From positions 264,802,001 through 264,866,000 of the forward strand of contig OZ024742.1 in the NCBI GenBank assembly GCA_964016885.1: a DNA stretch of 64,000 nt, in the 5' to 3' direction. The DNA is from Eledone cirrhosa (taxonomy: Eukaryota). Below the pieces are notes generated by a model that searched no databases, had not been told where the DNA came from, and worked only from the letters and a program-made list of their open reading frames with translations. A program made the translations under genes and the position numbers. Shown piece by piece: positions 1-64,000 of this stretch (positions within the stretch are counted from its first letter, which is position 1; every line of letters starts with the position of its first letter).

Positions 1-110
1 TTGTTGATTTAGAAAAGGCCTTTGACAGAGTACCTTGATCTATTATCTGGTGGTCCTTAAGGAAATTAGGTGTAGAAGAATGGCTTGTGGGAGCATTGCA
101 AGTTATGTAC
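1..110 (+). mobile_element. RTE-clade LINE reverse transcriptase fragment (cut by window edge)
   Basis: Translates to VDLEKAFDRVP*SIIWWSLRKLGVEEWLVGALQVMY, matching the RT segment of the RTE copies at 10402-11430 and 25349-25870; contains an in-frame stop. Confidence 0.85.
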
Positions 111-1203
111 CAAACACAAATACTTGGGCATTTGTATAGAGACATCAGTGTAGCAAGGAGTTGACCATCGATCTCATACAACTGCAGAACCTTCCACAGA
201 AGGTCCCAAGGAACGTGGTCATATGCTTTTACAAGGTCGACAAAACAAGAATACACCTCTTGGCAATACTCCCACAATTTCTCGAAGACTTGTTGCAGTG
301 TGAATATTTGGTCAGCTGTGCTGCATCTGGGGCAAAACCCACATTGTTCATCAGCTAGCCTGAATTCGACAATATCACTACATCTCTTTGCCAGACAGTT
401 AACATAGACTTTACTGGAGAGGCTTAACAAGGAGATCTCTCTGTAATTGGAACAATGTCTCTTGTCTCCCTTTTTGAATATTGGGCTCATCACTCCTGAT
501 TGCCATTGCTTAGGTGCCTTTCCAAAGATCCAAGTTACCCAGCACACAGGAGTCAGCCAGGGAATGCTTTCTGTATTTAAGCCTTTTAATATCTCAGGTT
601 GGATTTCATCTTCCACAATGGCCTTGCCACATTTGAGCTCTTTAACTGCTCTTGTGACCTCAGCCTTTGAGAGATTAGTCACCACTCCTAGATGCACCTC
701 GTGTACATCAGAAGAGTTGTTGTGATCAGGTTTAGACGATCAGCAAAGTATTCTCTCCACCTCGCGAGAATCCTAGATGTCTTCTTGATAGCAGGTGTGA
801 AGGAGGGCTTCTTCATACAGTCAGTGGATGGTCTGCCAGAACATTTTATTTACTGATCTGGTTGGATTCCAGTTTAACCCCAAAGTCCTCCCATGTCTAC
901 TCCCATGAGCTGCTACTTCTCTGAATTGAGAGATCACAGCTTCGATACTATGAGCATGTGCTTAGAATGCCTCAGGAAAGAATCTTTGGACAGATTTTAT
1001 GGGCCAAACCAACCAGCAGCAGGAGATCCAGGGGTAGACCCCGAGCAAGATGGTTGGATAACATCCATTAGTTAGTTGGTCTCACTTGGGAATCCAGCTG
1101 GATCAGTTGGTGATGGTTGCTTCTGACAGGACCTAGTGGATGGAATGTTTGAGAACTCTGCCCCTATGACCCTCTCAGGAATAAGTGGGGGAAGAAGAAG
1201 AAA
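108..1203. mobile_element. RTE-like LINE relic with inverted 5' part (RT on - strand ~108-895, C-terminus/3' end on + strand ~907-1203)
   Basis: - strand reads EQCGF..STADQIFTLQQVFEKLWEYCQEVYSCFVDLVKAYDHVP; + strand reads LLL*IERSQLRYYEHVLRMP..RSRGRPRARWLD and ends in a GAAGAAGAAG tail. Confidence 0.8.
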
Positions 1204-3499
1204 ATTTCCTTATATTAAAGTAGTAACTTAATATATGATTCTTATACAAAATTATTTGAATCTAAATGAGAATCCTTTAAAATATGTGGTTTTGTTTGGT
1301 AGAACAAGAGCTGGCTTTGGTTGGGTTTGTGTGAAAAGGGTTTAATATGAACACTTCAGTATTATTGGGTGTGCTCAGGAGCTGGTTGGTATTATAAGAG
1401 GTAATTTAATCATTGTACAGACTACATGTTGATGCAGTACTATCAACATTATACTTGCACCCTTCAAAAATGAGATTTATCACATTGGTTTAACATTTCA
1501 GAATCTGGAGCTAATATGTTTCCTTGCCACCATGGTTTGAGACAGGAAGTTTTATGCAGGTTTTCTATGGCTTGGTACTATTCTTTACACAAACCCATCC
1601 CTTATTATTATTTTTTTTTAATATGTTTAATTGAATATGTTATTAATATGTTATTAATGACCATTATACTGCAGGATGTATTGTTTATGGGAGACATAAA
1701 CAATGTCACTGCTGGCTTTAGTAAATGGTGTCAATATGACATGTTGATGTGATTAGCTTACACCCATACTCACACATATACACACACCTCACACACATAG
1801 TACCCATAAAAAAAGGGAGCGTATAGAAAAAAATATTTTATTTAATATAATTTATCACAACATTCTATGTGAAGATGTTTAAATCCCCAACTTTTCCTTG
1901 ACCTTCATGGTTTTCAATCAGCCTTCTCCACCTCTTCATTCTGGTCATCACTATATTTTGTAATTTACTTACTACTACAATAACAACACAAACAAATCAA
2001 CTCTGATTAGTAAGTAGGTAGATAGATGTGTATATAGATAGGTAGGTACATAATTAAGTACATAGATAGATGGACAGATAAATAGGTGCTGTTGTTATTG
2101 GTGTTGTCTGACTGTATTGCTGCATTGTCAATACCTATTTTAGTTGGTTTTTGTTATTGTTTTAAACAAAGACAACAGTAAGAGAAGTCAATTTGAAATA
2201 AAAGTAAGAGAGCAGGAATGTCTTTCTACTTTCTACTTGCTGACATGTTTTAACAATAATTTTCTTTTTGTTTCATTTAAAAATACTGATTTCTAAAGTA
2301 ATATAGTTAATATGTAGCATTGTGAGATATATACTGGGTAAGAAAAACATTACTTTGTTTTGTTTTATTTATCATCCTTTTCCCTTTATATATTTCTACC
2401 ACATTGTACTGGCTTTCTTATCAGTCATATACATATACTGATTTCTAAGCTTTTGTCAAAAGACCATAAATTCACAAGCAGGTGTTATCAATTTAAGTGA
2501 ACCTCTAAACATAACTGATATTTATATAACAAAATATTGCAAAACATTTTGTCCAGCAGTTTGCCATTTTCAACAACCCAAATCCATCAGTCTTTGTTTA
2601 GAAATATATATATTTTTTTAATTATGTTTTAACAGAAGACTTGTATGTGAAGATTTTTTCATGAGGCATAATGTTTTGAAGCAAAAATGATGACCTACTA
2701 ACTATAGAGCCATGTCCATTCCATTCTAGTATGGAAAATTGATGCAAAAAACAAAACAAAACAAACACAAAATATTAAAAGAAAAAAAATTCCAATGCAA
2801 AATTCAGTTTGTGAGAAAGATTTAAATAATCCTTATGTAATTCATAACAGTCTATATGTAATGTATAGAAAAATTACTTCGGGGACATATGAGATATTTG
2901 TGATTTAATATGTCTTTGCAGTTTCATGAGTAATTTGCATATTAATACCAGTAGTGACAAAGACAATATCTACAACAAAGAACATAACAGCAATAAAAGC
3001 GTCAATATCATTGAGAGTATGATGACAATAGCATATTAAAATAACAACAGCAACAACAAATGTGTCTATGATATGTAACCTATATTTTTTTCTAAATCAT
3101 TGTTAGTAGCTTTATTTAATTGCTTTTGTTTTGTTTTGTTTTTTTTCTTCTCATCTAATAGCCTGTGTTTACGTAGGTTGAACAGCTTTACGTCATCATC
3201 ATCATGTCCATTTTTCCATTCTTGCATGGATTAGATGTGTCTTCTCCAGTACAATATCTCCCTACTTCTCTCTTTTATTTGTCATCTCCTTTGTGCAGTG
3301 TAACATCTTGAGATCAGTTTTCACCATCTCTGCCCACGTCTTTCTTCAATACACATTTACACATTGAAATATTTAAATTTAAAATGTATTTTATTCTAAT
3401 TTGTAAAACGAGAAGTTGTGTCTATCTCCCGCAACAACTTATTTAAATATGTCAACGCTAACTTAGTCAATATATTGTGAGACCCTCATTAAATTAATG

Positions 3500-3735
3500 T
3501 GTAAGTGGTTGAGTATTCCAGAGACACATATACACTTAATGTAATTCTATGACTGAATCAGCGTGATAAAATATGATTAAGCTATACAGTTTTAGTATAG
3601 CTAATTTCACTCACAAGGCTTAGGTTAACCCAAGGTTATGGTAAAAGAAATTTTACCACAAGATGCTACACAGTTAGATCAAATGAAGGATGTCATGCCT
3701 GAAAAGTAAGCTTCTTAACCATTCAACTATACCTT
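3500..3735 (-). mobile_element. Degenerate tRNA-derived SINE (family C)
   Basis: Reverse complement shares the GCCTTGTGAGTGAAATT core with the + copy at 41380-41520; tRNA-like head at the high-coordinate end. Confidence 0.45.
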
Positions 3736-4029
3736 CATTCACAGACCAAGATAGAAATCTTCATACACTATGCATGAACGAAAAAATGAAGAATCTGGTG
3801 TGTCTGGAATTTTTTTTTATTTTTCTTTTATGTCGCACACACCACGATCTCGCCTCATACTGTAAACCAGAAAAAACATCCAATACAGTCGTTTTCTCTT
3901 CTACCGGTCTTCTCTTATCATATCTTTACCTGGACAAAGCCAGGTACCTCAGCTAGTTTATATATATAGAAAAACGAATGTTAAAAAGGATGATTTTGAT
4001 GTTAATAATATACATATATATATATATAT

Positions 4030-4473
4030 GGTGAAGGTGTATGGCTTAGTGGTTAGTGGGCTTGCAATCGAAAGGTTGTGAGTTCAATGCTCGGACCGAG
4101 TGATGTGTTGTTTCCTTGAGCAAGACACTTTATTTCACATTGCTCCAGTTTACTCAGCTGTAGAAATGAGAGGATAGGACTGGGGTCCCTATCATTCCAC
4201 TGCAAAGTGGTCGTGGAGGTACAACGACAAAAAAGCACCCAGCCCACACTGTAAAGTGGACGTATAGGCGCCACGGTAAAAAAGCACCCAGCACTCACTG
4301 TAAATGAGGTTGGTGTTAGGAAGGGCATCCAGCTGTAGAAATAAAGCCAGAATCAGTTTCCGTATGAGCAAGACAAGGTCAGCCGACCGGACACTGCTCA
4401 CAACAGGACAACCCGTCTAACCCATGCTAGCATGGAAGAACGGATGTAAAACGGTGATGATGATGATGATGAT
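4030..4473 (+). mobile_element. tRNA-derived SINE (family A) with RTE-derived 3' tail and (TGA)n end
   Basis: Pol III A box TGGCTTAGTGG, B box GAGTTCAATGC, central CCTTGAGCAAGACACTT motif; ~4195-4473 is nearly identical to the RTE 3' UTR at 54695-54925; preceded by (TA)n. Confidence 0.85.
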
Positions 4474-4735
4474 ATGTATGCATGTATGTATTTTTTTTAT
4501 TTATGTGTGTATGTATGTATGCATGCATGTATGTATTTATGTATGTATGCATACGTGTATGTATATATGCATACGTGTATGTATGTATGTATGCAAGCAT
4601 GTAAGTATGTATGCAAGCATGTATGTATATATGCATGTGTGTATCTATGTATGCAAGAATGTATGTATATATGCATGCATGTATGTATGTATGCATGCAT
4701 GTATGTATGTATGCATGCATGCATGTATGTATATG
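4474..4735. repeat. Degenerate (TATG/CATG)n microsatellite
   Basis: Direct reading; it generates several stop-free spurious ORFs. Confidence 0.9.
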
Positions 4736-6104
4736 TCTGGCTGTCTGTGTCTACATTTACTCCAGATAACAACCAGTGCTATTTGCTTATGTCCTACATC
4801 CCATAACTTAGTGGCCTGACTGATAGAGATCAATAAATTAAGTACCAAGCTATTTTAAAAAAATAAGTATTGAGTTCAATATGATCAACTAAACATTTGA
4901 AGGAGGTACCCCATCATGACTAGAAAATTTACTGAAATTAGTAATATAAGAAAATAAATAAGAAACACACATACCAGTGGTGTATGTACAATTTAATGCA
5001 GTGGCAGATTAGTGGGGTGGTATGTCTGACTTGGTTGCAGCAAGGGCCCCACAATATTTAAAAAGCTCCCAAATTAATATTTTTGTGTCCATAAATAATA
5101 TAACTAGATGAATCTCATGATAAGGAAGGAAGGAGAACATGATGTGTACATGGAAGGAGAACATTTGTGTACATGACAGACAATAGCTAATATATGCCTC
5201 CTCTTTCACTAGTAAATTAAAATTTGTTTTATGAAAGTCTCCCCACCAAACCTGCCTCATTCCAGGTGAAATATTTAGTCAGAAACCTCATGCAAGTTTA
5301 ATCTGCTTCTGAGTGAATGACATAAGATAGATTTAAACTGGTGTCTTTGTGTTTTATAGCATAGATTATTGGACTATAAGTGAAATGCTGAGTGGCACAT
5401 TCATTTACTTTTGGTATGTCAGATTGAAACAAGTGGAGATAAAAGAGGGAAACTTAATCTATATTTGAACTCCTATTCTGTGGATAAATTGTTCAACACA
5501 TTTAACTCACACTCGCTATATCTCTAATGGTGTATGTTTTGAGCTGGCTTTTTTCTTTTATTTCATTTTTTTTTTTCCTGATATAATTTGAGATAATTGC
5601 ATCAATGTCAGAAATATTTACTCATCTTTGTAAAAGAATATTGTTGTTGTTGGCATTGTTACTGTTGATATTGTCATTTAATGGCAAGTTTATGAGGAGG
5701 AAATCACGGGAAGCTATTAATTTGAAACTATTTTCATCCTCACAAATTCTGGCATAGAGTGCAAGTCGTGATGTGTTCCACAATTGCTTAAAGTATAAGA
5801 TGTATGTGGATAGAGATGGGTGAGCCTTTTCTATCATTTCATCTAAACACACATACACACACATATGTATGTATAAATGCTGATACAAACACAAATATGA
5901 GAGCACGTATATATAAACATAAGAATGCATACAAGCATATGCAAGCATAAATAGCATATATGTGAATCACACATCTACCTGTAAACATATGCTTACATAC
6001 AAAATACTCATTTATGCACATGCACCTGCATACACATATACTTAAATTGCATTGATTGTACCAGGTGCAATGTGTATATATATATACTGATTCTTTGTTC
6101 CCTA

Positions 6105-6139
<35 letters not shown>

Positions 6140-6342
6140 GGGCGGTGAATTGGCAGTATCGGTAGAGGGTTGGACGCCATGCTTTCTAGCATAGTTACGT
6201 CCCTTTACAGTCTGAGTTCAAATCCTGCCGAGGTTAACTTTGCCTTTCATCCTTACGGGGTCGATAAAATAAAGTACCAGTAATGTACTGGGTAATTGCT
6301 GGCCTTGTGCCTAAAGTAGAAACAATTATTATTATTATTATT
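6140..6342 (+). mobile_element. SINE family B with (ATT)n tail
   Basis: TGGCAGTATCGG (A box-like), GAGTTCAAATCC (B box), GTTAACTTTGCCTTTCATCC..GGTCGATAAAATAAAGTACC core; about ten copies in the window. Confidence 0.85.
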
Positions 6343-6613
6343 GTTCTTTGAGTCTCAGTCATTGATGGAAAGTTTGTTGAAATGAATATCAATCTACTAC
6401 CTGCAGCCTCAGATATTCAGGACATATCTGAGGGTTCTTGCTGTTCCCAGCAAGCATGCCTTTTACATTCCATGACAGTTCTATTCAATTCTTTCGTCCA
6501 GCTGGTTCTTGTCCCTTTCTTTTTTCTTCTTCCTCCAACACCAGTAGTATTTGGATGACAGCCAGGTCCCTGCTGCTGGGCCAGGGAGCACTTGCTGGGT
6601 GAGAGTCTTTCAC
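6343..6613 (-). mobile_element. Short internally deleted derivative of an R4/Dong-like LINE
   Basis: 6343-6464 matches the 3' end of the copy at 7095-7899 (KACLLGTARTLRYVLNI* plus UTR); 6465-6613 encodes GPGCHPNTTGVGGRRKKKGTRTSWTKELNRTVMEC, an R4/Dong-type N-terminus; (TAA)n on both sides. Confidence 0.7.
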
Positions 6614-6635
6614 ATTATTATTATTATTATTATTA

Positions 6636-7054
6636 CAGTTGCATTTATCTTACTTTATGTTCATACGAGTTATCACCAAGTCACAACCAGTGACCTCAAG
6701 AGACAACAAGGTCCGCCATGTTCAAGAAAGAACATACATACACACACATGCATCTTTAGGTGTTTAGACTTGTGATGTACTTATATTGACAGAATCTTCC
6801 TTAGTGTATGGGCAGTTCCCATTAATACTATCTTTTGTATTTCTCCTATACGCGGGTTTCCTGGGATTTGCGATAAGTAATCATTAGACCCTTAGGTATC
6901 ATTCCTAGAGCGCCTACAACCACTGGTATTGTTTTAGTTCTCAATTTCCACATTTTTCCAATTTCTATCTCCAGGACCTTATACTTGCTCAATTTTTCAA
7001 ATGTTTTTATAGATACATTCTTGTCTATTGGAACGGACATATCAATTAGCAGGC
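6636..7054 (-). mobile_element. R4/Dong-like LINE 3' fragment, second family (restriction-like endonuclease C-terminus)
   Basis: LIDMSVPIDKNVSIKTFEKLSKYKVLEIEIGKMWKL..IPVVVGALG, then KIVLMGTAHTLRKIL; flanked by (TAA)n. Confidence 0.8.
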
Positions 7055-7063
7055 TATTATTAC

Positions 7064-7094
<31 letters not shown>

Positions 7095-7899
7095 GTTCTT
7101 TGAGTCTCAGTCATTGATGTTATTTAACTGGAAAGTTTGTTGAACTGAATATCAAGCCACTACCTGCAGCCTCAGATATTCAGGACGTATCGGAGGGTTC
7201 TTGCTGTTCCCAGCAAGCATGCCTTTTGAAGTGTTCCAAAAAGCGTGGCGGGACCAATTTTCTTTAACCATCCTTGGAAACTCTTTGAGATAGTACCTAG
7301 TGCGCCTATGACAATCGGGACCACTTTGACCTCATGGCAGTTCCAAATCCTTTTTACCTCCCACTTTAAGTCCTGGTATCGGTTAATTTTCTCCCTCTCC
7401 TTCTCTTGCACTGTCGTGTCGAATGGGCAGGCCACATCCACAATCAGACACAATCTTTTTCCCTTGTCCAAAACTACCAGGTCAGGTCTATTGTGTTCCA
7501 GTTTCTTGTCCGTCTGTATCCTAAAATCCCACAGCACCTTCACCTGATCGTTTTCCATCACCGACTCTGGCTTATGCTCATACCACTTCTCAGAATGTGG
7601 TAAATGTTTACTTTGCATAGGTGCCAGTGAATCACCCTGCCCATCACATCATGTCTCCAGCCTTTATAGTGAGTCTGGGCTAGGTGTTTACACTCAGATA
7701 CAATGTGATCCACAGTCTCCTCTCTCTCTCCACAGATCCTACACAGTGTGCTAGCCTCCTCCTTGTAAATATGGTGTTTCAGCCACTTCGTTTTGAGGGC
7801 CTGCTCTTGCGCAGCCATTAGCATTCCTTCTGTAGCCTTTTTAAGGTCTCCTCTTTTCAACCAGTTCCATGTCTGTGGATCTCTAAATTCAGTTTTCTC
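7095..7899 (-). mobile_element. R4/Dong-like non-LTR retrotransposon, 5'-truncated (CCHC knuckle plus restriction-like endonuclease), one frameshift
   Basis: ORFs 7558-8028 and 7172-7618: WLKRGDLKKATEGMLMAAQEQAL, CRICGEREETVDHIVSEC, RHD, WDFRIQTD..HNRPDLVV..D..EK..RY, VVPIVIGALG; (TAA)n at both ends. Confidence 0.9.
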
Positions 7900-8149
7900 A
7901 TTATTATTATTATTATTATTATTACATATGAAATTAATTTGCGTATCACAACACTTCAGTATGCAGAGTAGAGCACTGAATGAAGTGGGCAGGTGGGTCT
8001 GTTTACTCTGGAGTATATTTATAAACATGAAGTATAAATCAACAGGTTAAAATTAACTTCGTTTATTCATAGTCACCGTTATATATATTTCGGAGATAAC
8101 CTTTATGCAACAGCTCTGACCTCATTAGACAGCTAGAATTTGAAGAGAG

Positions 8150-8997
8150 AGAGAGAGAAACTAGGCATGAGAGGGATCAGATGCAGTGTGCAAGAGAGGA
8201 GAATGTGTTGGTATGGACATATGATGTGTATGAAGGATGACAGCTGCATAAAAATGTGCTGGGCACTCAAGGTTGATGGAAGTTATAGTATAGGAAGACT
8301 TGGGATGAGGAGATAAAAGCTGATCTTGCACAATTGCGCCTCCCGAAGGCGGTAACTGGCATTATTAAACTAATATAGAAGACCTGCTTTCCCATCTTTC
8401 CCATGTGTTTGGGTTGAAGCCTACATCTTCTTTGCACTACCCCCCCCCCCCCCACACACATCCTAACACCCTGACCTTCATTCACGTCCCTTCCTTCCCA
8501 CTTGCATATCCCATTTCCTAACATTCCACACATGTCCTAACACCTCACTCTTCATCCACGCCCTTACACCTCCACCCCTCTCCTGACAAGTGCCCCACTC
8601 TAGATTTACTTCACCAATCCTCGTGTACCTCGCCTTCCTCAGCCCCCAGTGTACTGTAAAATGATCGTTTTGGTGTCACAACAAAAAGTACCCAGTCAAC
8701 ACTAATGTGGTCATGACAAAAAGCACCCAACCCACACTGTAAAGTGCTTGTGTATGTGTCATGACAAAAAGCACCCAACCCACACTGTAAAGTGCTTGTG
8801 TATGTGTCATGACAAAAAGCACCCAGTCCACGTTGTATATGTGATTGGCAATAGGAAGGACATCCAGTTGTAGAAACCAAGCCAGAAACAGTTTTGTACA
8901 AGCGAGAGACAGTCATCTGATCTGGCTTGTCTCACAGAAGGACAACTCATCTAACCCATGCTAGCATGGAATAATAGATGTTAAACAGTGATGATGC
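8150..8997 (+). mobile_element. RTE LINE 3' fragment with 48-bp tandem units in the 3' UTR
   Basis: KLGMRGIRCSVQERRMCWYGHMMCMKDDSCIK; 48-nt periodic unit starting at 8710, 8758 and 8806; CCCATGCTAGCATGGAA..GATGATG end. Confidence 0.8.
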
Positions 8998-9097
8998 AGA
9001 TGTTATGTGTATGTATAAATCTATATGCATATATGTTTTTATGTGTGTTTCAGACAACCATATAGTTACTTCCTACTTCTGTTTTATATATATATAT

Positions 9098-9435
9098 GGA
9101 GGCACATGGCTTAGTGGTTAGAGCATTGGCCTTGCAATCGAAAGGTTGTGAGTTCAATTCTCAGACCGGGTGATGTGTTGTTTCCTTGAGCAAGACACTT
9201 TATTTCACATCGCTCCAGTTTACTCAGCTGTAGAAATGAGATGACAGGGACTGGGGTCCATATCATTCCACTGCAAAGTGGTCGTGGAGGTGCCACAGCA
9301 AAAAAGCACCCAGCACTCACTGTAAATGAGGTTGGTGTTAGGAAGGGCATCCAGCTGTAGAAATCAAGCCAGAATCAGTTCCCGTCCCACCCTTGCAAGC
9401 AGGGAAAAGTGGACGTAAAATGAAATGATGATGAT
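9098..9435 (+). mobile_element. SINE family A with chimeric RTE tail
   Basis: Same head as 4030 and 14566; RTE 3' UTR segment followed by a terminal ~55 nt most similar to the 3' end of the RTE at 24209; (TA)n both sides. Confidence 0.85.
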
Positions 9436-9449
9436 ATATATATATATAT

Positions 9450-11599
9450 ATCATCATCATCATCATCATCATCGTTTAACGTCCATCTTCCACGCTTGCA
9501 TGGGTTTGGACGAGAATTTTCCCACTTGAGGCAAGATTGGTTGTCTTGCTCGTATAGGACTGTCTGGCGGGTTTTCTACACACGGCCACATTACAGCGCG
9601 GACTGTGTATTTTTTTGTCGTGACACCTACACGACCTCATTTATTTTGGACTGGATGTTGTGGTACCAACATAACTTTACATTGAAAGGGGTGGTGTGGA
9701 TGCGGGGGGGGGGGGTTATTTTTGTTAGAGGTGCCTACTGACTGTAGGTTTCGCTTTGTACTTAGGCAAGGTGGGTCTTCTGCGTTACTGTGTAGCGCCA
9801 AAGATCTCGGTCCAGTGACATTGTCTTGGAGAGGTGTAAGTGTGTGAGGTCGGAATTTATCAAGTTGTCCCAGGTTTTTCTGGGTCTGCCTACTCCGTGG
9901 CTACCGTCTATTTTTATCGCCCTGCACTTTTTTATACAGCTGTCGTCTTTCATGCGCATCACGTGACCGTACCAACGTAGTCTTCTCTCGAGTAAACAAC
10001 ATCTGATCCCTCTTATTCCTAATTTCTCCATTATTTCGTTTATGCTTTGCCGTTCACGTATATTACTATTACACATCCAGCGGAGCATGCAAGCTTCGTT
10101 CCTCTCCAGTCCGCATATATCCTTTGCACACAATGCCCAAGCCTCACTGCATGTAACATTGTTGTTCGTATGCAGGCATCATACAGCCTGCCTTTCATTT
10201 TTAGAGAGAACCCTTTAGCGCCCAATAGTGGTATAAGCTCTCTGAACTTTTTCCATCCCGTTCTGACTCTAGCTATTGTACTTTCAGAGCACCCTCCACC
10301 GCTGCTGATTTTGTCACCCAGGTAACGGAAGGTGTCCACTATTTCTATAGAACCATCTGTGCAATGGAATGAGCTAGTATTCTGTGGGCACTTGCTGCTA
10401 CTTATTGCACCTGAGCACCGGCCACATCAAAATCTATATTCTTAGTTAGCTTACCTGTGATCCCACATCTTTTATGCACCCATACTTTGAATTTGGGACA
10501 TAAAATGGAATTTCTGCCTACTCCTTTCCTACAGACTGAGCATGGCCATTTCCCAGATGGGACTGGTGCCCTATTTTCTTTCCTACAAACTAGAACTTTA
10601 GTCTTAGACAGGTTAATTTTAAGGCCTTTTGATTCTAGGCCATGCTTCCATGTTTGAAATTTCTTCTCTCGTTCAGCCATTGATTCAGCTATGAGCGTTA
10701 GATCATCTGCGTATAGGAGCTCCCATGGGCAGCCGGTCTTGAACTCCTCTGTTATAGCCTGAAGGGCAATAATAAATAAGAGGGGGCTAAGAATGGAGCC
10801 CTGATGAACACCAACTTTTACGCTAAACTCTTCACCATATTTGTTGTTAATTCTAACCTTGCTGACTGTTTCTTTATACATGGTTTGTATAGCTCTCACA
10901 AGCCATTCATCAACACCTAGTTTTCTAAGAGCCCACCAGATAATGGAGCGGGGGACTCTGTCAAAGGCTTTCTCCAAGTCAACAAAAGCTAAGTATAGGG
11001 GTTTACTTTTAGCTAGAGACTTCTCCTGTAGTTGTCGTACAATGAAAAGAGCGTCTGTGGTACTTTTACCTGACACTAACCCGAACTGCATTTCATCTAG
11101 ATCAATTCGCTCTCTGATTAGTTGCGCTATTACTTTTTCTGTGACCTTCATGACCTGGTTGATTAATTTAATGCCTCTATAGTTACCCCTATCTAGGACA
11201 TCTCCTTTACCCTTGTAGCAGTTAATGATGATGCTGCTACGCCAGTCCTTCGGAACGACCCCATTCTGTATGACTTGGATTACTATCCGGGTGACCATAG
11301 TGTGTCCCACCGTTCCAGATGCTTTCAGCATTTCAGCAACTATTTCTGAAGGCCCAGCCGCCTTACCCGTCTTCATATCTTTGATTGCCTTACTTATTAT
11401 ACTACCTTCAACTTGCACTGCTGGTCCAGAAATAGCCGTCCAGAAATGGAGTCCAGAAATGGAGTCCAGAAATAGCCATCGAAATGACTTGAGCTCTGTC
11501 GTTGGGGTCATACATTTTCCTATTACCCACTCTACTACCCTAAGTATTGAGTACTCTGGTGCGTTATGGTCCATCTGGTTCCTTACCACAACTCCTTTG

Positions 11600-11600
<1 letters not shown>
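9450..11600 (-). mobile_element. RTE-clade LINE, 5'-truncated and frameshifted (RT + PHD-like finger + C-terminus + 3' UTR)
   Basis: ORF 10402-11742: NYRGIKL, FVDLEKAFDRVP, GVHQGSILSPLLF, LYADDL; continued by ORFs 10040-10339 (RYLGD) and 9762-10133; (TGA)n tail at 9450-9473; (TA)n both sides. Confidence 0.92.
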
Positions 11601-11636
<36 letters not shown>

Positions 11637-12399
11637 TGGGGGAAGGGTGTATGTTGTATGTGTGTGTGGGTGAGTATATGTGAGTATGCCAGTCACTACA
11701 AACAGCATGTAAACACCCTTTATAAAAGCCAAATGCTAACATTGTTTATGTCCCTCATAAACAGTATCTCCTGCAACATAGTGGTTGGATGGACATGTGG
11801 CAAAAAGAAAATATATGAAGAAGTTGTAAGATAATATCTGAAGATGCCAGACCACACCAACAAAATGTATAAGATCAAGTCAAGTAGCTATTTTCTCTAT
11901 TGAAGACCCATCCATGTCGGCATGGAAAAGCAGACATTAGTGTAATGATGATTTAAATTATTGTGTTTACAAATGTTTAAGAGATTTAAATTACTTAATC
12001 AATATTTCATTTATCACCTGCAAATATGGTAGACAGACTTAATTGGCTGACTATTCATTATCATAAATATCTGTTGTTCGAAAATGAACCTTATTGACTT
12101 ATGTTATAGTAAGAAGAAATGATGTTGTGGAGTGCATGCCTTTTGAAAGGTACTAATAATGTAACAGAAATGAAATAATACCAATCAGGAAATCAAAGAA
12201 TCATATTTCAGATTTATCGCAATAGGACGTTTCCAACTATTCTGTGCTGATGACTAACTAATTTATCAAATTACTAATAAAACATGTAAATTCATTCATT
12301 AGTAAATAGATGTATAAAGGAACAGAATTGCTTAAAATCTTCAGATACCATAGATTACATGAAGACAAAATTCAGTTGTCTGTCTTCCTGTTTTATTGT

Positions 12400-13392
12400 C
12401 AAACCTCTCTCTTTCTCTACCACCACCACCACCACAACAACAACAACATGTACAGTTGACACCACTGTTACTGCTGACATCACAACCAATTACCACCCAT
12501 ACTCACCCATATATCCACTTAAATTGGAAATGTTCAATAATGTCTTTAGTTAATCACAAACAACAGAACATGATTGTAGCTGAATAACAGGCTTGACAAG
12601 TACTGCTACCCTCATCTCCCATACACACACATCTTTCTCTGTCCTTCTCTTCAACTAACTCTACCTCCACTGATACCACCACCACTATTACTACTGCAAC
12701 TACTACCTTTATCATTACTGCTACCACCACCACCACTGACAACAACAACACCAACATTAACACCACAGCTTCTATCACTATATACCAACATCCAACATCA
12801 TCACTGCACACCACCACTGCCACCCTCCCTTCACCCCATTCCTACACCACCTACATTAACAATTAAAATACACCATTCATCTCAATGCCAACACCATCAC
12901 CTGCACCAATACATAATCACCATTGTAAATATATTACAATCACCATTACCAATACCCAAAACAGCAACAATATTAACATCACTATCACAATCCCCAGCAC
13001 TACCACAATACCCCTAATCGCCCCCAACACCACAACCACCACCACTGCTGCCACCAACACCACTACCATCACAACTACTGCCATCACCACAATCAGCACC
13101 ACAACCACCACCACAACCTCAACCACCTCCACAACCACTACCACCAACACTACCACCACCAAAACCACCACCATAACCACCAAAACCACCACCATAACCA
13201 CCAACACTACCACCACCAAAACCACCACCATAACCACCAAAACCACCACCATAACCACCAACACCACCACCACCATAACCACCACCACCACCACCACCAC
13301 CACAACCACCAGCACCACCACCACCATAACCACCACCACCACCACCACCACAATCACCACCACCACCACCACCACCACCACCACCACCACCA
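12400..13392. repeat. (CAC/ACC)n-rich low-complexity tract
   Basis: Direct reading; purest between ~13020 and 13392. Confidence 0.9.
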
Positions 13393-13444
13393 GGAAAATA
13401 CTTCATCTTTTTTGTTGTTTTGTCTTATATTACCACTACTATAA

Positions 13445-13745
13445 TAGTGGTAATATTGGAGTTAGCAGTTGTGGTAGTAGTAAGAGTAGAGAAACAGGGA
13501 GAGGAGGTGGTATTGGATTCAAAAAATAAATCACTGATTGTGGTATTGGTTTCAGATAAAGATGGAAGTTGGTGATGTTGGTGATGTTGATAGTGGTGGT
13601 GTTATTAGTGGGTCTGTATTGTGTTGGTGGTGTGTTGTGTTAGTGATTTTAGTATTGGTGATGCTATTAGTGGTGGTGATTTTAGTGTTGGTGATGTTAT
13701 TAGTGGTGGTGTTTTGTGTTGGTGATTTTGGTGTTGGAAGCAGTG
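13445..13745. repeat. (GGT/GTT)n-rich low-complexity tract, complementary in composition to the upstream CAC tract
   Basis: Direct reading. Confidence 0.8.
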
Positions 13746-14269
13746 GCTGACTGGGTTTTAAAATATTGGTTGCCAGGAGGAGATAAAGAGGCCCACCCAC
13801 AACTACAATACGATCATTTAAATTTTATAATCATTAAATAAAATTTTCAAAAAATCATCTCTATTTCAGTGTATGGAATTGACCGTTAAATTGTAAAGTA
13901 AGAATCTGGATTACGGAATATATTACCAAATTGTAATTTTGTTTTTAATTTTTGGCAAAGCCAGCCATAAAATTGCTTGGTATGCAAATACAACTAATCA
14001 GCCAATGTATTCTTTAGAACATATATATTTTCAACAGCTCAAGCGAGTGGTAGAGAGATACGTAATCTTGACAAATAACCCAGAAACATGTTGACTTTCT
14101 GTATGCCCCTGCTAGAACAAATGGATGACAGCGGTCATCTAAAAACCATTGAGTAATGAGGCTGTTTGCTTGCAAGCAAATCGAATATTATTATTATTAT
14201 TCAATATACAACTCATAAATATTTTTATGTAACCAGCTATGTAAGAGCGAGAAACCAAATTCTAATTTT

Positions 14270-14314
<45 letters not shown>

Positions 14315-14565
14315 CTTATGGTGTCTCACAGGGAAAAAAGCAAGATTCGACCCTTCTCTGTCTCCATATTTCCTCTGCTGATGAAGCCAATGCAGTTTAC
14401 AACAAGTTGTAGTTGCACTAGGTCCAGACTAAATTCGATGCCCATGCCACATTACAAACATACACTTGGTAAGCACTCTGAGACAGGTTTTGTTTCTTAA
14501 AAGTTCATTCCATACTTCATTGAGTGTGTAATGTGTGCAAGCGGGATTATAGTTGATACTATAAT

Positions 14566-14710
14566 GGAGGCACATGGCTTAGTGGTTAGAGCATTGGCCT
14601 TCCAATCGAAAGGTTGTGAGTTCAATTCTCAGACCGGGTGATGTGTTGTTTCCTTGAGCAAGACACTTTATTTCACATTGTTCCAGTTTACTCAGCTGTA
14701 GAAATGAGAT
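14566..14710 (+). mobile_element. SINE family A head, fused to an inverted Penelope-like repeat
   Basis: About 3 differences from 9098-9242; stops at AAATGAGATG where the palindrome begins. Confidence 0.85.
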
Positions 14711-14975
14711 GTACAACAGTATGTCCTCATCAGACAAAATATAATGATACATGACATACCCTGAGATGTTAAATGGTTAAGATTTAATCAAGGTAGTTTA
14801 ATCTACCTTGATTAAATCTTAACCATTTAACATCTCATGTATCATTATATGTATCAGTATGTCATGTATCATTATATTTTGTCTGATGAGGACGTACTGT
14901 TGTACATCCGAAATATGTATAATAAAATGTAATTGATCAAAAGAACATCTATTTTATTAATACTTATATTTTAAT
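14708..14975. mobile_element. Penelope-like pseudo-LTR remnant arranged as a ~200-bp inverted repeat
   Basis: 14708-14759 is the reverse complement of 14857-14908 (1 mismatch); 14762-14796 pairs perfectly with 14803-14837; right arm carries a hammerhead core. Confidence 0.7.
14871..14933 (+). ncRNA. Type I hammerhead ribozyme (minimal stem III, Penelope-type)
   Basis: Stem I ATTATATTTTGT/ATAAAATGTAAT (G-U allowed); CTGATGA 14883-14889; stem II GGACGTAC-TGTT-GTACATCC; GAAA 14910-14913; short quasi-palindromic stem III; AUA triplet 14919-14921. Confidence 0.8.
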
Positions 14976-14990
14976 ATTATATATATATAT

Positions 14991-16287
14991 ATCATCATCA
15001 TCATCATCATCATCATCGTTTAACGTCCATCTTCCACGCTTGCATGGGTTTGGGCGGGAGTTTTCCGACTTGAGGCAAGAGTGGTTGACTTTCTCGCATA
15101 GGACTGTCTGGCGGGTTTTCTACGGCTGGATGCCCTTCCTAACACCAACCACGTTTACAGTGTGGACTGGGAGGTTTTTACCGTGTTACCTACACAGCCA
15201 CATTACAGCGTGGACTGTGTATTTTTTTTGTCGTGACACCTACATGACCTCATTTGTTTCGGACTGGATGTTGTGGTACCAACATAACTTTACATTGAAA
15301 GGGGTGGTGTGGATGGGGTGGGGGTAGTGGGACGGGGGTGTATTTTTGTTAGAGGTGCCTACTGACTGTAGTAGGTTTCACTTTGTACGTAGGTAAGGCG
15401 GGTCTTCTATATTACTGTGTAGTGCCAAAGATCTTGGTCCAGTGACATTGTCTTGGAGAGGTGTGTGAGTTCGGAATTTATCAAGTCGTCCCAGGTTTTT
15501 CTGGGTCTGCCTACTCCATGGCTACCATCTATTTTTATTGCCCTGCACTTTTTTATACAGCTGTCGTCTTTCATGCACATCACGTGACCATACCAACGTA
15601 TTCTTCTCTCGAGTAAACAACATCTGATCCCTCTTATTTCTAATTTTTCCCTTAGTTCATTTATGCTTTGCCGTTCACGTATATTACTATTACACATCCA
15701 GTGGAGCATGCAAGCTTCGTTCCTCTCCAGTCTGCGTATATCCTCTGCACACAATACCCAGGTCTCACTGCCATGTAACATTGCTATTCGTATGCAGGCA
15801 TCATACAGCCTGCCATTCATTTTTAGAGAGAACCCTTTAGCGGCTAATAGTGGTATAAGCTCTCTGAACTTTTTCCATCCAGTTCTGACTCTAGCTACTG
15901 TACTTTCAGACCACCCTCCACCACTGCTGATTTTGTCACCCAAGTAACGGAAGGTGTCCACTATTTCTATAGTACCATCTGTGCAATGGAATGAGCTAGT
16001 ATTCTGTGAGCACTTGCTGCTACTTATTGCACCAGAGCACCGGCCACATATAAAATCTATATTCTTAGTTAGCTTACCTGTGATCCCACTACATCTTTTA
16101 TGCATACTTTGCATTTGGGACATAAAATGGAGTTTCTACCTACTCCTTTCCTACACACTGAGCATGGCCGTTTCCCAGATGGGACCGGTGCCTTATTTTC
16201 CTTCCTACAAACTAGAACTTTAGTCTTAGACAGGTTCCTACAAACTAGAACTTTAGTCTTAGACAGGTTTCCTACAAACTAGAACTT
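14991..16287 (-). mobile_element. RTE-clade LINE 3' portion, same subfamily as 9450-11600
   Basis: ORF 15407-16123 (HKRCSGI..CGRC..FRYLGD..LHGSETW..RWYGHV); (TGA)n tail; (TA)n both sides; 33-bp tandem reiteration at the 5' junction. Confidence 0.92.
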
Positions 16288-16939
16288 ATATATATATATA
16301 TATATATACGAGAAGATAAAAAGATTTTGCTGGTGTAGGTCAAATCAAGTTCTTTTGTTTTATGTATGTATGTATGTATGTTTGTATGTATGTATGTATA
16401 TATGTATGTATGCATGCATGGATTGATTCTGGTTTTCTGAAGTATAATATATTTTGATTTCTCTTGTTTCATCAGCTGCTTTGCTTAATTGTTTTATTTA
16501 TTTATTTTTTAAAATGTTTATTATTTCTCTTGGATTTCTGATTTTTTCTTTGAAAGCAAAATGTTTGCATTGACCCCTAAAATACTATTGTGAGACCCTG
16601 AGGAGCCCACTTGCTATCGCCAGTCTGCCCCTGGTTAGAGGTGTTAGTAGTAGTGTCAATGTTAGTAATGGTGGTGTATTGTATTTGTTATGTTGGTGTT
16701 GTTAGAAATGGTGGTGTGTTGTGTTGATATTGGTAGAAGTGGTTTGTTAGTTATTTCAGTAATGTTGGTAGAGGTGGTGTGTTGGTGATGACAGTATTAG
16801 TATGGGTTTGGAGGTAGTGTTTGGGGATACCTATGTAATTTTCTGCTCGGAAAACGTTTGAACCTTTAAATTTGTCTTACTTAAAGCTCTTTGAATGGTT
16901 CTAAACAATGAAGAAATGATCTTAATGGTGATGATGAGG

Positions 16940-16940
16940 A

Positions 16941-16992
<52 letters not shown>
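16940..16992. repeat. (TAG)n microsatellite
   Basis: Direct reading. Confidence 0.95.
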
Positions 16993-17809
16993 CATAATGA
17001 AGAAGATGGTAATGATTTCTTTCATTTGCCACAAGGGTGTAATGATAGTGCTGAAGTTGATGATGATAATGATGTTGACGATTATATAAATAATAAAAAT
17101 GATCATGATAATTTTAACAATTATAATAATTATTCTTTACATACAAGTCTGCAGTTATGAAGAGATTAGTGGATTGTATAGCATTCATAAGTATTTAACC
17201 CTTTAGCATTTACATTACTCTACATATACTATTGTATTTTTGTGGTAAAGGCTTTATCTTACATAATTATCTCACATAATATCGAATCTGAGAGATTTTG
17301 ATATTATTTATTTTGAGAACAATACCTTAATGTTAGTATGAGTGGCTGGTTATGGCTGGTTTGAACAGAAAAAGGCGAAAGAATTCTGGTTAAGTATATA
17401 AAAATGAATTAACTTGCCACCAGAAAATTTAACAAACCTATAGATTTAGATTACCAAGAATATATACTTCTGATGACAAAGTCATCATCTTCAGTATACA
17501 GGAAGGCATAGATAATTGTAAAATCCACCAAAATAACAATAATGCGGAATAGCATTTAACAGTGGTTTTATTTACATTTGCTATTGATCAATAAATTGAT
17601 GTAGCTGTGACAAGTGTTACCAAACATTATAAATAGAACATGAAATATGAGACTTCAATTTCAACCGAGAAAATAATTCACAGAAATAATACGCCCAGAA
17701 AATTTGAATGTTTCAAATAAACAGAAAAGTTTGAATGTTACTGAGATGGAAATGTACCCAATATTCTATAAATCTGTTGATGTGCTGTACATATGTAGTT
17801 ATGTGCAAG

Positions 17810-18140
17810 TAGAGGCTTGGAAATGTTACGATGAAAGGTTGTAGAAATAGAAGAATGAGTGAAAGGAAGAGAAGCTACCTCCCAATAGATCCAACAGAAG
17901 GAGCTGCTGTTGAAGTTGACAGTTATTAGGTCAAAGAAACATTCAATGACATGAAAAATGGAAAAACTGGCTGGATGGTAAGATATAGTCGCTGAGATAC
18001 TGAAATCATCTGGTGAAGTAGGAGTTGAACTAGTTACCCATCTAGTCAGTCAGGTAATACATGATAGTGCCATACCTAATGACAAGGTAAAATAAGGTGA
18101 TGCTCTAGAAAGCAGCAAACAGAGATGTATTAAGTTATGA
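17810..18140 (+). mobile_element. Old RTE ORF2 fragment (linker into start of RT)
   Basis: Degenerate EAWKC..PTEGAAVEVD..MKNGK..IVAEILKSSGEVGVELV, colinear with 25750-26010 (-). Confidence 0.6.
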
Positions 18141-18549
18141 ATGTGGCATATAGGTTCCACATTGGTTCATGATAGCAAAGTTTAATCTATCACAGCTAGA
18201 TGATAGTTATACTTTCTCTGATATGTTATAGGATATCAGGAGTATATATATTTCCTAATTATATGGTTGACAGTGAATATAACAGGAGAGGATTATGTAT
18301 ACTAAATTATATAAATATGATCTCATATATAATGATATAGTGTATCTCTGAGTCAGTTAACATTGTACAAAATAAGGGCAAACTGACACATGTGAGTCAG
18401 TTTGACTCAGGAACAATTTAATATTTTGTTCTTTGTTTAAATAATTATTTTTGTGATCTGACTCGCTCAAAAATAATAAAACATTGAAATCTGATATTAT
18501 ATATATATATATATATATAATAATAGTATACAATTGTATACTAATATTG

Positions 18550-18930
18550 TATACTAATATAGTATACAATTGTAATGTTAATACTGACTCTAATTCTTTT
18601 AACTACGTCGGTTCCACATCGACGGAATTTAAACTTCGCTATAATAACCACAAGAATTCTTTCACAGATCCAAATAAAAAATCTTCAACGGCACTATCAG
18701 GTGTACTCTGGCAACTTAAGCTAGATAACGTTAGATATTCGACGGCTTGGAATATAGTCTCAAGAGGGATTCCTTTTAATTCATCCTCTGAGACATGTGA
18801 CCTCTGCGCAGAGGAGATATTCTTTATACTAAAATCTAAAAATTCCCTTAACCTACGGACAAATTTATTCAGTTGTTGCAAACATAGATTAAACTCAACG
18901 TTTAAATATAAATTTAAATTTAAAATGTAG
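18550..18930 (+). pseudogene. Penelope-like GIY-YIG endonuclease domain (truncated ORF)
   Basis: IVYNCNV..YVGSTSTEFKLRYNNHKNSF..TALS..W..CDLCAEEIFFI..LNLRTNLFSCCKHR: xVY/YVG motifs, catalytic R, E and LN, plus CxxC/CxH typical of PLE endonucleases. Confidence 0.85.
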
Positions 18931-20047
18931 TATATTTAGTTTGTTTTATATTTATATGAGAACTAGCCGATAAATCTTTTGATTCCTAAATCTTTGATTC
19001 CCTCTTTTTACTGTTTATTTTATTGTATTTATTTTTATTTTTATTTTTTATTTTTATTTTTATCTAAACATTCCTCATGAAAAATTAAGCTACCCTAAAA
19101 GCCGATGCTCCAAATTTTATGAATTAACCTTACACTTGATAAACTTATATATTAAATATAGGAACATATGTAGACATTATTGGACATCATAAACTTTTTT
19201 TTGCGATATTCCTTGCTAGATGTGATTTGATAGATAATTTTTGGCTTTGTCTTGTAGTGAACTTGGCAATATATTGTCAATTAACCTTGAAGGGTTGTTC
19301 TTTGTGGTTTATTTTTTATTTTTATTTTTATTTTTATTTTTATTTTTATTTTTATTTTTATTTTTATTTTTATTTTTATTCTTTTAGTATTGTAGTATTC
19401 TATAATATTTTTATATTTTTATTTTTTATTTTTTATTTTTTATTTTATTTTATTTTATTTTTATTTTTAATATTTTTATATGTAAAGTTTTAATACGTAA
19501 TAATTTTAAAACATAGTATTTTTAATATGCAATATTTTTATTATGTAATATTCTTTCGTAATATTCTTTTTTAGTTTTCTATTCTATATTTTTATATTTT
19601 TATATATTTTTACTTATTATCATTATTATTGTTATCTCTGCTTATAATATAATATATATTTTCGATTAGTATATTGAAATCTGCTCTCTATTTCTGCTTG
19701 ATAGATAATCTTGTAGAGTAATCGCAAGAATAATAATACGCTCAAATGTTTATACCACATTGAGAATGTTTTCCGGTAACTTTGAATTTGCGGAGTGAAT
19801 CAGTTGGATTCACATAGACATATGAATTTTTTAAAAAACTAAACATAAGATAATGAATTTTCACGCATTGTGAATACTTGTTTCATTCAGGAATACTGAT
19901 ATTTACAATATAGTGTAAGTTTTATAAATACTAATACATTAAAACATAGGGTTTTCTACGCCTCGAATATGTCTGGCTATTTTTAAATTTTTCTCTCTCT
20001 ATATCTCTCTATATCTCTCTATATCTCCCTTACATTAATACTTGAGC

Positions 20048-20082
<35 letters not shown>

Positions 20083-20439
20083 ATGCATCATTGATACACT
20101 TACTCAAAATGACCTCCCACTACCTAATTTTTCTATATCTATATTTATATATGTATCTATCTCTATTTCCTCTCTCTATATATATATATATATCTCTTTC
20201 GGTCTCTTTACATGAAGCTCTTCGCTTTATCTATTTTTCCATCTCTCTATTTTGTCCCATGCATTTCTTCTTTTTCTTCTTTTTCTTCCTTTTCTTCGTT
20301 TCGTCTTTCTTTCTTTCTTATTTCCCTCTTTTCTCTCTCTCTTTCTTTCTCTCTGTATTTTCACTGCTAGAGTGAACCTCTTCAAATGAAGTTGATGTTT
20401 ATTACGGTATGTCGAATATATTTATCTATAAAACTGTTT

Positions 20440-20516
20440 ATATTGTATTTTGTCTGATGAAGGCATAGCATATTGTTAATATGATATCCCCGAAATATAT
20501 ATAATGAAATAAATAT
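20440..20516 (+). ncRNA. Degenerate type I hammerhead ribozyme at the Penelope-like 3' end
   Basis: CTGATGA 20454-20460; imperfect stem II ending AATATGATATCCCC; GAAA 20492-20495; TATATA stem III; AUA 20501-20503; stem I ATATTGTATTTTGT/ATGAAATAAATAT. The first stem II pair is A.C, so probably impaired. Confidence 0.65.
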
Positions 20517-20549
20517 GGTTTTATAAATATAGTTTTCCATTTATTTAAT

Positions 20550-20800
<251 letters not shown>

Positions 20801-21004
20801 GAAAACCAACAGTGGTTTTTATCTCAATAGGAGAGTGCAGTGTGAGAGAAAGTATTTGAGTGTTTGTTTATTCAATAGACTTGACAACTTAAGTATTCTA
20901 TTGTTAGAAATAAATTCAGGTTTGGTTTTTGAGATATAATTATTGTTGTTGCTGTTATTAGAAAATTTCCAACACCTACCTGGCCTCTGGGAATTTTTAA
21001 GGCT

Positions 21005-21440
21005 TGCCACAATAAATTGCACCCAGCCCACTTTGTAAAGTGGTAATGCTGGTACCACAATAAAATGCATCCAGCCCACTTTGAAAAGTGGTAATGCTGG
21101 TACCACAATAAAATGCACCCAACCCACTTTGTAAAGTGGTAATGCTGGTACCACAATAAAATGCACCCAGCCCACTTCATAAAATAGTAGTGCTTGTGCC
21201 ATAATAAAAAAAAAAGCATTATCTCCACTCTGTAAGATGGTAGTGCTAGTGCCATAATAAAATACACTCAGTACACGTTGTAAAGTGGTTGGCATTAGGA
21301 AGGGCATTCAGCTGTATAAACCATGCCTAAAGTAGAACATATGGACAGGATATAGTCACCTGATCTGTTTAGCCTCAGGAAGTTACAACCCATCTAGCCT
21401 ATGCAAGCATGGAAAATAGACTTTAAATGGTGATGATGAT
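21005..21440 (+). mobile_element. RTE-type 3' UTR fragment with ~6 tandem 48-bp units
   Basis: Units start at 21007, 21055, 21103, 21151, 21199 and ~21252; followed by GTTGGCATTAGGAAGGGCAT and a GATGATGAT tail. Confidence 0.75.
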
Positions 21441-24208
21441 CTTGTCAAAGTGGCTAAAACTTTCACGTGTCACAATTTTATGAACATCTTTCTTTAATTA
21501 TAATTGTTATGTAACCGTTTTTATCTACTTTTGGAACCAATTCATTTCATTTACATCAGTAATATTCTTGAAAAATGTGTGAATTTAACTTCATCTTCCT
21601 TCAAACATTCAAGTTCCATACTTATATAAATGACTGTCATTAGAAGGAATGTAACTCTTATTACAGGACTGTGTCCAGCCAAATAACTTTTTAGATAATC
21701 AACTTATTAAAGTGTGTAGATCTGAAATATACACATACCTTTAAGCCATGTAAACATTTCTGTATCTATATTAATGCAACTGAAAAATTGATACCACTCT
21801 CATCTCATGATTGAGTGTTTGTTGTCAGGATTGACACCCAATTCTAAAACAACCCCTCCAATAACAATTTGTAACACTGTACAAAAGGCTTAAAACTATC
21901 AAAATTTTATTTGTGCTTTTTTAAAAAGTGTTTATTGTTTATAAACTTTAATCAAGACTGACTAATGTGACCGTTTCTATAAGGACCTCTTCTGGACCAT
22001 TTCAATAACAAGTAACAGGAAGGGTTGCTGAACGAGGAGAATGTGTGGGAGCATGGGGAATTAACCCCATTAATCCCAACAGAGAGTCCAGCAATTGAAG
22101 TCGATGGTTATATGACCAAAGAACTCAGTAAGGATATAAGGAAAAACAATTCATTTAAAAACACACTATAAATCTACCAGTGCTGAATGAATTGATTCAG
22201 ATCAGTAACACAGGTCATACCAAAGTTTCTAAGTTAATTCCTTATGTTGTAATTTATGGGATATACATGAACCAATAAGGAGCATGTATGATGTCATATG
22301 ACCAACTAGTATAATGGTTTAATCTCCCTTCAAACAACCCACCATAGCAGTAGCATACAGAGAGGAAGGCAGTAGGTGTGTCAACCATGGGAATCTATAT
22401 CAAGGCAAGTAGTGAGAGCATCCAATCAAAGTGTTGTACAAAGCTCTCCATTCAATGCAGCTATTGAGTACAGCACCCACTTAGATTTCTCTGTCATCTA
22501 ACCAAAATGTGTACAGAGTTTTCCACACCGATCGAAAAAATTGAGTTTTATTTGCATACAATCAAGTAGTTGGCTCTGGGTATTACCAAATCTATGCATG
22601 CCACTACATCACACTCTTAAGTATTTTCCCACAAAAACAAATAAAATATGTAATACATCTGCATAAAAATGTAGAAATTGAAAGAAGTGATCTAATTAAT
22701 GAAGCTGTTATTTAATTAATTCAATGCTAAAAGAAAGATTTGATTGAAATTTCAGGAAAGTCTGCTTTGCCAAGCTATATTTGTAACTCAGGTCACTCTA
22801 ACTTAACAGATTGGAGAGGTCATTGAGTTCATAGTAGGAACACATTTCCATCTGTCAGAAATAAAAGGGTTGTAAAATATTTCATCCTGTTCTTATAGTG
22901 TGTGCGTGCGCGTGTTTGTATGTTTGTGCGTGCGCGCGCATTATTTTTTGTGTATTAAAGTATGACACCAAATGTAAAGGCTAAGCCCATAGCTTGTAGG
23001 AGGAACTGTGATGTTTCTACGAAAACAGAGCTACACAATTATATGTAACTTTAACAAAAAGTAAAAACATGCTTTTACATATACCTTCCTCTTTTGCTCA
23101 TATAAAGACTCTCTCTTCCTCTATTTTTCTATCATTTTTCCTATCTCTAACTCTCTCTCTCTCACTTCCTTTCTCTAACACTTTTCATTACACAAACATA
23201 CACAATCTACAGAAGAACAGTGAGTGGCTAAATATACTTGCTATTGCTAGTACAATGATTTGAGCTATCTAAAAGATACTACTAGAGACTTCAGCTCTAT
23301 CCAACTGTGTCACTGGACAGAATATACCACCACTTTCCTAAATATTTCCATCCTTAAGCTACTATATTCTCACACTTTCATGTTGTTCACACATATCCCC
23401 CCCCCCCCCAAATACATGGGTGTATATATATATATATAGATCACGTATCAGATTACTTGTTAAAAATATTTTCCATATATGGTAGCAGGAAATTATTCAG
23501 CTATTCTAAAAATAAGATTAGTCTCCTGATTTTTTCATAGTAAAAATTTGTTCTTCCCACTTCACTTAAAGACATAATTAGATATTTTATTCTCCTTGCA
23601 TACATTTCACTGTAACTCAAGAGAATGGCTTCACATGTTACTGTTATGTCTTTTCATTTTTTATAGGCAATATTTGCTCATAATGTTTTTGAAATATCTA
23701 CATCTGCATCTATGGATTGATATTTTTCAGTTTCAAAAGATCCCGCTTTAGGGTGAAAGCTTAAACTTTTAATCTGTGCTAATAATAAATATTGGCTCTA
23801 CGGGGTTATATATATATATTTGTTCTTAAGGACCAATATTGTTTGTGCTAATGTCAACGACCCTGGTATATGAGTATCTCCCTTAAGAGCTTGCTTGTAG
23901 AGGTTGATAAGATACATCCAATATGTGTATGTGTGTGTGTGGGAGCAGGGTATGTATGTATGTATGTATGCATGCATAGTTGGTCAATCAATGATAAACA
24001 TTGATTGCCAGATAAATTAACTAAAGGGATATAAAATATAGAGAAGTGAAAACCAACCCAAACCAAACAGTGAGTGTGTTTTATTATATGTTTCTGGCAT
24101 TATTATAACATGAACCTCCGAAATATAACAATATTTGTTTCAACACACGATTTCATATCAAAAACCTTGCAAAACAAATTCATTGCTATCATATATATAT
24201 ATATATAT

Positions 24209-26396
24209 ATCATCATCATCATCATCATTTTACATCCGCTTTTCCCTGCTTGCGAGGGTTGGACGGGTCCTATTCAGCACAGCATCTCTGCACTTCTCAC
24301 GGTCCTTCGTCATCTCCTCGGTGAGTTTCAGTGATCTGAGGTCTGCTCTCACCACCTCCGCCCATGTTTTTCGTGGTCTACCTCTACTGCATCTTCCTTC
24401 TACTTGGATTTCTTGGCACTTCTTTACCCAGCGGTCATCCTCCATGCACATCAAATGTCCATACCATCTCAGTCTTCTCTCCTGCACACCACAACTTATC
24501 CCTCTTATACCCAGTTTCTTTCTCAACTCGTCTATGCTTGGTCATTCACGCACATTGACATTGCACATCCAACAGAGCATACTTGCTTCATTTCTCTCCA
24601 GCCGTCGCATATCTTCTGCAGTTGCTGCCCATGTCTCACTACCATGCAGCATCGCGTATCTCACACAGGCATCATATAACCGTCTTTTCGAATTCAGGGA
24701 GAAACCCTTCTTTGTCAACAGAGGAAGCAGCTCTCTAAACTTCTTCCAACCCGTCCTTATTCTAGATACTATGCCCTCGGAACACCCCCTCCCATGCTAA
24801 TCTGATCACCTAGGTACCGGAAGCTATCAACCACTTCTATAGAACCTACCTGCATTGCAAAAATATGTCTATCATTGCGATTATTATTGCCAACTTTCCC
24901 TGTACATCTACTACATATGTATTTCTCCCTACCTGTTAGTTTGCCTGCTATCCCACTACATCTCTTGTGTACCCAAGATCTGCATTGCGTACATTTTATG
25001 GAATTTATGCCAGTTCCTTTCCTACATATCGAACATGGCCATTTCCCCGATGGAATCAGAGTATTGTTCTCTCTTCTACTTATCAACACTTTTGTCTTAG
25101 CTAGGTTCACTCTCAGTCCTCTTGCTTCCAACTGCTGTTTCCATAGCCAGAATTTATTCTCTAGCTCCTCTACTGATTCTGCTATAAGAACCAGATCATC
25201 AGCATAGAGAAGTTCCCATGGGCAGCCAGTCTTAAACTCTCCTCTGTTATGGCTTGGAGGACTATAATGAACAAGAACGGACTGAGGATCAAACCCTGAT
25301 GCACACCTACTTGTATCTGGAATTCCTCTCTAAACTCCATTCCTATTCTCACTTTACTACAGAACACCTGTACATAGCTTGCACTGTCCTCACAAGCCAT
25401 TCCTCTACACCTAGTTTCCTTAGGGACCACCAGATGACTGATCGGGGTACCCTATCAAAGGCCTTCTCTAGGTCAACAAAAGCTAAGTATAGTAACTTAT
25501 TCTTCTCTAAGAACCTCTCTTGTAGTTGCCTCACTAAGAAGAGAGCATCTGTTGTACTTTTCAGAGGCACAAAATCAAACTGCATCTCATCTAATTTGAC
25601 CCTTTCTCTAATCAGTTGCGCTAATATTCTCTCTGCCATTTTCATAACCTGATCCATCAGCTTTATGCCCCTATAATTGCTCCTCTCTAGAGCCTCCCCT
25701 TTACCTTTGTAGCAATTTATGAGAATACTGCTGCACCAGTTTTGGGGTATGACACCACCATATATAGCTTGATTACTGATGCATGGAACCAGTTTAGTGC
25801 CTACTTCTCTTGATGCCTTCAGCATCTCAGCAACTATCCCCGATGGTCCAGCAGCCTTATCATTCTTCATTTCCTTAATTGCCTCTTGTACCCTATATTC
25901 GTCAATCTCAATAGCTGGTCCCTCTGTCGGGTCTACTGGGGGTAATTTCTCTCTGTCTCATTCGTTCTCCACATTCATCAGTCTCTCATAATGACATTTC
26001 TAGGCCTCCTTTTTTTGATCATTCGTGACACTAAGTACACCGGCATCATTCTGGACACACTTATCTCTGACAACATTCTGATTTGTACTGACACACTGCC
26101 TTGCAATGCGGAACACTGCACATTCCTGATCTTCCCGCCGCAGAACATTGGCAAATCTCTTATTCTCAGCCTCCCTGCGTGCTAAGTACACCTGACGTCT
26201 AGCTTCTCTCTTAGCAGCTGTGTATCCTTCTCTATTCCCACTGTTTTTCTAAACCTTCCATGCCAGTCTTTTGTCTCTAATGGCCCTATCTACCATGCTG
26301 TTCCACCACCAGGTCACTCTCTGTCTGGTTGAAGCTCTGCCCAACCACAAGTTTCATCAGTAGCCTGCAGTAAGTTGTCACGCAAGAAATTCCAGT
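24209..26396 (-). mobile_element. RTE-clade LINE (second subfamily, very short 3' UTR), 5'-truncated, several frameshifts
   Basis: ORFs 26000-26191, 25349-25870, 25182-25430, 24769-25131 and 24230-24526 form a colinear RT with intact C4HC3 finger; (TGA)n tail; (TA)n flanks. Confidence 0.92.
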
Positions 26397-27439
26397 TATA
26401 TATAAGTTTAACATGTTGAAGTTTCACATGAATTTCTTTTTTTATCGACCAGTTAACATACATTTCACAGATTTTTGGCTCAGGATCCATATTTGTGTTA
26501 TAGAACCAACTCTAACATCAAGCTGTTCATTAGATTTGTTAATCAAGATAAAAAAAAATTTCAAGTGTACTTGATGAGGATTGACCTGAAGCTAAACAAC
26601 AACTTCAGTAGCACCTCATACAACCATATACAACCCAAAGCATATCACCATTACAAGCCTGCATCACCACTAACAAAAATACAATAGCACAGTGACGAAT
26701 TAAATAAACAAAACTCCTTAACAAAATAAAGTCTATCTCAGCTGATTAAAAGTTGAATAACATATGTTATGTTAAAGGTAAGGTGACATGCTGATCAACA
26801 TCATAGGCTTCTTCTTCTTCATCATCATCATCATCATCATTTTTTTCATGCATGACTCCTACCCTCACCTAGAATCACCTGTTGCCATTTTATCTTTTCC
26901 ATGTCCCCACCCCCACTACCATCGCTTATTCCTACATAGCAGCAATGCCTGTTTCCTCCTCTAATGATGTCGAGAAGGATTCAGTCTGCATTTAACATGT
27001 TTGGATGTTTATGTTGCAGATATCACTTTTAGATGTGGTAGGTCCTGGCTTCCTCTCTACCTCCTACTTAACAACTAGTGAGTTAGCTCCAGAATCCCTC
27101 TTTACCTCATACACATTTAACAGCAGGACTGTAATTCATTGGTAGGGGTAATAGATCTAACATTCCTCTCTACCCCGCCCATTCTTAAAAAAGCATGACC
27201 ATCACTCATTGACTGCCATAGTTACATTAAAAAAACTAGAAAGTCTTGTGGACATATGGCAATCTATTTCACTGGAGATATAGCCAATTAAATAAACCTT
27301 AGTATATTACTGGTAGGTATTTTTTAAAGCATGAAGTAAGATAGGATGAATTCAACTTTAACTGACAGTATTTAAACAGAAATATGAAGAAATTAAATTA
27401 TATATTGCAAAACATCTACTTAAGCACCATAAAATTCTT

Positions 27440-27645
27440 TGTAACATTGTCACAAGACCAGCAATTTGAGGCAAAGGAAATAGTGAATTATATTGACCTA
27501 TTACTTAACTAGTATTTTAGTTTATCGATCCTGAAAGGATGAACAGCAAAGTTGACCTCAGCAGGATTTAAACTTAGAACATAGAAAGTTATAACTAAAT
27601 AAAACATTTTGTCTGATGCTCTACCGATACTGACAATCCACTGCC
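27440..27645 (-). mobile_element. SINE family B, older variant
   Basis: TTTATCGATCCTGAAAGGATGAACAGCAAAGTTGACCTCAGCAGGATTTAAACT is the reverse complement of the family B core. Confidence 0.7.
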
Positions 27646-29312
27646 TAAATTTCCACATGTTGATAATAATTGTTTCAGTTATTTCCCAACAGGGTCAACT
27701 TAAGCAAATACATCATGTTACAAAAAGAGTTTACAATACTTGGAGGAGATACAAATACTGTTTTTAGGGCAAGGACATTACGCAATATATTAATGTGTGA
27801 CAAACATTTTTAAATGACACAAAATGATTAGATGATTATATGATTTAAAAATATATAATTTAAGGAAACAAGAAAAATAATAGAGCAATCCACCCACACA
27901 TGGTTGAGAAACTACCATCTATGTTGGGCCAAAGCACCTTATAAATCCAACTGCAATCTACTTCTCATATTTAGATCTGGTATATCTAAAGTGCCTGTGA
28001 GCATTTTATTGCTATTTTACAGTTCTATATGAGCAAGACATGGTCACCTGACCTGGCATTACCCACAAAAGGACAACCCATCTAACCTATGCTAGCGTGG
28101 AAGAATGGATATAAAACGTTGATGATGATCACCAAGCTGCGAATGGCTCTACATGTTCTGGATCACGACTCATCAGATGTTCAGAAACTCCAGCATGGTC
28201 TTTACAAAAAGCTTTTACTTGTCTTCTGTCTTAGATCCAATTAATATATTAACTGGATTTTTATCCTCCAAGTTTGGTATTAAATTTCTTATATAAATAT
28301 TTTCCTTTTACATCACTGTAATGTTGAGGGCTTATGGGGTAGGCTCATCTTCTTACATATCCCATGCCTTCTGCTTAGGCTCTCTTTTTACCTCTTATTT
28401 TTTCTCCCATTCAGGTCATCCCACTTTTGTTAGATGATGGCATGGGGCTTGGTTTCTTGGAGTTCAACTTCTGGTTGGTTGGCTCTTGGCATAGAAGACA
28501 AAGCAATCTTTTCTATTGTTTCCCAAGTTGATGTTACTGATTCAGTAACATTCTGAGGGAATCATCTTCTGATGTTACAGTCTCTGCTGCTCTCTTCTCC
28601 CAGTCTTTCAATGCCATATGAGCAAAAATCTCTCAAGTCACCCTTGCTGCCACATCTGTACCATCTAGACAGCCAGTTTCATGTTTCTTTTTGTTTTTGT
28701 TTTTAATTTCCATGACAGGGTACAACTCCAGATTAACTTTGTGAGCTTTGGGCACTATTATGATTTGCATTTCTATGCAAACCCCGCTCAATCACACATT
28801 GTTCCTGGTTAACTTATTGCTTACTATCTGTCCATACTACCTTCAAAATGGAATGACTATGCAAACGCTATCCAATCACATATTGTTTCTGATTAATTTA
28901 GTTGTTACCACATGCCTATGCCACAAAGGATAATAAACCAAGTGTCAGTGTCATCACTATCCTTTACCATCACTCTTGTATTGCTCCACTCCAAGTACTG
29001 TAGTATGAACCTTAAGGTCAGTGTGTAATGCACCAGCTCAGCCTAATTGTTTGTTTTACCATTCTAAATATATTTTACTTTTCCTGTATCATTTAATAAG
29101 TAGGGGACTGAATCAAGACTGTACCCTCCTTTGCCATGTACCTCTTCTCCACTAAGCAATTCATACCTAGAGCCTACCTGTAGGAGGCTGTGTTAGTGAA
29201 AGATGAACTGGGATTATCTTATCACTCAGAATAATTAGCTCACTCATTCTTTGGCAAAATTTATGTTTATGTTGTTTTTTATTATTGTTTTTGTGTTGTT
29301 TAAATTGTTCAA

Positions 29313-29427
29313 AATAATTGTTTCTACTTTTGGCAGAAGGCCAGCAATTATCCCAGTGCATTACTGGTACTTTATTTTATCAACATCGTACGGATGAAAG
29401 GCAAAGTTAACCTCAGCAGGATTTCAA
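29313..29427 (-). mobile_element. SINE family B 3' half
   Basis: Near-identical to 46871-46985. Confidence 0.75.
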
Positions 29428-31840
29428 AATAATGATGTTACTTTCCACCAGAAAATCATTCTTTTTTTCTGTTGTAAAATACATATATTCAACTGAGAAA
29501 TAAGTTTGTTTTCTTTTTTGTTTCCTGTATGTAAAAATGTTGTTTCTTTCTTGATTTAGTAGGGATTTTTGGAAGCTATGCTTTTAATCTATGAGTGAAA
29601 GAACATTTTTTTGTTTTAGAGATTAAAGTTGTTTTTATTTTGTTTTGTGTTTTTTGTTTGTTTGGTGGTGGTGATGGGGAGGGTTGCTTTCACATATTTA
29701 TTTTTCTCTACAAAACGCTTCTTTCGAGATATTTGTATAGCTATCAAGTGCACTGTAACCAGTTTGATAGATGAAAACAGTGATGAAATTAAAGGCTCAG
29801 ATGTTCCCATTAAGTTGTTTATCTCTCAAGAAATCTCCGTAAAGGAGATTAAATGAATAAACATGGATTTTGAAAAGATCATTGTTTTTAATATGTCCAT
29901 ATTAAATATTTTGTTCCATTATATATGTGTATGTCTACGAGTGCATGTATGTGTGTATATAGAGAGTGTGGATGTTATGTATATTTTGTGTTTCTAGTTA
30001 GTGTATAGTATATGTGTGCATGTTATGTTTATGAAAGTGAAGTCTGTAAGATGTCAGCCTAGAAAGTATTTCTCTGTGTGTCTGTGCAAGTACAAAGTGT
30101 TGTCTCATTATATTAAATAAGTGTATTGGTGTCTATGTTACTGTTTGTGTATGTGTTTGTCTTTGTGCATCTGTTAAAGAATATTGATGGTAGTTGTTAT
30201 GTAGTTGATTTTCAGAAGTGGTAGCTATCGTAGCACTAATGGCGGCGATGACTGTGGTTGAAAAGTGATAGAAGATTACTCATGTTTGAAAACTGGTGGG
30301 AGTGGAAGGACTCCAGGAGATTCAGATTAAAATGTTTTTATTCTTTATAGAATTGTTTCTTCATCTCTCTTTATTCCTCTCTCACCCACTCTTTTTAAGT
30401 TTACAGTTGCTTTTTATTATCCTTATATATGATTGCTGTTGTTGTTGTCATTTTCAATTGTATTTAGTTCCCAGAATGAAAGTGGTCTTAAAGCCAAATT
30501 CTCATTAAATCAGTTTGCCATTTAAACTGTATAGATGTGTAACTGTGACATAGTACAATGACCTCCAATTTGGTCAATAGGAAGGCTGATTCAGTATCAG
30601 ATTACTGAGATTAACATGTAACCAAGAGATAGCATGCTATTAAAAGGGGTTCCTTGCAGTCCTGCTTTAAATATTATCCAAGTAAAATTACTAATGTTAA
30701 TTTTATTAATGCCTTCTCTCTCAGAAAAGACTAAAAGCTTAAGTTAAATTCAGAATGATTAGAACACAACATTTGTATTAATCATCATCATCATCATCAT
30801 CATCATCGTTTTATGCCTGCTTTTCCATGCTTGCATGGGCTGGTTGAATCCAGCACAGCCTCCCTTCATTGGTTGTGGTCCTTCATCTCTCCTCTGTGAG
30901 CATCAGCAACCTCTATCCAGGTATTTCTTGGTGTTGGTTATACTAAAGAGACTATCCATAAGGAAAGACAATGTCTAGGACTTTCCTAAGTCTTTCTAGA
31001 CTGGAAAATATTGATAAATTAATAAATACTAATGTGGCTAATATTCAGTTTCAATTGTGCTTTTGTAATTGAGGCAAAGGTATGGCAGAAGAGGAATACC
31101 ATAAATAGAGAGAGTTTTGCAGAATATTTAGTATGAAGAGTAAGAAGAAATGTGTACATCAAATAACAGAGTCTGTCTGTGTAACAACAGAAAGACAGAA
31201 CAAGGTCACATAGTCATCATCATAATTTTTAGATCCATTTTTTCCATATTTGCATGGGTTGGAGAGGAACTCTTTTCTCGAAGAATCTTTTGTTTTTGTT
31301 TTGTGTATTTTTTTCTCAATAATTACCTGGTCTCTGGAAATTAACAGTGAATAAAATGATGCAGTCTAGAATGTCCATGCATACTAGATGTATTCTCATG
31401 TGTGACAAGTACTTGCATGTAGGCTATTTTTATTACTGCATCAACAACATTTTGGAATTGAAATAATTTTGGACTCTGTGAAGAATGCATATTTATGCTC
31501 CAGTCTTGGATAAGTGATATTTGAGTGGTCACTATAAAAGTTTATCAGAGATGCTAAGAACTATATTCATTATTCTTTTTTTTCTCTATAACCAATACTG
31601 TTATTGAGATATGCAACCAGAGAACACTGTTGACTATCTCAGTGATAGTATATGTGGGTATATTGTATATTTGTTTATAATTATCTATTTTAGACAAGGT
31701 ACACCATATCCTACATGTCGTAAGAAGCAACTAAGAGGGTTGGTACCAGGAAGGGCATCCAGCTATAAAACATTGCAACAAAGTGTTCCCTCCAACCCAT
31801 GTCAGCATGGGAAAATTGATGTAAACACGGGTGGTTTTTT

Positions 31841-31933
31841 TCTTCTTCTTCTTCTTCTTCTTCTTCTTCTTCTTCTTCTTCTTCTTCTCCATCGTCATCG
31901 TCATCGTCAACATCATCATCATCATCATCATCA
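31841..31933. repeat. (CTT)n and (CAT)n microsatellites
   Basis: Direct reading. Confidence 0.95.
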
Positions 31934-32094
31934 TATAAAAGTATATTTTTCTTATAAGTGTACAATATGGATATTGATGGTTAAGTAAATGGTTCAGACA
32001 ACTAGCTAAAGGTTTAATGGTGTGATTTTGTCATTGACATTGTGTTATGTCTGAGTCTTTACACAGATTTTAAAAACTGAATTTATCTAGCTTG

Positions 32095-32292
32095 AAGTTG
32101 TTTAACCTCAAATCAACCCTGATCGAGCAGACCTGATCAAAAACATTCCAAGTATAACCATCCAATCATTTTAAGGAGTATATAGGTGACAATGTTATAT
32201 AATGGATTCAGTCATTATATAGAATGTGATTTGAAGGAAACTTTGTTGTTATTTCTAGCAGATTGAGTAACCATGCATAAGCTCCCTCATTG
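32095..32292 (-). mobile_element. Old SINE-like repeat (family D)
   Basis: CTGATCGAGCAGACC..ATCAAAAACATTCCA and TTATTTCTAGCAG..GAGTAACC motifs recur in opposite orientation at ~39740-39945, ~45265-45430 and ~50040-50300, two of which end in (CAA)n. Confidence 0.45.
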
Positions 32293-32819
32293 TCCTTGTT
32301 AAGTACCAGCAACACAGTAGAATTGCTTGGCATATCTTGTCCTGTAGTACCGAGTACAATTACTCCCACTAGAAGAACACCCTATCCTATCCAGAGGGAG
32401 ATTTATTTCTCATATACTAAAATCTATTATAATCAAAATTAAGCACCAACCACAGAGCTCTTTATAATTCAGAACATAATATTACTTTACTTTAGTGGTA
32501 AGTTGTAATCAATGTAGCTTGCTTTATTATCATTTGTTTGTTTCTTGATGTACTAAAGTTTTGGAATATCAATCTTCCTTACTCAATGCTATTATCAATA
32601 TTTTGAGGTGCCATCTAGATTAGCATGACAATAGTCAACTTAGTTTCGAATTAACAAAAGAGAGCTGGTTCATTGGACACTATCAAATGTTCAAATTGAT
32701 CTTTAGTATTAAAAATTAACCATATTATCCCAGTGTATCATTTGATTAGCATCTTTTGTTTAGATTTGTATTTCAAAATTGATTGTAATAAATCTTCTAA
32801 TTTTGCAAGACATTGGTAA

Positions 32820-33110
32820 AGGTGGGTGGTCTAGTGGTTAGGATATTGTGGCTACAATGATAAGGTTGCAGATTCAATTCTCATGCTAAGTGACATGCAG
32901 TATCCTTGAGCAAAGTACTTTATTTTATATTACTTCAGTTCTTTCAGCTGAAAATGAGTATCAACAGCAGTTGGAAGTTAATCCTCAACAAATTGGTTGC
33001 CTGACCAGGAGAAAGTCTTGTAATCCAATTGCTTTATGCCCATGAAACCAGAATAACCTTCAGGCTTCATCCAACCAGTGCAAGCATAGAAAAATGGACA
33101 TAAAATGATA
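32820..33110 (+). mobile_element. Degenerate family A-like SINE
   Basis: GGTGGTCTAGTGGTTAGG, GATTCAATTCTC, TCCTTGAGCAAAGTACTTTATTTT and RTE-like tail GCAAGCATAGAAAAATGGACATAAAATGAT. Confidence 0.6.
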
Positions 33111-33171
33111 ACATTAACTCTTACATTCTATAACAGTGGTTCTCTGAGCCCACCAACGTTTGATGTAAAAT

Positions 33172-33776
33172 GTTCTTCTTATTCTTCTACATGTCCATTA
33201 CAAAGTTCCTCCTCCAGGTCACTCTCTCCAGCTTTGCTGCCTGAACTTCCCTTGCCTCCAACCCAGTGACATCTTCAAGAACATCCTTCAGTGTTATGTT
33301 TGATCTCTCAACTTGACTGCATACATCTACTTTCCAGAGAAGAACTTTGCCAACAGGTTCATTATGATGTTTCACATGTCTGGCTAATGCAAGCCTCCAT
33401 TGCTGTAAGTCAGGAAGGCTAGGATGTGAATTGTAGAGTGATTTATTTGTTACGTGTGTTTTCTAGGAGATGCTCTGGACTTTTCTCAACATTGGAGTGA
33501 ATGAGCCATTAATCCTCTTTGTGAGTGTTTTAGTTAATGTCCATGACTCATATCCATAGAAGAGAATGTACTCAATCATTGCTTTGAATAGCCTCATTTT
33601 CATTGTTTTCTTAATCAGAGATACTCACACCTTCAATAGAGAGTTGAGAGCCTCCCCTCCTCTTCAAGCCTTGCATATCCTGGTGTCCACTTCATGCTCT
33701 GTGTTCATAAAACTGCCAAGCTATGAGAAGTTATTGACTTCTTTAATCTCCAAACTGTCTAGCGCATGCACTAGAT
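33172..33776 (-). mobile_element. RTE-like LINE C-terminal fragment interrupted by a hAT MITE
   Basis: Reverse translation EVNNFS*LGSF..TRICKA*..MRLFKAMIEYILFYGYESWTLTKTLTKRINGSFTPMLRKV..HVTNKSLY; GAA-rich tail. Confidence 0.7.
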
Positions 33777-34053
33777 TAGGCATGGGCAACCTTTTTCAAG
33801 AAGTGAGCTGCACAAGATATGGCTCATCATCAGGTGGGCCGCAAGTGCTAATTTACATTCATGCCCACATTTAAAAAAGGGCAGTAACTCAGGTTGTTTT
33901 GATTTGTTTATTCAGAATTCATACACGTTGTTTTCCTCGATCGTAAAAATGATAGAAAGATATATTATGACTAAAAAAATCAGAAAGATTTCACTTAGGA
34001 GACTTAGGCGAGCCATTCAGAAAGTTTCGCGGGCCGCAGGTTGCCCATGACTG
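33777..34053. mobile_element. hAT (Charlie/Buster-type) MITE, 277 bp
   Basis: TIRs TAGGCATGGGCAACCT / AGGTTGCCCATGACTG; perfect 8-bp TSD CACTAGAT at 33769-33776 and 34054-34061 with central TA. Confidence 0.92.
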
Positions 34054-34392
34054 CACTAGATGATAAAATGTTAACTCTCTATAAAAAAAAGTTACTGTTG
34101 ATCTCCCATTGTTAGATTTATAATACATAGCCTCAATTTTTATACTATTATTTTATTGAAATGTATAATTTAAACTAGTCTTTGAAGCAGATTTTAAAGT
34201 AAAATTATTTTACACCTCTAAATTATTTCACATAACCCTTTGTGTATCTGCTTTTATCTTCTACAGAAAACTCCCAGATCAATAGAGACCAGTGGTGTTA
34301 TTAACTGTGATTGTTGTTGTTATTTGTTTCTACTTTGTTTTATATTATGTGTTGACCTTTTGTTGCAGACGCATGGTTAACCAGCATAGGGT

Positions 34393-34610
34393 TTCTCGCA
34401 TAGGCACAAAGTCAGAAATTTGTCAGGAAGAGCTAGTAGTTTAAATCAACCTTATTTGATTTGTATTTGATTTGTACTTTATTTTATTGACCTCAGAAGG
34501 ATGAAAGGCAAAGTTATCTTCAGTGGAATTTGCATTTAGATCATAAAGCCCAAAAAGCTAAATTGCTACAAGGCATTTTGTCCAATGGTGTTCCGATTGT
34601 ATTAGTTCAC
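34393..34610 (-). mobile_element. SINE family B, degenerate
   Basis: GTACTTTTATTTTATTGACCTCAGAAGGATGAAAGGCAAAGTT core. Confidence 0.65.
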
Positions 34611-36829
34611 ACTCTGGTCTACAGAATAATGAATTCTTTTATTGGCCACTGGGGCTGAAAGCCTGCAGAATCATGATAGTGTTTCTATGTCCAATATAAC
34701 ATATTCACCATGATGACAGTCCTAACTATAAAGTAGTATTAATTTTATATTGCCAAAACTACAAAACACAAATCAACAATCTCTTTAATAGTAATAAGCC
34801 ACTGCTAATAAGCAGTGAACAGACTCCAAATAATCAATGCGATAAATACATTAAATGACTATCATGAGAGATATCATTCAATGGAAAAAAGAGATGCAGT
34901 AAATGAACTTCTTGATTTGATTAATTGATTTGTTGTTAATTTCTAATGCTAAGAACTATTCAAACACATTGCATCCAAATGATGTTATAAGGACCAAGAG
35001 AAACTACCATAGCTGTATATGATTTATCTCTTGTGTGACTATATTACTAAGGAAATACACTCTGTTTCAATTGATTAAGGAAAACCTTTGGGGTATTTAC
35101 TAAAGTGATTAATTATTTCATTACTATGATAATAACTAAATGTATATTTCTTATATAAAATTATGCTGGAAGATATTAATTTAAATAGGAAACTTTTTAA
35201 TGGGTTGTTCTGTTCCATAGAACCAAAGGCCGTTTTGTATGGATTGGTATCAAAATGTTAATATGTTACACAACTGAACATAAAATATTGTATGAAATAT
35301 ACCCAGTGCACTCAGAAGTGTGTAGCAGCATATATAAAAAACAGGTCCGCTGATCCATTGGAGAAGTCAGTAGTTCTAATTAAGTACTGACTCGGTCTGT
35401 GATGAACTGTCCAACCATTTACTATCAGGGAAAATAGATGTTAAATGAGGATAATGATGACGATGAAACTGAAAGTATGAATGAAAATAGCTATATGTCA
35501 ATTAAAAGTCATTGCCATGTGTTTAAGTGTGTTGTTCTTTTGTTTTGTGTCAAGTCAAAGGTGTTGTGACCATCTCATCAATGACCATCTCATCACATTA
35601 TCCAATGTATCCTTTCTTTACTTAAGATAGTAGAGTGTTATTTGGGGGAATTTTACTTGCTAACTTTAGAAGGTTGAGCAACAATGTAGAATCAATCTTA
35701 TTGGTACATTCGAGTGTGTATGTGGTGAGGGCCATAAAGTCAGAAGTATCATCATCATCCTATTTGTCCTGCTAGCAAGAGTTGAAAGTAAATTCTTAAC
35801 AAATCTGCAACTTAGATTCAGTGCCCAGTAAGTGTCATCTAATTCCCTTTTAGTCCAAATGCCCTTGGAAAAAGCTGATTTGGCTTTCTGAATTTATGAC
35901 AAACTTGTGTGTGTGTGTAATATTTTTCTATGTATCTACTGGTCTTTTATTTAATCTAGTTATCACCATTACTGTCACTATTATAAGAACTATTACCATT
36001 ACCAAGCATTCTCATCATCACTGCTATTACCACTAACTCTATTAACTATATTTTTACCTTTACTCCGATGACAATCATGATAATAAGATCAACTCTTATG
36101 TCACATTCTTCTCAACAAAACACCCTCTATCTTGTATATTGATATAACACTAAGTATTTCACAAAATTGAACTCTTATAACAATATGCCAATATGCATGT
36201 AGAATATGCCACTACTGAAATCATCACAATTCTTACAACTATTATCATAGCCCCTACCAATATGCTTACAATTACTCTTAAGCTGACCAATACCATAATC
36301 CCCATATTACTATCATAACCACTAACTGTGCTACCATCACCACCATTGTAGTTGCTATCATTAACCCTTTTGATACCAAATTGCTTGCAACTGCCTTGGA
36401 TTTAGGATATAAAACTAAGCGTTTAACAAATGTTCATCCCTATATTAAAACCTTCCATTGTAATTATATTTTAGATACTTTTATAAAATTCTAAATAACA
36501 GGTTACTAATGAAAAACATTCACCATCACCACTGACTGACTGATCTCTTCAATGGTATAAACAGAAATGTGGGAGATAGAGGTAATTCCAGATAAGATGG
36601 ATTTCTAATAAAATGCAAAAGTGAGTGACACTCAAGTTTGTGGTGTTGCTGGCATCTAGCTACCATAACTTTTCCATAGCTACTACTTGATATCAATTCT
36701 CTGACACATTAACATTTGCTTCTGTACAAACACCATTATGTACAAACACCCATGTGTTTGTATTACATGTTGCCATTCTCTGTCAAAATCATAATATAAT
36801 AAAGGGAGTGCAGGACTGTGTCCTGAATA

Positions 36830-37050
36830 TATTTTTTCGTCCCGTTGGGAAAATAAGTTTGATTACTTTGAATAAATCATTAGCCATTGATTAAACATAA
36901 ATATTCGTATATATAATGATTGCTTATTTTAAGTTTCACTTCTTTAAACATTTTCAAATGTCAATACTTCCGGTTATGATATAACAGACGCTATATCACA
37001 TCGCTTATATAAACGTTCATATATTTGCATCATTATATCATAACGTTTAT
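36830..37050 (+). promoter_or_regulatory. Candidate promoter (local CpG retention, ETS-like and TATA-like motifs)
   Basis: Several CpGs in non-repeat DNA; ACTTCCGG 36966-36973; TATATAAA 37006-37013; just upstream of the candidate start exon. Confidence 0.3.
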
Positions 37051-37113
37051 ATTTCTGTTGCTAATTTTCTCCTTTCATTACATTTAACCTTAATGCAGTT
37101 TATATATAATATC

Positions 37114-37140
37114 ATGGATTACTTTACTGATTACAGAAGA
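37114..37140 (+). CDS. Candidate first coding exon (MDYFTDYRR)
   Basis: ATCATGG context; ends in phase 0 before a weak GTGTAA donor; phase-compatible with the microexon at 37440. Confidence 0.25.
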
Positions 37141-37439
37141 GTGTAACACAGTCTCTCTTCAATTTCTGTGCATATTTTATTTGATGTATCATATCTACAT
37201 GCATGTATATTTGCATATAATATCAGTATGCACACTACACATGCTAGCAGTATTCTTAATTTTTAACTTTCTCTCTCTACATATCTCTCTCTCTTCTTCC
37301 TGCTCTCTCTCTCTCTCTCTCTCTCTACATATCTCTCTCTCTCTCTCTCTTCTCCCTTCTCTCTCTCTATGATGGGAAACTAAATATATGTTCTGGCCCA
37401 TAGAACTTCTTTATGGCATACAATTTTTTTTATTTTTAG

Positions 37440-37449
37440 ATTGTTAAAG
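37440..37449 (+). CDS. Candidate 10-nt microexon (ATTGTTAAAG; IVK + first base of D)
   Basis: Strong poly-T acceptor TTTTTTTTATTTTTAG and AG|GTAGGC donor; supplies the phase-1 end needed by exon 37591. Confidence 0.4.
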
Positions 37450-37590
37450 GTAGGCATGATACTGGTAATGTTGGTAATAATAACTTCAGCAATAGTGATA
37501 AGGAGAGATCAACTACTCTCAGACATTTGTATTAAACCTTACACAGTTTTATCTATCATTTAACTTATGATTCACTTCTTTCACTTTCAG

Positions 37591-37723
37591 ACACATATTC
37601 AGTCCCTGGGGACTTACAGCCTCCTGCCTTGCAGGCTTCACCATCACTTGCCAGTGCATCAGCAAAGGGCAAGTGGGGAGCAGCCATGGAACAGACAAGG
37701 AAACGGAAAGGCTCCCTCATCGA
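37591..37723 (+). CDS. BMAL1: Coding exon of a probable BMAL1/CYCLE-like bHLH-PAS factor (N-terminal NLS region)
   Basis: Acceptor TTCTTTCACTTTCAG, donor GTAAGT; GC-richer than flanks; frame TYSVPGDLQPPALQASPSLASASAKGKWGAAMEQTRKRKGSLI(D); RKRKGS is the BMAL1 N-terminal NLS; internal GCCATGG (ATG 37686). bHLH not seen in the window, so the symbol is tentative. Confidence 0.6.
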
Positions 37724-38219
37724 GTAAGTAGCCAAACAGTTTTATGTCTTTCACTCACTCAGTCAGTCATCATCTCATAAATCTACAGCAGGCTTGTGTA
37801 ATCAATGTTGCTATCATTATCATAGTCATCAATATTGTCATTTTCAGTAGAATGGTGGTAAGGTCTTGCTGAGCCGAGTATATAATGCATGTTCACATCA
37901 TGCTTGGAACCTTGATAGTGATAGTACTTGTGGTGGTGATGTTTGTCATAGTGACAGCAGCAGTAACAACTTCTTTCTTTCTTGCCACATCATGCCTGAT
38001 GGTCAGCAAATATGCATTGAAGAGTTATGACATATATGTATTTATGCATCTGGGTTTGTATGCATATATGTATATAAAACAAATGCTTTTCCAAGGACAA
38101 CTACATGAAGCTACAGTTGGCTCAGTCCCCAGCTGTAACAACACTAGCACTAAATAGTAATGCTGGTGCTGATGATGAAAAAAGAGGATATGATATCAAG
38201 AATGGAAAGGAGGAGGTAC

Positions 38220-38375
38220 ATGGTAACAATTGGTAGAATTCTGAGAGTATCAAACAAAATTCTTTGAGATATTTTTATTATGAACTTTTGCATTCTGAAT
38301 TCAAGTCCAACCAAGTTTGACTATGTCAACAGTGAATTAAATAAGTACAAATCAAATACTGGGGTCAACGTAATC
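38220..38375 (+). mobile_element. SINE family B, highly degenerate
   Basis: GCATTCTGAATTCAAGTCC..AAATAAGTAC..TACTGGGGTCAA. Confidence 0.45.
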
Positions 38376-41300
38376 CATCATCTATCATACCCTCCATAAT
38401 CCATCCATGCTACACCCACTAAACCACCACAATCTACTCTTTTGCATAAATCAGCCAATAATTTTATGTCCAGCTGCTTTCTCAACTCACATTTCGATTA
38501 ATGTTACATATGCAACAGACTATATTCATTTCACTCTGCTTCAACTATTGCCAATCTTCCACATTGTCTATATTTCACTGACATCCAATATAACATTTCT
38601 TACACACATCTCATTTATTCTGTTCTTTGTATTCAGAGAGAGAAACCCTTTATTACCAACAGAGGTAATAGTTCTTTACACCACCATCGCTGAATATACC
38701 ATAGGCATGGTTATGTTGGTAATAAGTATCTTCTACCATATCCTAATGTTGACCAACACTGTTTGAGTGAAATTTGTTAGATAGAAACTGCTGTGTAGAG
38801 CCCATGCTATATACATCATCATTGATATCATGTCCATTTCAAAGGCATAGGTTGGAGGAGACCTTTTGTGGCAGTGTTTTACAACTATATGTACTCACTG
38901 GAAGAGTATCTAACTTCAAAACACTGCATCAGAAAACCTTGTGTGTGTGTAAGTGTGTGTGTCAGAAACTCCCCTATATTGTTCTTTTCTGGCTAAGTTA
39001 TCTCCCTTTATGTTAATGTTTAGTGTACATTTCATATCTTATGAGAATGAAAAAAATATGTACCTAAGTACTGGTGTCAATATAATCATCTCCAGCTTGG
39101 CCTCAATCCAATTAAACCAGTAAAAGAAAGTAATGGGCTTTATATACTACATTCATTGAGCCATTTGAACAGTGTTTAGACTTAATTTCATAGTTGTCCC
39201 CCTGCCAATTATTTCAATGCATGTAGTGAGTGCATTTTGCTGTGTTCTCACTAAAACTACAAACCTAAAATGCCAACCAGAGACATTTATAGTTTTAAAA
39301 ATAGTCAATGAAGATTTCCAAGGCTTATCTAAGCGAGGCAAACCTCTGAAGAGATGGTAAGATAATATCCAGGAGTACCTGAAACTACTAATTTGGTCCT
39401 GTGAACAACTGGTACACAATCACGTCTAATGGAAATAATTGTTTATGTAGACATACTATGAAGCAGACTAGCTCTACACATAAATCACCACCAATCATTG
39501 ATGTCACTCCTTTACTAACTTCATTATGATGGCTTTTCCTTCTTTCATAAATTGTTCCCACCACATTAGGCCTCTGTAACTTTCTCTCTATTTTACACAC
39601 CAACCTTTGATCATTATACATTTTACATTGTTTTTACAACCTATCATAAGACTTTCTGTTAACTACCCTCAAGGAACCTATAGTTTTTTTTTTATCTTCA
39701 TTTCATTAATTTCATTATTCCTGCATGTCTATCTACACTGATCTATACGACTAACCTCAAATCAATGAGGGATCGACTATGCAGTCACTAGAACTGCACC
39801 TTACTCTGTTAAAAAAGGAAGGATACTTTAGATATTGTAGTTCTAGATGTCCCTAAAAATACAGGATTGTCATAACTGGATTACCTTTCATCATATGCCT
39901 GTCTTATCAGACTAACCTGGGGCAAAATATCAACAACAACAATACAGCTAACCCTATTGTTTTCTCAATTGAAATCAAGTTTCTACTTCTTATTCAACAA
40001 TCTGTGATAGACACTTCCATATCACTTCTGTAGAACAGTTCTACGTAAGGATAATGTTACAATACAACATGATTTTAACAGCAAGAGAAATATGTTTAGT
40101 AGTGTGTAATATTTTAGTAGTGTGTAATGTTTAGAACTGAGTAACATGTTTATTTGAACAGCAATATCTTGCATCACAGAAGCAATTGCCAAATATTTTT
40201 TACCAATGCTGCATCACCAATGACAGGATCTTTGAATTAACGCTTTTGATACCAAACTGCTTGAAACTACTCTTAGTTCTATGATACATTAATCATAGGC
40301 AGTGTTTTTTCATTAGAGATATGTAAACAAAAGAGTTGACTGATGATATGTTGTTGACGGTAACATATAATGATTCTCATCAAACCTTACCTTTAACTGC
40401 ACTTAAGCCTAGTGGGATTAAAACAGACTATTTTGGAGTGTGTGAGGATATCAACTGACCTATATTTAAAGATAAGTGAAATAATTTGTTGGTGGACAGA
40501 ATAGTTGGCCTCTTCTCATTTGATAAATTAAACTTTCTAAAAATAATAATTGATTTTCTGAGAGTCATTTTAGCCATTTAAGAACACAAAAACTGTAAAA
40601 TTCTATTTCTAAAGGTATCAAAATGTTGTGGCACTTCTGTGACTTCACTACTGACACAATTCAGCGGCATCTGTTGAAAATCATTTATTGGTAAACTTTT
40701 ATGAGTTTCAAAAGTTTTTTCTTTCTTTTTTTAAAAAACTTTTGAACCTACCTTGATTTACTGCATAGTTGCTGTGTGACATTTTAGCATTTGAGCCATC
40801 ATTAGTCACTTTTAGTTTCAATTTTTCTATTGAATATCTTATTTATAGTACATATTTATTGATATGTTTCATAATCAAAACTCTTACTGTTTATTTAACC
40901 AATTCACATCTACAAGCATAACACCTCTACAAACAAATGAAAAGTGAATATTGCAGTGTATTCTTAAATGGCTGAAATAGCTTTTTTCTACCAAATAATT
41001 GCTTAAGTTTTGACATGTAATCTTAGATCAAGTCACATACCACCAAACAGGTACAACCCCAAAATAATTAATCTATTCATTCATTTTCTTTGATAGACAC
41101 ACATCATTATCCAACAAATTAGCCACAGGTTATGAAGCATCTAATTAAACATATTTCTTAATGAGTTAGATGTACTTTAAAATGGAGATATCAGATTCTA
41201 TTATGTTTAGTGTCTTAATTTTGAGCTATAACTATAAAACAGCTTTGCTTTCTGTGATATTTCACAATGACAATCTGCCCTAGTTAATCATAGAAATATG

Positions 41301-41379
41301 TATGATATGTTCAAATAATAATTGATCTGGTAGAGGAGGATCTCCAAGGCTCTGACAGAAAAGTATTTTTTTTAAATAA

Positions 41380-41520
41380 TAAGATGCTTTGCAATCATTA
41401 GGTCCAAGGTTTGATCCTACTGTGTGACATTTTGGGCAAATGTCATTTATGATAACCTTGAGTTGACTCATGCCTTGTGAGTGAAATTGGGTAGAGTGAA
41501 ACTCCATGGAAGCCTATTGG
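41380..41520 (+). mobile_element. Degenerate SINE (family C) with CORE-like motif
   Basis: GGTTTGATCCTACTGTGTGACATTTTGGGCAAATGTC..GCCTTGTGAGTGAAATTGGGTAGA. Confidence 0.5.
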
Positions 41521-42500
41521 ATAGATTGCACCAGTAAATCGAAGAGCCAGCTTTAACACATACCCTTGAGTTTGTTATCATTTCCAGACTAATCATATAA
41601 ATGCATCCTACACATCTTAATTTCTGTTCAATATAACTTCATAGATCAGCAATGTTTAAACACTGAATGAGTGCATAGAGCACAGTTCCATTGACTGTAT
41701 TATACTTCTAGCATATTCTGGATTATTATTACTTAGTCTGAGGAAGAGATACACTAGCTATAACATTTACAAACCTTCCTGGATTGATAAACATAATGCA
41801 ATTGATGTTTAGCTTGAGCCTGTGTAGGTTGGCACCTGTAAGGAAAAATGTAAGCCAAGAGGGAGTGCCAGAGGGGAGCATTTCTTGGTAAGAAGGATTG
41901 GGTGGAATGTTTAGTATGGTGTTAGGTGTTATGCAGCATGCTAATTCTGAGGGACATGAATTGTTATAGAAGCAGGAACCATTATAGTTACTCTTGACGA
42001 GATGTTGAATTAGTGGCTCTCATATGTTTGTGATTGGAGATTTGCTAATCAATCAGTTGACCTTTCTTTGGATGGGTGTTGAAATATTTGTGTTTATAGT
42101 GGCTGCTGTGTCCAGGTCCCATTGATCGAAATTGAATTATTTTCTGGCTCTACAAAAAGTTTAGCCAGTCAGAAATGCTATTAATGTATATGATAACAAA
42201 TTTTACAATAATCAATGAGATTTTCACAGATTAGTGAAATACTGACAAATATATATAGGCATGGAGATCACAGCAGGTTTTTTTAATTATATTTCACAAA
42301 TGATGTTTTTTTGTGAGATAAGTAAAATGATATATCTTTTTAATATAATTTTAAGCATTATAATAATATATTGTATATATTTGTTAACCCAGTTTCATGC
42401 ATTGTAATTCATATAATCACAACAGTAAGGTTTCTCTAGAGTAAGCTTGTACACTGCATTGGCTTACACAGTACATTATTACTATAGGACTTAGATCATT

Positions 42501-43963
42501 TGTATAGAGACATCAGGTCAAGGCAACAAGAAGCTGTCCAATCCATGGAACATTGTTGTATGCCTTTTAGAGGCCTATGAAGCAAGAATACACCTCTTGG
42601 CTGCATTATAATAATATATATATACATGTTAGTACTCCTGTGATTTGTCGAATACCTGCCACAGTGTGAATATATGGTCGGCTTTGCTACATCCAGGGTG
42701 AAACCGCACTGTTTATCAGCTAGCTTGGATTCAACAATCTCCCTACATCTCTTTGCCAGTCACTTAGCAGAGACTTTACCAGGGAGGTATAACAAGGAGA
42801 TCCCTCAATAATTGGAGCAATCTCTCTTGTCTCACTTTTTGAAAATTAGGATTATCACTCCTGATTCCCATTGCTCAGGTGCCTTTCCAGAGATCTAGGC
42901 CATCCAGGACACATGAGTCAGCCTCAGAATACCTTCTCTATTTAAGGATTTTAAGATCTTGGACCAAATTTTATCCTCCCCAGCAGCCTTGCTACATTTG
43001 AGCTTTTTAATTGCTTTTTAATTGCTCCCAAATGCACCTCACGTACATCTGAAGATGCTGTTATGATCGAGTTTAGATCAGCCAAGTATTCTCTTCATCC
43101 TGTGAGGATACATCTCTCTAAAGAGAAGAGAACACCAGGCAGTCCCTGATTGCAGGTGTGTAGGAGGACCAGTTATTATGAAGTCAGTGGATTGTCTGCC
43201 AGAAAACATTATTTGTTGATTTGAAGTCAAATTCTAACTGAATCCCAAAAGAAGTAGTATCATGACTGGTGTGTGCAACATCTGTCAGCCGGAATTTGCA
43301 GATGATATGATATTACTTAATGCATCAGAAGGTGATCTCCGAAATGCAGCTGATAGGTTTGATGCCAAGTGCTGCATGGCTGGAATGAAAATTAGTGCTG
43401 TAAATACTGAAACTCTCATCCTCTCAAGGAAGCCTCTGCAGGCCATGATGAAGGCAGGAGGCTGAATTAAGTGCAAGAATTTCAGGGGCTGGTGCAATAA
43501 TGTGCTAGATTCAGCATTTGGTAACCAGAAGGATAATTGTGCCAACTCTTACCATAATGACCAAAAGTATATGATTGTGAATACAAGCAGCTGAAATGGG
43601 GTACCTGCGTAGGGTTTTCAGAGTAACACTAAGAGGGTGTAGCAGATATCAAAGATTCTCTCCAAGTAGACCTACTACTTCTCCAAATTGATAGATCACA
43701 TCTCTGATATTATGGACATCTGGTTAATGTCTCCAGAAAAAATTGCTGGACAGATTTTTCAGGCAAAACCAACTGGCAGGAGACCCTGGAGTAAACCCTG
43801 AGCAAGATGGTTGGATAACATAAATGAGCTCAGCTGGTCTCGTTTGGGGATCCAGCCAGATTAATTGAAGACAGTTTCTTCTGAAAGGACCCGCTGCATG
43901 GAGTGTTTGAGGACTTTGCCCCCACAACCCTCCCAGGAATAAGTGGGCAAAGAAGAAGTAGAG
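42501..43963. mobile_element. RTE-like LINE with inverted 5' part (- strand ~42501-43250, + strand ~43251-43963), flanked by a direct repeat
   Basis: Homologous to 108-1203; + part encodes EFADDMILL..GMKISAVNTETLILSRKP and ends in GAAGAAG; TTAGATCATT at 42491-42500 and 43964-43973. Confidence 0.8.
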
Positions 43964-44181
43964 TTAGATCATTGCTTGTGTTTCCCATCACCAAATATAA
44001 AGGTTAAGATATATCCACTTCCAGTTACAAACACATAACATGAGCCCTTCTTTTGATATCTTTTTTTTTTCTTAACTTCAAATATCGTCCGACATATAAC
44101 TTAGTCTTAAAATATCTAATGAAGGGAATATAAAAAAACAGCTTTTTATAATGACTAGTATTATTTTTTATTATTTCAGCA

Positions 44182-44391
44182 AGTGGGGTGGAGTGGCAGT
44201 ATCAGTTGGGCATGGGACAATATGCTTTGTGGCATAGTGTTACGGCTCTTTACTTTCTGATTCTGCCAAGGTTAGCTTTGTCTTTCATCCTTACAGGGTC
44301 GATAAAATAAAGTACTAGGCAAGCACTGCGGTCAATTTAATCGACTTTTCCCTCCCCTAAAAAGGCTGGCCTTGTGCCTAAATCAGAAATC
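44182..44391 (+). mobile_element. SINE family B (older, longer variant)
   Basis: Family B core; preceded by ATTATTTCAGCA (44170-44181). Confidence 0.8.
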
Positions 44392-44401
44392 ATTATTTCA
44401 G

Positions 44402-44578
44402 TGGATTGGCAGTATCGGTAGAGGGTCGGATGCCATGCTTTGACGCATAGAGTTACGGCCCTTGCCATTCTGAGTTCAAATTCCGCCGAGGTTAACTTTG
44501 CCTTTCATCCTTATGGGGTCGATAAAATAAAGTACCAGTAATACATTAATTGCTGGCCTTGTGCCAAAAGTAGAAACA
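44402..44578 (+). mobile_element. SINE family B (younger variant) inserted in the TSD of the previous SINE
   Basis: Bounded by ATTATTTCAG at 44392-44401 and ATTATTTCAGCA at 44579-44590. Confidence 0.85.
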
Positions 44579-44775
44579 ATTATTTCAGCACGTAAGGGAG
44601 ACAACTCCGGACATGTATCAGTCTTATTATGACCATCCTTATCTTAACACTATCTTCACTATTGTTTGACATATGGATGGTATATCTTTAATTTGTTCTC
44701 TAAAAACTTTTTTTTTTTTTCACTTACAAGTGGAATATTCTAGTATTTGTCAAAGTTTATTCACACACACAGACA

Positions 44776-44822
<47 letters not shown>

Positions 44823-45112
44823 TTCATGGTGATAATATTACTGAAACATGCTTGGAGTTGTCTCCTATATGGTTAGTCAATATTTACTTCTCTAGTTAAT
44901 ATTTTGATGTACTTATGTACCAGGCATATTTGACTATTGTTTCCATATATACAGTACATATGATATCATAAAATTCAACATCTTGTCCACTCTACATCAT
45001 TAGTTATGCGATTTTAATTTTTTTTTACCTTTTATATATATAAAATTTTCATTATTCAACTTTTTATCTTGGCTATCTGCAGCCAGAGTACAAGAAGTTT
45101 CTCATGTAACCT

Positions 45113-45151
45113 ATTTGATGAGTTAATGATATTATCATTAACTCATCAAAT
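45113..45151. repeat. Perfect 19-bp-arm palindrome with 1-nt spacer
   Basis: ATTTGATGAGTTAATGATA-T-TATCATTAACTCATCAAAT. Confidence 0.95.
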
Positions 45152-45158
45152 CAGCTGA

Positions 45159-45203
<45 letters not shown>

Positions 45204-46371
45204 TGTGTGTGTGCATGTGTGTGTGTCCATACCCATTTGTAAAAACATGATCCTATACGATGCTATTCAATCACCTAGAAATAATAACCAAAGTTTACCA
45301 TCATAGAAATGTATATGCTGGACAATGAAGTGCATAGTGAAAACTATGTCTGGAAAATGACTGGATGCTCATTGCTGGAATGTCTTTAATCTTAGGCTTG
45401 CTTATTCAGAGCTGACTTATAACTAAACACAATAATCTAGGTTTTTATAGTGTATATTTAGATTTTATTTTATTTTCTAATTAAAAAAAACATGTTCAAT
45501 TCCTTTTAAATATAGATCAATTAAATACTAAAGATTTAGTTTGTTTATGTTTTTGTTATATAGTTTTATTTTTATTTTTTATTTTTTATTTTTGCATATT
45601 AAATGTATTTACCCCATTTTCATCTGTATGAATTTATTTTTCTTAAACTAAAATATTATTTGTGTTTTTAGGTTTCTTTATATTTCTCTTCTTTCAGATT
45701 TTTATCTTATAATATTAGTAGCTTTAGAACTATTCCTCTTTATGTGATCACAGATATATGCTCAACTTATTATCCTTTGGCTTTACACAACTTCAGACAG
45801 TTTTTTTAATTGTATGTAAACTCTGTTAACTCCAATCATTGATCACACTCATCAATTGACTCACATCTGTATATCAATCAGATTTATGAGTTTATATAGT
45901 ACTGTTTCATTTAAAGCCATTTAAAGTTGTCTATTTCCGCAATAGTTTTATGACTTTAAACACACACACACACATACACACATGCACACACACACACACT
46001 CATGCACATATAAATGCACACTCACACTCATGCATATTAACATGTTTGCTGTTTTCTTAAGTGACAAATATTACAATTACTAAAATACAAATAGCTTTTT
46101 AATGCTTATAATGGGAGATTTATAGTTCTAATTCCTTGTCCAGTCACCGCTACAATGATTTTGGCTTTGCTCAACATGCAATTGAAACACTAATCATTAA
46201 ATACTACTTTGGTTTCTTAGTTTTAAGTTTAAAATTGCATGATACATAGTGACAACTTGATGTTCCTGGACAGTGAAGAGCCTTTGTATCTTTGCTAGGG
46301 TCACAATTCAAGACTAATGACAAAATACAGTGTTTTGATCAGTGTATAATACTCCTAGCCTATATACATAT

Positions 46372-46535
46372 ATTATCATTGTTTAGCAACCTCATTTACA
46401 GTGAGTACTGGATGCTTTTTGTCATGTTGCTTACATGACCACTTTACAGTGTGGATTGGGTGCTATTTGTTGTGACACGTACTTTTTGTCATGTTGCCTA
46501 CATGACCACTTTACAGTGTGGACTGGGTGCTATTT
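46372..46535 (-). mobile_element. RTE 3' UTR tandem-unit fragment
   Basis: CCACTTTACAGTGTGGACTGGGTGCT units, reverse complement of the 48-bp unit. Confidence 0.6.
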
Positions 46536-46539
46536 GGAA

Positions 46540-46780
46540 GCGATATATTAGGCTAACGCTTGAAATAGCAGGAAGAGGGTCTTAACGTTTTGAACACTAG
46601 TCCTTCATCAGAAGAAAAAATGAGAAATATGACAGATTGAAGGGATGGGCAGGGCGGAATTGGAAAACATGTCTTTGAATAAGGGGGAGAGATTGAAGCA
46701 AGTGTTTGACAGTGGAATGGAGCTGGCAGAGAAAAGATTTGAGATTAGGCATGTTGAAGGTACAGGGTGGGATTGAAAAA
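46540..46780 (-). mobile_element. Penelope-like terminal repeat remnant with decayed minimal hammerhead (46580-46615)
   Basis: Reverse complement TCTT-CTGATGA-AGGACTAGTGTTC-AAAACGTT-AAGA; GAAA appears mutated to AAAA at a former CpG. Confidence 0.5.
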
Positions 46781-46870
46781 ACATTTTATTTTAGTTTTAA
46801 ATAAGTAACAATAAAACAACAGTTTATTTGTAACCAATAATACATCATATATACTAAATAAATTATTTAC

Positions 46871-47060
46871 AAATAATTGTTTCTATTTTTGGCACAAGGC
46901 CAGCAATTATCCCAGTGCATTACTGGTACTTTATTTTATCAACCCCGTAAGGATGAAAGGCAAAGTTAACCTCAGCGGGATTTGAACTCAGACCGTAAAG
47001 GGACGTAACTCTATGCTGCAAAGCATGGCGTCCAACCCTCTACTGATACTGCCAATCCAC
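46871..47060 (-). mobile_element. SINE family B, young full-length copy
   Basis: Reverse complement closely matches 6145-6330 and 50784-50970. Confidence 0.88.
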
Positions 47061-47129
47061 GTAACAATAACATGTCCAGTTATTTATTACTGAATGTTTT
47101 TTTGCCACTCGTTAAAGGTTTATCAGTCA

Positions 47130-48870
47130 ATGTAACTTTAGCTTACTTGAAGTAGAAGGAGTTTCTTTTTACTTTATAAATTCATCAAGAGTTCTTTGTC
47201 TCCATGGCTATCTTTTCTCTTCTTTATAAATTTTATTATAGCAAATGTGAGTTATATTTAGATCTGCAGCATCTTTTCTACTTCATTGAAAATTTAAATC
47301 TTAAGACTTGAAAACCTCAATTGCTGTTTTGAATGTTAAAAATGCCATTGAGCATCTTAAGAGTGAAAAGATAAACAGGAGTTTCCGTTGTTAGACCTTC
47401 TTCAGATTTTTCAAAATGTTTTCCCATTTATTAGTGAACTCCTGTTTATGTGACTGAATCATACCATGTATTTCATTTAAAGAAACATTAAGGTACAATT
47501 GATTAGCAATATTAATGATCACTTGGTAGATTGACAGAATTATTAGAGCATTAGACAAAATGCTTTGTAGCATTTAGTTACAGCCCTTTATGTTCTGAGT
47601 TCAAATCTTGCTGAGGTCAACTTAGCCTTTCATCCTGCTAGGTTTCATGGAATAAAGTACTGGGGTCAATTTAATCAATTTCCTCTCTGCCAAAATTCCT
47701 GGCCTTGTGCCTACATTAGAAACAACATTAGTGATCACTTCTGTTTCATATTGAACAATTTTTATAGGTTCTTCAAAATTCTTCAAAATTGTCAATAAAT
47801 TGAGGATAGAGTTTATTCTTAAGCTTTTTTATAGTTTTCTATTATTTTTGCTGCATCCAGAACATTGAATGTTTTCTTAAAGTGTTAGGTCCTCCCCCTT
47901 ATCAGTAACATTTATTAGCTGATCAAATGTGATGCCAAAGATGAATTAATTGCAAAAGGGACATGGATTTAGCAATACAAATATTAATCTAACATTAGGA
48001 TATGGTGTAAAGTGTACATGATAAGATGCAATAGCTACAATCAGTGCACATGAAATGGAATATCTTTTTCTTCATATTATTTTATAACTTTGAGTACAAG
48101 GTGATGTAAACCAATCTTTCTTTATATGCTATCCACATGACAGGATGTGCAACTTTTACAGGACCTTTAAGTGTCCCTTGATTTTTGGCATAATTCAAAA
48201 GCATGGGTTTTAATTTGGTCTCTAGTTACATTACTTCCAAACAGTAATGTAACCCATCTTCAACTACATTAAAGCCTTGCATCAATGATTTGTCTTTAGC
48301 AATGTAGCTTCCTGGCATACACTTTCAGAAATCAGCCTGTTTCATCTACATCTACATTAGCAATTTGTTAAGGTGTGTGTGTAACCAGCTTCATCTATTA
48401 TTTTTCTAATCTTTTCAGAAATAAATTTTCTGCTTCAGTATCAGCATTTGCAGCTTGTTTTATTTTATATCTATAAAACCAGCTATTACTTGCAGAAAAT
48501 GTTTCTTCATGGTTGCTTTCTTTCTTATCTTTAAGTATCTAAAAAATAGATAATGCACAAATAACAGCTTGTGTAATTGGTATGTTTAAACATTGCATTT
48601 GATACATTATCCATGTTTATAAAAGCCTTTTCATGTGAGAAATAGATAGACCATTTCTTTATTACTACCGTCATAGATTGAAAGTAGTGTCTACTTTTAA
48701 TTTTATTCAAATGTTTTTCTTTATCCATTAATATCGTATATAAAGTTCATTGACCCAATGAAAATTTTGAAGCTAAATCTTTAATGGTTTTTCTAGCTGT
48801 GTTCAGCCTTATAATTTCTTTCAAAAGTTATTGTTTTTCGTTAATTTGTATTATCATTTTGTCATGGCAT
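47130..48870 (-). pseudogene. Decayed Tigger/pogo (CENP-B-like DDE) transposase relic
   Basis: Reverse translation ETFSASNSWFYRYK, AANADTEA, IIDEAGYT, NVDVDETG, VTLLFGSNVT, KLKPMLL, FNVLDA, IQSHKQEFTN; many stops and frameshifts; interrupted by a SINE. Confidence 0.75.
47525..47726 (+). mobile_element. SINE family B inside the Tigger relic
   Basis: 14-bp TSD with one mismatch: ATTAATGATCACTT (47511-47524) / ATTAGTGATCACTT (47727-47740). Confidence 0.82.
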
Positions 48871-49309
48871 ATTGGAAGTTGGATTGCCAAAATTTAAATT
48901 CTATCTTACAGCTAGATATGCAGTGATTTATAGCAAGAAGTAGCCCCCAAGTATTCCTATTAGCTCAAAATATAGCCACAAGAAAGGATTTAAAAAAAAA
49001 AAAAAATGATTACAACAATGAATTGATAAATAGAGTCTCTCTAAAATAAAATAACATTATTCGAATAAGATCTACCAAAACTTATATAGCTTACCTTATA
49101 TCTTAACATCTAAAATCCACTTTTTAACATCATAAACAGGGAGTTGATATAGTTTCACTTTAGGTGAAGGGGAAAGAAAATTAAGCAAAAATAAGGCCTA
49201 CCTACACTCTGGGTTATGGATATAGACTGCAGATGGCCAACTAAATACTGCTATGGGTACTCTAAAATTGCCATATGTTGTTATTCCTTAAAATTTCCAG
49301 TTATTTTCC

Positions 49310-50010
49310 CATGAGGTGTAATTAGTTAATCTTAAAGGTTTATAGCACAACTAATTAGAGACAGAATTAAGCTAAACAAGATGCAGTTTGGCTTAACATC
49401 AAGTACAGGTTCTACTGATACCCATCTTTCTGTGAGACAACTGCAGGAGAAGTACTTGGTTAACAATAAACCTCGGTATCTTGCATTTGTGAACCCAAAG
49501 AAGGCCTTTCAAGGGGTTCCCTGCTCTGAATGTGGTGGGCACTTAGGAAGCTAGATATAGGCTTTCAGGGTCATACAAGCTATAGAGGTGCAACCAGCAA
49601 TGTTAGAGTTGGCAATGTCAAAGTACAGTGACAAATGTTGAGTGCTTGTAGGGTTCCACCAGAGTTCAATCCTCAGTCTCCTTCTGTTTATCATTGTTTT
49701 CATGGCTATGAGAGAGAGTCTAAGTCTGACTGTTCATGGGAGTTCCTGTATGCTGATAATCTAATCCTTATAGATTAATCTATAAAAGAGTTAGAGGCAG
49801 AATTCCAGATATAGAAGAAAAACTAAGAATTAAAAGGCCGGTGTAAGGTGGTTAGTGTTAGGAGGGCATTAAGTTGTAGAAACCATGCCAAATATGGCAC
49901 ATATTAGCATGATGAGGTCTCTCCAACTCATCTAGTTTCAGCCCATAAGAACTTGTACAATTCATGCCAGCATCGAATGTTGACGCAAAATGATTATGAT
50001 GATGATGATG
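49310..50010 (+). mobile_element. Old RTE RT fragment joined to an RTE 3' UTR
   Basis: IAQLIRDRIKLNKMQFG..VRQLQEKYL..YLAFVNPKKAF..SWEFLYADNLIL, then GTGTTAGGAGGGCAT..(GAT)n. Confidence 0.75.
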
Positions 50011-50342
50011 AGAAGGGTGATGATTTATTATTTATTTTAGTAAAGGCCTGTGGTAGATGAGTGGCTAGGTATTCCATAAAAAGGTTGAAGGTCTAAAACA
50101 GTGGATGCTCTACATTGTTTGTCTGCTAAAATTAGTAGTCTATCCTCTTATTGTCTTTAAAAAGAGAGCACATTTGATAATGTAGATTGAGATAAACTGC
50201 TTTAAAAGATGTGATACTTATGGTTAGAGTGTCTTTGATCATAGTTCTGCTCAATCAAGTATGATTAGGAGTGAAACAATAACAACAACACCAACAACAC
50301 CAACAACATACAAATTAAACATGAAAAAAGAAATGATTTCAA

Positions 50343-50783
50343 AGCTTTGACTCCTGGCAACTGATTTGGTTGAATCCCACAAGGTTATCTTTCCAACAAC
50401 AACCCTGAGCACCTTTTACAATTCCATATGTCTAACACCCATGGACACGCTTACAAAGTCAGAAAACAGCACAGCTCCCATGACTTTAGGAAACATTTTT
50501 CATGGTCAGAGTTGCTGAAGCATGGAACAAACTACCTGCATCAGTTGTTAACTGTCAGGACACTACATCCTACAAAACTTCCATGCTTCCAGAAATGTAC
50601 TAACACGACACCTGATATTCCCCTTCCATACATACGCATGCATGTGTGTGTGTGTGTGTCTGTGTGTATATCATAACTCATACACTTTTCACTTTCCTGA
50701 CATTTGTACATTATTCTATGTACTAAACATGCACTTTTGATGAATTGTAGTGCACCTGAGCACTGTACACAATAATTTTCATT
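50343..50783 (+). mobile_element. CR1-clade LINE 3' end
   Basis: LATDLVESHK..THGHAYKVRKQHSSHDFRKHF..RVAEAWNKLPASVV (RGH-K..FFS-RV..WN-LP signature); terminal GTGCACCTGAGCACTGTACACAATAAT. Confidence 0.8.
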
Positions 50784-50972
50784 GTGGATTGGCAGTATCG
50801 GTAGAGGGTCGGACGCCATGCTTTCCAGCATAGTTACGTCCCTTTACGATCTAAGTTCAAATCCCGCCGAGGTTGACTTTGCCTTTCATCCTTACGGGGT
50901 CGATAAAATAAAAGTACCAGTAATGCACTGGGTAATTGCTGGCCTTGTGCCTAAAGTAGAAACAATTATTAT
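50784..50972 (+). mobile_element. SINE family B abutting a splice acceptor
   Basis: Young family B copy; its ATTATTAT tail runs into the polypyrimidine tract ending in AG at 50990-50991. Confidence 0.88.
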
Positions 50973-50991
50973 CTTTATTTTATTTTTTCAG

Positions 50992-51057
50992 CTTTGAAAG
51001 TGGTGATGATGATGATGACCTTTGCAGCAATACTGACGATCCTAAGAAATATGCAAG
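50992..51057 (+). CDS. BMAL1: Next coding exon (66 nt, phase 2-2) of the probable BMAL1/CYCLE-like gene
   Basis: Acceptor TTTATTTTATTTTTTCAG, donor AAG|GTAATC; in frame with exon 37591-37723 giving (D)FESGDDDDDLCSNTDDPKKYA(R/S), the acidic linker and basic-region start that precede the HSxIEKRRR motif in BMAL1/ARNT proteins. Symbol tentative. Confidence 0.6.
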
Positions 51058-52312
51058 GTAATCCACATTTATTTTATTTTAATGTTTCTCTCATAAACTC
51101 TCAGCTTAGTCATTTCTGAGTCAATTTGGATTATAGAGATATAATTGTCTCTTGGCTGTTTAATTCTATCTTCTGGATAGGATCTTAGACTAGAATTAAT
51201 TCATTTGCTTGTATTTATTCTATGGGTTTGAGATGAACAAGAGCCTATGTTAACCTATGACTGATTTGAGCATAACAGTGTTGACATTGGCATCACAAAT
51301 TTCTGATCCAATTCTCTTTAAAAGTCTGCTAATATAACTAATCCTTTATAATAATTTGTGAAATTGCTTCTCAAACATTTTGATTCTACATCTCTTTATA
51401 TTATATTCTATTTTTATTCATATTATTTTTATTTATAACATAGAAAACATCAAAACCCACATCTCCAAGCCAGCTCTCTAACTGGAGGTGCCTAGCTAGT
51501 CATTAGGTAAATTCAGTCGTGAAAATAACAGGAAAATATAGGCCAGGAAAAGAAGCAGCAATTAAGTCTGGTACATTAGGGAGGCAACATGAGATCGATT
51601 GATATGTTTAATTTAGTTTAGGTAATAAAGTAACCAGATAAAAAAAAACATTGATCATCATCATCATCATTTTATATCTGGTTTTATTTTTCTATACTGG
51701 CTTGGGCTGAACATGTTTCAACGTAGCAACTTGCCACTTGTAACTGTACTTCTTCATCATAAACACATGACTACAGAGAAAGTTGCTAATATCTGTTATT
51801 GTGAATGCCATGTATATTTTTAGCATAGGTTTGATGGCAGGATGTCCTTCCTGTCACCAACCATTTTAGTGCATGGATTACTATATACACATATATGCAT
51901 GCACTCAGACACACAAACTACATAGATACACATTCTTACAAAAACATACATATGCTCTCATACAAATGCAGGAACTTGAACACATTGCATATGTGTTTAT
52001 AGATACACACATATACTGCCTGATATAATATATCTTTCAATGATTACTAAATAGGTAGGTTAGCTGAAAAATCCTTCCAACCTTTTTGGGGCTAGTTTTT
52101 TCTGACTGCAAGCCCTTTCTATCATGAACCATTTTCGGAGTGTGCTAGGTGTATTTATCATGTAAATCACCAACACTAGGGAGATTAGCTTAAAGAAATT
52201 TTGTCCGATTCTATGACTGGATACCTTTGTAGTCATCAACCATTTTACAGAGTGTACTGAGTGTGTTTGTGTAGATCACCAACAATACTAGAGAGGCTCA
52301 TATATATATATA

Positions 52313-55300
52313 CTAGCAGAATGTCCCGGTGTTGCTCGGGCTTCTAAACATAGATTGGCATGTTTACCCCTCCTTTCTGAAACAGCACAGATAAGTATGG
52401 AATATCTCGGCCTGGGGATGGTGTCTACATTTTGTGCTTAGGCAAATAATTTTCCATTAAGATTTTTCAAAAGCATGTAATTGCGTTCCCTCTCTTTTTT
52501 GTTGTTGTTTTTGTTGCTGTTGGTGTGATAGCGGCCGTTGGTCGTACTACTAACACAGTCTCGTCCTTCTTCAGCCAATCGTGTATATCCCCTTCTGCCT
52601 CGTCTACCTAAACAATGATTGTAGCACCTCCTTGTACACAATGTTCCTTGTTCTTCCGTGTCGGGCATATGCAAAGAGATTTGTGTTGCTTCCCACTCTT
52701 GAGCAGCCAACGTACAGTTGCCTGTGTGAAAAACATGACTCTTCCAAAAGAAGACCACCAACAGCTAGGGTCTGACCCTAGGATTTGTTGATAGACATTG
52801 CAAAGCTGACATGGTCCGGTGAATGGTTTGTTGGTTGTCTGTTTCAAGTGCTCTTCTGGTGGCAGTACATTCAGCATCTTGCGACCATCGAATAGCAGAT
52901 TCCACTGACAATTCGTTTGCCCACCTTGTTCTTTTTCTTGCCACTTTCACAGTATTTCGGCCAATGGAGTATCTCTTCCTTCGAGGCATGACCTAAAAGC
53001 AGGACGAAGTACTCTAAGACAAACTGGTAGAGTAAGGAGTAAACTCGTCACTGATGCATGTGATTTCCGAACCGTTGACTATGTAATTGATGGCCGTGTG
53101 CCAAAAGTAGTAGGACTTTTTGGGTGGCTTATCGGCAGTAACAATGACGATAAGCAGTCTGTGCTTTCGTGAAATAAATACATTTGTTTATATTTTTGTT
53201 TTTGTGTATGCAAAAATATCTGTACACGAATATATAATTATATATATATATGAGCTGATGGACCAGGTCATGAAAGTAACAGAAAGAGTTATAGCACAGT
53301 TGATTAGGGACCGGGTGAAACTAGATGAGATGAAATTTGGGTTTGTATCAGGAAGAGGCACCACTGATGCCCTCTTCCTTGTGAGTCAGTTACAGGAAAA
53401 GTACCTAGCTAAAAGTAAGCCACTCTACCTGGCATTCATCGATCTCGAGAAAGCCTTTGACAGAGTTCCACGTGCTATAATCTGGTGGGGTCTTAGAAAA
53501 CTAGGAGTAGATGAATGGCTTGTGAAAGCTGTACAAGCCATGTATAGGGGAGCAGTCAGCAAAGTTAGGATTAGCAATGAGTATAGCGAGGAATTTAGCA
53601 TACAGGTCCACCAGGGCTCTGTTCTTAGCCCTCTCCTGTTCATCATAGTCCTGCAGGCAATAACGGAGGAGTTTAAGACCGGATGCCCATGGGAACTCCT
53701 GTATGCAGATGACCTCACACTTATAGCTGAATCTATGGTAGAACTAGAGAAGAAATTCCAAACTTCGAAGCAGGGACTAGAAAGAAAGGGTCTCAAAGTC
53801 AACCTGACAAAGACTAAGGTCCTTGTAACTAGACGAGAAAACAGAGCCCAGATCCCCTCAGTGAAATGGCCTTGCTCAGTATGTAGGAAAGGTGTAGGTA
53901 GGAACTCCATTCTCTGCCCCAAATGAAAACAATGGGTACACAAGAGATATAGCGGGATCTCAGGAAGCTTAATTACGAATGTAGGCTTCACATGTAGCAG
54001 CTGTGCTGGGACAGCAAGCAGCAAACAGCCACAGGAAACAAGTACCACCAAACTCTGGGAGGGCTCTGTAGAAACAGTAGACAGCTTCTGCTACCTAGGT
54101 GACCGAATTAGCAGCAGAGGTGGGTGTTCAGAAAGTACAATAACTAGGGTTATAATGGGATGAAAGAAGTTCAGGGAGCTACTGCCACTGCTAGCTGCAA
54201 AAGGCTTTTCCCTCAAAATGAAAGGCAAACTGTATGATACATGTATACAAACAGCAATGTTACATGGTAGTGAGACCTGGGTGCTGAATGTGGAAGACTT
54301 GCGTAGATTAGAAAGCCTGCATACTCCGATGGATGTGTAATAGTAATATACGCGAACAGCAAAACATAAATGAATTGAGAGAGAGACTGAGCATAAGAGG
54401 AATTAAATGCTGTGTGCAGGAGAGGCGGTTGTGTTGGTATGGACATGCGATGCGTATGAAGGATGACAGCTGCATAAAAAGGTGCAGAGACCTAGAAGTC
54501 AATGGAAACCGCGGAGTGGGGAGACCCAAGAAGACCTGGGATGAGATGATAAAAGCTGACCTTACCCAATTACACCTCTCAAAGGTGATGACACACGACC
54601 GTGACCTCTGGCGTCATGCAGTAATACAGAATACCCGACACCCCACGGGTACAAGTCGAAGCTGAAGCATATAGACAATATGCCCCCACACCCTCCCACT
54701 GCAAAGTGGTCGTGGAGGTGCCATGGCAAAAAGCACCCAGCACTCACTGTAAATAAGGTTGGTGTTAGGAAGGGCATCCAGCTGTAGAAATCAAGCCAGA
54801 ATCAGTTCCCGTATGAGCAAGACAAGGTCAGCCTACCGGACACTGCTTACAACAGGACAACCCGTCTAACTCATGCTAGCGTGGAAGAACAGACATAAAA
54901 CGGTGATGATGATGATGATGATAATGATATATATATTAAAATAACAGATTAATGTTTAAGCAAAGAATCGCTGCATTCACCCTTAACAGGATCTTCTGAA
55001 ACTAAAAAAATCAATCTGTGAACGCAGTAAATATTTCGAAAAACGTTGCAACTGAAGGAAAACAGGTAGGCGATACTTTGGTTCGTGAAGATGTTCGCTG
55101 GCAATAAACGGAAAATAGCGAAGATAATATGTCAGCAATGCGAACAATTTTTGTCCTAATGTCGTAATGCAGACAGACAGACATACAGACAGATATTATA
55201 AGGGCGAGAAGTTATAGCTATGTATCTATCTAAAAGGACAGACTAAGAAAGAGAGAGAGATCGATAACCGGCGCCTAACATGCCTTTAACAACAGAAAAT

Positions 55301-55454
55301 TGAAAAATAAAAGCTGTAGTTAATATCTTTAGACCGCAAGGAATATATAAATGCAAGTTTGAAGTCAATCGGAGTAGAAATGTGGATTTGTATAGACTTT
55401 GCAAAAATTAGGACACACACACAGAGACAATTTAAGTTTTATATATATGTATAG

Positions 55455-55455
<1 letters not shown>
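52313..55455 (-). mobile_element. Non-autonomous Helitron (~1.45 kb of own sequence) containing a nested RTE
   Basis: - strand 5' end A|TCTATACATATATATAAAA..TGTGTGTGT at 55455; 3' end hairpin CCCGAGCAACACCGGG then CTAG|T at 52313; remnant ORF 52765-52989 MPRRKRYSIGRNT..ANE resembles Helitron Rep-Hel N-termini. Confidence 0.75.
53251..54928 (+). mobile_element. RTE-clade LINE, 5'-truncated (partner of SINE family A)
   Basis: ORF 53120-53926 from LMDQVMK: FIDLEKAFDRVP, HQGSVLSPLLF, LYADDL, WPCSVC; ORF 54333-54665; (GAT)n tail; short (TA)n both sides. Confidence 0.92.
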
Positions 55456-55459
<4 letters not shown>

Positions 55460-55485
<26 letters not shown>

Positions 55486-55554
55486 CGTGTGCGTGTGTGT
55501 GTGCGTGTGCGTGTGTGTGTGCGTGTGTGTATGTGCTAGTGTGTATGTGTGTGT
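55460..55554. repeat. (TG)n/(TGCG)n alternating purine-pyrimidine tract
   Basis: Direct reading. Confidence 0.9.
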
Positions 55555-57450
55555 CAGTGGCTAAGGGTGACTTGGAAATCAGGGCATGCAATCCAATTGC
55601 CAAGGCAGAGAGTGGGGTTATGGAACCTCTCCCATCTTTGAAAATTATTTGCCCACCCCATTTGTGAATGTGATATGAGCTAATGTTAATATAAGTGGTT
55701 CAGTGACACCATAAAAAACCTAATAGTAAAATTTCTCAAACTTGTTTTTCTTGATATCAACCAATTGTTTCTTGAAGTTTTCAACCTCATGAATGCATTT
55801 TGAAATATCAAGCAAACCTTTTGGAAGAATCGAAAACACAATTTCTAGAGCCACTAAGTATGGTTTCAAAAACCACTAATAAAATTCTTAACTGAAAATC
55901 TTTTAGGATTGCAATCAATCCCTTTGTCTATGTTAATTCTGAAGCATGCCAATCCTCTGGATTTTCTAATATGGTTGAAAATAGCTAATAAAATACAGTA
56001 ATTTTGTCAGATAAAATGGATACTTGTCAAGATGAATAATTCCAATATGTCTCAGGTAACTTTGGAAATCGCCTTCCAATGATTTCATTCAGTAGTGTTA
56101 TTTTCAACATCGAGAAAAAAGTTGAAATTCTTTTTAAAGTTTGGAAGAAAATTCAACATTCACGAATACTTGAAGCTGATTGAGGGAGTACCAAATTTAT
56201 TGAATGTGCATACTAATATGAGATTCGCACCAAAAATCTCCTATATTTTTCCTTACACTCCTCATCATGCTCACTCCATCATATTTTTACTAATATTGAC
56301 GTATCCCCCAAACCTTTATTGCAAAACACATGACAATTTCATTCAAAGATTCGTAGTTTCATCAAACATAACAGCGATAAATGATGTTTTTTTTTCGATC
56401 ATTTCGATTGTAGCAGCTATACGATTAATGATCTTATTTTGAATATCACTTGAAAGTCAAAAGAATGTGCAGTTAGCATTTTATATCACAAAATCTAAAT
56501 GTAATCTTAAACAATCATTGTATTCTGCTACTGCTTCACATGTAGCAAGAAAATTATTCTTATTGTTTGATCCTTCTGTTACATCATGTCCTCAATGTGA
56601 TAATTCTTGACAGGCCAAAATTTCAACACACTGAATTAACCTTTTCAATATATCACGATTTTTTTGGACTTATCTGTTATGTAACTGAATCAGTGATCAA
56701 TTGCTGTATCAATTCGTTATTGACCAAAGGTTTTCAGAGCAATTATGTTGACAAAATAACAGACATGGGAAACAGGACAATGTATTCAGAATGGGACATC
56801 CTGTCATTTACTCATACTGTTTATAATACTTAGAATCAAAATAATGATAACATTCCTTGCTACACACTTTGGTTTAGGTTTCCAATTCAAGCTTCAGTTT
56901 CTCTCTTCGAAGCTTCTTGCTGCAAAAGATTGGGAAATTAGAGGGAAAAATGAGCTAATTGGCTCTTTTGTCATCATGTGGGTGAATGAATACATGAAAA
57001 ATGTTCCTGGGATATAATTTTTTTTAAGCTCTATTCTAAAAAAAAAACAAAGGTGCAAGTTTTTTTTTTATGTAACTTTAAAAAAAATTGAAATATTTAA
57101 AATTGAATTTTAAAGCATTAGAAGGAATAAATGGATGAAAACTTTACTTTTTTAATCACAAAAATGAACTTTGTCAGCTACTCATCTTCACTCCAAGTGT
57201 GAAATATTCTAGAAGAAATTCTGGGTAGTGGTCATATGACTGAATCCGAGTCTTAAAACAGTAAAAAAGGAACTTTTCAGGTGACATTAAGGTTACCAAA
57301 CGTTCTACAGTATAGAATAATCGTACAAAATAAACCAGAATCAGCAATGATTCCAAATCTGTCCAAAAATGCTGGACAAGGCAATAAAAACATCATCACT
57401 TTGCTTTGGCATGCAAAATATAGTCTGCTTTTGACTTTCTCTTTTTGGCT
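55555..57450 (-). pseudogene. Decayed hAT transposase relic (ZMYM/DUF4371-type)
   Basis: Reverse translation ILACQELSH*GHDVTEGSNNKNNFLA, SSDIQNKIINRIA, FIAVMFDETTN..LSCV, RFGGYVNIS, DGVSMM, PETYWNYS; possible TIR CAGTGGC at 55555. Confidence 0.7.
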
Positions 57451-57589
57451 ACCTCTCACTTACCTCTTTTGCTCCCTGCGCAATAGGAAACAGACTAAGA
57501 TATTAACAAAACTAACAGCATTGCTTTTTCTTATGGAAAGCAAGTAATATAAAAATCAAATGCCTATCTCTTACCTCTGACTCCTTTGC

Positions 57590-58115
57590 TCAGAGGTAAC
57601 ATGTATCCCAGTACAACCTGTCCCATGGTTGGGTCGTTGGCGACTAAACTGGCAACCCTACCGAAGTTTCTTGGTGAGGAGGATGACTTTGGACATCCTG
57701 CAGGACTAAAAACAAAACCTGTCAAAGAGCAAAGGAGCTTTTAAGAGTCAATGGCCATCCAAAATCACCGGGAGAGATGCCCCCTTAGCCTTTGTCAAGG
57801 CAGAATTCTAGGAGAAGGAAAACTCTGATATAACACCTGCAACCCTGATGCTATCCAATGATGTTGACTTGTTCTTCTTTTTGGTAAATATCATCTTGGT
57901 TAAGAGAGTGGGACTGGCTTTGTGCAGTGCCTTTGCTCACTATAAAAGCTTCACGGCACAGGCATTGCTTTATATCTGGAGATCTCTCCACACTTGTCGT
58001 CACATGGTACCATGGGCCCAGCCCTATGTGTCAATAATTGTCACAAGTGTAGTGTTTGTACCAGAGTTTTCAAGTCACTGGCTGGACTAAAATGTCACAC
58101 TCGTTCAGTGCATCG
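57590..58115 (+). mobile_element. Probable 5' UTR fragment of an RTE-clade LINE
   Basis: GC-richer island with CTAGGAGAAGGAAAACTCTGAT and AAACTGGCAACCCTA motifs recalled from RTE 5' UTRs; no ORF support. Confidence 0.4.
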
Positions 58116-58564
58116 GTAGGGGTTCTCCTACATAGATATAAAGTAGTGGCCGTACTCGAAAACGAGTTGGCAGCCACCATGTATGTATGTATGTATGCAT
58201 GTATTCACACACATATATAATAGGTTTCATGGATGTGGGCACCATATTCATATGGTTGCGAGTACACACAAACATACTCATATATTTATTCATAAATCTT
58301 TATTTTGTCTTTTATTTTCTTCATGAATATTTAATATTTTACTGCTAATGCTTAATGGGGATTTCTTTATATGGAAGGATTTAGAAAGACATATGAAGAG
58401 ATGGAATGGAGGAGAGGGAAATCAAGGAGAAAAGGAAGATAACAAAATTCCTACTCACATCCAAAAGGCTAATAATATCAATAGTAAACATTAAAATATC
58501 TCTCAAGAGATTGATAGAGCAACAGATAGATAAATAATAGATAGAGGGAGAGTGAAGAAGACAA

Positions 58565-58595
58565 ATAGATAGATATATAGATAGATAGATAGATA
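58565..58595. repeat. (GATA)n microsatellite flanking the Tx1-like element 3' end
   Basis: Direct reading. Confidence 0.9.
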
Positions 58596-61500
58596 ACTTT
58601 CTATTTATTTGCCACCAGGCATCAAAGATTGGGACAAATACAAGAGGGGGAGTTTACATACATTTCAAGGGACGTGTAAAAACATATAACAAATCAAATT
58701 CAGCAATTGAAGTCCTCAATAGGGAGGGGGCGTTGACGTGGGTCGCACACACCCCCGAAAAAAATGTGCAACCCTCCTCCTCAGGAGCACAAAGAGCGGG
58801 TGCTCCCTTCCTCTCCTCCTTCCTCTCCTCTCTCACCTACAGGCTGATATAGAGAGAAGGCCCATTCACTCAGGCCATTCTCATCACTTTCACCCACCTT
58901 TCATAAAACTTGCTGGAGTAGAGCACCTCTCTCTCCATTCTGATCCTTCTTCTAAAATGGTACTTGAAAAAAAGGACCTGTTGTTGGCCGGAGAGAAAAG
59001 TGTCTGACCTCAGCCCTTTCAACTGTGTCCACCATACAACCTCTTTCACCATAGCTATCACAAAGAGGAAAACCGCCTCTCTTTCGTTTTTGAAGGAGGG
59101 AGGCGGTTTGATCATGACAATGTACTCGGTGGTCGACCGGATTGGTCCCACTCGCGACAGTAGTCGTTCCACATAGCCCCACAGGTCAGCAACGCCCGGG
59201 CAGTGTACGAATGCGTGTGCGACGGTTTCCTCGTCACGCACGCATCTCAGACAGATCTTCTTCGAGGGGTCCCTACCCGGGCGCCCATATCTGTAGAGCT
59301 TGTCCCGAATGGGTAGAGCTCCTCGGTAGCACTGCCAAGCCAGGGACTTTTGGAAGTCGTCCATCGGTCCCGGGCCAAACGTCCTACAGAACAGATTGGC
59401 TAGCTCGTCTTCCTCCATGCCCAGAGCCTCTCCGAGAGCATCGTCGCACTTGCTGCACACCAACCTTCCATAGAATGTTGAGGTTGAGTCTCCACTGATT
59501 GCCAGATCCGCTTGCCAGAGGGCCGTGAGCGCCTGGGCACATTCAATGTGCCAGTCGCCCACTTTTCTCAGTCTCGCTTGACCCAGGATTGCAGCTTGGT
59601 GAGTGAGACGAGTCTCGGAAAGGCTCGCCTCACAAAAGGGTCCCACACCGGCTGACTGGGGAGGAATACCTGGAGGTGCCGTAGCCTTAATGCGTGTCTA
59701 CGCATCGTCAGCCACGGCATTCCGAGCCCTCCGTTCGAAGGGTGTTGACAGCATATCGATCTTCTCACCAAAGGGGCCCACTTCTTCCAAAGGAATCGGA
59801 AGAGCGTGTGCTCCATTTTAGCGAGCGTTTTCGCTGGGCAAGGCACGATGGTCAAGCGGTAGTAGACGATGGACGCTATATAAATGTTTTCCACCTCCGC
59901 TCGACCTTTCAGGGATAGTTTGCACTCGGCCCAGTGTCGGAGAGCATCGGTTTGCCTCTCCACGTTCTGAGTTGCAAACCGACGGACTTGTCCTGGTTCA
60001 GCTTGGCTCCTGTAAACCTTTCGTATTCCTCCAGTAAGGTGCCGATCTGCCCGATTTCCGAGGCGCACGACACCATTACTGTCACGTCATCGGCGTAGGC
60101 CGACACCGCTTTCCGCAATCCCGGTTCCAAGGGGATTCCCTGCAACAGCTCCAACTTCCGCAGTAGTGGCTCGAGAGCCAGCACATACAGAAGGGAGAAG
60201 AGAGGGCATCCCTGTCGGATGGATCGCGCGATTTGGAACGGCTCCTAGAGGTAGCCGTTCACCTTGACCCTCGAACAGGTGTTGCTGCTGTGCATTGCAG
60301 CAATCCAGCCCCTGAAAACAGGTCCGAAGCCTGCCGCCGTGAGCACCGCATCCAGGTACCGATGTTCGACCCTATCGAACGCCTTAGATTGATCCAAGTT
60401 GATCAGGGCCCCACCAAAGCCGAGTTCGTTCCTTACCCTCTCTACGATGTATAGCATGAGGTGGAGGTTGTTGTGTATGGACCTGGATGGGATTGCGCAT
60501 GTCTGCGCTTCTCCCACCAGGTTCCCGATGACAAGCGCCAACCTGTTCGCTAACACTTTGGCCAAAATCTTTAACTCTGTGTTTAGCAGAGTTATGGGCC
60601 TGAAGTTATATATGTCATCCCCCTTCTTCTCGTCCTTCCTCACCAGCGTGACTACACCCTTGGTCACAGAACTGGGAATTCTCCCGTTTCGTTGCCAGTT
60701 GCAGTAGACCGCCTCGAGGAGATCGGAGAACAAGTCCAACATTGCTACATAAAGTTTGTATGGTAGACCATCGAGACCGGGAGTTTTGCGTTTGCCGCAT
60801 AGACTCAGCGCTTCCCCTATTTCAGCGGCTGAAATCGGCCGTTCGCAGGACTTCGCCTTCCCCTCCAAGAGCCGCGGCAGACTGTCGAGGTATGGACCGA
60901 AATCCATGGCCTAACCCGGCCCGCCATGTTGGTGGTGAAGAATTTAGAGTGGAGAAAAAGGAAAAGACACCTACCTGTCCTTCTCCTGGAGACGATTTGC
61001 ACAATTTCCATGGGGGTGTCGGCGGGGTTGTTTGATGGGGTGGTATTTGAGATGTGGTGGGGACATCAGTGTGTGGTGGGGTGGGGGTGTTTGGTGGAGG
61101 AGGGGTGTCTGGAGTTGTGGTGGTGGGGAAACATTTCAAGAGGACGCGGTTGCTAGGTCTAGTACAGGGCTTCCCCACGTCCTCGGGAAAGTTCTGTTTG
61201 AGCATTGCGTAGGTGTTCCTTGGGGCCCTAATCATTTTTAAATGAGGTTTAATCGCCGCGTTGGTGAACATTTTCCCTTCGGTTTCCACCAGTGTTTTGT
61301 TGTTTGTGTTGATGTATGTATACTGTTTTTGTTGTGTTGTGTTTGTTTTTGTTTGTTGTTCTTGTGTGTGTTTGCGTTTTGTAGTATGTGTTATGTTTTC
61401 GGGAGGGGTGGGTTTTTTTGTTTGTGATGTTTGTTCTGTTTGTGCTGGTGGTTGTGTGTTTGTTGCATTTTTGTTAATGTGGTGCCTTCTTTTCTTTCTT

Positions 61501-62961
61501 TTTACAGGTTGAACGGATTCTCCCTCGTCGTCACTGGGTGACGTTGATAAGGGGTCCTCGTCCGTGTTGTTGGGGAGGGGTATATTTTGGGGTTTTGTTG
61601 TGGTTGCTTTTGTATTTGTTTTGGGTGGGACAGTGTCTTGTGTTGTTATTTTTTCGTGTTGTTGTTGTGGTGGTGGTGGTGGTGGTTGTGTTGTTGTGTG
61701 TGGGGTGGGCAGAAGCGTCTTTTTTTTGGGGGGGGGGGATTTAAAAGGGGATAGGAAGCCCTCAGCTGACCACTTCTTGAACAGTGGTAGCATGAAGGCC
61801 GCCTGCCCTCAACAGAAATGTTTAGGAAGGCGACTCCATCCAGGGACACACGCTGCGGTATTCTTGCTATCCGTTCTGGTCTCATTTGGACCAGAATTTC
61901 AAGGCTATTCCCGCCGAATACGCCCCGGTAGATTCGCCTGACAAAAGGATTGTGTCCTCATCTTCTAAGAATCCCGTTAGCACCCACCAAATGCTCGCAT
62001 TTGGCCTGATGCCCGAGATTCTTATCTTTTGAGTTCTTTTCCTCAAATATGTGGGGAAAAAGGTGTATGCTTTGGATACAATTGGCGACACAGAATATTT
62101 CCGTGCCGCCAATTCATCTTGCATTAAAACAGATATGCTTCCATACAGTTTCCCTTTCTGTATGAAAGCGATATCCTTCCACTACTTAGGACCAGCTCAA
62201 TTTCGCTTTGGGACAATTGAGCCGGTTTCCTAGTCGTGTTCGAAACTGTCCTAAAGATTGCAGTCCTGAGGACTGTGTCCCTTCTAATTTCTTCGGGGGA
62301 GGTAATTGTGAATTCCCCACCTTCCCCGAAATTTACACAATTCCTTGCTTCTTTCAGCAATTTCTTGGCATTCGAGATGTCCAGTGCCTTGTATATCTGC
62401 GTTTCTCGGACCGCCTGTGCGAAGAAGACTGCAGCTGTGGGTCCGTTTTCTTTCGTGTTGTTAACATTGTTGTTGTTGTTGCTTTTTTCCTTTGTTGGTG
62501 TTGTCATTATTGCTGTTGTTAGTTGCGTTGTTATTGTCATTGTTGCTGTTGTTGGTTGTGTTGTTATTGTCATTGTTGTTCTTGTTTGTGTAATTGTTAC
62601 TTTTGAGTTTTCACCCATTTCCACAATTTTTTCTTTTGATTCCGTGGTTTCTTTTGCGGGAGTGAGGAGGGAAGGCTTACAGTGTTGTGCTGCTACATTT
62701 TCTATATCACTTTCCATGGGGGGGGGGGGGACGCATGCGTCGTATTAATGGCGTCCATTGTCACTAAATGACTTTTTATCGACAACTTATAACTATTAAA
62801 TTTCACCCCAAAAAGGGACGAAATTTATTTTACCCAACGTCTGCAGGCCCAGGCGAGGGGTTAAACACAACAAATAACAAATTACTTAAACAGACCTACC
62901 GCTTCTCGTAATGAATTCCGACAAAATGCAGGAGCGAAACAAAAACACGTCTATCTTCTCC
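58596..62961 (-). mobile_element. Tx1/L1-clade LINE with both termini, frameshifted ORF1 and ORF2, APE endonuclease region missing
   Basis: ORF1 pieces 62717-60930 with degenerate knuckle VEGRRPSCYHCSRSGQLRASYP; ORF2 pieces KTPGLDGLP, FRPITLLNTELKILAK, LDQSKAFDRVEH, AYADDV, CLRC..ETVAHAFVHC; AATAAA at 58604-58609 (-); (GATA)n both sides. Confidence 0.9.
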
Positions 62962-62962
62962 G

Positions 62963-62983
62963 AGATAGATAGATAGATAGATA
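62963..62983. repeat. (GATA)n spacer between two tandem Tx1-like elements
   Basis: Direct reading. Confidence 0.9.
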
Positions 62984-62984
62984 T

Positions 62985-64000
62985 GTTACTTTATTAGCCA
63001 CAGGGACACAAAAGAAGGGGACAAATATAAAGGGGGAAGTTTACATACAATAAAAACGTGTAAAATACTATCACAAATGCAATTTAAAAGTTAATCGATT
63101 TTCCCCAATAGGGGAAGACATTTCATATGGGTAACACATACCCCCAAAAATATGTGCAACCCTCATCTCCAGGAGTACGAAGAGTTTGTAACCCTTTCCT
63201 CTCTTCCTCTTTTTCCTCAACCTACAGGCTGATATAGAGAGAAGGCCCATTCACTTAGGCCATTCTCGCCACTTTCACCCACCTTTCATAAAACTTGCTG
63301 AGGTACAGCACCTCTCTCTCCATCCTGATTCTTCTTCCAAAGAAGTATTTGAAAAAAGAATCAGTTGTTGGCCGGAGAGAAAGGTGTCTGACCTCAGCCC
63401 TTTTAACCTTGTCCACGATACAACCTCTTTCGCCATAGCAATCACACAAAGGAAAACCGCCTCTCCTTCGTTTTTGAAGGAGGGTGGCGGTTTGATCATG
63501 ACAATGTACTCGGTGGTCAACCGGATTGGACCCACCCGCGACAATAGTCATTCTACATAGCCCCACAGGTCGGTAAATCCCGGGCAGTGTATGAATGTCT
63601 GCGCGACGGTTTCTTCATCTCGCACACATCTCGGACAGATCTTTTTCGAAGGGTCCCTGCCCGGGCGCCCATGTCTGTAGAGCTTGTCTCGAACTGGTAG
63701 AGCTCCTTGGTAGCACTGCCAGGCCAGGGACTTTTGGAAGTTGTCCATCGTTCCCGGGCGGAAGGTCCTACCGAACACTGGCCAGTTCATTTTCCTCTAC
63801 GCCCAGAGTTTCTCCGAGCACATCGTCGCACTTGCTGCGGATCAACCCTCTATAGAATGACGAAGTGGAGTCTCCACTGATCGCCGTGTCCGCCTACCAG
63901 AGGGCTGTGAGCGCCTGAGCACATTCGATGTGCCAGTCGCCCATTTTCCTCGGTCTTTGCTTGACCTGCAGCTCTGTCAGCGAGATGAGTCGTGGGAAGG
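62985..64000 (-). mobile_element. Second Tx1/L1-clade LINE of the same family (3' end; continues beyond window)
   Basis: ORFs 63548-63790 and 63275-63544 parallel 58870-59646 (WQCYQGALPVRDKL..CPRC..HC); AATAAA at 62990-62995 (-). Confidence 0.9.

Follow-up and report, generated by a model that had tools for sequence, protein, structure and literature searches.

A Tx1-like LINE lineage ending at TATCT and found mostly in (TATC)n/(GATA)n microsatellites of the Eledone cirrhosa genome

The window analysed here, i.e. the whole stretch of 64,000 nucleotides, ends with two decayed retrotransposon copies, E1 and E2. With a probability of roughly 0.8, we assign them to two sister families within a lineage of Tx1-like LINEs in which copies terminate at TATCT and lie mostly in (TATC)n/(GATA)n repeats, likely because the element's endonuclease nicks the DNA there. 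Microsatellite targeting is an already known lifestyle of Tx1 elements, and no GATA target was found for such elements in the open literature (Repbase being outside this search). With the lineage, the few APE retrotransposons specific for a microsatellite gain a GATA/TATC target, occupied by about ten thousand copies. Of greater use is the comparison that it offers, namely close families in one genome using four repeats.

E1, E2 and the GATA tracts of the window

The positions of the features are given in Table 1. Exact runs of at least three GATA/TATC units occur in the 64-kb window only as (GATA)4 at 58580-58595 and (GATA)5 at 62964-62983. The initial annotation had described two diverged copies of a single family, with all three visible junctions adjoining (GATA)n. 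All three do adjoin such repeats, but they rest on two tracts only, the middle one being shared, and the copies, diverged as described (82% identity across the last 1.0 kb), belong not to one family but to sister families whose 3' ends differ. In E1 as well as in E2 the 3' end consists, as had been seen before, of AATAAA and 6-8 more bases that run into TATC, and poly(A) is absent. E2 has a total length of 2,154 bp and extends to the window-equivalent position 65137; its truncated 5' end, a fourth junction located outside the window, likewise adjoins TATC, with (TATC)3 ahead of it.

Table 1. Location of E1, E2 and the adjoining repeat tracts in the window
Feature	Positions	Strand	Basis or remark
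Interrupted (GATA)n tract flanking the 3' end of E1	58565..58595		element-strand reading TATCTATC...
E1, decayed near-full-length LINE (4,367 bp; complete element ~5.7 kb)	58596..62962	-	both ends present
E1 3' UTR, AATAAA 58604-58609 + 8 bases, without poly(A)	58596..58839	-	ORF2 end by tblastn
E1 ORF2 remnant, residues ~410-1145, RT + C-terminal zinc finger	58840..60925	-	Pfam, tblastn
E1 ~1.2-kb deletion junction	60922..60925	-	L065 positions 2067-3271 missing
E1 ORF1 remnant, frameshifted, degenerate zinc knuckle	61128..62723	-	tblastn with intact sister ORF1
5' head, unique to the E1 family	62939..62962	-	68 exact matches genome-wide
(GATA)5 tract, common to E2 3' end and E1 5' end	62963..62983
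E2, 3' portion of a sister-family copy truncated at its 5' end	62984..64000	-	AATAAA 62990-62995; ORF2 C-terminus by tblastn

E1 has decayed through frameshifts, stops and two internal deletions. Against a full-length copy of 5,724 bp (L065), its long blocks are 93-94% identical and its low-complexity ORF1 blocks 83-90%. The ORF2 remnant is 84-90% identical to an intact sister ORF2 (tblastn) and gives Pfam matches to RVT_1 (E 2.6e-12 and 6.1e-8) and zf-RVT (E 1e-6). A 125-bp deletion lies inside this remnant at ~59933, while the ~1.2-kb deletion cost E1 the whole endonuclease domain and linker (PF03372 is kept in other E1-family copies). The 5' head of the family carries an inverted copy of the target, 7 bases long, and a GACGTG motif; a DPE-like role of this motif was considered and set aside, since a 4-base repeat leaves the spacing ambiguous.

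One may ask whether E1 and E2 came to lie in tandem through a local duplication or an unequal recombination event and not through two insertions. Young families do form arrays with a period of ~5.7-5.8 kb, but E1 and E2 belong to different families and tandems of mixed families are common; the divergence between the two copies refutes local duplication for this pair, and we give such an origin practically no weight.

Flanks, target duplications and 5' junctions

TATCT directly follows 156/180 of the E1-family 3' ends and 9,692/11,935 of the sister 3' ends. In 228 kb of background DNA TATCT is found at 0.17% of positions, so the association seen in the E1 family is not due to chance. The 5' side gives a similar picture: among the first 30 of 68 E1-family heads, 28 are preceded by TATCT and 29 have two TATC units at most 24 bases away, in a young TATC sister family, whose copies are 99.6% identical, 566 heads were located and each of the first 30 has (TATC)2 directly ahead, and truncated sister copies have TATCT at 13/17 boundaries. 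Mammalian-type L1 elements have a poly(A) tail and dispersed insertions; unlike in these, a run of six As was found at 0/30 of the 3' ends here. TATC predominates in the tabulated flanks of the copies and the flanks are not random; that the family targets (TATC)n/(GATA)n, as the initial annotation had suggested, is supported by the 3' flanks, the 5' heads and the duplications described below. Flanks of one sequence type are far above the 20% that a target-specific family has to exceed in the definition by Kojima, as given in the available text of PMC4494074. The preference is not absolute: 13-19% of the 3' ends have no TATCT next to them, some of them running into TA or TC repeats or into unique sequence, and the E1-type 3' ends at the loci examined were flanked by TATC (71), TC (5), TA (3) or other sequence (5). 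What is recognised seems to be a short motif of the TATCT type, and this motif is used outside microsatellites too.

RTE elements generate microsatellites through an element-encoded 3' tail, and their 5' flank is unrelated to the repeat. If TATC were such a tail, the association with the repeat would be passive; TATC is indeed present on most 3' ends, and 17/28 scored truncated E1-family copies have a 5' boundary with neither TATC nor a duplication. However, truncated copies duplicate 16-22 bp of the flank, non-repeat bases included, and at six loci (L161, L176, L184 and L190, and, read by eye, L230 and L246) non-repeat flank was duplicated and no TATC was added. The 3' flanks match the local target, be it a (TA)n tract, a (TC)n tract or unique sequence, which is duplicated on the 5' side, and the 5' heads, unlike those of RTE-type generators, are TATC-flanked. 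Moreover, most (TATC)3+ arrays in the 228 kb of background DNA (6/9) are not behind any 3' end of the lineage. Duplications that hold non-repeat bases largely refute an element-encoded TATC tail and a passive association, an explanation that we regard as very improbable. As for the 17 truncated copies, which also weigh against TATC targeting, later deletion is a plausible explanation, given that 24/42 full-length copies are shorter than 5.5 kb; their missing 5' parts were sought within 10 kb and an interruption was shown for 1.

Full-length and truncated copies differ in their 5' junctions. Non-repeat flank is duplicated in 1/21 full-length vs 6/9 informative truncated copies (p 0.0009), the latter set being pre-selected for TATC or duplication; a strict count that includes the 17 unflanked truncated copies gives 1/21 vs 6/20 (p 0.045). 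In the sister family residing in a 72-bp satellite the same 7 target bases are missing in 16/16 full-length copies. In the minisatellite sister family the 5' junction is an identical 15-mer in 4/5 copies, with 1 mismatch in the fifth, and the 3' subunits differ. One copy, L185, has an extra TATCT after the duplicated flank.

With junctions, pre-existing target, duplications and intact ORF2 domains observed directly, we infer the nicking, second-strand and RNA-front steps as follows. The APE domain would place a nick opposite TC|TATCT, on the GATA strand, where reverse transcriptase would prime without a poly(A) tail. A second-strand cut ~16-22 bp downstream would then give rise to the duplications. 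The full-length RNA, judging from the junctions, probably has some target sequence at its start; the cDNA end could thus anneal to the target, giving a fixed 5' junction at which non-repeat bases are not duplicated, a mechanism also put forward for R1A of the melanogaster type and for many R2 elements. As an insertion would leave TATC on both sides, later copies of TATC families could stack head-to-tail, as in the window.

Alternatively, the targeting may be real but the 5' junction of full-length copies may come from a top-strand cut set by the protein, the RNA having no target bases. At L142, L144 and L414 the TATC ahead of the element measures just 4-9 bases, and in pure repeats a head brought by the RNA is indistinguishable from the target, both of which would suit this explanation. 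The invariant 15-mer of the minisatellite family, the extra TATCT of L185 and the fixed phase in 28/30 and 30/30 heads speak against it, and we consider it unlikely.

A precise 5' junction with a small target deletion in full-length copies, and duplications in truncated ones, are known from melanogaster-type R1A (available part of PMC2718515). In R2 elements with upstream self-cleavage, target bases on the RNA's 5' end explain the junctions (PMC3774820, in the text at hand). The present lineage resembles both in that its full-length 5' junctions are precise and unduplicated and its truncated copies duplicated, and the deletion in the 72-bp satellite sister is reminiscent of R1A. It differs from both in its clade and its non-rDNA target, and an Rfam scan of the 5' end detected no ribozyme or known RNA near the gathering score.

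Sister families with other targets

Close sisters in the same genome have (ATT)n, the 72-bp satellite (256/260) and a 35/70-bp minisatellite as targets. Young intact families from the four different repeats are 82-92% identical in the RT and 59-83% in the endonuclease. We have to consider that the enzyme reads only a short shared core (~YC|TAT) and that the choice of repeat is set mostly by target bases on the RNA ends. Accordingly, 28/30 junctions can be read as |TAT, and no more than 2/1,139 ORF2 sites distinguish the two TATC families from the two satellite families. The beta-hairpin loop, which shapes the target choice of L1 (PMC1950540, available text), is identical between E1 relatives in TATC and the family of the 72-bp satellite. 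On the other hand, there are insertions near the target without added TATC at the 3' end, and in the closest pair the endonuclease is more diverged than the rest of ORF2 (17/232 vs 34/907 sites, p 0.03). In our judgement a shared core is possible but doubtful as the main explanation.

Next to the YAP motif of the active site, at position 116 of the endonuclease, the microsatellite families have Gly and both satellite families Trp, and in three families an inverted copy of the target, of 7, 6 and 10 bases, lies immediately within the element. We tentatively speculate that the lineage retargets largely via its RNA ends: each family would carry its own target at the RNA front, in three families paired with the inner inverted copy, and a near-identical ORF2 could move among (TATC)n, (ATT)n and the two satellite targets; the Gly/Trp residue would act as a protein-side switch. 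A hairpin of target and head was also considered as a general feature and dropped, because the complement is short in the 72-bp family (4 bases) and absent in the ATT family; folding of the head compared with shuffled sequences revealed no extra stability (z 0.54; z -0.50).

Grafting of loops failed to transfer the specificity of APE endonucleases, according to the same part of PMC1950540. The comparison set allows direct tests of candidate residues and of RNA-end effects on the sequence specificity of these enzymes. In such a genome many GATA microsatellite loci are flanked by a retrotransposon.

Clade placement and comparison with known elements

Intact relatives contain ORF1 and an ORF2 with APE endonuclease, RT and zinc finger (PF03372, PF00078 and PF13966 in the intact sisters). 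Full-length copies were found, including L065 and the intact, TATC-flanked L416, in which ORF1 (625 codons) and ORF2 (1,166 codons) are open. The ORF1 proteins of the Tx1 clade have a CCHC zinc knuckle. The pattern CX2CX4HX4C is visible in two intact ORF1s; zf-CCHC was detected in one intact sister ORF1 with E 0.007, under the Pfam cut-off, and gave no match in the other. A search with ORF1 found no homologue.

In RT trees (quick SH-aLRT, no L1 rows, one tree keeping 57/127 rows) the lineage is a clade of its own, sister to unnamed proteins, within an open group to which elements inserted in U2 and one protein labelled 'transposon TX1 149 kDa' also belong. The phmmer score is 288 bits with the latter, 307-419 with fish/coral proteins and 171 with human L1 ORF2p. 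We regard the lineage as Tx1-like and its membership of the Tx1 clade as likely. The nearest outside relatives (~50%) are proteins only, with no DNA flanks, and a metagenome search for relatives returned only distant ones (21-49%). Related sequence is present in sequencing reads of three organisms, where repeats are skipped and 3' flanks not readable; two sets of reads, 26 and 8, in which a loose GATA end falls within the 3' UTR could stem from one locus and were left uncounted.

L1-Tx1 elements are listed as expanded in octopods and recently active, with 13 families, in repeat annotations (available portions of PMC13282606 and PMC8967140); the former has no mention of 'target' and the latter none of 'microsatellite'. 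It is instructive to compare the lineage with Kibi and Koshi of teleosts, residing in (TC)n and (TTC)n, respectively, and with the crocodilian Tx1 families of (TTCC)n/(TTTC)n (PMC4494074, PMC3812793, as far as available). All are APE-type LINEs of the L1/Tx1 group inserted in a single orientation in a microsatellite. Unlike these, the present lineage targets TATC/GATA and its sisters use three other repeats; it also stands apart from fish/crocodile proteins in the trees, Kibi and Koshi being compared by target alone. A further likeness is to Keno, which resides in U2 snRNA genes: two metagenome elements that end in U2 genes (L279 and L285, ~40% RT identity) fall in the same open group, although target and branch are different. 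The 3' ends of these two elements are A-rich, whereas those of the present lineage are not.

GATA runs in the window and TATC at element ends

Within the 64-kb window, which belongs to a 3.0-Gb animal assembly, there are only two exact runs of at least three GATA units. E1, a decayed near-full-length LINE, occupies the space between them, and E2, a truncated copy of a sister family (82% identical over 1.0 kb), begins after the second run and continues past the window edge. As the initial annotation had it, both 3' ends consist of AATAAA and 6-8 further bases that run into TATC without poly(A); (TATC)3 also lies immediately before the truncation point of E2. Compared with a 5,724-bp copy, E1 retains both ends and lacks about 1.2 kb, including the endonuclease, as well as 125 bp in the RT region. 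The window also holds other RT-bearing LINE fragments, of which the one at 53114-54665 looks RTE-like.

Coordinates of the features discussed
Feature	Location	Remark
GATA run	window 58580-58595	
E1	window 58596-62962	minus
GAC(G/A)(T/C)G motif of E1	window 62946-62952	in head
GATA run	window 62964-62983	
E2	window, from 62984	minus; 2,154 bp, 5'-truncated
LINE fragments with RT	window 53114-54665, 10672-11412, 25352-25906	
48-bp tandem arrays	window 8705-8825, 21007-21209	two arrays, related units
ATT family	L249-L278, L312-L331 (e.g. G000:C2:132048956)	5.8 kb, (ATT)n at both ends
72-bp satellite family	L362-L377 (e.g. G000:C25:4725292)	young, intact
Minisatellite family	L378-L381, L333-L361	closest sister of E1 family
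Head after inverted GATA run	L035/L074 (G000:C2:323820491)	
U2 snRNA genes ending metagenome LINEs	L279:4675-4885, L285:5815-5977	

The 21-base 3' end of E1 has 180 exact matches in the genome, and TATCT is next in 156 of them; a 17-base 3' end common to the E2-type sisters has 11,935 matches (2 for a control), of which 9,692 continue with two bases and then TATCT. Against a background of 0.17% per position (228 kb, from the window together with sequence lying upstream of copies) such flanks are not random, in line with the insertion into GATA repeats originally proposed. The 5' ends were located by their unique heads. Among the first 30 of 68 matches to the E1-family head, 28 directly follow TATCT and in 29 a pair of TATC units lies no more than 24 bases away, and (TATC)2 precedes all of the first 30 of 566 matches in a young TATC sister family, whose eight fetched copies are 99.2-99.8% identical, one (L416) with both ORFs open. 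The LINE lineage is thus real and target-specific. Of the 68 E1-family heads, 57 are on C1-C4, the largest contigs, which make up 54% of the genome (p 3e-7). In two separate insertions (L142 and L165) the TATC runs differ in length but lead into one and the same unique-looking sequence downstream, so another repeat provides TATC targets.

Target or element-encoded tail

TATC at the 3' ends might also be a tail encoded by the element, and truncated copies bear on this point. The first 100 E1-family ends listed include 79 unpaired 3' ends, and 60 of these were fetched: 25 extend to the head, 11 are truncated with TATC or a duplication on the 5' side, 17 are truncated with neither, and 7 were excluded as chimeric or for their variant heads. 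L176, 27 bases long, was inserted into unique DNA and is accompanied by an 18-base duplication starting TATCT; in L161, L184 and L190, and by eye in the sisters L230 and L246, non-repeat bases lie within the duplications and no TATC has been added. Since the duplications (16-22 bp in these six copies) include non-repeat bases, the 3' flank is the target, and the encoded tail is not borne out. Of the 17 boundaries that fall inside the loci in the sister sample, 13 show TATCT; by eye, three of the remaining four are breaks within element sequence. The 17 truncated copies without explanation count against targeting; an interruption was found for only one of them (L191). Even so, later deletion is common: lengths below 5.5 kb occur in 24 of the 42 full-length copies. 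Four ultra-short insertions (L159, L172, L176, L190; 27-28 bases), three of which begin at the same base, suggest that abortion is favoured at a point immediately ahead of the poly(A)-signal-like motif.

It is useful to compare these truncated copies with 41 full-length copies having both flanks (one batch of 20 had lost four, three without a 3' end and one with a doubled end), of which 21 are informative, i.e. have a non-repeat base at most 15 from the 3' junction. Non-repeat flank is duplicated in 1/21 full-length versus 6/9 truncated copies (p 0.0009), or 6/20 by a strict count (p 0.045). In melanogaster-type R1A, according to PMC2718515, a precise small deletion marks full-length copies and duplications are present in all truncated ones, which was explained by a proposed RNA with target bases at its 5' end; PMC3774820 offers a parallel for R2. 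The TATC families resemble R1A in that duplication is rare in full-length and commoner in truncated copies, and by this analogy we infer that their full-length RNA may carry target bases at its 5' end. Heads that are otherwise unrelated share a GAC(G/A)(T/C)G motif 10-20 bases inside. The motif is similar to the downstream promoter element found in Drosophila LINEs. In L035/L074 the true head is preceded by a partial head and then an inverted GATA run, an arrangement that looks like the outcome of fold-back in the course of 5' joining.

Tx1-like affiliation and reported targets

The intact ORF2s contain PF03372, PF00078 and PF13966, and score 288 bits to a protein named 'transposon TX1 149 kDa' and 307-419 bits to fish and coral proteins, versus 171 to human L1 ORF2p. 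In a tree built without curated Tx1 or L1 references their clade also includes unnamed proteins, and it lies in an open group together with two U2-inserted elements; we call the lineage Tx1-like. Two metagenome LINEs (L279, L285) are Keno-like in that both end in U2 snRNA genes, and L291 also appears to start with U2-like sequence.

The papers covered (PMC4494074, PMC3812793, PMC4640811, PMC8869645, PMC13282606, PMC8967140, PMC9115989, PMC1950540) report TC, TTC, TTCC/TTTC, ACAY, AC, TAA and TG as microsatellite targets, and satellites and transposons as known Tx1 targets. The lifestyle is known; a GATA/TATC target was not found in this open literature, and could be among those given in Repbase, in Kojima and Fujiwara 2004 or in the target lists of PMC4494074 (its figure and supplements).

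Sister families with other targets

Close sisters with different targets raise the interest of the TATC lineage. One young and intact family (ORF2 of 1,150 codons, 0.2% divergence between copies) emerged from a protein search. Its 3' ends run into (ATT)n in 29/30 cases and its heads are preceded by (ATT)4 in all 19 located; it forms tandem arrays with a period of about 5,840 bp. A second search yielded a family (ORF2 of 1,152 codons, RT 89% to the E1 family) of which all 16 fetched copies are inserted at a single position in a 72-bp satellite and lack an identical set of 7 target bases; genome-wide, 256 of 260 ends fit this junction. For a third sister (RT about 91%), all 24 ends seen run into a minisatellite of 35/70 bp that is degenerate, and none of them lies in (TATC)2.

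In the RT tree the ATT family is basal, followed by the young TATC family, the 72-bp family, E2 and the E1/minisatellite pair (supports 100, 98, 80 and 90, the inner ones weak), an order which suggests that TATC is ancestral to two target switches. Between families, identity is 59-83% in the endonuclease and 82-92% in the RT. The beta-hairpin loop is identical in the E1 and 72-bp families. At endonuclease site 116, which adjoins the YAP motif and aligns with L1 T119, the three families with microsatellite targets have Gly and the two with satellite targets have Trp; with five families, we regard it as a possible target-linked residue and a lead only.

The head of the 72-bp family opens with a perfect 12-base palindrome, and only 30 of its 260 ends are on the four largest contigs, those on C1-C3 near contig ends. 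The minisatellite family has an invariant 5' junction, where target-like bases form a perfect 10-bp stem with the head.
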